From: Octopus vulgaris
Taxonomy: Eukaryota
Reading direction: 5' to 3'
DNA length: 64,000 bases
Assembly (NCBI GenBank): GCA_951406725.2
Contig: OX597818.1
Coordinates: 59,210,001-59,274,000, forward strand
Below are positions 1 through 64,000 of this stretch, piece after piece. A program made the position numbers and the translations under genes. The notes below the pieces were generated by a model, which saw only the letters and a program-made list of their open reading frames with translations, had not been told where the DNA came from and searched no databases. Position 1 is the first letter of the stretch; every line of letters begins with the position of its first letter.

Positions 1-249
1 AGCTACATATAGCATTAAATTAAGCAGAAATGCTTAGAATGAATTCGATTTAATCAAAGTATATCGTATAGATAATCCATTTACGCAGAATGGAGGCTCA
101 TTTTATTTGGGGATATAAAAATCAACGATAATTAATGGGCTTAGCAGCATTAGGGTGGTTTAATTATGATTATAGGTAATGTAAAGTATGTGAAGGCAAT
201 TAGTGGTTGAGGATATAACGGTCGATAATTAAAAATAAGCTAAATCGGA

Positions 250-503
250 ATATTCTTTTCTACTCTAGGCCCGAATTTTGGGGGGAGAGTGCCAGTCGAT
301 TAGATCGACTCCAGTACGTAACTGGTACTTAATTTGTCGCCCCCGAAAGGATGAAAGTGGACACAGAAGTTAAAGGCAGACGAAATACCTATTTCTTATT
401 TAAAGGACCCCGAAAGGATGAAAGGCAAAGTCCACCTCGGCGGAATTTGAACTCAGAACGTAGCGGCAGACGAAATACCGCTAAGCATTTCGCCCGGCAG
501 GCT
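250..503 (-). mobile_element. SINE family B (tRNA-derived), partly duplicated copy
   Basis: Reverse complement of the family-B body (gttctgagttcaaattccgccgagg, gcctttcatcctttcggg) seen many times in this window. Confidence 0.85.
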
Positions 504-844
504 AAACTTTTTGTCATCTCGCAATACATGATATATTATTAATGTAGCTGAAAGGATTTGAAACCAGATTACAAAGTTTATATCTACACAGAAACAAAAT
601 ATATAGCTTATGTACATTCTATGTGTTGGCTAAACATTATTTTATTTCATTAGTAATTAGACGTGAAAAAAAAAAAGTTATTAGCAAAAAGAATATATTT
701 TCGTTATAAGCGCCAACAATTTATCCCCATTATAAATTTAGCAGAATTCATCTCGGAGTTAATACTATTTTTTTTTTTCATTTAAAACCGACAAATCAAT
801 GATTATACGTTACACTTTCACTCTGCCATTTTCTGTGTGCTCAC

Positions 845-867
845 GTATACATACATACATACATACA

Positions 868-898
<31 letters not shown>

Positions 899-1066
899 GT
901 AAATACATACCGATGTGTATAATGTTTGCACATACAAATAGATGCATACGTTTATATGTAAGTGTGCATATATATTTATATATATATGTATATATATGTC
1001 TATTTATGTATATATGTATTTATATATATGTTTATACATATACATATATATTTATGTATATATATG
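845..1066. repeat. (TACA)n and degenerate (TA)n microsatellite
   Basis: Direct tandem repeats. Confidence 0.9.
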
Positions 1067-1434
1067 TAGTGGGTGAGGGGAAGGTTAATTGAAAGAATCA
1101 AGAGAGAAGCTGCCATGTCCTGCAGAATCAAAACCAAATAGAAATTGCTAATTGAATAATTTAATCAGACATACTTCATTGTAACACCAGCTATAAATTC
1201 TCAAGAATTAATTCGTTGCAAAAATATATACAAAGAATTTGATTTTAAACGAGGACAATTGGCGCCTAATCTGAATCTTCGAAAAACACTATTAATGGCA
1301 AATGAATGCTTCATTCGGATACTTCCGTGTGTGTCAGGTATGAGCGTTTTAGAGTATTTTTTTTCATTTTATCAAATTTATAAAACAATTTCCGAGAGAG
1401 ATTACATCGCATTGCGCATATATCCATTCCACAT

Positions 1435-1561
<127 letters not shown>

Positions 1562-1607
1562 GATTAATCATATATATATACATATGTGCGTGTGTGTATG
1601 TATATAA

Positions 1608-2009
1608 GCGCAGGAGTGGTTGTGTGGTATGTTGCTTGTTTATCAACCACACGGTTCAAGGTTCAGTCCCACTGCGTGGCATCTTGGGCAAGTGTCTTCT
1701 ACTTTAACCTCAGGTCAGGCAAAATCTTGGGAGTGGATTTGGTAGACGGAAACTGAAAGAAGCCCGTCGAATATGTATATATAAATATATATATATATAT
1801 GTGTGCGTGTGTGTGTGTGAGTGTCTGTGTTTGTCCCCCAATATCGCTTGAAAACCGATGTGTTTCTGTCCCTGTAACTTACCGGTTCTGCAAAAAGGCT
1901 GTTAAAATAAGTGCTAGGCTTACAAAGAATAAGTCCTGGAGTCGATTTGTTCGACAAAAGGCGGTGCTCCCGCATGGCCGCAGAAAAATGACTGAAACAA
2001 GTAAAAGAA
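1608..2009 (+). mobile_element. SINE family A (tRNA head, CORE-like central motif, internal (TA)n(TG)n)
   Basis: Pol III A/B-box-like head (gagtggttgtgtgg; ggttcagtccc), CORE-like tcttgggcaagtg, tail gcatggccgcag..tgactgaaacaagtaaaaga; more than 10 copies in the window. Confidence 0.9.
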
Positions 2010-2080
2010 TATATGTATATATGTATATATATATACACATATGTAGTTATGTATATGTATATATATATATATATATATAT

Positions 2081-2624
2081 CAGAGAAGCTACACAAAGAA
2101 AATCGTCTCAATGCAAAATGTCAGCTACTGGGAAAGACTGAAGGTATTAAACCTCTTCTCCCTGGAGCGGAGGCGGGAGAGATATGCAGTGATATACATC
2201 TGGAAAATCCTGGAGGGTCTTGTCCCAAACTTTGGCATTCAAAGTTACTCCAACCGCAGAACGGGCGCCGCTGCGTGGTGCCAAGGATTCCAACATCACC
2301 ATCAAAATACAGGTCCAGATACTGCAACAGCTTGGGTTTCAGAGGACCACAGCTCTTTAACATCCTCCCTAAATGCCTGAGAGACTTACATGGTGTGGAT
2401 GTGGGTTTCTTTAAAACTAAACTGGATCTCTTCTTGTTGGGAGTCCCAGATGAACCTACCTCACGACAGGAGACACGGATGCGGGCAGCAGCATCGAACT
2501 CCCTTGTTGATCAAGTGCCACGTATCAGAGGTGGATTCACAAACTAGTGTAGCTCATTCAGCGGTGGTGCCCCAGCATGGCCGCGGCCTTCGGGCTAAAA
2601 CATTTTTAAGGATTTAAGGATTTA
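2081..2624 (+). mobile_element. CR1/L2-group LINE, 5'-truncated ORF2 C-terminus plus 3' UTR
   Basis: SYWERLKVLNLFSLERRRERYAVIYIWKILEGLVPN, frameshift, then GPQLFNILPKCLRD..FKTKLDLFL..VPDEP; ends in a (AGGATTTA)n tail. Confidence 0.85.
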
Positions 2625-2725
2625 TATATATATATATATATACATATGTATGTATATATGCATGTATGCATATATGTATGTATATATCTACATATGCATA
2701 TATTTATGTATGCATGTATATATAT

Positions 2726-2931
2726 ATATATGCAAATAAAGGGAAAGTTTACAAAAATAAACAAAAGACGAAGGCAGGTGGTGTACAAAACAAACAGATG
2801 TATTAGTATAACGCTCAGGAATAGAAAAAGTATTTTACGTTTCGAGCCTACGCTCTTCTACAGTAAGATACACAGAAAAAAATAACAAGGAGAGAAAAAA
2901 ATGTATGTAGTAGCTAACGATCTATCATGGC
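2726..2931 (-). mobile_element. Penelope-like terminal repeat fragment with hammerhead-like motif (2830-2869)
   Basis: Second copy at 10060-10260(+); minus strand reads CTGTAGA-a-gagc-gtag-gctc-GAAA-cg-TA; abuts (TA)n. Confidence 0.65.
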
Positions 2932-3329
2932 GTCTGCATATATGTGGATACATATATGTATATGCATGTATGTATAAATGTGTGCGTGTATGCTATGCTA
3001 GTTTTTGTAAATGCGTAGAGATATGGGGCTAACATGGCTGAGTGGTTAAAAAGAGATTTTTCAATGTAAAAACGTGGTTGTTCAGTTTTTTCCATGACCA
3101 GCAATTTAGTCAACTAACCCCTACTATAATAACAGCCTGGAAACTAATTTGCTCTCAGTGAGATTTAGAGACACGAATATTGTGGAGGTCCCTGGTTTCT
3201 CTGCCTCCCATTCAGTGTGTGTATATGTGAGAGAGAAAGATGGAGTCAGAGAGAAAGTAAAATTGAGAGTATGAGAGTGAGAGATGGCGAGAGACAACCG
3301 GTGTTTGATTATATTCCAGTTAATTAGCG

Positions 3330-3507
3330 GCCCAGCGAAATGCTTAGCGGTATTTCGTCTGCCGCTACATTCTGAGTTCAAATTCCGCCGAGGTCGACTT
3401 TGCCTTTCATCCTTTCGGGGTTGATTAAATAAGTACCAGTTACGCACTGGAGTCGATATAATCGACTTAATCTTTTTGTCTGTTCTTGTTTGTCCTCTCT
3501 GTGTTTA
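3330..3507 (+). mobile_element. SINE family B, 5'-truncated
   Basis: Matches the other family-B copies. Confidence 0.85.
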
Positions 3508-3550
3508 CGATAGGGTAAGGATAGGGTAAGGATCAGAGTTCAAATAGATA

Positions 3551-3788
3551 CAGCAACCCCTCACCATATCGCGGTTCTCCTAACGCGGTTCACCAGTCGC
3601 AGTTTATTATTTAAGCTTACGTCGTTTCCCCTGTTGCGTTGTCTAGCATTTATAATAAAATTTATACGTACAAATTTTTAAAATAATAAAAAAAAATATA
3701 TAGTATAGAACGTTTCTACGTCGCGGAGTTTCACCTATTACGGGCTTGGGGTTGGAACGTAACACCCGCGATAATCGGGGGATTACTG
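3551..3788. mobile_element. Tc1/mariner (pogo/Tigger-like) MITE
   Basis: TA|cagcaacccctcaccatatcgcgg ... ccgcgataatcgggggattactg|TA: imperfect ~24-bp TIRs with TA duplication. Confidence 0.75.
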
Positions 3789-4058
3789 TAAAACGCTTTG
3801 AGTCCACTTGTTTCGCTAAAACCTTCAAGCTGTATATATTTTATCCTGGATAGGTTTTAACTAAGTAACAATGCTTGTTTTGATCCAGAATTTGGGGGAG
3901 AATTCTTTCATTTGTGTAGATAAAGACTAAATCGTCCGTGCCAATGATTCCAAAGTCAAATTTTACGTCTCCTGTTGTTATTTAGTCTAATTGTAGGGTT
4001 TTTCAACTGACCAACATTGCTTCCACCATCCCGTAGTAATATTCCGATTTAGCTTCAA

Positions 4059-4271
4059 GGCGGCGAGCTGGCAGAATCGTTAGCATGCCGAGCGAAATGC
4101 TTAGCAGTATTTTGACTGCCGCTACGTTCTGAGTTCAAATTCCGCCGTTCTCGACTTTGCCTTTCATCCTTTCTGGGTTGATAAATTATGTACTAGTTGC
4201 ATACTGAGGTCAATCTAATTGACTGTCCCCCACCCCTAAAATTTCGGGCCTTGTGCCTAGAGTAGAAAAGA
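4059..4271 (+). mobile_element. SINE family B, full head, alternative tail
   Basis: ggcggcgagctggcagaa head; tail gggccttgtgcctagagtagaaaag. Confidence 0.85.
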
Positions 4272-4289
4272 TTATGTGTAGCTCTGATT

Positions 4290-4891
4290 TTGAATTTTAA
4301 TCAGCTGTCACGCAAATAAGTGAACTGAACTGAATTTTGGATCAGATTAACGGAGTAAGTATGTGACGCCTTTTGGTAGAAAAAAAGGAGTGCTGAACAA
4401 AATTTGAAAAATAGATTTTTTTTTACATCTTGGAAGCAATTTTTGAAACACGCTTTCATCCACACAGACACATAAAGTGGCTTCTCCTCCGTCACGGAAG
4501 AGGGCCAATCATTCTTCTTGACAATCCTCGACCACACGTTTCACTAATGGCGCTCCAGAAGTTAAGGGAACTTAGCTAGGAAGATTTTCACCATCCAGTT
4601 TATTCCCCAAACATTTCTCCTATCGACTACCACTTTTTCAAGCACCTTGATGATTTTCTGCGAGAAAAGAACTTCAGAAGTCAAACCAATGCTGAAAGTG
4701 CGTTCAAAGAGTTCATCAGCTCCAGAACTCCAGAATGTTATGTTACCCGAATAAACAAACTTGTAACTCGTTGGCAAAAATGTGTTTATTATAATGGTAC
4801 CTACTTGCTTAGTTAAATAAAATTTTCAAAGTGTTGAAATATACGGTGATGAATTTCCTGTCTGAAACCGTCGCCTACTTTTTACTCAACC

Positions 4892-4895
<4 letters not shown>
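4290..4895 (+). pseudogene. Degraded mariner (DD34D-type) transposase relic
   Basis: Decayed DNPRPH..HPVYSPNISPIDYHFFKHLDDFL, matching the mariner YSPDLAPxDY motif; terminal ctactttttactcaacctga. Confidence 0.75.
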
Positions 4896-4962
<67 letters not shown>

Positions 4963-4970
4963 TAAATATA

Positions 4971-5002
<32 letters not shown>

Positions 5003-5104
5003 CAGTGTGTGTGTATATATTCAGGTTGACTTGGGACACTGGAAGTATGTACATGTGTGTTTACGTTTGCGTGTGTCTGCGTATGCGTGTGTACCTCTAT
5101 ATAT

Positions 5105-5144
<40 letters not shown>

Positions 5145-5547
5145 ATGTATACCACTGTGGTTTGTGCATGCGTGCGTGTTTATGTATACGCGTATGTGAT
5201 TATGTATTCGTCAGTGTCAGTGTATGCCTGTGTGTATGTGTGTATATACGCGTTCGTTCATTTGTATTCGCCGGTATTTTTGCATTATTTTCTTCATTTT
5301 ATTGATTACCGTATTAATTGCTTGTGACAATATATTTATTTCTGTATAATTATAAAAGTATACGTGTATAATTATTATAGGAGCTAATTACCGTATATAA
5401 ACGTTAAAGTTCATACATAATTTAATGGATATTTCGATTATTCTAGCTCTGTTGTATACTATATTTAAAATCTTTAGAAAACACATAATTTTCTTTATTT
5501 CCAATGGTTTAGCAAAACATAGTTTCCTGTATCACATCTCGTATCTG

Positions 5548-5778
5548 TTTTTTTATTACCCGCAAGGGGCTAAACATAGAAGGGACAAACAAGGACAGAC
5601 AAACGGATTAAGTCGATTACATCAACCCCAGTGCATAACTGTTACTTAATTTATCGACCCCGAAAGGATGAAAGGCAAAGTCGACCTCGGCGGAATTTGA
5701 ACTCAGAACGTAACGGCAGACGAAATACGGCTACGCATTTCGCCCGGCGTGCTTATGTCTCTGCCAGCTCACCACCTT
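5548..5778 (-). mobile_element. SINE family B with long target-site duplication
   Basis: Full copy flanked on both sides by tgtatcacatctcgtatc. Confidence 0.9.
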
Positions 5779-6240
5779 TCTTGTATCACATCTCGTATCG
5801 TCTCTTACAAACGCAGATAACTCATTCTCTAATCTGTGTCTCATGGACTCTGACCGTTGCAGAATTTGATCTCAGAACACAAAGACGAATAAAATATTGT
5901 TCGACGCGCTAACGATCCTCCCAGATCGTCGCTTTATGAAACATTAATATTGGTCTCAAATTTTGTAAGCAGTCAGTGTTTCGGTAGATGGGATACGTTA
6001 AGCACATCGATCCTATTCTCGAATGGAACTGGGGTTTTCGACGCCGAAAAGATGACATCCAAAAGAAGACATCGGCAGAATTGAAGTCAGAATGTAAAGA
6101 CGGATGGAATGCTGTTAAGTACATAGCCTGGTATGCTAAACATTCGGCGAACTCACTACATTATGAAACAATAATATAGAAAACCAAGTTTGTTATATAA
6201 TTCGGAGTACTTGGCGGTTTTTGCAACCTCTTTACTCACA

Positions 6241-6475
6241 ACATCATCATCATTGTTCGACCGTGGTCGAGGCAATGGAATTTACTATGTTACGCCAGAC
6301 TTCACGGTCCATCATAGCATTACAGAGGTCCTGTTGCTGGATGCCTGTATCCCTGGAGATTACATCAGGGTAGGAGAGTGACACGCCCTCTGGTATCGCG
6401 AGCAGAAGGCTTCCAGAGGAGAAGAGTAGAAATTATCTCGTTTTCAGCTCTACAACAATGTCCAGCAAACTGAAC
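6241..6475 (-). mobile_element. RTE-clade LINE 3' end
   Basis: Minus strand QFAGHCCRAENEIISTLLLWKP..(frameshift)YPDVISRDTG..AMMDREVWR; (GAT)n tail. Confidence 0.75.
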
Positions 6476-6479
6476 TCTT

Positions 6480-7110
6480 CTACCTTTCACATTCATGTCA
6501 TTTGGTATGGCTACATCAACGATCTGACAGTATTTTTCTCTCTTACTCAATATAACAATATCCAGCCTACGGTGTTTGAATATACGATCCATCTGAAAAT
6601 CGTAGTCCCAGAGTGTTGTTACTTATACATCTTCCTGCCCGGTACTACGCTCTTCCAATTTGGGTATTTTAAATCCTTTTATATAATCATTACCGTAGTT
6701 GGACTACTATATTTCTTCGCCTATCCTCGATTTCATGCAGTCCCTCCGCTTCATCAGCATGCTCTACAGCTGGGTCCTAGATTCCTCTCCAGAATGTTTT
6801 GCATTGCTCTGTATCTGTTATAATTGTTACGTTTCTTCTGATTTACTACAAACAATCTGTTTTGCTTGAACTGAATCCTATTGTCATATCTTTCCAGTTT
6901 CACTTTGATTGTTCCAACTCTTTCTTTCAATTCTTCCAATATCACATCACAACATTTCTCTCTTATTCTCTTTGTTCTTTCAAGCTTTATTCTTATGCTT
7001 TCATTCTGCAATTCCCCTCTTCTCAATCTATCAACTTTTCCTAAATGTCTATTTAACATTGCCTATCTCAGTATGACCCTTTACCATCTAGTTGTTTTTT
7101 TTTCTTTTGT
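6480..7110 (-). pseudogene. R4/Dong-like (RLE-type) non-LTR retrotransposon, internally deleted relic
   Basis: HRRLDIVILSKREKYCQIVDVAIPND (PD..D nuclease) and KLERYDNRIQFKQNRLF N-terminal segment. Confidence 0.7.
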
Positions 7111-7149
7111 GGTTGTTATTAACATTATAATTAAAATCATTATTGTTGT

Positions 7150-8010
7150 TGTTGTTGCCTTTGCACAGCTTCTAACGTAGGAGATGTACTACAGTGTCAG
7201 CTGTTCAGTGCCACTAAACTAAGGTAACACCTCTTATTTTTCGAGCACCTTCCAGAGTCTTCGAGCGGTTCCAAGCAGTGCTGTTTTCTGCAAGTGCTCC
7301 ACCCTTATTGCAGACCCTATTTGTTCCGTGTACTTCTCGAGATTTTTTCTCAGTGTTCCCAGGGCTCCGACAATTATTGGTACTACCACTACATTTTTCA
7401 TCAACCGCAACTGCTTAATTTCCCAAGCTAACCTGTCATATCTCTCGACTTTTCTTCTTTCATATCGCATAACTTGTCAGCTGGGCATGCTCTATCTATG
7501 TTCCAGCATAGTTTATTTTCTTTCTCAAGTTTATATTTGGTTTCCTATTCTCTATCTCATGGTCGCACTGAATCATAAAATCCCATAGCATCTTTGCATT
7601 TCTATTTTCGACAACACCTTCAGGATTGTGGTCGTACCAATTTTTTGGTCTGTCATGTCCATACCTGTTGCAAAGTGACGAATGTATAAGCCTAGCTATT
7701 TTGTTGTGGCGTTTCTTATATTCCTTCTGGGCTAGTGGCGTACATTGGTTGGTACTATGCCATACGGTTGGTACTATGCCATTTTGTCCACAGATTCTTC
7801 ACTCAATACTTTCTGATGTGTTGTCTATTCTGTATTTTATGTAGTTTGTTCTTAGTACTTACTCTTGAGCAGCACAGTTTTCGGTTTTAAATCACTTTTA
7901 GTCATCCACAGCCATCTTTTTTTCTCTATCTGTCTTCTTCAACATCCCTATGAAATTCACCATGCATTCTTTTCTTTACCCACCAATTTTCTGCTTCAAT
8001 CGTTTTCAAT
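7150..8010 (-). pseudogene. R4/Dong-like retrotransposon 3' part (CCHC plus restriction-like endonuclease)
   Basis: CRICG..QCTPLAQKEYKKRHNKIA and VVVPIIVGALGT..HLQKTALLGTARRLWKVL; flanked by AAT/AAC-type triplet repeats. Confidence 0.8.
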
Positions 8011-8054
8011 TTATTGTATAGTGCTTTATCTGTGCAAAGCAATATTGCAAATAT

Positions 8055-8373
8055 AGATTATTATTGTTGTTATTGTTATTATTTTTATTTTTATTTTTAT
8101 TATTATTGTGGTTGTTGTTGTTGTTTTTGTTGTTGTTGGTGTTGTTGTTGTTGTTGTTATTATTTTTATCATCATTATTGATATTATTATCATCACCGTT
8201 ATTATTTTTATTATCATTCTTATTGTTATTATTATTATTATCATTCTTATTGTTATTATTATTGTCATTATTATTGTTGTTGTTGTTGCTGTTATTATTT
8301 TTATTATCATTATTATTATTATCATCATCGTTATTATTTTTATTATCATTATTATTATTATTATTATTATTAT

Positions 8374-8434
<61 letters not shown>

Positions 8435-8441
8435 TGTAGCT

Positions 8442-8491
<50 letters not shown>
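8055..8491. repeat. Compound triplet microsatellite (TTA/TTG/TCA)n(TAG)n
   Basis: Direct tandem repeats. Confidence 0.95.
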
Positions 8492-8492
<1 letters not shown>

Positions 8493-8994
8493 AAATATAC
8501 AAACCTATGTACATGCATTACTAAGATAAATAAGAAAGGAATAGATTTTGTTAACGTAATTGATATGAAAGGCAGTCGCATCTCTTTCGAAATTAGTTCA
8601 ATTATCTGAAGCAATTATGATACTCTAAAAGAACAATATTGTAGAAGATTATTTTTGTGCCATTCTTGTCTTTTGTCTATATTGATCAACCGATTACTTT
8701 TTTTATGCTTCTTTATGAAAACCATTTGAAATTACTTCCATGATATTAATTCTCAGGTCCAACAAGATACATACATATGTGTATGTGTGTGTATGCGCGT
8801 GTGCATGTGCGTGTGTTTCTCTGTGTATGTATGTGTGTGTGTGTATGTGTGTGTGTATTGAGAGCTAGCTAATTAGATAACGTTTGAAGACAAATTGCAT
8901 AATCGAATTTTGCATTCCTGCTTTCCGAAGAAAATTATGTATTTCGTAATAATTTCTCTAAGTTCCATGCTCTTTCCCTCTTGCTTGCTTCCAT

Positions 8995-8997
<3 letters not shown>

Positions 8998-9066
<69 letters not shown>

Positions 9067-9114
9067 ATATAATCTGCATATATATTCTTCACATTTAAAA
9101 TATACCTATATGTA

Positions 9115-9210
<96 letters not shown>

Positions 9211-9294
9211 GCGTGTGTGTACATATTTACGTGTATATATGTTTATATGTATCATGTAACTATATGTGTATGTATGTATGTATATACATACATA

Positions 9295-9345
<51 letters not shown>
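8998..9345. repeat. (CT)n and (TA)n microsatellites
   Basis: Direct tandem repeats. Confidence 0.95.
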
Positions 9346-9348
<3 letters not shown>

Positions 9349-9459
9349 GCGTGAGTCTGTAGGGTATAATACAATTTCCAGCTTGCACAACACATTCTCT
9401 CGTAATCCTCTTTTCAAAATTCACTCCACAGTAAATTTCTAGACTTACTTCCTCTCCAG

Positions 9460-9543
9460 TGAACCGGAAGTAGTAGAAGTTGCTGGGAAGGTAAAGCTAA
9501 TTCGGTTGTCCTCTCATGACCCTTTCACGTTTAGATCTGTCAG
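9460..9543 (+). CDS. Candidate internal coding exon of an unidentified host gene (84 nt, phase 2/2)
   Basis: Acceptor cttacttcctctccAG, donor agGTAAGT; only one frame is open: EPEVVEVAGKVKLIRLSSHDPFTFRSV; no repeat copy recognised in the window. Confidence 0.45.
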
Positions 9544-10059
9544 GTAAGTTTTTACATGCATATGAATTGCACATCACATGCACACCTATGAACATAGCCA
9601 TACAATTCACACTCATGTATCAAAATACCCAATGTGCTTATATTCTTAAGCAAGTGCTTTCTCCAGACACAAGGATAGTGGTGTAGGTACATACACATAA
9701 ATTTGCATTTTAGTTGTTTCTGCATTTGACAGCAGCTATGCCAAGACACCATTTTGAAATGCTGAAGAGTACTGATGCAGTTGCATGGTCTCGTTGTAAA
9801 GAAATATAAATAAGCCAGCAACGGCCGTTAAGCGGAGTTGGAGAACAATTTTACAGTCACACAGCGATATGTATAGGACGAACGTCTTTCAGCTTCCGTC
9901 TACCAAATAAACTCTGGTTTTCGTCGGCCAGATTCTACAGTTGAAAATAATTCCCTAAGGTCCTGATCAACGAGAGAGTTTATCCACACAGCCACGTTTC
10001 AAGTGACGATGTGCTCATTAAAGTGAATCTATATATACATACATACATACATATATATA

Positions 10060-10260
10060 TCGCCATGATAGATCGTTAGCCACTACACATATTATTTTTC
10101 TCTCCTTGTTTTTTTTTGTTTCTGTGTCCCTTCTGTAGAAGAGCGTAGGCTCGAAACGTAAAAGACTTTTTCTATTCCCGAGCATTATACTAATACATCT
10201 GTTTGTTTTGTACACCATCTGTCTTTGTCTGTTGTTGTTTTTTTTCATAAACTCTCACTA
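10060..10260 (+). mobile_element. Penelope-like terminal repeat fragment (same family as 2726-2931) with hammerhead-like motif at 10126-10166
   Basis: High similarity to the reverse complement of 2726-2931; 3' end runs into (TA)n. Confidence 0.65.
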
Positions 10261-10383
<123 letters not shown>

Positions 10384-10428
10384 ACTCAATACATAGCAGA
10401 GTAAAATTAATTTATTATATAGAAGGAG

Positions 10429-10475
10429 CTTCTACAGGACTAGAACTGTTTCATTCAAGAGAAATCTTCAGGAAG
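10429..10475 (-). ncRNA. Minimal type I hammerhead ribozyme motif
   Basis: Minus: cttc-CTGAAGA-tttc-tctt-gaat-GAAA-cag-ttctagtc-ctg-TA-gaag; stems I and III paired, GUA site. Confidence 0.7.
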
Positions 10476-10544
10476 ATTTACTGTGGTTAACCCCGAATCA
10501 ACCCGGGACCTACATATATATATGTAGGACACGTCAAAAAAGAA

Positions 10545-10762
10545 ACTGACCACACAAAATTCAAGAAGTCTTTGGACAAATTCCTTCAAACAGTACCGGA
10601 CAAACCATCCACACCCGGATATGTCTCCGCAAACAATAACTCTCTGCTCGAATGGGCCTTGGTGCCCAAATCCTGAACTGAAAGACTTCGCCAGGTGGTG
10701 CTATTAAGTTAGACATGGCCTGGGCCAATACTGGCCAAAAACCTTTCTAAGTTATTCTAAGT
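10545..10762 (+). mobile_element. CR1-like LINE 3' end, second family
   Basis: FKKSLDKFLQTVPDKPSTPGYVSANNNSLLEW*; second copy at 46843-47051. Confidence 0.75.
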
Positions 10763-11053
<291 letters not shown>

Positions 11054-12099
11054 GCGTCTTGAATGTACGCATGTTTATACGTGAAAGCTTCCGCATATTT
11101 TCCAAGTATGAGTGTGTCTACATTAGAGTACAGACATAGATGCCAATTGTCAGAGACGGTACAGTGTTCTAAAAGAAGCCTTCCCTCATTCCTTTCTTTT
11201 GGGTTTGATGAAAATTGTACCAATACAATGCGATATACAGTTAACTTATTTGCTTTGCACTAATTATTCCGACTTTTAACACATTAGCATATTTCAATGG
11301 TTGATATAAACGTTTGTCGTGTTTACCAACATCATCTGACGTCATAGTTACTTCCAGTGGATTACACAATGTCGCAAGCAATCTAGCCAGGTCACCTGAT
11401 TCAGGATACCTTCGTCCCTCCACACACGCCTCAGAGGATTTGTATCGGGTGTTTGACAGTGGTTTCTATGTGTGAAGAAAATATACGCAGTTTCGTTGGT
11501 GACTATGTATAGGAGAAATTTGAATAAAAAGTTTCTGATGTACAGTTATGTTCATCTGCATAACTACTGCGCTCTCGTATACACTATCTCGTGTATACAA
11601 TTAAACGTATTTCTACATTAAAAATGCGAATACACTTACACATATGTACACGGAGCAAACATTTATTTTTCAACGTTAAAGATTGACAATAGAATGCAGA
11701 GTAAAGATTGAATTAGCATTTACGTTCTTGCTTAGAAAATTCAGATTTTGGGTCTGAGTATCAATAAAGAAAAAATAAATCACTTAGATTTTCAACATTG
11801 CTTCTACCATTATTAACATGCATGGTGTCATTAAAAATACTACTGTTCGAGATTTTCCTTAATTTAGAATTCTCGTATTTTCTTACCCGGCCTTTGCAAA
11901 TATTTTGGAACAATTAGTCACCTAAATCCATAATCGCCATTTCCAGAGTTTCGAAATCACATTTTCAAAATTAGCGGAATTGGCATTTACGTTGTTTCTT
12001 GCATACAAGCAATTACAATTAAACTTTTCTACGAAATTATTTTAGACTGAAAAGCTTCCACCTCTGTAGTCATATCCTACTTCGCTTTGCTGTGGTCAA

Positions 12100-12133
<34 letters not shown>

Positions 12134-12134
12134 G

Positions 12135-12170
12135 TGTCCGACGAACGGGAACGTGAAACTCAGAGTAACA
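12135..12170 (+). ncRNA. Minimal type I hammerhead motif (U4C variant) in a Penelope-like fragment at 12131-12275
   Basis: tgt-CCGACGA-acg-ggaa-cgt-GAAA-ctcagag-TA-aca; three stems paired. Confidence 0.65.
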
Positions 12171-12272
12171 GGTTTTGTTGAATTTCTGCTGCTTTAAATA
12201 AAGTATATTACTCTACCCCTGGTATTTGAGTACTCTTTTTTCCACCTTGTTTCACATTTATGTGTTTACTCC

Positions 12273-12310
<38 letters not shown>

Positions 12311-12311
<1 letters not shown>

Positions 12312-12443
12312 TTCTTTATTGCCCACAAGGAGCTAAACACAGAGGGGACAAAGAAGGACAGACAAACATATTAAGTCGATTACATCGACCCCAGTGCGTG
12401 ACTGGTACTTTATTTATCGACCCCGAAAGGATGAAAGGCAAAG
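12311..12443 (-). mobile_element. SINE family B 3' fragment
   Basis: Matches the family-B tail. Confidence 0.8.
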
Positions 12444-12499
12444 TGGTTACGTAAAAGAGCACAGATACTACGGCCATTTACCATATTTACTTAAACTGT

Positions 12500-14130
12500 C
12501 GTTATTTCAAGTTATTACTTAAAACTCATGCAAACAAACAAACGCCAATTTAATTGTTTGATGTACATACTGAAATGTCGACATAACCATGGAAGAAATT
12601 GAATAAACGTATAAACAGCGTTGAAACATTATAGGTGGGCTGGTTAGTAAGGGAAAGATGACACTGTTTGAAAGAAGTTGGAGGAGGCGCTGGTCCATGA
12701 CTCATGCTAGTTTCTAGATCTCCTCTGATGTTATACAATGAGATACATCCCCTATTGCCTTCCACAGTTCATTCTTGCTCCTAAATTACCAAACATTTTC
12801 GTAACCTCGTCGCTTTAGAATCATCCACAAGTTTTCAGTTGGGTCTAAGTTAGGATAGCAGGCAGGCCACTTTATCTTCCGAGGTCCACGGAAGCCTAAA
12901 TATTGCAGATACCCTGTAATTTTTCTTCTCTCGGTGCGAAAGGGCATTATCTTACATGAATATTATGGTTGTCTAGAAGGTGGTCCTTTGCTTTTTCTTT
13001 AACCAAGGTTTAATGTGGTTCCTCAGACAGGTTATGTAAGCATCAGCAGTCATTTTAATACCGCCAGGGCCCTTCCAAATACCAGCCATAATACTTGTCC
13101 AAATCATGATGTATCCTCGACCTTGTTGGTTTCTGAAGCACACATGAGAATCTAATCCATTTATAACACATTCCTTGCTCCAACTATCAGGTCCATTCAG
13201 CTGAGCACGAGTTTCGTCCATAAACAAAACCTTTAAAAAGTCGATTTTCATGATAACTTCTGCCCATGGCAGACGATTTTTTATGTGTATTTTGTTTCCA
13301 GGACACCTTTTAACTGATGTCACAGGTTTACCGACATTTTTCTTCTGATGATGACGTTGGGTACATTTGGACACAGGTTTTCGCTATTGCGCTTGAAATG
13401 CTTTCCGCTTGAAATGCGTTCCACTTGTAAGACCTGCGGTTTTTTTACAGTTTAACGCTCAATTCATGACAGGGAACCTTCAGAAATAGCCCTCAACTAA
13501 CAGTTATCGTCTTGCTTGCGTAAATTTGTAGGAGCTGTAAAATATGTTTTCACAGATTACTCTTTACAATTTTTACACTTTTATTGTTTCAGTCATTTGA
13601 CTGTGACCAGGCTGGAGCACCGCATTTAGTCGAGCAAATCGACCCCAGCACTTATTCTTTGCAAGCCTAGTACTTATTTTATCGGTATTTTGGCCGAACA
13701 GCTAAGTTACGGGGACGTAAACACACAAGCATCGGTTGTCAAGTGATGTTGGAGGGAAAACACAGACATAGACACACACACACACATGCACACACACAAA
13801 TATATATCCAAATATACGACGGGCTTCTGTTAGTTTCCGTCTAACAAATCCATTCACAAGGCTTTGGTTGGCCCGAGGCTATAGTAGAACACACTTGCCC
13901 AAGATGCCACGCAGTGGGATTGAACCCGGAACCATGTGGTTCGTAAGCAGGCTACTTACCACACAGCCACTCCTACGCCTAATATCTTCCAATTATTTTA
14001 GATATTTCTAATGTTGATTTATGATTTGTAAGTTCAGAAGTAACACTAGATTTCTCTGAATTAGTTAAGTCACATTTAAGACCCATAATTATACGATTAT
14101 CAGACCACTCTTTAACAATTTGGAACACTG
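12500..14130 (-). pseudogene. Tc1-like transposase relic interrupted by a SINE
   Basis: KVLFMDETRAQLNGPDSW..QQGRGYIMIW, then decayed DNA.. and WPACYPNLDPTENLW motifs; SINE A inserted at 13559-13980. Confidence 0.8.
13559..13980 (-). mobile_element. SINE family A
   Basis: Full-length copy. Confidence 0.9.
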
Positions 14131-14721
14131 TTAGTTCGTGGAAATTATGCAAATGGCCGCAGTTTGTTTATATTTTCGTGTATTTTACACACCACGCGCA
14201 TATAACTGTTGCTGTCCCGCTGTGGAAATTTCGCCGAATTCCACCGAATACTTTGTACATTAGATATTAAAAATATGTCGTTAATTATTTGAAAACCAGT
14301 GTTTATATGAAACAATATTCTTATGGTTAAGCGCCGAAACAAACAAGAATAAAAAGAAGTGACGTTTAAATTATTAGTTTCTTTGTTGAAGACATTTTGC
14401 ATTGTTAGTTATTAGCAATTTTACTAATTAGGCAAAGGAGATTTTTAATAAGAGAATCTGCCATCTTTTCTGCAACTAAGTAATTTACGAAAGAATTTAA
14501 AGAATGCAAAGACTACCTAATAATAGATCCCTTGTCTTCTGATGCTGAAGTTACAATTCTCTGTTGTAGTTTCACTTTTGTAACCGTACACCTTAGTTTC
14601 TTTGTATAATCCGAAAGCAAGATTAATATACATACTTTTTAATAGGATTTGGGCTAATGTATATCACGGTAGATAATTGGGTTGGATATGGAGGCTGTGT
14701 GTACCGGAAATTTTGGATCGA

Positions 14722-15014
14722 ATCCAGTACGCAACTGGTACTTAATTTATCGACCCCGAAAGTATGAAAGGCAAAGTCGACCTCGGTGGAATTTGAAATC
14801 AGATCTTGAAAACAGACGAAAGGACAAACAAGGACAGATAAAGGGACTAAGTCGATTACATCGACCCCAGTGCGTAACTGTTACTTAATTTATCGACCCC
14901 GAAAGGATGAAAGGCAAAGTCGATCTCGGTGGAATTTGAACTCAGAACGTAACAGCAGACGAAATAACACTAAGCATTTCACCTGGTGTGCTAACGTTTC
15001 TGCCAGCTCCCCAC
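14722..15014 (-). mobile_element. SINE family B, partial dimer
   Basis: Two body units behind one head. Confidence 0.85.
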
Positions 15015-15319
15015 CTTGATAGAGGCTGTATATTATGCATCGTCAGTGTGTGCTCAGACACTGAAATTCTATATTTCGTTAGGTATGAGGCAGTAGCTTT
15101 CAAGAGGGGAGTAAGTGCTTGTGCCACATTTAAGAGAAAAACTTTTATTCGCTAGAAACACATTTATTTTGCCACAGATAAATAGATTAGTTGTCAACTG
15201 ATTATGATGGTAATACCACTTTTAATTTTTAATGTTATGGCTTAAATTTTACATGTTCCATGTTGGGTCGTTGTCGTGAATCAACTCGGGTGGCTAATTT
15301 TAAGATTGGTGGTTATTCT

Positions 15320-15565
15320 ATCAGTCCCTTTTTACCGAACCACAACGTTACAGAGACATAAACGGACCGATACTTGTTGTGAAGCGCTTGTGGGGGGAAA
15401 CATAGGCACAAATACACGCAAATTTACGTCAGTTTTCTCTCGGTTTCCGTCTACCAAATCTACTCGCAAGACTTTGGTCGACTGGAAGCTATAGTAAATG
15501 AGAGCTCTCCAAACGATCACATCTTGGGACTGGACCCGGCTGGAAGAAATCACCTTATCACATAG
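15320..15565 (-). mobile_element. SINE family A, degenerate
   Basis: gtttccgtctaccaaatctactcgcaagactttggtcg. Confidence 0.65.
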
Positions 15566-15712
15566 GTATGTATTTAAAATGTAATTTTTTACCACAGGTT
15601 TTGTTTTGGAAAATGTAAAATTTTTCAATAGGTAAAATGTAAGCATTCGCAATTCAATGTTGACTGTTAGGAATATCTATGTTAACTATTTCAATACTTT
15701 AACATATATACA

Positions 15713-15872
15713 GGCACGGGAGTGGCTGTGTGGTAAGAAGCTTGCCTCCCACTCACATGGATCTGGGTTCAGTCCTACTGCGTGGCACCTTCGGCAACTG
15801 TCTCCTACGGCCGACCAAAACCTTTTGAGTGGATTTGGTAGACGGAAACCGAAAGAAGTCCTTCGTGTATAT

Positions 15873-15914
<42 letters not shown>

Positions 15915-16116
15915 TATATGTGTGTGTGTGTGTGTGTATGTACGTATGTATCAACTGACGCTGGTGTGTTTACCTCCCCGTAACTTCGGAAAAAGTGACC
16001 CGATGTAGTAAGTACTAAGCTTAGAAAGTATAAGTCCTTGTGGTCGCATTGCTCGACTAAAAGCAGTGCCCCAGTATGGCCGCACTCAAATGAGTGAAAC
16101 AAGTCTACGAATAAAA
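15713..16116 (+). mobile_element. SINE family A, diverged
   Basis: Head, internal microsatellite and tail present. Confidence 0.85.
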
Positions 16117-16929
16117 GAAAAAATGAATACCTTTCTAGATTATACCTCACTGCATGGAGTACATTTTCGTTTTGTTAATTTCACATCTATTCTATATACA
16201 TGTGTGTGTGTGTGTAAATATAGTCGTTTAGAAATATACATATGTATATGCATATATATGCACACACATATATATGTATATAAGTACATATATATATATA
16301 TATATATATATGCATATATGCATATATATATATGTCCATATATATATATACATAAATAAACATATATGTATACATATTTGTATATATACATGTATATATA
16401 TGTGTGTGTGTTTGTGTGTGTGTGTGTGTATGTATGCACATACATACACACATATAAAAGAACTAACAGTTTTATGCTTACATTAAATTTCTTATATCTC
16501 AAAGTAATATATGTTTCTCTATATATATGTATATTCTACGTTTTATCATTCTATATGTTTTACATTCCACATAAGCTTATAACTTATTTTTGCATGGCAT
16601 ATATTTTCTTTTGTATTTTTACACAATATTATTATGTACAGAAAATACATTTTCTATAATCTGTATTCATGAATAGTTTGTCTTACTTTTTAGTATACTG
16701 CATTTCGATATGTTAATCCTTTCCGAAATCTAGTTCACCTAATCTTCCAGTCAAATGCTTGCGGCAGAAAATGAATATTTCACCCTCAATTCTCTATGTT
16801 TCTACACATCGTCTTCAACGCTTCTGTGTAAAATATATGTATATTTTGAAATCTACCATATTTACTCAATTATTATCCGTAAACATATATAGGCCCAGGA
16901 GTGGCTGTGTGGTAAGCAGTTTGCTTACT

Positions 16930-18330
16930 GCGCATGCGTTAGACAGTTACTGCTACACTGGTATTGTCAAAACGTTGTTTTCGCAGCGCTCATGAAGTGA
17001 AGAACGTTGAAGGCGCGACTGTGAGGTGGGCATCTGTTTTTTTGGTGGGGGATTTAGCGGGGTTTTGTTATTTGATATTGTTTTTGCAAATGAGAAATTC
17101 TCGCTAGGTCCCGGACATTTGTCTGCCTGCAGTCGCGCAAAGTGACTCACTTAGTTATGAGAATTGTTGTTGTTGAGGGGGGTCTCAGCTCCCCCCCCCC
17201 CAAAAAAAAAACAAATTGTGAAATTCATGGAATTGTACCAAAAATTGTGAATTTTAACAAAAAGTGGTGAAATTCGAGGAATTGTACCAATTTGTGGAGC
17301 TCTGTTCCTGCTGGTGTATTACCCTAGGCCGCAATTGTGCTTTATTGAATCCTGCTGTGTTTTGAACTTTCTTCCTTCTATCTTCTTTTTTTGATTTTTT
17401 TTCTTTTTGAACTTGTGTTTGATTTTTTTTTTACTTAAAAACACAACAAAGAAAGCTGATAAGGTGTTCGAGTGGGATAGAACCCCAGTGGATAGAAGAC
17501 AGTATCCGCCAGTGCCTACGTGGCAGCGGAGCCAAGCTCCTCAATGACAAAATTTTGCCTGCAGCTGATCGTGTGGGGTCAAAAGCGGTTTTGACCCTCT
17601 AAACCCAATCAGCCAAGTATGTAGTGTTACCAGATTTTCTTAAAATGGCCGGTTCTCGGTGTCTGTTGACACCTCCCAGCCGTCACATGTGACTGGGACT
17701 AGGCCACATTAAAAAGAACTGTCCCCAGGACCAAAGTAAGGTCCTGGAACAGTTAGTTATGGAATAATCCCCACCTCCTCCTTCGGAGAGAGAGAGAGGT
17801 TGAAGCAGTGGGGACCTCACCGAAAAAAGGGGAATAAAGGAAGCAGGTGGGCAACAATTGTTGCCCACTGAAGGACCCCAAGGCTGCGGGAGGGAGGGAA
17901 GATTCTCCAGTTAAAGCGGAGGAACTACACCCTCACGTAGCAAAGGGAATAAAAAAGAAAAAGAACGGGGCAGTGCCTGCGGTTAATACACTGCCGGCAT
18001 GTTCCTAAGCCCAGTCGGTGGAAATTGTGCCACCGAAGGTAGAAGTTGTGGCCTCAACCCAGGTGGAGGAGGAATGTTTAGTCTTTTTCCGCAGTGGAGA
18101 AGCGGTGGGAAAGTTTACCAAAACGTTTTCCAGGGGAGGAGACGTAACCTACATTAAAGATCCTGCATAGGATCCGCAGGTATCTGTGTAGGTCATCTCA
18201 GGCACGGATTTTTTAAGGTAATAAACACCTTCCAGAAGATATATTCCGCTTCAGATTAAGGCGCCCTGACCTGGCACTATCGGTACGCTTAAGTGACGCT
18301 TTGAATCTGGTCGGGTCCTTACATGGTATT
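16930..18330 (+). pseudogene. Decayed retroelement ORF1/gag-like region with CCHC zinc-knuckle remnant
   Basis: 17681-17725 reads R-H-M-*-L-G-L-G-H-I-K-K-N-C-P, two single-base changes from CX2CX4HX4C; GC-richer than the flanks. Confidence 0.55.
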
Positions 18331-18545
18331 TCGTATGTTTGTTTTTAACAATGGCCTTCAAGATAGGAACTTTGCATAAATTCGCTATTGTATATGAGTC
18401 GAAACAAACTACTGGCTTTATATGGGATTTTTTGAAAATTTGTTGCCATATGTTTTTATGATATATTGTATTATAACGTAAATAATTTTTTTGTTTGTCG
18501 ATTGTATTTCTCAATTTCAATTATTGTTTTTTATACATATACACA

Positions 18546-18598
<53 letters not shown>

Positions 18599-18637
18599 GT
18601 GTATGTTTGTGTGTGTTTAGGTGTGTGTATGTGTGTG

Positions 18638-18719
<82 letters not shown>

Positions 18720-19050
18720 TTATATTTTGATTTTTCTTCTATAGTTTTTCTTGTATTATATTACTATGCAATATGATAATTAAATTATGAAAATTGCATT
18801 ATGCAATATATGTGTATCTAATATGTGTGTGTATTACTAAATAAAGATAAATTTCGGTTGCATATTTTTATATTCTCTCATCATATTACAGAGTAATATT
18901 ATTGTAAGAAGCTAATATTTCAAGTATGTATTAAAAAATTAGTAATTGTTTTTGTTATTTCTTTAATATACACAAACAATTCCGGTGAATCATGTGTCGA
19001 ATTTCTCCTCCGTTGTCAGATAATCCGCGTTCGCTTTACTCCCTCACTTA

Positions 19051-19395
19051 TTACGAAAGTGGAGGTATTGTTTTTTCAGTCGTGTTTGTTTGATTGCCTG
19101 CCTGTTTGTTGGTCTGTGGAGAAGATATCCCATGAACCATTAGATTGAATCGGATGAAACATTCGGGAACGTTGGGCCTTGTGCCTGGCACGAACTCATT
19201 AGATTTTGGAATCGGATAAAGATTCTGGATTATTTTGCCTGTTTTTTTACTTAGGTTTTGAGAGCGGTCCCGTTCATGTTTAGTATACTCGTTTATTTTA
19301 GATATTCTCATTTAAAAAAATCTGCTCTGGTTAATCATTGAGATGACGTTGGTGCTGCCTTGGCTGAGGTTTGCACTCTCTGGCAGCTCTTGTTT
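19051..19395 (+). mobile_element. Helentron-associated non-autonomous element (HINE-like)
   Basis: 5' ggaggtattgttttttc followed by a (GTTT/GCCT) microsatellite, and 3' ccttggctgaggtttgcactct, typical of HINE-like ends. Confidence 0.55.
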
Positions 19396-20772
19396 TATTT
19401 TTCGTGAACAATTTTTCAAATACTGCTCCATAATACAATCTCCTTCATCGTTGAAGACCACTTGCCAACATCTCACGTTCTAGTCGATGAGATCATTGTT
19501 TCTTGACAAGATTTCATCTATCCAAGTTTTCTGTTCTACATCGTTGTTCAAGTAAACACCTGGCTGACTCCTGGTAAGTCAGATACCGTGTTAAATTACC
19601 ACGCCGTGTTTCCAGTAATGTTGTTTGAAGCTTACACATTGCGACACGTTATGAAATCATCGGAAAAAAACCAATTCATCCGACAACTCCATATTTCTGA
19701 AATACTCTTATGAATATTAATAGTTAGTGAAGTTAATATTGGTCTCAGATACTTGTGGCCAAGCCATAGGAGGGGATGTTGCCATCAAAGACTATCTTAT
19801 ATAACTTATCGCACGAATTCTCTTGAATTTCAACTCTAAATATTACACTGTTGGACGTATCGGATTAATAAACTAACTCGTATTTCGATCTTCACCCAGC
19901 AGTGTATCGTTGTACATATTGCCTAAGATCCAAACGGAGACAGAATTTCAATATGCTTGAAACGCATTGAAGGTCTCTGAAGCAGGAAATATAACGTCTG
20001 CGAATGATTAATAGTAATCACCTGTAACTAGTTCAATAAATCATAATGAATCAGAAATAACCTTTTCATAATGACATATAGCAATTCAAGATTCACTGCA
20101 ACTAACCATGATTTTACGATATGTGATAACTTAAATTTCAAACACTTTGTACAGGAAAATCGATTCAAAGCTTTGACACTATGGTTTAACTTTTGATCAA
20201 TGCACGTCGAAACTGGATATAATTGATAATATTAAAACTGATTAGTCAGAGATGGTGTAAAATGGAAAGGTTAATTTAAAGTCGTCATTCCGAGTAAATA
20301 ATACACTATATAAACTGTATGAAGGCGAGTATATCGGGTGTAGAATTCTCATAGGAATTTTCTGGCAGATTCATTGCAAATCGACACATAGTCAAATATA
20401 TCTGTTCACTATTTTTCCATTTATCATCATTTATGGAAAGCAATTCTTTTTTTACATTTATATATTTGTTGCGCAAGATTTGTTATGTGAAATCGTGTGT
20501 TGAAAGAGATATTGTTGTATTTCGGAATGGTCATTTTGCCAGTTTAGCCAAATTCTTTTTTTTTCTTTTATCTATATCACTAAAGATACAATATACGAAT
20601 CTAAAAAATAGGAACGAAATGTCTTGCTTTTAAAAACGACAGTCTGGCTCTAGGCATTTCAGCGTTTCAATGGCTGCTCTATCATTAACGTCCTCAGCCC
20701 CTCGAGGGTTATTTATTAACAGCTGGTGCAGTAATTATATATCATCCCTGTAGAGAAAAAAATTGAAATGAT

Positions 20773-21141
20773 GGTGGAAGCACTCCGTCGGTTCCGGTTG
20801 ATCCGAATCAACGGAACAGCCTGCTCGTGAAATTAACGTGTAAGTGGCTGAGCACTCCACAGACATTGTACCCTAAACGTAGTTCTCGGGGATATTCAGC
20901 GTGACACAGAGAGTGACAAGGCCGGCCCTTTGAAATACAGGTACAACAGAAACAGGAAGTAAGAGTGAGAGAAAGTTGTGGGGAAAGGGTACAGCAGGGA
21001 TCACCACCATCCCCTGCCGGAGCCTCGTGGAGCTTTAGGTGTTTTCGCTCAATAAACACTCACAACGCCCGGTCTGGGAATCGAAACCGCGATCCTATGA
21101 CCGCAAGTCCGCTGCCCTAAACACTGGGCCATTGCGCCTCC
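20773..21141 (-). mobile_element. SINE family C (tRNA-derived), full length with 13-bp TSD
   Basis: A box tggcccagtg, B box gtttcgattcc; TSD aaattgaaatgat at 20760-20772 and 21145-21157. Confidence 0.9.
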
Positions 21142-22024
21142 AGGAAATTGAAATGATATATCTTATTAGACTCGATTCAGGGTCTTAGATTTCGACCACG
21201 CTTCAATATTAATACAAATTGTTTATTGATTAATGATAATATTCACCAATTTATGCAAGAAAATTCAACCGAATTGGAAATCTGAACGTCAAATAATCAT
21301 ACCAGTTTCGTAGCACATCTGGGTTTGAATGAAAAAAAACTTATTTTTACTCATTATTCCTTTTCCATTTTGACCACAAAATCAAGCCTATAACCTGTAA
21401 AATGCACAGATTGTAACGTTATCGTTTCTTGTACCACGGAACTGAGTTTTCTTACCCAAATTCATATAAAACCTGAAAAATAATACACAAATCTCAATGA
21501 TTTAATTTCTACCATTAATATTTCTTGTTCTTAGCTGATTGATAACCGTTTTATTACATATGGAACCACTAAAATTTGCTCCTGTCTCTCTTACAACTTA
21601 GAGCTAATAATATATACAGAAAATCGGTTTTTCTTCATGAATCGATTTTGATCAAATTATACACAAAACTTGTACTATCAATTACAGATAATAGTTCAAA
21701 AAGCAGAAAAGTCTCCGATATACATTTCTTGGTAACTACTATAGGTGACATATATGCTTAAAATTCACTATATGGATAAATAAATAATCAATTTCAATCC
21801 ACTTAAACAGTCTCATCTCATTATATATGGTAATTTTTATTTCCAACGAAATAAGAAATCGCTTTAATCAGAGAATTAAAACAGGTAGAAAGAAATAAAA
21901 CAGATCAAAAGACAATTTATTAATATGTGATCAAGTAGTTACCCATAAGAAAGAACATAAACGGAATCGAACAATAAATAACCTCAATTATTAATCATAG
22001 AAAGCTTGACACAAAGTTTATATA

Positions 22025-23517
<1,493 letters not shown>

Positions 23518-23923
23518 ATTATGTCTCTAGATATTTGCGAGCGCTTCGCTGCGGCGTGATGACAATTAAGGAATAGGCAACAACGATAAAGTAACAGAGT
23601 GATTGTTTTGCGGCAATTAGATTACTCTTTAATTTACAAGATCACTGTAACCAAATACCACAGAATAGAAAAGATCTAATGCTTTAGGTTACAGAAAACT
23701 ATGTCTCTACTTAAATGAAAATAATTAATGCAGTCTTGGTATTTTGATTAGATGGCCTTTATTGTTTAATTCAGTCAAATCGAATTCAATATTTAGTATC
23801 AAACGAGTGCTTCTTGGAAATCAGGCTATTTTCTCTAACACACCACAAAAGAGAGAGGCATATACACATGCGCTCTATAATAGTTAAGTTTTGTTAAACG
23901 ATTTACTAAACATTATTCTTGTA

Positions 23924-23981
<58 letters not shown>

Positions 23982-24322
23982 TGTATCGAGGACAAATGCT
24001 GCCGGTGACTTATAGATAAATATGTGAGTATAATTGCATATTATATTGATAAAGAAACAATTGTTCAGCATTAATCTATCTTTTCGTTGTATTTCGCTTT
24101 CCTTACGATTGAAGGTAATGTTATTTCTTTTGTGGAAACAACTTCGGTGGCTATACCAGAATAAGGATCTATTTCTAGCACTAGAGTTAACCACTTAACG
24201 TTAACTCTCTTATATTTACGTATAAATTTGTACTGTCTCCCTGGTTTTTATGTGCTAGGCCACTTGGTGTTAAACTGTTGGTATTATTAAATTAATATCT
24301 AATTTTTCACCCTAATTTATGA

Positions 24323-24415
<93 letters not shown>

Positions 24416-24710
24416 AACATATATTTGCCAACTAAGTGTGGAGTTCTATACAGTTCTATCCCCAGGAAAACATCCTCCCCACCTGACTAACGACACACAG
24501 CGTGTCCGATGAGTATTTGCGAAGCGGGGGTCATCGCTCCCATCCCTACCCTTAAGTGATACGCACGGACTCGAGTCTCTGGGTGGAAACCTATCATAAA
24601 ACCTAATTATTATTTAACATAACTCTAAAATTTTATCGAACAGATGAACTCAAATACAACGCAACCGGATGATGGCTGAACAGGCGAAAATTTCGAAGTC
24701 ACTACTATTT

Positions 24711-24938
24711 TACTCTCTTTTTTACTCTTTTACTTGTTTCAGTCATTTGACTGTGGCCATGCTGGAGCACCGCCTTTGGTCGAGCAAATCGACCCCAGGA
24801 CTTACTCTTAGTCAGCTTAGTACTAATTCTATCTGTCTCTTTTGCCGAACCACTAAGTTACGGGGACGTAAACACACCACCATCTGTTGTCGAGAGATGT
24901 TGAGGGACAAACAAAGATACACAAACATACACACACAC

Positions 24939-25017
<79 letters not shown>

Positions 25018-25149
25018 TATATGCGACGGGCTTCTTTCAGTTTATGTCTACCAAATCCACTGACAAGACTTTGGTCGGCCCGAGGATATAGTGGAGAACG
25101 CAGTGGGAGTGAACTCGGAACCATCTGGTTCGTAAGCAAGCTACTTACC
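24711..25149 (-). mobile_element. SINE family A
   Basis: Near full-length copy. Confidence 0.9.
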
Positions 25150-26079
25150 ACACAGCCACTCCTACGCCTACTGCCAATAGTATTCTTCCTAAAGGATTAT
25201 GTATTTGTACTCTACCATATGTATCGTGTTATCTTTCAAATTGTTATGAAAAAACATTTTTATTATAGCAAATACATATAATGAGAGAAAGAGAGAAAGA
25301 AAGAGAGCGAGATTTACCTCCATAGTCTGCAAAGAATTCCCAAATCGTTACATTTTGTGAGGCCATTATATTTTTGAATATTAACCCTCGTCTTTCCACA
25401 TGAACATATTGTTTAATATGTGTATATATGCCTACGTAATCTCAATTATATTTATTAGCGATCATTATGCGATATCTATTCATTGGTGCGTTTATAGTAT
25501 AGAAAGCGCCAGACTCCATTTCACCTCATTACATTTATTGCATGTTGACGCTCTTTGATATTTCCTGGGGCCGATATGCTGTGAATGCTTGTAATAATTT
25601 GTAATGGAAGTAATGCGACTTTATATCACGACAAGTAAATAGATACACGTATAAATCCACACCAGAATTATTTTACAATGCCAGGAATAACAAACGTATC
25701 ACTATAACGTTGATATAAATTTTAAAGCGTCTTCTTTTTGGTGGTAAACATGAGTTAAATAGTACAGCAAAATATATATCAAGAATAGCTTATATCAGTC
25801 TGATACATCACTTTTGATAATGTTTTTGCTCTCAAGTGACCAAACATTTGGCAATGTGTTATTCTGTTTTGGATAGATTGTTAAATATTAACGCTGTTAT
25901 TTTTATGTTCTTACGTCGGTGCATCTAATAAATAATATATACTTACTATTTAAGGATACTTACTTGCACTGCTGTTCAACTGTCGTGGAACTCATCCATA
26001 TTCCGCATTATTTTCAAGTTAGACTTTAAGAGGTTAACTTGTGTCAGAAATTACGTAAACGTGGAACATTGATTGACGA

Positions 26080-26233
26080 TGTGGTAAGTAGCTTGCTTAC
26101 CAACCACATGGTACCGGGTTCAATCCCACTGCGTGGCACCTTGGGCAAGTGTCTTCTACTATAGCTCCGGGCTGTCCAAAGCCTTGTGAGTTGATTTGGT
26201 AGACGGAAACTGAAAGTAGCCCGTCGTATATAA

Positions 26234-26309
<76 letters not shown>

Positions 26310-26520
26310 TTGTGTTTCTGTGTTTGTACCCCCAACATCGCTTGACAACCGATGCTGGTGTTTCTACATCCCTGTTACTTAGCGGTTTGACAAAAGATAT
26401 ATGTAGAATTAGTACTAGGCTTACAAAGACTAAGTTCTGGGGTCGATTTGCTCGACTCAATGCGGTACTCCAGCATGGCCACAGTCAAATGACTGAAACG
26501 AGTAAAAGAGTAAAAGAGTA
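26080..26520 (+). mobile_element. SINE family A
   Basis: Slightly 5'-truncated copy with (GAGTAAAA)n tail. Confidence 0.9.
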
Positions 26521-27228
26521 TAAATTTATTGTGATATTATATTGCTAATAGTAGACTAAACAAACATGCCAACTTTACTTATCTCTCTGTAGGCTGAAAA
26601 TAGGAAGAGTCTTTATCGACTTTTGACCCGTATTGTAGTCTCATCGGTAATGAATATATCACCTGATCTATTGCAGGGAAAAGTAGTTAGACTGTTTATA
26701 TTCTCACGATATCAAAGAGTTGTATTGGACTGAAGTTACTAATCTCCATTCTGTTAGTATTTAACATTTTATTTTAATACGAGCGGTTTGTCAAGAGGGG
26801 AAACATTCCAGACAATATCAAGTAAATACACGTATCGGATAAAGAAACGTGTGAGGTGTTCCTATCTAGTATATTTACTAGTATATTTACTAGCATATTT
26901 TAGTGCACGCTAAATAACACCTCTTCTCTAATGTGAGAAAATCAAATCAAATCAAATACTCTGTACTTTTGTATTACGTGTTTAAGAACCATGGCGTATT
27001 CATTTCCGGTATCTTCGATCATTATTGCTATGTCGTTTGGTTTTGCAACTGGAGAATTTATCTTTTACTGCATTCGGTCATTGGGATTCGATCACGCGCA
27101 GGCAACGCCTAGATGAGAAGTTTTCGAAAGAATTGACCACAGTAGTTATGTTTGTTTTTAATTACGTCTAGCATTTGATCTACTGGTCTCTTTTGCAACG
27201 ACGTAAATAAAACCAACACCAAATTTAA

Positions 27229-27450
27229 CCCTTTCGTTATCGTATATATTTTGAGATGCTCTGTGTTTCTTTCAATGAATTCTAAATATAAAAAAGAATT
27301 TAATATAATAACTTAGTTATCATTCAGCTAGTATTAAAAACATAAATTATCACTAAGCTTTGGTGGAAGATTTTAATTCAGAACTTATGGAAACAAGACA
27401 TTTGTACTACAGAGCCATAGGCAGTTTCAGCCGGGTTGGTAACTAAAGGG
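27229..27450. mobile_element. piggyBac-like MITE nested in a decayed SINE A (27165-27656, minus)
   Basis: TTAA|ccctttcgtta ... taactaaaggg|TTAA. Confidence 0.8.
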
Positions 27451-29039
27451 TTAAAGCAGATGTGTGCAATTGAGAAACACACACACAAAGACACATACAT
27501 ATACGACGGGCTTCCAAGAAGCTTCCCTCTCAAGTTCACTCAGAATATATTGATCCACCTGTAACCATATTAGAAGACGCTACCCTGTGTAAAGTGCCGT
27601 GCAGGAGGTTTGAACCTAAAACGAAGTAGCTGCAGAATGAGTTTCTTAGCCACTCATGCAAAATGTCACCTCATAAACAAAATTTTGTTGTTTGTGTTCG
27701 TTACTGAAAGCAGCTTCGTCTTAAAATTTATTTTCAATCTTTCCTAGTCTGGATGGCTTCCTATTTATGTTTCCTCACCAGATGTACGTTAAATAATATA
27801 TGAAGACATTAAAAATCCTATTCAAATGTTCTCAGTCTCTTCCTGCATTTGTCTGACAAACCTAAGTAAATAAAACTCCATTGTGAAAAGTGTAAAGAAT
27901 TAAGAACACGAAGAACCAATATTGTGTTACACATTTTCTCGAAATATATTTTGTTGTTCTTAGGCGATTGGAATTCGATAATATTGTATCGGTGTGTGCT
28001 TTTGTCTATTGTGTTTGCCGATTTACGAGTGACAATAGTAGAATTTTAGCGACATACATTTAAATGTGGTTCAAAAATTTATATTGACCAAATGTGAATT
28101 ACAACAACAAATATATACCTAGTTGGAAAGCAGTATTCAGTAAGTTAAAACTGAGGCCTTCCATTCCTCCTATTAGTCGATTTACAACTTCACATTGACG
28201 TGGATGTAGAACAATTTATCCATAAAACAATCTATCTACCACCTACTAGTTCAAGGGGAAAAAAGCACGTGTCAAGCACTGGAGTCAATGTACTATAACA
28301 TTAACTATAATTAAGTATAACCCGAGTTAAATATAATTAATTATAACCTGGTTGTGTGATCTTGTGTTTGTGATAGAAACATTTGTCCCTGACAAAATTG
28401 TCGGAGTAAATGAGTTGAAATATTTCTTCTTGCTATTTATATTCGGAATCCATATCCCGGTAAGTTTATCTGTGTTTTGTCCATTCCGAAAGAACGAAAG
28501 ACATAATACCATTCAAATCCTTTATCCAATGTCATCGAGTATCTCCATGACTTCGGAATTGCTGGTTGCGTAACAAAATCAGAAACAACAGTATTATTAG
28601 GAATCGAATTCTGCTGAAATTAACAGTGGTCTTTGCTATTATATTTAATCTGTAATTACAACATATAATATCAAGACTGGAATACTTCCCCTACGTTTTG
28701 CTTGATGTATTCGCCTGACCAAATACATGTTCTCTGTTGCCTGCGATGTATTAGGGTCATTCATCTTTAAAATTCTTCGTGCTTTCCTTCTTAACAAACG
28801 AATAACGAATTGTTACAAGCAGGTTTCTTTAACCATTCACATATCTGCCTTGATACTCAATCCTTCCAGGTGCTCCTTGTCAAATCTGATTATATATACA
28901 GATTTGACTGAGTAAGTAGCTATATCCACTGGACAATATGCCAACACTACAACATAAAACCTTAGAAGTAATACTATAAACAAGTGCCAAATAATATGCA
29001 AGGCATCGACCAGGCCACAATCATCTTCAAACTGCAAAA

Positions 29040-29550
29040 GAAATGAGAGCTAATCTCCCAGAGATAACAATCTAAGGTTGAATAAAGATCGCCTCTTTAC
29101 TGATAGACATCGCAGTCCCTTTCTGAGCAAAATGCTTCCCTAAAAATAGTGGAGAAATTCTCAAAGTACAAAGACCTTGAAAATGAAATATTCAAGTCTA
29201 AGGCGTTGAAGTTGAAAACAATAACAGTAATATTGATGAGGTGCAGATGAGGGCAGCTGCATCGAACTCTCTCATGCACCAAATGACAGTTGCTAAAAAG
29301 CATTCGTGAAGTAAAATCATGTAGCAACACCGAATGGCGGTGCACCAGCATGGCCACAGCTCGTGAGCTGAAAGTAGATAAAATAAAAGTTTTAAAAAAA
29401 TAAATAAATAAATACTTAGATCACTGGATATGATAGAAAAAGAGACGTATAAAGAAAAAAGATGTAGCTATATCTTGATCCCCAACACAACATGCTATCA
29501 AAGAAATAGCGCTGTTAGCGTACCTTATATCGGACGGAAGATAGTATCTA
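29040..29550 (+). pseudogene. R4/Dong-like endonuclease-domain relic, interrupted
   Basis: LLIDIAVP..NASLKIVEKFSKYKDLENEI; a SINE/LINE-type tail (ggtgcaccagcatggccacagc) sits at 29335-29390. Confidence 0.6.
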
Positions 29551-30123
29551 TTCGATAATACTGTCTAAACAAAACAATCTACAAAAACGAGACATACTCT
29601 ATACAGTAAATATCCAATGAAATGAACAACCACCACAACCTGTGCACTACAGGCCGAGTACCCAACAGAAGAACACAACTCGCATTACACACACAGCACA
29701 CGATACAAAATGTAATACAAGAAATAATTGCAGCTAGATCCTATTTCGAAATGAGCTGAGGCAATACAGTACCGGGATGTGTGCATTACCCCAACAACAA
29801 AAGGAACTCACAATAGTGCATACACCGCAGCAAAACGGGAGAGTCCGAACGAGCTGTACAAATGATTTCTTTATAGTGAGCCTCTATAACGCATGTCGTC
29901 ATCTGCGCTCGTTTCAATCTCATTGAATCCATTCAATTAGGTGCTGTCTTCTACACAAGCTTTAAGTACTGGAAATTTATTGTTTTCATCTTCCCTTCCT
30001 TTCCTTACACAAAGCATCGAATCGCAGTACAACTAGATAATTCGATCTTTTATGCCATTGAAACTGGCCCTCACGTTCTTGCACATTTTATATACCAATC
30101 CTCATTCGAATGTATTTGCAACA

Positions 30124-30271
30124 GGCGCAGGAGTGGCTGTGTGGTAAGTAGCTTGCCTACCAACCTCATGGTTCCGGGTTCAGTCCCAATGCGTGGCACC
30201 TTGGGCAAGTGTCTTCTACTATAGCCATGTGAGTGGATTTGGTAGACGGAAACTGAAAGAAGCCCGTCGTA

Positions 30272-30343
<72 letters not shown>

Positions 30344-30540
30344 CGTGTGTGTGTTTGTCCCCTAGCATTGCTTGACAACCGATGCTGGTGTGTTTATGTC
30401 CCCGTCACCTAGCGGTTCGGCAAAAAGAGACCGATAGAATAAATACTGGGCTTACAAAGAATAAGTCCCGGGGTCGAGTTGCTCGACTAAAGGTGGTGCT
30501 CCAGCATGGCCGCAGTCAATTGACTGGAACAAGTAAAGAG
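30124..30540 (+). mobile_element. SINE family A
   Basis: Near full-length copy. Confidence 0.9.
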
Positions 30541-30649
30541 CTTAGTTGTTATATTAAATGTATAGACTATTACTTTGCAAATATCTTAAATTCGTGCATG
30601 AAGACCAGTTTAAGCATTCGGTTTTTAGCTTTCTGTCATTCATATTGTT

Positions 30650-31300
30650 ATTAACGCGATAAGAAATATCTAGGCAAACAAGAATAATTCCTTTGAAAAC
30701 ATTTTTGTCAACGGCTCCAGGCCCCAGTGATTGAATGTTAAACATGTAGGACAACATACTAACTCTGAAAATGTTTAGCATAAGAGAAAACCGCATCAGC
30801 ATTATCAGTGGCTCTACAACCCAATGCTCGCGCAGCATCATGGCTTCTTTTCGGTTATCTACCGTTATCTGCCGTTCATCATACTTTTGCCCATGAACAA
30901 GTGATTTCGACGTCGTTTGAATGTTCCTTCAACATCTTTAGTTGAATAGGTAGTTAATTACTTCGCCCCACATGAATGTAAATTTACTCAGAAAAAATTG
31001 CTTGCTTCTAATTTCTGTTACAGCTTGAGATAGACAATATATCAATAAGTTTCAACTGCAGTTGTCCTTCCTTGGGTCTTTCTTGATCAAATATTCAATC
31101 TACTCCTCGGAATTTGCCTGTGTTAGATGGTCATTTAGATGGTTTGCGATTTTGCCGTTATACGTATGGACTGTATGTGTGTATTTAATTATTCATTGCC
31201 TACATTATAACAAAACATTCCTCGTGTCGCATTATGTTGTTGGCGGCGTGGGAAAGATGTTTCGACTGGATGTGCATGGAAAAAGAACTAGCTATTAAAC
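30650..31300 (-). pseudogene. Highly degraded mariner-like relic
   Basis: Minus-strand remnants resembling the mariner N-terminus (ERQITVDNRKEAM) and C-terminal region. Confidence 0.4.
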
Positions 31301-32470
31301 ATGTGGAAATAAATCTCTTTTATTAGCATTTTACCCAGAAACAGAATGAAACAGCTGTTATTTGTAACAATGGTCATATTTCATAATGAGAAAGTGACAG
31401 ACCACTGAACATAAAAGTAAAAGCAGGTGTTGGGTGAGTTAAAAGCTATTCACCATACAGGTACACAACGCAAATTGTGAAATGGAAACTGACAGTTTTT
31501 CATCCAACATATTACGAACTAACGAAAGATACAATGGAAAATGCATACGAAACTCGCGCTTAAAATTTCCCACAGAGTAAATGGGGACTAGTCATGTAGA
31601 GTTTGATAAGCACAGAATATTATAAAATAACTTAAACCAGTGCTATGAAGATAATTTCTAAAATATCATAGACACGAGATTTTCCTGGCGCTGCTGAGAG
31701 ACTTGTTGAAACATTTCCATAACCGATACGGAATTTACGCGCCAGTACAAAAGTAAGTAGTACGTGCGTCCTTAGCACTAATTGAAACCGTATATGATCT
31801 AAGCTATACAAATAAATTCTAGCTCTTCATGTAAATCACAACTTGTAATAATCGACGGATTCTTTGTTTTAATATATTCATATATAGCCTTATATCCTAA
31901 AGAATAACGAACCATGACCAATAACGCAATTTCTATAACAAACTAATATCTCCTCACCACAACTTTCTAACACCTCAGACTTTACGAAGAAACACTTCCC
32001 TCCCATTTTCCCCATAACCCCCTTTATACACATCGAATTCCCCTTCTTACGTAGACGGTACCAAAATATTAGATTACGCGGCCTCGCAAATTCCAAGAGC
32101 ACTGCTTTCTAAAGGTTAGGCCCACCGAACAATGAAACTCATAGCACCATCGAACGAAGATGTGAAAACCAAAATAGAGAAGTGACTGTCAGCATTTTAC
32201 ACATGAAATATTAAAAGTGTTGATATATTCGTGAATAAGAGACTAAAGGGCGTAAGTGGATATATTGTTTAGGAAAATACTATTTACATGTCTCAGGGTT
32301 GTACTGGATAAATTGTGGAAATAATTCTAACAGTTCAAATACTAAGAAATAAGCATACAGAATTTGATATAAGCCAAAATATCTAAGAAAATGAATGGGT
32401 TAGTTGCCTTGGCTATATATAAGGATACTTTCCAGGGGTGAATGGGTTATTTACCTTGGCTTTTAAAATA

Positions 32471-32533
<63 letters not shown>

Positions 32534-33512
32534 AAGAATCCCTACAACGGGCCCAATTATCGATTTTTTCGTGAGGTTTCCAGACATAACTTCTACTGTG
32601 TCAAATTTCATCAAACTCGATAAAACAATATAGGTGGAGTTAGCTAACAACTCCACAAACACACCCACACACAGAATTTCCCACCTATGTAGTAGATATG
32701 TGTGTGTGTGCGAGCGTGTGTATGTATATAATCTTGCTCCTCCTCAGACGTTTTTGTTTCTTTTGTGGTAAAAGTTTAAGGGCCATTGAAAACATTTCAT
32801 TGATTCCCGTTGCCGTTACACCCATAACTTGAAAGAGATAAATGGCTAAATACTGAAACGAGAAATCGAGTGTCAAGAAATTACAAAGAAGAGTTTACGA
32901 AACGTTTTGCGTTTATTTTTCTTCTATTACTGCTTAGGATTTTCTTGAAAATATATTGTTCCATTTAACATGAGCAAACTGTTTAAACATACTTCAATAT
33001 TTTGTCTCCCCGAATCTGATAACCTTTCTATTGAAGTATATAATATTTAAAATTATCTAAATATCTCCACAACCCTATAGAATATAATAAGTAATTTATG
33101 GGAAGACGAACAATACTTATCGAACAAATCACTTTCTTTACTTGCATTGTAGGAATAATAGAGGATTAAAGGTGGATAGGCTATCTATTGATTACTCCTA
33201 ATATGTTTTTATACTTAACATACATTTCCACTGTGGTGTACGGTACGAAAATGTAGAGAGATCTGAAAAGCTGAAGGCAATGAAAGAAGTCGCATAACAT
33301 TTTATGCATAAGTTTGGACACTTAACTCTTTACAATCTACAAAGGATTGATCACCCATGTATCAAAACTCCTTGATGTTACTCAGCTGCCATATTTTCTA
33401 CTTCTCTTTGTGCTTTAACCGCAACATTTCCGATGGCTAGGTGTAGCAAAACGAATAATATCTCGGATGTTTAACTCCATCGGCATAAAACACTAGTCGT
33501 AAATAGGGAAGC

Positions 33513-33544
<32 letters not shown>

Positions 33545-33559
33545 CATACAAACATACAT

Positions 33560-33633
<74 letters not shown>

Positions 33634-33634
33634 G

Positions 33635-33770
33635 GTTCAAATTAGCAGAAAGCAAATTCGAAGATAGGTGAAGGAACAGCAAGCACTCTATCAGTCCAAC
33701 GTTCGGGAAGGACGGAAACGAACATTGACGTGTTGATGCTACGCTCTTGGATCGAAAAAAAATACGTTTT
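33635..33770 (-). mobile_element. Decayed Penelope-like terminal fragment related to 36270-36466
   Basis: Aligns by eye to the reverse complement of 36340-36466; abuts (TA)n. Confidence 0.5.
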
Positions 33771-35189
33771 CTTTCTTACTTTATTGAGCCAAACAATTGG
33801 AGCTCCTTTTATTGAGCCAAACAATTGGAGCTATCTTTGTCTTTAGGAATCTGCTCCAGATTTTCCCGACATTCACAGGTCTTTAATGAGATCAGAAGCA
33901 GATCTTTCCACAGCGAACCATCACTATGGTGTGTATTACATCCTTGATCTTTTCTGCATTAAAATCTGTAATGCAAGATCTTCGCTACCATGTTGACGGA
34001 GGCTTGGCTCATACAATGTTAATTGCATCCATACGATCGTATGTTGTGATGAACTAAATCTACCAAAATTATTATGAGTCACCTGGCTCCCAGAAGCACC
34101 TTTCTTCCACTCCTTTAATTTACCTGTCGTTTGTACTCTCTGGAGGTTGGGCTTATTAATATAAACGTCTATATATTCATGCATAAAAATACAATAACTG
34201 AAAGTTTCCAACTATTGCTACATATATATTTTTAATTGATGTATTTTATATATTTCATGTGCTTAATTTTGTTTATCCGTAAAGTTGTTTCTATACACAC
34301 ACAGCCTCTTACAACATTTCTTGACCTCGCGAAATGACCCCTTGTAAAGACATTGAAGACTAAGTTTGAATCTTCTGAGCATTAACTAAGAGTCTTCGTT
34401 ACGGAGGATCTCAGGATCACAAACACACGCACACACACATACACACACACATACACACTCAGACGTGTATATATATATATATATATGTATATGAATATAT
34501 ATAAAATGAAAGAAAAACGCAATAGATGACAATAAGAAATTCGAACAGATAGACGATACAAAGGCGGAGAAGAGAAGCAACAATTGGAAGGATAGGCAAA
34601 CAAAGATGGGTCATTTGTGAACTTCAGTCCTCAGTCAAGTATACCAGACGTCATTACTGTTTCGACTTGTGACAGATCGATCTGGCTGACCCCCAAAAAT
34701 TCTATGCTAAGAGCATTAGACGTTTTCGTAAGGAAGCTAATGAATGTGTACCGCAAAAAAGATAACAAATGGAGAACATGGTACAAAATGACGAATACAA
34801 AAAGAAGAATATAGCAACAGGTTCTTTCGACTGAGAAAGAATCAAATTGAGCTTGCATGTATGAATTGAAAGCCTTAAGGCAGGAACGTAGGAGATTGAC
34901 ATAAGAAGTGTTGGCACTCGAGAGTCAGGCCAAGAAACATAGATCATGGCTCGCTTAACACCGGTCACGTGGAAGGAGGGGAGAGAGGTAGAAGGAGCGG
35001 GCTTGAAGGATTAGAAAAAATATCAGACACAAAGGGAAATGTAAACGGTAGTTAAGCGAGGGGGAAAAGTGCGAGTTAAAGAGAGGGCCAAGAAATGTGA
35101 GAAAGATAGTGGGAGGGAGGAAAAGAAAGTGTGAGGAGTACTAAAGATAGAGTAAGTGTCGAACGAAATTTAGATACATACCTACTGTA

Positions 35190-36037
35190 ATATAGAGGAT
35201 CGTCGTCGATGCCTCCACCAAATGTGGAAGTGGTCTAACAATTGGGACCTGTGTCTGAACGTGTCAAAGTGCTGTCATCTGCCTGTCGGCTCTACTCCTG
35301 CAACTCAACTTGATTTCGAACCGGGTCGTCTGCTGCTGGAGAGGACCGATCAGGTAAAGGACCTAGGTATCTTGGTGGATTCCTCCTTTTCGCCTTCGGC
35401 CCAGTGCGTCCATGCTGCCAACAAAGCACGCGGAATTCTGTTCTTGATTCGACGGTCATTCGGAATGCTCACAGCAGCCATATTCCTACCACTCTGTGTC
35501 ACGCTGGAGAGACCCATATTGGAGTATGGGATTCAAGCCTCTTCTCCTTATCTCCTCAAAGACATACAGCATCTCGAAAGAGTCCAGAAGCTGGCTACCC
35601 GCATGGTTCATGGTCTCAAAAATTTGTCCTACGAAGAAAGGCTGAGGACGCTCGACCTTTATTCTCTTGAAAAACGCCGCCGCCGTGGTGATCTCATTCT
35701 CGCCCACAACACCATAAGCGGAAAGTGTAACCTCTCGAAAGAGCTGTTCTTCACTCCTGCTCCAGAGCGTCGGCTGCGGGGTCATTCCGAAAAGCTCTAC
35801 CTGCGACGATTTCATCTCAATCGAAGGAGAGGAGCTTTCTCCGTCCGGGTTGCGGATCCGTGGAACAAGCTGCCAGACGAGATGGTGAAGATGCCGACGA
35901 CCGCTTTGTTCAAAGCCTCCCTGGACCTCAAGTGGCCTGAACTCTTTACATGAACACCACCCTGTACCAAACTCCATGTCCCCCTACGTGGCCTTGCTAT
36001 TTGCTTTTGAGCCAAATTAACTAACTAACTAACTAAC
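35190..36037 (+). mobile_element. CR1/L2-group LINE, 5'-truncated ORF2 C-terminus with (CTAA)n tail
   Basis: ORF 35222-35953: W..NWDLCLNVSKC, KDLGILVD, RPILEYG, LERVQKLATR, LSYEERLRTLDLYSLEKRRRRGDLI. Confidence 0.92.
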
Positions 36038-36215
36038 ATAAGGTGAGCACAAGTGTGTACGTACGCCGCTATATGCATATATAAAAAATGGAACCAAAAC
36101 GCAATAGAAGACAATAGAATATTCAGACAGATAGACAATACAAAGGCAGACAGGAGAAACAAGAATTAGAAGGACAGGCAAAAATAGACGGGTCATTCGT
36201 TGCCCTTCTCTTTCT

Positions 36216-36269
<54 letters not shown>

Positions 36270-36464
36270 ACACATTATGTTGGACCGTTAATCCTTACAC
36301 ATTTTATCTTCTTTCTCTCTCCGTATGTTTCCCTCTCATTCCTTTCTATCCTAGGGCGAAGCCCCGAAATGTCAAAGGCGTTTCCATCCCTCCCAAGCCT
36401 TAAACTTATAAAGTTGGTTGGTCTTCCTTCACCGACTTCGATTTTATTTTCTGTAAATTTGAAC

Positions 36465-36466
<2 letters not shown>
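36270..36466 (+). mobile_element. Penelope-like terminal fragment with dead hammerhead scaffold (36341-36378)
   Basis: ccttt-[ctatcct]-a-gggcgaagcccc-GAAA-tg-TC-aaagg; located between (TA)n tracts. Confidence 0.5.
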
Positions 36467-36507
<41 letters not shown>

Positions 36508-36615
36508 ATCATGTGACCGACCAGTCCATCAGATGTAGTTACACATCGATGGTCACAATGCGTTCGCATTGTTTTAGCCTTCGAATGACGCCACCCCGCT
36601 GGCTAAGTTAGCAGG

Positions 36616-36692
<77 letters not shown>

Positions 36693-37659
36693 ACATATGT
36701 ATATTTATGTATACATGTACGTATATATGTTTGTATGTATTTATGTATTTATATGTACTTATATGTATAAGTACACATATACACATGCATACATACACGC
36801 ACATACATATATGTATCTTTGTATATATGTGTGTTTGTGTGTTTAGATACATATAAACACACAATTACTTCTATACATACATGAAGGATGGTTGCTTTTG
36901 AGTTATTGTCTCGTTGTTTGGGTCTTGTATGTGTATAAAGGCGCATTATCTAAATTACACAAGTGTTATCACTATCAGCCAATTAGCTTGTTAGCTGTCT
37001 AATTAACTTACCAAGTATTTGATTCCGTTCATCACAGTTTTCTCGGTACACTCTGTGACCTCATTTACTCTGTTTCTCTCAAAGATTCTTCCTGACAGAA
37101 GCAAAATAGAAGTAGTCACATCATGAAATACTTTAAATTCAGACCCTTAATAGAAAGTAAGGGAATCTAGTTTTTCACTTTTTCTTCCTACACGATATCC
37201 ACTATTCAATTCACGATGTCAGAATCCCATTAAAGATTTTTATTTAGCTGCACGACCACACCCTAAAAGAATAAAACTGAACAATACAGAAAGAAAACAA
37301 CTGGAGAAGGATAGTAAACAAACGGCATCTCAGCAAAATCGTTGCCACTATGAGAGCGTTTGGCAATAGAAAAAGTGATGCTTGCAGATTTTTGTTGGCA
37401 AAAACGCTCCGGAAAAGTTGCGCAGAAGCGTGATTTCAAATCTGCCATAGTGAATTTTCTAATTATTTCTCGATTATTTCATGAAATCAGGTATTAATCA
37501 TGCGCTAAAAGCTACATGACTGACTCTTCATTCCTTGAAAATAAGAAAGTCATTAACAATTGTTGCGTGGAAGGTGTTTATAAGTTATTTCAAAACACAA
37601 AAACTGTTAGATTCACTTCAACATTTAAAATTAAACCGAGTTCGATTCCAGGCAATCAA

Positions 37660-38020
<361 letters not shown>

Positions 38021-38077
38021 TTATAACAGCATCGAAAATACCTTAGGAATGAGAACCCAGGTTCGAAATTTCTCGAA

Positions 38078-38123
38078 GACACCTGATGAAGGCTGGAGGG
38101 TTTATTTGCTGAAACGTTGTGTT
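38078..38123 (+). ncRNA. Minimal type I hammerhead motif with eroded stem II
   Basis: gacac-CTGATGA-a-ggctg..ttgct-GAAA-cg-TT-gtgtt. Confidence 0.7.
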
Positions 38124-38197
38124 AACAACAAACAGGATGAGGACAAATATCCGTCAAATCTAGATAATGTAAAAGATCTAAATAAATTTGAAATTAA

Positions 38198-38248
38198 TTT
38201 GTCAAAATATTTTCGTCGTTTTGAAACCGCGACCTGTTCACTGACAAA
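38198..38248 (-). ncRNA. Minimal type I hammerhead motif, G3-C8 core variant
   Basis: Minus: tttgtca-GTGAACA-g-gtcg-cggtttcaaaa-cgac-GAAA-atat-TT-tgacaaa; 7-bp stem I, palindromic stem III. Confidence 0.65.
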
Positions 38249-38509
38249 ATTCGTGCTGCATCTCAATGTACAGGTTGCGGTTTCAAGGCGATGAAAGTAT
38301 TTTGTCAAATTAAATTCAAATGTTGAAGTGAAGCTAATGGTTTCTGTGTATTTTTAAATGGCTTATAAACACCTTCCACGCTGCAATTGTCTTCGTTTCA
38401 GCACACGATATCAGATCAAGTCACTTGCTATGCAAGTACATTTCTGTAATAAGAAAATAAATAAGATTATTTGAAATAATATTTGAGAACATGGTAAAGG
38501 ACAGCATTA

Positions 38510-38925
38510 TTCGAAGTAGGGTTGGTTAGTCGATTCATTAACATCAGTATTTAACTTCTAAATTACTTAATCCACCCTGACAGCATGAAAGGCAAAAGCA
38601 ACCTCCGCGATATATGAACACGTAAAGTGGCAAAAGAAATACCGCTAAGCAGTTTGTCTGTCTTGCCATAACTCTACCAGCTTGCTGCATCAATAATAAT
38701 AGTTCCAAACTTTCTCACAGGTCCAGCAATTTCTAAGGGACGAGAGAGGTCGGTTACATCGCCCCGCCTCCCACCGCCCGTCGCCAGTATTTGGCTAGCA
38801 ATTACTTACTCTATTGAAATCGAAAGAATGAAAAGCAAAGTTGACCTCGGTGGAATTTGAACTCAGAATATAATGACGAACCGTTAAGCATTTTATCCGC
38901 AAGCTAACAAGATTCTGCCAGTTTA
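38510..38925 (-). mobile_element. Two degenerate SINE family B copies in tandem
   Basis: atgaaaggcaaaagcaacctcc and atgaaaagcaaagttgacctcggtggaatttgaactcagaa. Confidence 0.65.
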
Positions 38926-39409
38926 CCGATAATGATGCTGGCCACATGCCCAGATTAGAAATAGTTGTTATCATATCAGTAAAACCTGCGACTATCAGAC
39001 TTGCCTTTCATCTCTCCATAAGGGACTTCAAAAGCCTGAAATTAGATAAGTAATGGGTCAGTATACATCACATCCCCTACTATAGCTGGCTTTTTAAGGG
39101 CGAGAACAGAGAGGAAAGAATTTAACAAGCAGTTAACCAATTGATCGTTTAATTAGCACACGGTCGATTAGTTAGATGCTTACATATTTAAATATTTGAT
39201 AATCAATAAAGAAGTGATATTGAATCCTGGCGTGTGTTATTACTATTTGCATCATGAACCTCCCAAAGCACAACATGATTTGTTACAACACATCAAGAAG
39301 TTTGGAAACTATATACGGAAATGAAGTATTATATTATAATTAATTCCAAATATTTCTTCGCATAGTAAGAAATTTTTTGTGTTAATATTTACTGTCGAAA
39401 TGGATTCAC

Positions 39410-39783
39410 TTACACACACATACACACACACACACACATACACACACACTTACACACACCTACACATACACACCCGCCCACACATGCACACACACTCATA
39501 CACACACACACACACACACACACTCCCACACACACACACACACACACACATACACACACGCACACACGCAAACACACATACCCATACACACACTCACCCA
39601 CACACAAATACACAAACATACACACACACACACATACATACACACACAAATACACACACAAATACACACCCACCCACACATGCACACACACACACAAATA
39701 CACACACACCCATACACCCCCCCCACACACACACACACACAAACACACATACACACACACACCCACACACACACCCATACACC

Positions 39784-39820
<37 letters not shown>

Positions 39821-39844
39821 ACACACACACATACACACACAGAT

Positions 39845-39877
<33 letters not shown>

Positions 39878-40070
39878 AATACACACCCACCCACACATGC
39901 ACACACACACTCATACACACACACAAATACACACACACCCATACACCCCCCACACACACAAACACACACACATACACACACGCACACACACACAAATACA
40001 CAAACACACACACACATATACACACACATACACACACACCCACACACCCCCCCCACACACACACACACAT
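39410..40070. repeat. Long cryptic (CA)n-derived minisatellite
   Basis: CA tract with recurring variant units (cacccacccacacatgcac; acaaatacac; cccatacacccc). Confidence 0.9.
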
Positions 40071-41454
40071 GTATGTATGCATATCATGTTAGTTGTGGTT
40101 GAGACATGTTTTCTACAAAACGGTTTCGCTAATTTTCTAGGTTACTCTGCAATGTCTGTATCTGTTGCTGCGAATGAATTCCTTGATTCAGCCTCAACCG
40201 CAATATTCTTTTAGATGGACGTAACGCTGATTAATTGGAGAGTCCTGAAAATGATTATTTATACACTCAGTTTTTTTGTTGCTTCCACATTTTGATTGCT
40301 TAATCAGTTTGATTTTCTTAATTAAGCCTTTTATTGCTTCGGGTTTTATCCATCGATCACTGTTGCTAGCTCATGCTCTTCGATTCTAGAAATTACTTCT
40401 GCGATTATTTAGTTTAATTAGAAACAAACAACATTTTAAAAAATAATGACCTGCAAGAGTAATTTTTAATTTTGTTGTACTTCTTTTCCTACTTCCCGAG
40501 TTAGCCATTATATATTGTTGTTTCTTTTTAATTAATTTTATTCCATTAATTAAAACTCTCTTGAAAGTCAAGTCTTTAGAGTAGGAATCCTCGATCTTTA
40601 TTGCAACAAACAAATTGTTGCATTTGGATACGCTGAACATGAAAATATAACAGTAATTATTTGTTCCTTATTTATTTTCGGGTCTGTATTTTTCATTTAA
40701 GCATCCTTTTCTTAAACATCGATACATATATTTCTTTTTTTTTTTTTTTTTTTTTTCACAATATTATCGAAAACATGGCTTCGCTCAATGACTTGCTGCT
40801 TATTTTTATTATTCGAATGTTGACTCACCTGACGAATTCTTTTAAAATTTCTACATCATTTTTTCTAGTTCATTGAATTTTGTAATGAGTTTCAAATACG
40901 ATGTTGCTGGTTGAAGTTTATTAATTGCTTCTGTCAATTATAATGAACCTACAGGTAAGTTATAGGTGATTTATTAGCGGTTAGCATGGAGAGCCATTTA
41001 TCTTCATCTGCATATTGTCATCGGCTATTTGATGAATGACCATATTCCGTATTTGTTTGCCAATAGTGTTTCAGAAGGCCTGGGGTCTTTTCCGCTTCGT
41101 TGGAGTTTTCTAAAAGTACATCATTTTAGGGCTTCACAGATCTATTTATCGAATTTTCGCAGTAGTTTCCACATTGGTTTGTAGTATCTGGTAGTACTTA
41201 ATTAAACTGCGTTGCATCTCATTCGACATACATACTTTGTGAAGCAACATTGACACAGGTAAACATTATCCAGACATATCGATCGTATTTAGAGTATGGT
41301 GTTGAAAGCTACGTTGTTATCCTCATTCAGTGGCTTTTAACGGGTGGCTAGCTGTACCATCCTGGGGTACAGAGGATTCGCAGTCTAGACTAGGGTCTGG
41401 AAGTTTACAACACCATAGTGGGTTACACCATGGTACATCTGCTTTGTGGTAGAA

Positions 41455-41644
41455 GTAGGAAGAAAGAGTGAGAGAAAGTTATGGTGAAAGAGTACAGCGG
41501 GGTTCACCACACCCCCACATCGGAGCCTCGTGAATCTTAGGTGTTTTTGCTCAATAAACACTCACAATACCCAGTCTGGGAATCGAAACTGCGTTCTTAC
41601 GAACGCGAGTCCGCTGCCTTAACCACTGGGCCACTGCGCCTCCA
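41455..41644 (-). mobile_element. SINE family C, 3'-truncated
   Basis: Matches 20960-21141. Confidence 0.85.
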
Positions 41645-43046
41645 CAGCTGCCTTTTTTTTTACTTGTAAAGATGTAGATGAAAGCTTATTTTGTTGTTGA
41701 TAAAAGAACGGTGTGATAGGATGGCGATTGTAGGCTTTGCGGATCAGGAGAGTATCAGTAAAACACCGGACAAAATTTTCCTAGGTTTTTAGTTAATCCT
41801 AGTTATACACTTTAAATTTTACATTTCCTTTCTTCAGAATGAGAAGCATTAATTAGATACTGGAGGGACGAAATCGATTAAATCGGCGCCCACTGAAATT
41901 CGGCAAAATACAACAGAAATTGGAGTAGCAATAATTAAGTTCATTGTTGCTATTTTACTATTTTCCCGCCTTTATGCCTACTAGAAAATTAGTTTCGTTG
42001 TTCGATCCGAAATTTTGACGTTTATTCATTAGTGATTCATGTAAGTGGAATGAACTTACGTAAACCTGTTTCAATCATTTACTTCCGAGTACGTTCTCTC
42101 TTCTTTTAAACTGCTCGACTTTTTGTCTCTTCCATTATTATCACAGTTATTAATCACTTATCAAATACAGCAGACACACAGCAACTACATTCTTTTCAAA
42201 CGTAACACTTTTGTATTTCAATAATATTCCATTATCTGCTTGATAGATCTCATGTATATAATGGATTAATTGTATTCACTTTGAGACCGTTGGAATTGTT
42301 CCTATATCCAGGTTGTTCTATAAAAGTTACCAAACCCATTGCACATTCTTTATAATACATGAGAAACCATTTCAAATATAGGACATAGCGATAATAAAAT
42401 TTATTTGCTTTTCTTTAAATATTTATCTCGATTCGCTCTCAGAACAATGTATTTTATTTCTGCTTCTCCACAAGATTCCTATTCTCATTTTATTGATTTC
42501 TCACCATTTAGTCGTTCTAGCTATTCACCCAGAAACACGAAGAGATATCTTCATTAACCTAATAAAAGTGTGCTGAACAAATAGTTGGTTATACTGAGTG
42601 TAATAAATACTTTCCAATATATGATTGGAAAAAAAAGTATATAACGTACAACGTATATATTCGAAAGGACACGGACCTCATATATCTTATATTGCGAAAA
42701 TACAAAGGAATCGCAGCACAATTTGAAACGTATATTTTCCATTATGCCGTGCAAAATATATTAGTGTGTGTGGTGATAGAAATGAAGGTGGGATCGAAAT
42801 TAGTTGTATTCAGATTTGTTCTGCTTTCGAAATACAGGAGAATCGTTCTATTAAAGAATTTTACATATATATCAGCGCAAAGACATTGGTTTGACAATAT
42901 TTAGATAATGCTTGATTACGTAACAAAAACTAAATGCAATGGACTTAGAAAGAAATGGAAACTTATGGTATTGTAAATATCTGGAGAGACTACAGTAAAG
43001 TAACAAAAATACTCTGACGAATAAATCGATATTTGATTAATTGATT

Positions 43047-43456
43047 ACTCTTTTACTCTTTTTTATTCTTTTACTTGTTTCAGTCATTTGACTGTGGCCA
43101 TGCCGGGGCACCTTCTTTAGTCGACCCCAGGACTTATTCTTTGTAAGCCTAGTACTTATTCCATCGGTCTCTTTTCCTGAACCGCTAAGTTACGGGGACG
43201 TAAACACACCACCATCGGTTGTCAAGTGATGTTGGGGGAACAAACACACACACACAAACACACACACACAAACACACACATATATATATATACGACGGGC
43301 TTCTTTCAGTTTCCGTCTACCAAATCCACTCACTAGGTTTCGTAGGCCCGAGGCTATAGTAGAAGACACTTGCCCAAGGTGTCACGCAGTGGGACTGAAT
43401 CTGGAACCATGTGGTTTGTAAGCAAACTACTTACAACACAGCCACTCCTACGCCTC
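43047..43456 (-). mobile_element. SINE family A
   Basis: Full-length copy. Confidence 0.9.
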
Positions 43457-44226
43457 GTTATTAAATTTACTTAATATTTAAACTTAAAGAATCTATATTG
43501 ATTGGTAAAATGATCCTTGCAAATATTATAGGCGTTTGTGTGTTTATGTATACATGTATGCAAGTGGCCACGTAGTTATTGTGTTAGATTTTCGACCGTA
43601 AGGACATGATTTCGATTCCCCCAGTGTAGGATTCGATTGTGTTGTATAACAATACTGTTTACTCTCCATGGCTCCTGTCAGTCAGTATAACATGAGTATA
43701 CGACTCACTAATGTCGCCATAGCAACTATTTCTCTAGTATTGGGTCATGCACACATAACTCGAGAGTACGTACCATATGACCACTTAATGGGAACTGAAT
43801 AATAATAATATGGATATAATGTCCGTTCTTTTAACGGTATTAAATATGATATACGATTCACTTCTGATATCTTCCAAAAAAGATAACCGGTACATAATCA
43901 TTCATTACGTAATTGTACGTTATATACTCGACATCGTCAGTGTATAAACTTGGACGTAAAATGCGAACGGATTAACACGAATATTGTAGTTTTTGATTGA
44001 GGTTAGCAGAGGAAATGTACATAAAGTACATATAAATATATTCAGGTGATACACGCAAGGGACAATTTGTCTTAAAAAAAGAAAAAAGTAATAAACGCTA
44101 ACATGAAATCTTGAAAACATGCAAATCTTTCAAACATGAAAGATGATATCTTAATTACTTAATAACATACCCAAAAAGTATTCACTGCAAATTTCGCATT
44201 AATATCACAACTCTTACATTTAACAT

Positions 44227-44295
<69 letters not shown>

Positions 44296-44509
44296 TTGTT
44301 TTAATATATTTGAACATTCTTGAACGATTTTTTCTTGAAACTATTAATAACTGAATGTTAAATAATAGCCAAACATATAGAATATAACAATTTATTCAGC
44401 ATAGAACACTTATTGAATTTTATCTTATATCCATATAGCTGAATATGATTAAATGCGTGTGTTTATAACTTTGGGTTTGTTCACATACTTTTGTATATCT
44501 AAATATACA

Positions 44510-44777
<268 letters not shown>

Positions 44778-44909
44778 GTATGTGGGTTTAATTCACAGGT
44801 GATCTAAACGATTAATTACGCTAGATAAATGCTGTAACAGATTACTAGGGCTCCAAGGTTATAGCCGAGACGATATATATGGAGCGATTGCAGATTTCCG
44901 ATGCAGTGG

Positions 44910-45074
44910 ATATATAATTGTTAAACAGGACAACAAACATTAAAGCAAGGCAAACATATCAAGTCGTATAGAATATTATTATTATTGGAGATGTTTTCCT
45001 AATGATAATATTGTATAAGACTTATGCTGTTTCCTTTGATTTGATGTTTGTTGTCCTGTTTAACAATTATATAT
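44910..45074. mobile_element. Foldback/MITE-like 165-bp palindrome
   Basis: Perfect 31-bp outer inverted repeat (44910-44940/45044-45074) with imperfect pairing to the centre; TA-rich ends. Confidence 0.75.
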
Positions 45075-45082
45075 TATATATT

Positions 45083-45141
<59 letters not shown>

Positions 45142-45231
45142 TGTGTATGTACGTACGTATATATATATATATATATGTATATGAAAAAATAAGTCAAAAT
45201 AGAAAATGCTAAAACAATTTTATAAAGAATA

Positions 45232-45275
45232 TTTCAGTACCGGTTTCGGTCATTTTGAGACCTTTTCAACTGTAA
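45232..45275 (-). ncRNA. Minimal type I hammerhead motif, U3-A8 core variant, in a Penelope-like fragment (45183-45630)
   Basis: Minus: ttacag-TTGAAAA-ggtc-tcaaaat-gacc-GAAA-ccgg-TA-ctgaaa. Confidence 0.7.
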
Positions 45276-45629
45276 CGATTAAATAATTAAATTTAGAAAA
45301 ATTAGAAGAAAAGTTTTTTTAAAGGAATATTTGTATAGTGTTCAGATATAAGTGGCATTCTGCCTTTCTCTGACCCCCTTGTTTGCACTTGTGTGTTCTA
45401 GGTCGTTGTGAATTCTTGGTAGGGTAGAAGAAGAAGGCTGATGAGGAGAGGGGGTGGGAAAATCTGGGAGTGCCCTAATGGTCGTATTTTGAATGGTCAG
45501 TGGCAGCTTGCAGTCGCAGTTCAATTCAGGAGAATATTTCTATTGAAAGGCTTGTTTATGGAATTTGCGTAGGTGTTATACTAAAAAGCATTAGTGACAA
45601 AGTTAAGAGGTAGAAGGTGGAGAAGTAGG

Positions 45630-45800
45630 AGAAGAAGAAGAAGAAGAAGAAGAAGAAGAAGAAGAAAAAGAAGAAGAAGAAGAAGAAGAAGAAGAAGAAG
45701 AAGAAGAAGAAGAAGGAGGAGAAGGAGAAGATCATGATGATGACGACGACGATGATGATGATAATGATGATGATGAAGAAGAAGAGGAAGAAGAAGAAAA
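45630..45800. repeat. (GAA)n(GAT)n microsatellite
   Basis: Direct tandem repeats. Confidence 0.95.
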
Positions 45801-45857
45801 AAACAGAGAAGGGAGAATATGAATGGGTGAAAGTAGTGAGGTATTGTATATATATAT

Positions 45858-46533
45858 GTTAGTTAGTTAGTTAGTTAGTTAATTTGGCTCAAAAGCAAAT
45901 AGCAAGGCTATGTAGAGGGACATGGAGTTAAGTACAGGGTGGTGTTCGTGTAAAGAGTTCAGGCCACTTGAGGTCCAGGGAGGCTTTGAACAAAGCGGTC
46001 GTCGGCATCTTCACCATCTCGTCTGGCAGCTTGTTCCACGGATCCGCAACCTGACGGAGAAAGCTCCTCTCCTTCGATTGAGATGAAATCGTCGCAGGTA
46101 GAGCTTTTCGGAATGACCCCGCAGCCGACGCTCTGGAGCAGGAGTGAAGAACAGCTCTTTCGAGAGGTTACACTTTCCGCTTATGATGTTGTGGGCGAGA
46201 ATGAGATCACTACGGCGGCGGCGTTTTTCAAGAGAATAAAGGTCGAGCGTCCTCAGCCTTTCTTCGTAGGACAAATTTTTGAGACCATGAACCATGCGGG
46301 TAGCCAGCCTCTGGACTCTTTCGAGATGCTGTATGTCTTTGAGGAGATAAGGAGATGAGGCCTGAATCCCATACTCCAATATGGGTCTCACCAGCGTGAC
46401 ATAGAGTGGTAGGAATATGGCTGCTGTGAGCATTCCGAAAGACCGTCGAATCAAGAACAGAATTCCGCGTGCTTTGTTGGCAGCATGGACGCACTGGTCC
46501 GAAGGCGAAAAGGAGGAATCCACCAAGATACCT
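45858..46533 (-). mobile_element. CR1/L2-group LINE 3' fragment, same family as 35190-36037
   Basis: Near-identical peptide GILVDSSFSPS..RRGAFSVR; (CTAA)n tail. Confidence 0.92.
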
Positions 46534-46549
46534 ATGTGTGTGTGCGCAC

Positions 46550-46580
<31 letters not shown>

Positions 46581-46842
46581 TGTGTGTATACGGATGGTAG
46601 GATAAGTTTGTATAAGTGTGAATGCATGTATATGCATGTACGTGTATGTCTTTTTGTGAAAAGCAATAACATTATCCTAGTTCATACGTATTCGTGTATT
46701 TCATATTTTCACTATTATGCTATAAATAATAGTTATAGTTAATACAGTTATAACGGCCTAACGACCAACAACTCTTCATCGCAGCGCCTTTACATATCTG
46801 AGACAGTATATTTTATTTGAAAAATCAACCCATTAATATATA

Positions 46843-47051
46843 AACTGACCCTATAGGGTTCAAGAAGTCTTTGGACAGATTCCTTCAAGAAATCCCGGAT
46901 AAACCCCCTACACCCGGATATGTCTCTGTAAACAATAACTCTCTACTTGAGTGGGCCATAGTGCCCAAATTCTGACTTGAAAGACTTCACCAGGTGGTGC
47001 TATTAAGTTAGACATGGCCGAAACCTATCAAAGTATCAAAGTATCAAAGTA
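46843..47051 (+). mobile_element. CR1-like LINE 3' end, same family as 10545-10762
   Basis: FKKSLDRFLQEIPDKPPTPGYVS; (TATCAAAG)n tail. Confidence 0.75.
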
Positions 47052-47619
47052 TATATATATGCATGTACATAAATGTGTGTACGTGTGTGAGTGTGTGTTT
47101 GTGTGCCTGTACCTGTGTGAGTGTGTGTGTGTGTAACTATACCTGTTTGGTGTGTGGGTGTGTCCCTGTGTCTTTGCTAGTGTGTGTGTGTACCAGTGCG
47201 TGTGTCTTTTTGCATGGTTATAAACTATTCAAAAGTCATAACAATTTCCTTTTAATAAAATACCTTCTCTTATAACAAATGTGAGCACCTTTTTGAGCTC
47301 CATGTGTCTATGACACATGTGGGAATGCCTACATTGTCAGAAACATTTTTTTCATATTCAGAGTTATTGAATCATGCAACAAACTACCTGCATCCATTGT
47401 CGGTTGCCGAGACATTGTATCCTTTAATACCTACAGTTTCCTACATGTTTTCGGCAACACTACACCTGATATCCTCCACCCTCGTTCGTTACATGTACAT
47501 CATGACTCATACGCTGTTCACTTTCCTGACATTTGTATATAATTCTATGTACAGTACGTGCACCTTTGATGAGCTGTAGTACACCTGAGCACTATACACA
47601 ATAATTTCATTATATATTA

Positions 47620-48020
47620 CTAGCAGTACCGCCCGGCGTTGCTCGGGTTTGTAAGGGAAATAACTATATAAGCATTTTTAGAGAGTTATAGCCAAAAAAT
47701 AGCAAAAAAATGCATTAAAAATGGAAAAACAAATGATGGTAATTTTTTTTTTTAATCGTTGACTCATCGTAGACATTTTTAGAGAGTTAGTTCCCGTATA
47801 TAATAGCGAAATAAATGCATTAAAATGGAAACAAATGATGGTAATTTTTTATTTTAAATCGTAGACTCATCGTAGACGCGCGCTAATACCCAGAATGGCT
47901 CGATATGAATCACGACTATAAGATACCCGGTTTTGGTTAAACTGTACCGCAAAATGTGGGAGTAGTTAGGAATCTAAATCGTAGGAGACAGACACACAAC
48001 TTCACTTTTATATATAAAGA
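47620..48020 (-). mobile_element. Non-autonomous Helitron
   Basis: Minus: A|TC start, subterminal hairpin cccgagc-aac-gccggg, CTAG|T end, no TSD; internal ~100-bp tandem duplication. Confidence 0.8.
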
Positions 48021-48401
48021 TATCCTATATATTGTAACAGTAAATTATAGCGGTAAGATACCTTCTCCAAAAGCATCTTTGCCATTTTAGATTAGTTGCC
48101 TGGAATGTATGAAATCCACAAGATAGGCGAGTCAAGTTAGAACATATATATTGCGTTTTTCCGAAGTTAACGGCGGAAATCATTACATGACTTTAATAAT
48201 GGTAATTAATGAAGTTTTTAAAACGAGCGTTACCCACGAAACGTGGTTTCTGAAACGAACGAAGTTTCGCTAACATTTCTCCATATTTCCCTTATAGAAA
48301 TTGAAATTGCAGAACTTCAAATTCTACCTGAACTCTATTACAGGTCTGAAACAGTCAGTAAAAACCTTTGTACATTTCTCTACAGGGGTAGAGCAAAAAT
48401 T

Positions 48402-48797
48402 CAGGGTGGACCAAAATGATCTGACACATTTGGAGGCTTAATAAAAGTACAAAATAAGAAATAATGAAAAGAAAAAAATTATTTTCTGAATGTACGTAGA
48501 ATGCCATTTTATTTCATTAAGTTTTAAAAATTAAATCAGCTAAATGCTTCCCATCATTGTCAACACGCTGTTGGAAGACGTTCATGAAAGTTATCGATAA
48601 CTCTTTGGATCATTTCTTCTGGATTGGTTGCTATTTCTACACAAATTGCGTTTTAAATCATCAATAGATCGAAGGTGGTGACTGAATACTCTTGATTTTA
48701 AATATCCCCACAAGAAGAAATCACATTTCACCATTCCAGATTTATTTTGTGTTTTTATTAAGCCTCCAAATTTGTCAGATCATTTTGATCCACCCTG
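48402..48797 (-). mobile_element. Internally deleted Tc1/mariner-superfamily element with ~55-bp TIRs
   Basis: cagggtggaccaaaatgatctgaca.. / ..tgtcagatcattttgatccaccctg|TA; internal DFFLWGYLKSRVF motif. Confidence 0.85.
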
Positions 48798-49312
48798 TAT
48801 ATCAAAAATATAATTTAAAAATTCTACTTTGCATGAAATCTAGAAGCAAACAAATTACAGGAAAAAAAAATGATTCTATGAAGATTCTCAAAGACAACAG
48901 TTTCCATAACATGAGCATCATTGCTGCTGATTCGAAATATTTCTTAGAATCCATTTTAAGTAAATGTGGAAATAACTGCAAAGCCATATAACAATTATGT
49001 GTTATATCGAACTGTTTCTTGATAATTAGATGTGGAGTAGACGTAAATTGCTAGTAAAGTTGCAGGTGCATAGAGATTGGAATTAGTTGTTTTTTTCTCA
49101 TTTATTCAAAATGGATTCTTAGAATGATTTCGAATCATCATCAATGACTTTGAAAACTGTTAATTTTGAAAGCTTCCAGACAATAAGTTATCACTTTCTT
49201 TCGTTTTTTCTCGCACAAATTATGTAATTTGTTTGTGTCTAGACTTGATTCAAAGTACGGATTGTTATATTCTGTAATGCTGGGCGGATGAAAAGCAATC
49301 AGGCATTAGAAA

Positions 49313-50150
49313 TCTAATCTATAAAATGAAGAAGGTGGACGTTGGTACAAATTGGACTTTTAATGGGGCTGGAAGGGGATTAGAATTTACAGGGGTGGGT
49401 TACCTTCAGGTGAGAAATTGATTGGGAGACGTTTTGAGGCGCTACAGAGATTTGCTTTTGTGTGAAAACGGGTATTTTATTGATTTTGGGGGAGACTTGT
49501 GGATCTAGATTGGACACCTTTTGTCCGAGTTCAATCAAATTTTCAACATGGAAAAGTGGAAGCGGATTTTTGATTTAAGCGCGGAAAATGGGTTCAAAAT
49601 TTTGAAAATTAAGGCAAGATTTTTTAAGTTGAAAAAATGCTTCATTTTTACTTATTTTGCCGTTGAAATTTTATTGTTTACAGTTTTTATTTTTTCTGAG
49701 AGAAATTTACAGCTGCATGTAGCCCATGTTTAGAGCCTTCATTTGCATGGTCATTCGTCGAAAAAGTCCCAAAATGAGTAGTAAATTTAACAAAGAAATC
49801 CTGTTTTTCCTTATTTTTAATCGCTCAAATAGTGGCACGTACAAAAGGCAAGTGTGCTTTCAGTAGTCACTGCCTGATATTTATGATTAATCTTTCAAAA
49901 TATTTTCTTTCTCAACTTACTCAAGATCTTTTGATTTTTTATAAATGGGATATAGATAGATAGAGGAAGATAGAGAGTAAGAGAAAGCGAGGGAGCGACT
50001 GAGAGAAAGGAGGAGTAAGAGAGTGGGAAAGTGAGAAAGAAAGGAGAGAGAAATAAAGAGGGAGACTGTAGCGATAAGAAACAGAAAGGAAGCAACCGAA
50101 AGTAACAACCACACCCTCACCCGCTCTATGCGCGGGTCACCTTAAGCTAG
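49313..50150 (+). mobile_element. Non-autonomous Helitron
   Basis: A|TCTAATCTATAAAAT start; hairpin acccgc-tctatgc-gcgggt (50119-50137); CTAG|T end. Confidence 0.65.
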
Positions 50151-50179
50151 TTACCTATACAATATTTAACATCTCTAAG

Positions 50180-50692
50180 TCGGCGAGCTGGCAGAAACGA
50201 TAGCACGTTGGGTTTGTAAGCAGAAACGATAGCGTAGCCGTATTTCGTCTGCCGTTACGTTCTGAGTTCAAATTCTGTCGAGGTCGACTTTGCCTTTCAT
50301 CCTTTCTGAGTCGATAAATTAAGTACCAGTTACGCACTGGGGTCGATGTAATCCACTCAATCCGTTTGTCTGTCCTTGTTTGTCCCCTCTGTGTTTAGCG
50401 TCTTGTGTGTAGTAGAAAAATAGGTATTTCATCTGTCTTTACGTTCTGAGTTCAAATTCCGCCGAGGTCGACTTTTCCTTTCATCCTTTCGAGGTCAAAA
50501 AATTACTTACCAGAAAAGAAATAGATATTTTGTCTGCTTCTACGTTCTGAGTTCAAATTCCGCCGAGGTCGACTTTTCCTTTCATCCTTTCGAGGTCAAA
50601 AAATTAATTACCAGTTGCGTGCTGCGGTTGATCTAATCGACTGGCCCCCTCTACAAAAATGTCGGGCCTTGTGCTTAGAGTAGTAAAGAATA
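50180..50692 (+). mobile_element. SINE family B multimer
   Basis: One head followed by three body units. Confidence 0.85.
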
Positions 50693-50781
50693 TTTAGTAT
50701 CACTGAAATCACGAGAAAAATATTTTTTTAACCAGAAAAAATAAATGGGGATTCCTAATTGTCTTATTTCTTATCTTCCAG

Positions 50782-50812
50782 ATGACCGGATATTTGACTG
50801 TTCAGGAGTGAG
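50782..50812 (+). CDS. Candidate 31-nt micro-exon
   Basis: Acceptor tcttatttcttatcttccAG, donor agGTAAGA; only open frame (x)DRIFDCSGV. Confidence 0.35.
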
Positions 50813-50922
50813 GTAAGATAACCGCACGCTATGAAACGTGGAATTCCATTGTTTTCACAGCGTGCATGGAAATGTAAGCATGCAACACTACGTCCGGAGA
50901 CAATGAAAAGTTGTCATACATA

Positions 50923-51325
50923 GGCGCAGGAGTGGCTGTGTGGTAAGTAGCCATGGTTTCTGGTTCAGTCCCACTGCGTGGCACCTTGGTCAAGTGTCTT
51001 CTACTATAGCGTCGGGCCGACCAAAGCCTTGTGAGTGGATTTGGTAGACGGAAACTGAAAAGAAGCCCGTCGTATATATGTATATATATATGCATGTGTG
51101 TGTTTGTGTGTGTGTGTTTGTCCCCCTAGCATTGCTTGACAACCGATGCTGGTGTGTTTACGTCCCCGTTACCTAGCGGTTCGGCAAAAGAGACCGATAG
51201 AATAAGTACTGGGATTACAAAAGAATAAGTCCCGGGGTCGATTTGCTCGATTAAAGGCGGTGCTCCAGCATGGCCGCAGTCAAATGACTGAAACAAGTAA
51301 AAGAGTTTCAAAGAGTTAAAGAGTT
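50923..51325 (+). mobile_element. SINE family A
   Basis: Full-length copy. Confidence 0.9.
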
Positions 51326-51329
51326 GATC

Positions 51330-52338
51330 ACCACGGACTCCGTATACAATGCAGGAAGAAATGGCCATCCAACCAAGTACCGATCAGCGGAGAACGTGGC
51401 AACAGTACAAGGAAATGCTTAATCGCAGCCCGCAAAAATCAACCCGTCAAGCAGCACGTGAGTGTAGATTAACAAGAAGACACAAAATACATACAATGTC
51501 GCATAAAGAATTGAATTTCTGTCCGTGGAAACCTCATTACGTGCAGGAGCTAAAACCTGAAGACTCTCTTACTCTCTTTTACTCTTTTACTTGTTTCAGT
51601 CATTTGACTGCGGCCATGCTGGAGCACCGCCTTTATTCGAGGAAATCGACCCCGGGACTTATTCTTTGTAAGCCCAGTACTTATTCTATCGCTTTTTTTT
51701 TGCCGAACCGCTAAGTGACGGGGACGTAAACACACCAGCATCGGTTGTCAAGCAATGCTAGGGAGACAAACACAGACACACACACATATACACACACACT
51801 TATATATATATACATATATATGACAGGCTTCTTTCAGTTTCCGTCAACCAAATCCACTCACAAGGCATTGGTCGGCCCGGGGCTATAGCAGAAGACACTT
51901 GCCCAAGATGCCACGCAGTGGGACTGAACCCGGAACCATCTGGTTGGTTAGCAAGCTACTTACCACACAGAACCACTCCTGCGCTTATGACTGTGACCAC
52001 AGAATGGAATATGCAATGACCTACAAGAAGTTCAGATCTCCAATGTGATTTTTAACTTTGGATATTACACAAAACCTCCTACTCTTGAGGATTTAGAAAA
52101 ATGGATTCAGGAAGTTCTCAGTGTTATCTCAGATGACATCCTTCGGAGGATTATTCATTCCATCCCTGGCCGTTTGAGGAAACCGGCTGACGTCACCGGT
52201 GCTTACGTTGAAATATGAAGATTAAATTTCATTCTCCCAAGTAATAAAGAACATGTATCATTTGTTTCAATAAATTTGGAAGAGGAATATGGAGTTTATT
52301 ATCAATTTTTAATGCCTACTTACTTTTCACCCACCCTG
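51330..52338 (+). pseudogene. Tc1/mariner-superfamily (maT/rosa-like) transposase relic interrupted by SINE A
   Basis: RSPQKSTRQAARE..KELNFCPWKPHYVQELKPED|CDHRMEY continues across the SINE; ends in tacttttcacccaccctg|TA; related piece at 58945-59035(-). Confidence 0.75.
51565..51985 (-). mobile_element. SINE family A
   Basis: Full-length copy. Confidence 0.9.
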
Positions 52339-53769
52339 TATATTGTTCTGCACAGAAGAGAACAGAGATTTCACAGACTTTCTCAAACTTGTATTTCATT
52401 TCATGTAGAATTTGAAGTTCTGCAATTTCAATTGTTATAAGGGAAATGTTAGCGAAACTTAGTTCCCCTCAGAATCCCCGTGGTGGGGGCAAGACACTTT
52501 GTAAGAAGCTCATTCATTAGTATTACTGAAGTCATGTGAGGTTTTCTGCTTCTCACTTCAGAAAAATGTTATATATGTTCTAACGTGACTCGCCCATTTT
52601 GTGGGTTTCATACATTCGAGGCATATAATGTAAAATGGGACTTTAGACGTAATGATACAATTAAGTTTTACATGTGCGAGAAACTGTAAAATATGTAGGT
52701 AAATCAAGAAGGTATATACTCCGTTGCTGTATGTTGTTTGTTCACACAAGTTAGTCCCGTTTCAACAGGTATGATATAGGTATATCGTCTCTCAGAAACC
52801 CAGGATATGAAATATTCAATGTCGATTTCTTTCTGTTTTGACAGAGTAATTTATGATTTAAATGGAGATATTGTTATTATTTCTGGAATAACGAGAGAAT
52901 AAGTAAACCTTACTGTTTGAAGTGGTGTCCATGGAGTGTATTTGCTCAATCGGGGAAATTTGCGATGTAGTCTAATATGTGTGTGTAAAATGAAAAGGAC
53001 TCCGTGTATTTGCTCCACAAGACAAACTACTCGAGATAGAATTTATATTTTGCTTATTCTCTGAAGAGAACGCCAGGAATCTTCAGAGGAATTTAATAGT
53101 TCTAATGGATGAGTTTCTTCCAAGGATGTAGTTGTCTGATCAATATTACAGATCATGACATGTATAAATAATAGAGATATATCTGTTTTTCACAATTTCC
53201 TCTCTGTGCTATAACGCTCTTCCTTTCATGATTATGCTGAAAATATTTGTTTTGATTCTCAAAACAAATGCTTGCGTGTTATAATTGTCCGATTTCTCTG
53301 TAGCACTCAGTGATGTGCTTCGTATTTCCCCACCTTTTTTTCATATACCTGTTGATATTTTATGTAGCGAATAAAAATTTAAATTATATAAATTTGTGTG
53401 GTTTGGGTATTAATAATTAATCATTTCATGAGCTGGTTTTCAACTGGCTTGTTTTTCTACTTTAGTTTACTAATAGAATACCCGTTGGTGGTTGGCCATG
53501 CTCATTCGTTGTCCATCTTCATAGAACCCTTGGTTAGTAAGGCATTTACATTCTTCTAAAGAAACGATGGATTATGTCACCATTTCTAGTTTGTATTTCT
53601 GTAAACATATCCACATTTCCATGCAAGTGGATCAAGGAAACGTGTTTGATCTACAGAAAGAGGTATGTCATTTTGAATCTAAGTGGTTAAATCTAGAAAT
53701 ATATAAGAACAGTTATTTGTTCAATTTCTTGGATGATGAGTTATGTTCTAAATTTTATTTTAAATTATT

Positions 53770-53980
53770 GTTTCTATTCTAGGCACGCGGGTGGAAAGAT
53801 TAAGGGGAAATGGAGTCAATCAATCGACCCCTGTGCTTATCTGCTACTTATTTCATCGATCCCCAAAGAACGAAAGACAAAATGAATCCTGACGTGATTT
53901 TGAACTCAGAACTTATAAATGGACGAAATGCCGCTAAATATGTTGCTCAGTGTGCTAACGATATTGCCAGGTTCACATCG
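53770..53980 (-). mobile_element. SINE family B, old degenerate copy
   Basis: ttgaactcagaac..gacgaaatgccgctaa..tgctaacgat. Confidence 0.55.
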
Positions 53981-54729
53981 CTAGTCTTCCTTTAAATTAA
54001 TATCTTAATGTTTACCATTACCGTGAATACATTCTCCACATGTCTGGTGCATATAGTACGTTTAGTATGTTTCTCTCCTACAGCCATGATGAATGCAGTG
54101 AATGTGGGACCGAATGAGAAACCATAGCTTCTCCAGCATCTGCTCACTGAACAACAAAGCTTCTGTTGCAGTAAAACAACATAGATACGTTAGGAAATGT
54201 TGCCATGTTAACTTGAAATTTATAATCAGAAATGCATTGTCCCTTCTAGACTTAATTCAAATGTTAATCCTTTCGTGCAGATGTCAAGATCATGCAATGG
54301 ATTCCTTCCATGCGACAAGGCAGACGTACCGCACCATGTAGCTTTATTACTCTTTGGTATCTTCTATGGTAATTCGAAAATTCATAACTGTTTGGTGAGA
54401 TTACGCATCCACTAAAATGTATACGTAGTATTGCTTTTTTTAATGTGTCGTGCAGCTGGGAATATGTCTGATCAAATTACCATATTTTGCAACATAACAG
54501 TCGCAAAATTGTCATATTCTGCGGCATATCAGTCGCTCTTTCCCACCGAATGTGCCGGGACAGGTGTCGAAAGATAATGTCAGCCCTCAAATCTGAGTAC
54601 AAATCTTTAAACAAAGAGGACTTCGTTAGAAACACCGAGGTTGCATATTGGTAATGTTAAGCCGGATTAAGTGTGCCTCCTATTGCGCGATCTGATCTCA
54701 GAAGATAAAAGTCCTGAATAGATAATACC

Positions 54730-55097
54730 TTACTCTTTTACTTGTTTCATGCTGGAGCACCGCCTTTTTAGTCGAGCAAATCGACCCCGGGACTTATTCT
54801 TTGTAAGCCCAGTACTTATTCTATCAGTCTCTTTTGCCGAACCACTAAGTGACGGGACGTAAACAGACCAGCATCGGTTGTCAAGCAATGCTAGGGGGAC
54901 AAACGCAGACACACAAACACACACACATATATATATATACATATATACGACAGGCTTCTTTCAGTTTCCGTCTACCAAATCCACTCACAAGGCATTGGTC
55001 GGCCCGGGGCTATAGCAGAAGACACTTGCCCAAGATGCCACGCAGTGGGACTGAACCCGGAACCATGTGGTTGGTTAGCAAGCTACTTACCACACAT
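54730..55097 (-). mobile_element. SINE family A
   Basis: Near full-length copy. Confidence 0.9.
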
Positions 55098-55409
55098 CCA
55101 CAACTGTTTATAGATCCAAAAATAAGAAGAGCAAGTCACCTCGGCGCGATTTGTATTATGACAGGACGAAAATTGGAGAAATACCGCTCTACATTTCAAT
55201 GCTTTAACGGCTCTGCCAACTCCAAGACTTTCAGGTTATTAACGCTGTCACTCATAAGCACTATCTATCCAAATTCAACGAAAATCTCATTCTATTTAAT
55301 GATAAACAAGTTTGCTTCATTAACTGCGGTTTCTCTTACTTATTTGTACGTTGTGTACTGCGTATGATTCAATATTCTTCGTGTTTATAAAACAAGTGAA
55401 TCGCTCTCT

Positions 55410-55459
<50 letters not shown>

Positions 55460-55462
55460 ATA

Positions 55463-55533
<71 letters not shown>

Positions 55534-56599
55534 AGCGTGTGTGTTTGTTTCTATGCATGTCTGTATGTGTATGAATGTATGTGCGTAGATGTCTATAGAG
55601 ACATAGATATAAATTTGTGATTATAGCTTTGCATTACTTTTAATAGATTTATTTTATATTATTTGTTTTGTTCATATATTTACTGTAAATGAACTCCATT
55701 CCTGTATGTTGATCATCGAATCTTTCCTCTCCCTCCTTCTCCCCACCCGTTCTCTCTCTCTCTCTCTCTCGATATATCACGATGTCTCTCCCCGAATGAG
55801 GGATTCTGTAGATTGGATATATTTCCTTGTTTTATCTATTTATATATTTTTTCTCTTTTCCACAAACCTCACGTTTGATGTATTAACCTTTTCAGGTAGG
55901 CGTATATATCTTAATGTTTGACTAGATAGGTGCGCCGTAGCTTTGATTTCCAATTTATACATTGCTTTGATTTCTTTTTTATATTATCAGTGTATGATCA
56001 GGAATATTTGTTCACATAGAATTTGTTTTGTGAGTTTCACAAATTGCTGATAAGCTCCATTTTGATACTGATTATTGCGAAAAATCTAATATCAAAGCAT
56101 CGTATATGTCATCAGTATCCGTTATTTATTTATTTATTAAATATTATCTACGCTACAAACATATATTTAGATCAATATATGATTTGAGGAAGTTTACCAG
56201 CTATTTCTAACACGCGGACTGACTATCTAGAATACTTATTTTTATGTAAATGTTTTCCAACCTGTGTGTTGGATGATGTTATTACAGTAACGGGGTGTTT
56301 TTGGACCTTGATAATGATCATGGCTTGTGATGACTTTACGGATTACTGGAAAGGAACAAAATACCAACAACGAATCGTAAAAATAAAATGCTGTTTGCCG
56401 TGATTACGAATGTGTGAATATATCGATTTCTAAGTTACGGTAATGGAATAAGAGATGATAAGCACGAATCACTATACGTTTAAAAATTCTGTCAATTCTT
56501 CATCACCAGAAATATTTTAAGCAATAACGGCAATGTGATGATCGTGTTTTCTAATTGGGTGATTGAGACATTAAATGTTCATGGTGTATTCACATGCTG

Positions 56600-57400
56600 T
56601 ATTCACACGAAACTGGAAGATTACAACATTGTTTTATTCACTTAGATTTACATGAATACACTTTTATCGCCTTCAAAATATGCTCTGTTTGAAGCAATTC
56701 ATCGGTCCAGACGCGTTTTACACGGTTCGAAGCAGTTCTCAAGCTCTTGCGAAGTGATGCTTTTTAAAGCCTCCGTCGATTTTTTTTCTTCATATATTCC
56801 ACATCTGCAAATTCATAGCACCAGTTTTTGTCACCATTGACGACCATGGAAAAAAGGTCCCGATCAATTTCCGACTGTTCTTTCCGTTCACGACACGGAA
56901 TCGGTCGTAACTACTTTTGATCTTTTGTGATGAAGAGAGGCACAGATTTTGCTGCAAATCTTTTCTTTCGCAATTCCTAGCTCAAAATTTGTTGACAGGA
57001 GATCCAAGACACACCAGCCTTATCAACAAGTTCATCGATTGTACGGAGACGGCTCTCCAACGATGCTTTCATTCGTTCTGGAGGTCGATGGACGCCCTGA
57101 ACAAGGTTGGTCTTCAAGCAACAAATGGCCATTCCTAAAGCGTGGAAACCCCTCATGAATTTATGTTTTGCCCATGGCAATGTCATTGTAAGCTGTTTCA
57201 ATGATGACAACTGTTTCGGCCACCATTTTCCTCAGCAGAAAACAGAATTTCACAGGAATACACTGTTCCCTCATTACAGTCATAGCAAAAATCAATGGAC
57301 AGAGGAGAAATACTACAAATCAAAGACGGTCCACGTCACGTGAAATTGTCGGTCGACATACTTATGCCTTAGGGTCGCATTAAATAGTTTCTTGTGGCGA
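56600..57400 (-). pseudogene. Internally deleted mariner transposase relic
   Basis: Frameshifted MGKT..FRNGHLLLEDQPCSGRPSTS..RTIDELVDKAGVSWISCQQILS (HTH) joined to the C-terminal ..RLDR*IASNRAYFEGDK. Confidence 0.8.
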
Positions 57401-57673
57401 AAGCCTGAAAACCAACGAGTTTGTCCCACAGACAACGTCTCCGGTACGTATGTGAGTGAGATTGTATGCAAACGCATAGCATTGTGTGTTTGAATGAATA
57501 TAGGTTTGGAAGTACAAACTTAACAAATGGCTCTGAATATATTGTGCATTTAAAAAAAAAAGTATTCAGCAGATTTTACAACAGTAATTCTATGGCAAAC
57601 AGATTTGTGCATGTCACTTATACAACTCATTGCCACGTCGCCTTCTTATCTTTACCAATTAAAAAAAAACATA

Positions 57674-57763
<90 letters not shown>

Positions 57764-58272
57764 TATATAATATATATCTTTAAATCGCTCTAAAGGAGAC
57801 TACGGCAGCGGTACTGGATATTAATAGTTGTCGCCAAGCTAACAAGGCACTCCAGGAAAAAGGACGAATGCTGCAGTTGATGAGCTCCAAGAGGCCATCG
57901 CGTCTAGTTAGCTATGTGTCACACGAACCTGTGTCCATTATAACATTCGAAAAGGGGATGTCAGCAGCTTCCCCTTGCTGGTCTGGCATCTACAGACTAT
58001 TTGCCCCTTATCAATATAGAGTAGCCGAACCCAGAATTTCTTTTTATTATAGGCATAAAGCCCCAAAACGATAGGACACCACAAGGACAGACAACACAAA
58101 ACGAGGGGTACAGAGAACATATAGTATGAAATATGAATATATAAAAAAAAGAATGAAAAATGAAATGGCTTAGCCGCTCCCCAAAGCAAGCAGTTCCATT
58201 TTACTGTGATAATTAATCATAATTTCATCAGTCTTTTTATACAATCCTACATAACCACGACGTATTCTAACA

Positions 58273-58659
58273 TGGAATGGAAGCACTCCGTCGGTTACGA
58301 CGACGAGGGTTCCGGTTGATTCGAATCAACGGAACAGCCTGCTCGTGAAATTAACGTGTAAGTGGCTGAGTACTCCACAGACACGTGCACCCTTAACGTA
58401 GTTCTCGGGAATATTCAGCGTGACACAGAGAGTCACAAGACCGGCCCCTTGAAATACAGGTACAACAGAAACAGGAAGTAAGAGTGAGAGAAAGTTGTAG
58501 TGAAAGAGTACAGCAGGGATCACCACCATCCCTGCCGGAGACTCGTGGAGCTTTAGGTGTTTTCGCTCAATAAACACTCACAACGCCCGGTCTGGGAATC
58601 GAAACCGCGATCCTATGACCGCGAGTCCGCTGCCCTAACCACTGGGCCATTGCGCCTCC
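58273..58659 (-). mobile_element. SINE family C, full length with 12-bp TSD
   Basis: TSD cgtattctaaca at 58261-58272 and 58660-58671. Confidence 0.92.
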
Positions 58660-59889
58660 CGTATTCTAACAAGTCGTCGAACAACATCACGTTCGGCAAT
58701 GTATCTTACTGGAAGCACAGTCCTGTTAGTTTCCTTTCTGCGGTGTAGCCGTTGGGCTAAGAACAAGTCTTTTGTTGGCCGTCTCTTGGCTAACATCTTG
58801 TATGTCCTGTGTATATTTATCTTTAAATTATTTGAATATTTCTGCTTCTATCCTTGCCAAACGTATATTCGGTGGCATACCTTGCATCGGTTGAAAAATA
58901 TAGGATTTTTATTACATGGGAAAATGAAATTTAATCTTCCTATTTCAATGTGAGCACCGGTGGCGTCAACCAGATTCCTCAAACGGCCAGGGATGGAATG
59001 GATAATCTTCTGAAGGATGTCGTCTGAGATACTCTTTGTAGAACAATATTTTTCTTATTGTACGTCACAATCGTTTCTCCTTGTGCATTTTAAGGGCTGG
59101 GGTTGGTGACGGGTTTCGACTTGGGGGGCGGATTGAACAAAGCAACAGAAGTGGAAACTGGGGACAGAATAAGTCATGGTGAAGCTCCCATGATTCCGTC
59201 ATAATTTTAGGAAATATTCCATCCAATTTATGCTTGTGAATGCGTATATGTTTGCAATGGCGTCTACACGCGTGTGAGCATGAAAAGTATTGCTGAGAAT
59301 AGAAATGTTCTAATGAGATTTCTCTCGGCTAAAGCTAACGAAACAAACATGCAGTTATCTTATGTAACACGAAATCCATGTTTTCCCGTGTAACGACCAT
59401 AGTCATATTCCCAGTTATATAAACATTTGGTAGTTATATAATATTGGTTATTTTCTTTCAATTTTTTATTCTTCTCAGGCATTCAAATATTGTTATTTAG
59501 TCGTGTGATTCCAGTTATTTGCTTAATATGCTTACCAAATCGATAATAACCAACAGTTTGTCAGGTTATTAATATCGTGAGTTACATGTGATTTTAAACA
59601 AATTTTATTACAACTTTGTTTTGCAGTGGGATAAAGTTATTTGCGTCATTACCTGCCGTTTCTGTGGTAACACTTTTTTTTTGTTTTTTTTTTTGTTGTT
59701 TTTGCATCTGATTCTACTTTTATGTATACGATGTTAATAATCAACCTTATCCCTGCTTATACATTTCTGTATATACATAGGTGTATGTAAAATTTTATGA
59801 ATGATCTCCGTATTGTTTTTGAATGTACAAATATATGTGTGCTCGTGCTGATATGTTCATGTGAATGTTGCGTTATAGTGGGTATCTGA

Positions 59890-59915
59890 ACACACACATA
59901 CACATACACACACAC

Positions 59916-59990
<75 letters not shown>

Positions 59991-60180
59991 AATATGTATA
60001 TATGTATATATAAATATATATATATGTATGTATGTATGTACATATATATATATATATATACGTATATACCGTGTGTGAATATATATATATATGCATATAT
60101 ATATATAAATATATGCATATATTTATATGTGTGTGTGTGTGTACGTATATATCCGTGTGTAAATATATATATATGTATAT

Positions 60181-60212
<32 letters not shown>

Positions 60213-60245
60213 GCACACACACATATATATATATTTATATATATT
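59890..60245. repeat. (CA)n/(TA)n compound microsatellite
   Basis: Direct tandem repeats. Confidence 0.95.
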
Positions 60246-60499
60246 TACTCCTTAGAAACATACATTAGAATGTATTTATCTTGATATTTGATTAGACGTG
60301 TGATGCATTGATTCCATTTTCAACATATATATTCTGTGAATTTTCATTATCTATATTTCAGCGAGAGTATTTGTCGGCATAGAAAATTGTTTAGGATTGC
60401 ACAAATATGTAATTTTAGTTTATCTCCTGAACGACACTGAATGTAAAGCCGGCACATTATGAAAATCATTCTAGCAACATCCACTTTTGTATATTTAAG

Positions 60500-61660
60500 G
60501 TGATGTTATACCAATATAAAGGATAAAGCTGATTCCTCATTTATTCCTGATCAATACAAAATCCCACTATTCTGATGCCAGTCGCTGAATTATAGGAAAT
60601 TACTAGAGAGATGGGCACTGAGTCTCTTCAAAATGTTGTGGCACCATTTCAGGGAAATTGACTTTCATTTCCACCAACTGGACAGACCACGAAAAGGTTT
60701 ATGCCTTTAATGCAATTGTGTTTTGTTAGCACTAGTATCAGCCCCAGCTTCTTTATAATCTGTCCTTTTATAACAAATTATAAGTACAAGTACTAGGAAT
60801 TGTATGAAACATTCTAGTGAAGGAGCAAAATGCTAACGGCTAACTTTAAAAATAGCATTCATTTTTGCAATCCTTACATATTTGTAAAGTTCATTATAAT
60901 ATATAACAACAACATTGAATAGTGAGGATGTGTGCTGAATTCCTCTTCTGGTGGATAAAACTGTTTACGTTAGTGGTACAAGTCTTTTGGAAGAACGTTC
61001 GCCATTTTTCAAACACTCTACTACTTGTATATTGTTAATAGCATCCGTTTTGACTGGGACTACATGTGAGATTACATGCGACTTCGATATTAAGTTTCAC
61101 AGAGGGGAAAGGCAACTCGTCTACTGAGATACATGTTTACTTGTTTTGGTGTTGGTATTTTGTAAGTATTTGAATGCAACACAGACCATTTTGAATGTGT
61201 TCTATGAACATCCTCACACTCTCCTTTTCCCACTGCTTGCTCATCAGTCATTAGGTTCTTAGACAGTAGTCCTGGAGGAATTCTATGAGGCAGTTTGTGC
61301 TCCGTTTGTGTATAATGTTTAGATATTAACCCTATAGTTTTCTGCTAGCACGTTGGTTTCATTTTTGTCTGCGAGAATCGTCCGTGATATAGCAAGCAAA
61401 TTTGGTATGGCGCTCTGACTTTTCATAGTGCTTTTGAATATACGTAATAACGATCTCTTGTAACATGTCGGCCTACCCAACCATTAGGCCCTCTCAAGTG
61501 TTTTCTCATTAGACAACTTGCCTACAGCTATGGTGAAAGATCCCGGGTCAGTTACATGTGTTTAACTATTGCTGTCGGCATAGAAGTCTCCCTTTATTGA
61601 ATTCATCCACGGTGCATCAAGAATGTAGCTCTTTCATTCGTTCCCGAATTTCAATCAGAA
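60500..61660 (-). pseudogene. Possible very old LINE (APE-domain) relic
   Basis: Scattered minus-strand remnants IKGDFYAD and NG..CLIEFLQDYCL; many stops. Confidence 0.3.
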
Positions 61661-61777
61661 GGATGCAAGATATTGAGAAGTAGCTTTTTAAAACTGTGAT
61701 ATGTTTCATCGTCCTCTATCTGTATAAAGTATGTGAGTTAAGAGGAATCTTGCAATATATATACACAGGGTTCTTAA

Positions 61778-62365
61778 GGCGGCGAGCTGGAAGAAACGTT
61801 AGCGGGCCGGGCGAAATGCTTAATGGTATTTCGTCTGTCGTTACGTTCTGGGTTCAAATTCCGCCGAGGTGGACTTTGCTTTCATCCTTTCGGGGTCGAT
61901 TAAATAAGTACCAGTTATGCACTGAGGTCGATGTAATCGACTTAATCCCTTTGTCTGTCCTTGTTTGTCCCCTCTATGTTTGGCCCCTTGTGGGCAGTAA
62001 AGAAATAGGTATTTCGTCTGTCGTTACGTTCTGAGTTCAAATTCCGCCGAGGTGGACTTTGCTTTCATCCTTTCGGGGTCGATTAAATAAGTACCAGTTA
62101 TGCACTGAGGTCGATGTAATCGACTTAATCCCTTTGTCTGTCCTTGTTTGTCCCCTCTATGTTTGGCCCCTTGTGGGCAGTAAAGAAATAGGTATTTCGT
62201 CTGTCGTTACGCTCTGAGTTCAAATTTCGACTTTGCCTTTCATCCTTTCGGGGTCGATAAATAAAGTACCAGTTTCGCACTGGGGTCGATATAATCGACG
62301 TAATCCCTTTGTCTGTCCTTGTTTGTCCCCTCTATGTTTAGCCCCTTGTAGGCAGTAAAGAAATA
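61778..62365 (+). mobile_element. SINE family B trimer (183-bp tandem units)
   Basis: Units start at 61825, 62008 and 62191. Confidence 0.92.
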
Positions 62366-63089
62366 TATATACAGGATTCTTCAAAGCTTATTCTGCGCTA
62401 GCGAAAATTTCCACTCAACGCCCTGAGATATTTTAGAGTAATTAAAAGGTTGGTGGGAGAGAAGAATCACAATAAATATTTGGTAATTTATTCATACGAT
62501 TTAAATGATGAAGTGTGAACACATTATTCTTCTTGCACTTTGCTATGGAGGCTTAATTTCCAATATAGAGGCACACAGATTATTGTTGTTCTATCCCTAT
62601 TTTGTTTTTCATCTAGCTTCCTTCCATTCTTCTGCGAAATGTGGTTTCAGATATTTCTACATTTGAATATATTCTACAATTCTTTGTGTAAACTCGGCAA
62701 TAATTGGAGAGACAAGAATTTTGTGAATGCGGCAGTGGTTTAATTACATTTTCAATTTCTAGAAGCTTTTTGCAAGTACTCAGTCTTTTTACCAGATCGA
62801 TTTACACCACGAGAGCAAGCCTTTTTGTTTTAAAGAAAGATGCTTGTTCCCGAAGCTGTTTCGCCCTTAAAAGTGATTAAGTTGTGGTGAGATTTCTCCC
62901 AAGATTTTTAAAAACTTATTCATATATGCAGCAGAAAAATCTTCACGGTCTTTTCCGTTGCGTCCACGTAGATCTTAGCTTAGATGCAGAGCCAAAGTAA
63001 AATGAGTAGATTTTTTTACGTCTTTACACAGAGCTTATTGGTGATGCAGTGCTGTTTCTGTTTTGGTGGAGGTGGTATTAATTTCCGCA

Positions 63090-63496
63090 TGGCGGCGAGC
63101 TGGCAGAAACGTTAGCACGCCGGGCGAAATGCTTAGTGGTATTTCGTCTGCCGCTACGTTCTGAGTTCAAATTCCGCCGAGGTCAACTTTGCCTTTCATC
63201 CTTTCGGGGTCGATTAAATAATTACCAGTTACGCACTGGGGTCGATAAAATCGACTTAATCCTTTTGTCTGTCCTTGTTTGTCCTCTCTCTGTTTAGCCC
63301 CATGTGGGTAGTAAAGAAATAGGTATTTTCGTATGCCGCTACGTTCTGAGTTCAAATTCCGCCGAGATCGACTTTGCCTTTCATTCTTTCGGGGTCGATA
63401 AATTAAGTACCAGTTACGCACTGGGGTCGATATAATCAATTTAATTGTTTGTCCTCTCTGTGTTTAGCCCCTTGTGGGTAGTAAGAAATAGGTATT
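63090..63496 (+). mobile_element. SINE family B dimer
   Basis: One head and two body units. Confidence 0.9.
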
Positions 63497-64000
63497 AATT
63501 TCAGCGGAGTTGCTGATCGTTTTAGTGGAACTCCACGTGGTATGAGGCATGGTTTTTTTTGTATAGTAAATCCGGACTGAACAACGTTAGGTTGGTACAT
63601 AAAAGGTGTTTCTCCTATTTATAATAGGAGAAAGAAACAGTTACTGATTTAGGTTGGGGGCATCGGTATAAATGTTGAAGAAAATATCCAGAAAGAAATT
63701 TTTAAACGGTCCTATACGCTTGAACATCTGATGTATGTATATATCGCACATCTATGTATGTATGCTTACAAGTAGTGCAACCGGGTTTACACATTCTACC
63801 AAATTCAGTCGTAAAAATAAAGATCAGTACAGGTCTATTATAGAAAACGCTTGCCCAATGTGTCGCAAGGGGGATGGGACCCAAAATTAAATGATTGCAA
63901 AGCGAGTCTCTTAAGAATACAGCCATGTCTTCGACTATCTGTCACAGCTAATTACATGACTCTAAACATGTGTTATATCAGAAACCAATACGAATGGTCA

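What the first reader, a model, noticed from the sequence alone, without database searches (positions are those of the whole stretch)
38198..38248. G3-C8 hammerhead variant
The core GUGAACA swaps both partners of the 3-8 pair. It also has a perfect 7-bp stem I, a 4-bp stem II, a palindromic AAUAUU stem III, one extra G after A9 and a weak UUU site. A double compensatory change is unlikely from random decay.
Basis: partly seen in the sequence, partly recalled or inferred. Interest (0 to 1): 0.7.

Follow-up and report, generated by a model that had tools for sequence, protein, structure and literature searches.

The report
Swapped-core hammerhead in active Penelope retrotransposon
This 51-base stretch is one of thousands of end-pieces of an animal Penelope-type jumping gene, and the whole family carries a hammerhead-shaped RNA motif with two paired core letters swapped (G-C where related elements have C-G or U-A), so it is likely a natural variant of a slow self-cutting RNA, although cutting is untested and this copy is probably a dead leftover.

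Summary
The motif is real, on the minus strand (38248 to 38198), as described. It is not a chance fold (1 equal hit in 300 shuffled windows) and not decay of this copy. G3-C8 is the family state: 133 of 151 arms picked without regard to the core, and no C3-G8 among 7,054 genomic matches. The repeat is the end repeat (pLTR) of a young Penelope-like retrotransposon (RT, Cys linker, GIY-YIG). The motif lies on the coding strand about 1 kb behind the stop and about 55 nt before the start codon. At the same place, related elements have C3-G8 (sister family, two metagenomic relatives) or U3-A8, with compensatory stem II changes. Lab G3-C8 double mutants are known to rescue cleavage; my searches found natural U3-A8 but no natural G3-C8. 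Against activity: no cleavage data, no pile of copy ends at the cut site, a G3·G8 mismatch in 3% of copies, and a sister family lacking A9. The window copy has lost one stem II pair and sits in a fold-back. This scan noted the same variant before, in this genome and in others. Verdict: new natural variant of a known ribozyme kind; interest 0.45.

The parts
38198..38248 (-). Type I minimal hammerhead motif with G3-C8 core (the finding)
38235..38241 (-). Core G3 U4 G5 A6 A7 C8 A9 (G3 = 38241, C8 = 38236)
38204..38205 (-). Predicted cut site, 3' of U17 (38205)
   Evidence: inferred from hammerhead numbering; not shown to be cut
38186..38264 (-). 5' part of the tail-less pLTR arm (positions 1-80 of the 209-nt unit) that holds the motif
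   Evidence: 94% identical to copy L042
37555..37634 (-). Rest of the same arm (unit positions 69-151), displaced by a later insertion
38263..38449 (+). Inverted, 5'-truncated, tailed pLTR arm (unit positions 22-209), head-to-head with the first; its hammerhead copy is decayed (stem I 5' strand lost, core changed at positions 3 and 6)
38358..38449 (+). Remnant of the first ~30 codons of the parent's RT-endonuclease ORF, running through the ~58-nt tail
   Evidence: the same peptide starts the ORF in L282 and L283
37635..38185 (+). Unrelated later insertion: (AAT)n/(AAG)n tract plus a second repeat with a canonical C3-G8 hammerhead (core 38083-38089); bounded by a 12-bp duplication with one mismatch (37623-37634, 38186-38197)

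Best explanation
The stretch is a leftover end repeat (pLTR) of a young, high-copy Penelope-like retrotransposon whose whole family carries a hammerhead-shaped motif with the core 3-8 pair written G-C instead of C-G, and the motif is likely a slow, conditionally active self-cleaving ribozyme. SHOWN: the motif lies on the coding strand about 1 kb behind the stop of an RT plus GIY-YIG ORF and, in full-length arrangements, about 55 nt before that ORF's ATG; relatives carry C3-G8 or U3-A8 at the same place; the window copy is one arm of a head-to-head pair, later split by another insertion. INFERRED: the swap arose once in this lineage from C3-G8 and was kept because it restores the 3-8 pair of the active fold. 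Like other Penelope minimal hammerheads it would cut after U17 mainly as a dimer, through the palindromic stem III, or with help from the element's protein, trimming read-through transcripts. Cutting would be inefficient, because most inserted copies span the cut site and so came from uncut RNA. This particular copy is probably inactive.
For: Family state: 133 of 151 arms from 120 loci picked by the tail peptide; 43 of 47 arms from 50 loci picked by the endonuclease, some overlapping; 0 C3-G8 among the 19 of 7,054 matches changed at both positions. Parent: 1,025-codon open frame with YVDD, a Cx3Cx2C linker and GIY-YIG over the Pfam cut-off; intact motif behind the ORF in 30 of the 33 least diverged endonuclease loci; pLTR runs into the ORF start in L282 and L283. 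Covariation across families: sister family in the same genome (54-57% aa; tree sister 97/97) has C3-G8 and a G-C to A-U swap in stem II; L272 and L271 have C3-G8, L267 and L277 U3-A8; all six families compared form 5 of 5 first stem II pairs. Lineage-level changes avoid core and stems: 0 of 39 structural against 8 of 72 other positions, Fisher p 0.027. The autonomous copy is predicted to form stems I and II in its 222-nt context (P 0.94 and 1.0). Lab data: the C3G/G8C double mutant partly rescues a Penelope hammerhead (PMC11167929, passages) and was the only core double mutant with strong positive epistasis in a pairwise scan (PMC9901934, passage).
Against: No cleavage data. Copy 5' ends do not pile at the cut site (3 of 216 arms start at unit position 62; 130 of 216 span the whole motif). 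G3·G8, which breaks the pair, stands in 223 of 7,054 matches and 10 of 152 arms, ten times the C/G transversion rate elsewhere, on several subfamily backgrounds; unexplained. The young sister family has C in place of A9 in 33 of 33 matched copies, and L271 has G at position 4, so this clade tolerates core changes expected to hurt catalysis. The Fisher test rests on few, non-independent events and was 1 of 39 against 13 of 73 on another sample. In the window copy stem II as drawn has pairing probability 0.07, and the inverted arm would bury the motif in a hairpin of -79.5 kcal/mol. In the one element tested in vitro, hammerhead mutants did not affect insertion (PMC11167929).
Confidence: 0.68

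Rival explanations
1. A true hammerhead descendant that no longer cuts: the helices are kept as a binding or initiation signal for the element's protein, and the core drifts.
For: The sister family is young and intact yet lacks A9; G3·G8 is over-represented; no end pile at the cut site; hammerhead cleavage was not needed for insertion in vitro, and Naiad elements thrive without canonical hammerheads (PMC11167929, PMC8557442, passages).
Against: Every family compared keeps a Watson-Crick 3-8 pair, in three different spellings; that tertiary pair matters for the catalytic fold. U4 G5 A6, GAAA and NUH are unchanged across subfamilies.
Confidence: 0.26
2. A chance look-alike fixed in the founder of a repeat family and then multiplied.
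For: All copies descend from one founder, so copy number is not independent support; no Rfam hit; weak fold z-score.
Against: 1 equal hit in 300 shuffled windows; right strand and right place in a Penelope pLTR; homologous motifs with compensatory changes in relatives.
Confidence: 0.03
3. The stem pairings are by-products of a palindromic DNA transposon (MITE) or a microRNA-like hairpin.
For: 59-nt inverted repeat and a strong hairpin; weak Rfam microRNA matches, all far below their gathering scores.
Against: The arms are unequal and the junction varies from copy to copy; 34 of 120 loci have one orientation only; target duplications near 12 bp (read by eye); the parent encodes RT and GIY-YIG, not a transposase; stems I and II lie within one arm.
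Confidence: 0.02

Closest known systems
Minimal type I hammerheads (min-HHRs) in the pLTRs of metazoan Penelope-like elements (Cervera and de la Pena 2014, PMC4209133; read: parts 1-2 of 4 of the text, plus passages of supplement 2; supplement 1 was not searchable)
   Same: Type I topology, extra nucleotide between 9 and 10.1, G10.1-C11.1, palindromic stem III, NUH site, place in the pLTR, mostly single or opposite-strand remnant copies.
   Different: G3-C8 where the paper reports C3-G8 and a U3-A8 variant; the extra nucleotide is G where their consensus line has H; stem I is 7 bp against their 4-5 bp.
Natural U3-A8 hammerhead variants (Perreault et al. 2011, PMC3088659; read: section 8 and passages)
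   Same: Natural covariation of the core 3-8 pair.
   Different: U3-A8 needs two transitions and can pass through U3·G8; G3-C8 needs two transversions and puts C at position 8. The section read does not report G3-C8.
Engineered C3G/G8C double mutants (PMC11167929, PMC9901934, PMC3884650; passages only)
   Same: The same swap; partial rescue of cleavage.
   Different: Lab-made; here it is the natural state of a family with thousands of copies.
Endonuclease-bearing Penelope-like elements of Neptune/Nematis type (Craig et al. 2021, PMC8557442; passages)
   Same: RT, CX2-5CxxC linker, C-terminal GIY-YIG, pLTR, inverted 5'-truncated partner, tail at one end, (TA)n targets.
   Different: Tail about 58 nt against 30-40 bp; clade not assigned; only barely similar to the 781-codon family of the same genome (BLASTP E 0.019).

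Membership tests
Type I minimal hammerhead of Penelope-like elements | Literal core C3 U4 G5 A6 N7 G8 A9 | tested here: not met
   G3 and C8; U4 G5 A6 A9 are present. No Rfam hammerhead match.
Type I minimal hammerhead of Penelope-like elements | Watson-Crick pair possible between 3 and 8 | tested here: met
   G-C in 133 of 151 arms; C-G or U-A in relatives.
Type I minimal hammerhead of Penelope-like elements | G12 A13 A14, A15.1-U16.1 and an NUH site | tested here: met
   (U17 in 175 of 175 arms).
Type I minimal hammerhead of Penelope-like elements | Extra nucleotide after A9 and G10.1-C11.1 closing stem II | tested here: met
   stem II is 5 bp in the family, 4 bp in this copy.
Type I minimal hammerhead of Penelope-like elements | Palindromic stem III | tested here: met
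   6-nt palindrome; no shared variant at 10% or more.
Type I minimal hammerhead of Penelope-like elements | Helices supported by compensatory changes | tested here: met
   Across six families, structure-anchored by me, not by a blind aligner; MAFFT misaligned the three distant rows. None within the family.
Type I minimal hammerhead of Penelope-like elements | Located in a pLTR on the coding strand | tested here: met
Type I minimal hammerhead of Penelope-like elements | Works as a dimer | tested here: inconclusive
   Double hammerhead -27.2, two monomers -26.6, best co-fold -31.3 kcal/mol for the autonomous copy.
Type I minimal hammerhead of Penelope-like elements | Self-cleavage 3' of position 17 | not testable with these tools
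   Only assembled contigs were offered, no raw reads.
Endonuclease-bearing Penelope-like element | RT followed by C-terminal GIY-YIG in one ORF | tested here: met
   L228: 1,025 open codons, YVDD motif by eye, GIY-YIG 25.4 bits over a cut-off of 22.6; Pfam RVT_1 only weak, E 0.052.
Endonuclease-bearing Penelope-like element | pLTR holds the ORF start; tail present at one end only | tested here: met
   arm 3' ends cluster at unit 146-154 (67 of 216) and 204-209 (125 of 216, the selected end).
Endonuclease-bearing Penelope-like element | Inverted 5'-truncated partner copy | tested here: met
   86 of 120 loci have arms on both strands.
Neptune or Nematis clade | CX2-5CxxC linker before GIY-YIG | tested here: met
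   Cx3Cx2C in L228.
Neptune or Nematis clade | Phylogenetic placement among named references | not tested
   No named reference came up; all 14 hits were unnamed.
MITE / DNA fold-back transposon | Fixed, equal terminal inverted repeats and a transposase partner | tested here: not met

The most novel reading that the evidence does not exclude
An active, naturally evolved G3-C8 hammerhead serves a currently expanding retrotransposon: the third spelling of the 3-8 core pair in nature, invisible to CUGANGA-based and Rfam searches. Some Penelope-like clades reported to lack hammerheads may then carry swapped or degenerate cores, and the excess of G3·G8 copies may mark cleavage-dead RNAs that escape cutting and insert whole.
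Probability: 0.45. Interest if true: 0.6.

Novelty: new variant of a known kind. Interest (0 to 1): 0.45.

Why it matters
If it cuts, evolution has used the core swap that was known as a lab rescue mutant, despite two transversions through poorly active intermediates, and ribozyme surveys that fix C3 and G8 (or allow only U3-A8) undercount hammerheads. It also gives a clean natural series in one element clade (C-G, U-A, G-C, plus an A9C family) to test the open question of what Penelope hammerheads are for. It changes no concept: the ribozyme class, its host element and the 3-8 pair are all known.

Tried and rejected
Rfam on the window (gathering) and on 37900-38700 (E up to 10): no hammerhead, only sub-threshold microRNA-like hairpins. 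The GIY-YIG family search in the genome returned other Penelope-like families, mainly the 781-codon one, not the parent; a shared 12-mer there was chance (E 1.6). The tail-peptide search found no open frame over 180 codons among 150 scored of 15,156 candidates; the parent came from a 5' extension seen in 3 of 60 loci. A 3.4-kb tandem pair (L193) was a local duplication, not a full element. Viral and prokaryotic collections gave no relative. Of 14 metagenome loci, 4 showed a readable motif (L267, L271, L272, L277), L273/L274 a partial one, and L268, L269, L270, L275, L276, L278, L279 and L280 none that I could assign behind a related ORF; several end too soon. The lower core mutation rate (2.5% against 4.9%) was an artefact of pattern-selected loci and CpG content; unbiased rates are equal (core 2.7%, stems 2.4%, other 2.4%). 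Sequencing runs: no RNA holder listed on record; four runs laid were contigs only, so no ends or expression could be read; among the listed differences at 5% or more none lay in core or stems, 5 rows not shown. Dimer energies were inconclusive. Literature: searches found no natural G3-C8. Lunse et al. 2017 (Penelope hammerhead variants, dimers) and a 2012 hammerhead review were not held, so a natural G3-C8 may be in print there. PMC13481778, PMC6962438, PMC6765202 and bioRxiv 10.64898/2026.07.22.740005 (passages only; its supplements are closed) added nothing on G3-C8.

Full report
Observation. The motif reads on the minus strand from 38248 to 38198: a 7-bp stem I, core G3 U4 G5 A6 A7 C8 A9, one extra G, a 4-bp stem II, GAA, a 6-nt palindrome, U17. 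A descriptor that allows any Watson-Crick 3-8 pair and asks for stems of 7, 4 and 3 bp finds only this site in the window and 1 hit in 300 shuffled windows; at looser settings the real window has 3 hits and the 300 shuffles 85. Rfam finds no hammerhead, and the 51-mer folds no better than shuffles (z -1.21).

It belongs to a repeat. The region matched 2,924 candidates in the genome, a 30-codon peptide from its 3' end 15,156, and a 19-letter pattern with positions 3 and 8 left free 7,054 places against 0 for the reversed control. The unit is about 209 nt. In 120 loci chosen by the tail peptide (120 of the 150 listed; the first 20 chosen for longer open frames), 86 have arms on both strands, head-to-head, usually one ending near unit 146-154 and one near 209. 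Duplications near 12 bp flank several copies (L003, L004, L006, L007, L014 of 16 rows shown, read by eye), and many sit in (TA)n. This is the inverted-pLTR-plus-tail pattern described for Penelope-like elements (PMC8557442, passages). In the window, the tail-less arm is 38264-38186 continuing at 37634-37555, split by a 550-bp insertion with a 12-bp duplication; the tailed arm is 38263-38449.

The parent. A 5' extension in 3 of 60 loci led to about 967 longer copies and to loci with RT and endonuclease frames. [quoted passage not shown] The intact motif lies on the coding strand, about 1 kb behind the stop, in 30 of the 33 least diverged loci and 2 of 17 more diverged ones (some loci overlap). 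In L282 and L283 the repeat runs straight into the ORF: the ATG lies about 55 nt behind the predicted cut, and the tail is the ORF's first codons, much as in the anole element (PMC11167929). The clade is Neptune- or Nematis-like by the linker; I could not place it further.

G3-C8 is the family state. It stands in 133 of 151 arms (others: G-G 10, A-C 3, G-gap 2, G-A 1, T-C 1, G-T 1) and 43 of 47 endonuclease-selected arms. Of 7,054 genomic matches, 19 differ at both positions; none is C3-G8, 7 are A3-U8, the double transition. After insertion the copies decay evenly (core 2.7%, stems 2.4%, other 2.4%), so the evidence for constraint has to come from lineages. Shared non-CpG variants at 10% or more touch 0 of 39 core and stem positions and 8 of 72 other non-coding positions (p 0.027). 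The youngest autonomous subfamily has a rewritten, shorter loop II but the same core and stems. These are few, linked events.

Relatives give the covariation. A sister family in the same genome (1,312 codons, 54-57% identical, sister in the tree at 97/97) has at the same place C3-G8, the extra G, and a stem II with one G-C pair replaced by A-U; its position 9 is C in 33 of 33 matched copies. Metagenomic relatives show C3-G8 with a palindromic stem III and U17 (L272), C3-G8 with G at position 4 (L271), and U3-A8 (L267; L277 with a poor stem I). All six families form their first five stem II pairs, with different letters (anchored on the core by me; MAFFT misaligned the distant rows). With C3-G8 in the sister and in L271/L272, a single change from C3-G8 to G3-C8 on this family's branch is the simplest reading; the tree is small, midpoint-rooted and open at its base, so this is inference.

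How it likely works. The 3-8 pair is part of the active hammerhead fold. Single C3G or G8C changes abolish cleavage and the double change partly restores it in a Penelope hammerhead (PMC11167929); the same swap was the one core rescue in a pairwise scan (PMC9901934). Penelope minimal hammerheads cut weakly and mainly as dimers (PMC4209133). I therefore expect slow, conditional cleavage after U17 that trims read-through transcripts. Most templates must have been uncut: 130 of 216 arms span the whole motif and only 3 start at the cut site. ViennaRNA supports stems I and II for the autonomous copy in context (0.94, 1.0) but not stem II for the window copy (0.07), the dimer energies are inconclusive, and the window copy's partner arm would fold back over it. 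This copy is probably inert.

Results against. G3·G8 occurs in 223 of 7,054 matches and in 10 of 152 arms against 0.6% for C/G transversions elsewhere, on several subfamily backgrounds; of 49 loci with two or more arms covering the site, 5 were C/G discordant and 1 G/G. It could be a minor master, a hot spot, or escape from cleavage; I cannot tell. Together with the A9C sister family and the finding that hammerhead mutants did not affect insertion in vitro, it keeps a non-catalytic reading alive (0.26). No run on record as RNA and no raw reads were offered.

Novelty. Natural U3-A8 is in print (PMC3088659, section 8; PMC4209133). Eight searches and passages of supplement 2 of PMC4209133 showed G3-C8 only as a lab mutant (also PMC3884650); the most relevant paper, Lunse et al. 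2017, was not held. The scan's own notes report the same variant in this genome and in others (27 notes in at least 3 genomes, 8 shown, unchecked); I had the parent and the covariation before reading them. Verdict: a new natural variant of a known ribozyme kind in a known element type, activity untested; interest 0.45.

Noticed in passing
window 37635-38185 (+), core 38083-38089: A second, unrelated repeat with a canonical C3-G8 minimal hammerhead (extra A, palindromic ACGU) and an (AAT)n/(AAG)n tract inserted into the G3-C8 arm, with a 12-bp duplication.
   Followed up: partly
L248-L266 (G000, e.g. C17:6330500-6338500): Young sister Penelope-like family with an intact 1,312-codon frame whose hammerhead has C in place of the near-invariant A9 in 33 of 33 matched copies.
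   Followed up: partly
L069-L082 (G000): A third Penelope-like family (781-codon frame, CxxxxCxxC linker) carries a U3-A8 hammerhead without the extra nucleotide near its 3' end.
   Followed up: partly
genome-wide; L093, L231, L235, L240, L302, L318, L320, L323, L328, L342, L344: C8 is G in about 3% of family copies, ten times the background transversion rate, on several subfamily backgrounds, and often in only one of the two arms of an insertion. Unexplained.
   Followed up: partly
unit positions 1-5; Short copies start preferentially at one place about 60 nt upstream of the predicted cut (77 of 216 arms start at unit 1-5), a possible transcription start or RT stop; the measure is bounded by the reference, which begins there.
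   Followed up: no
window 61825-62365 and 50418-50614: Tandem copies (183 bp x 3; 101 bp x 2) of another abundant short repeat.
   Followed up: no
L197:1473-2765: A mariner-like transposase fragment (recognised by eye from the translation) inserted in the 3' UTR of a copy of the parent element.
   Followed up: no
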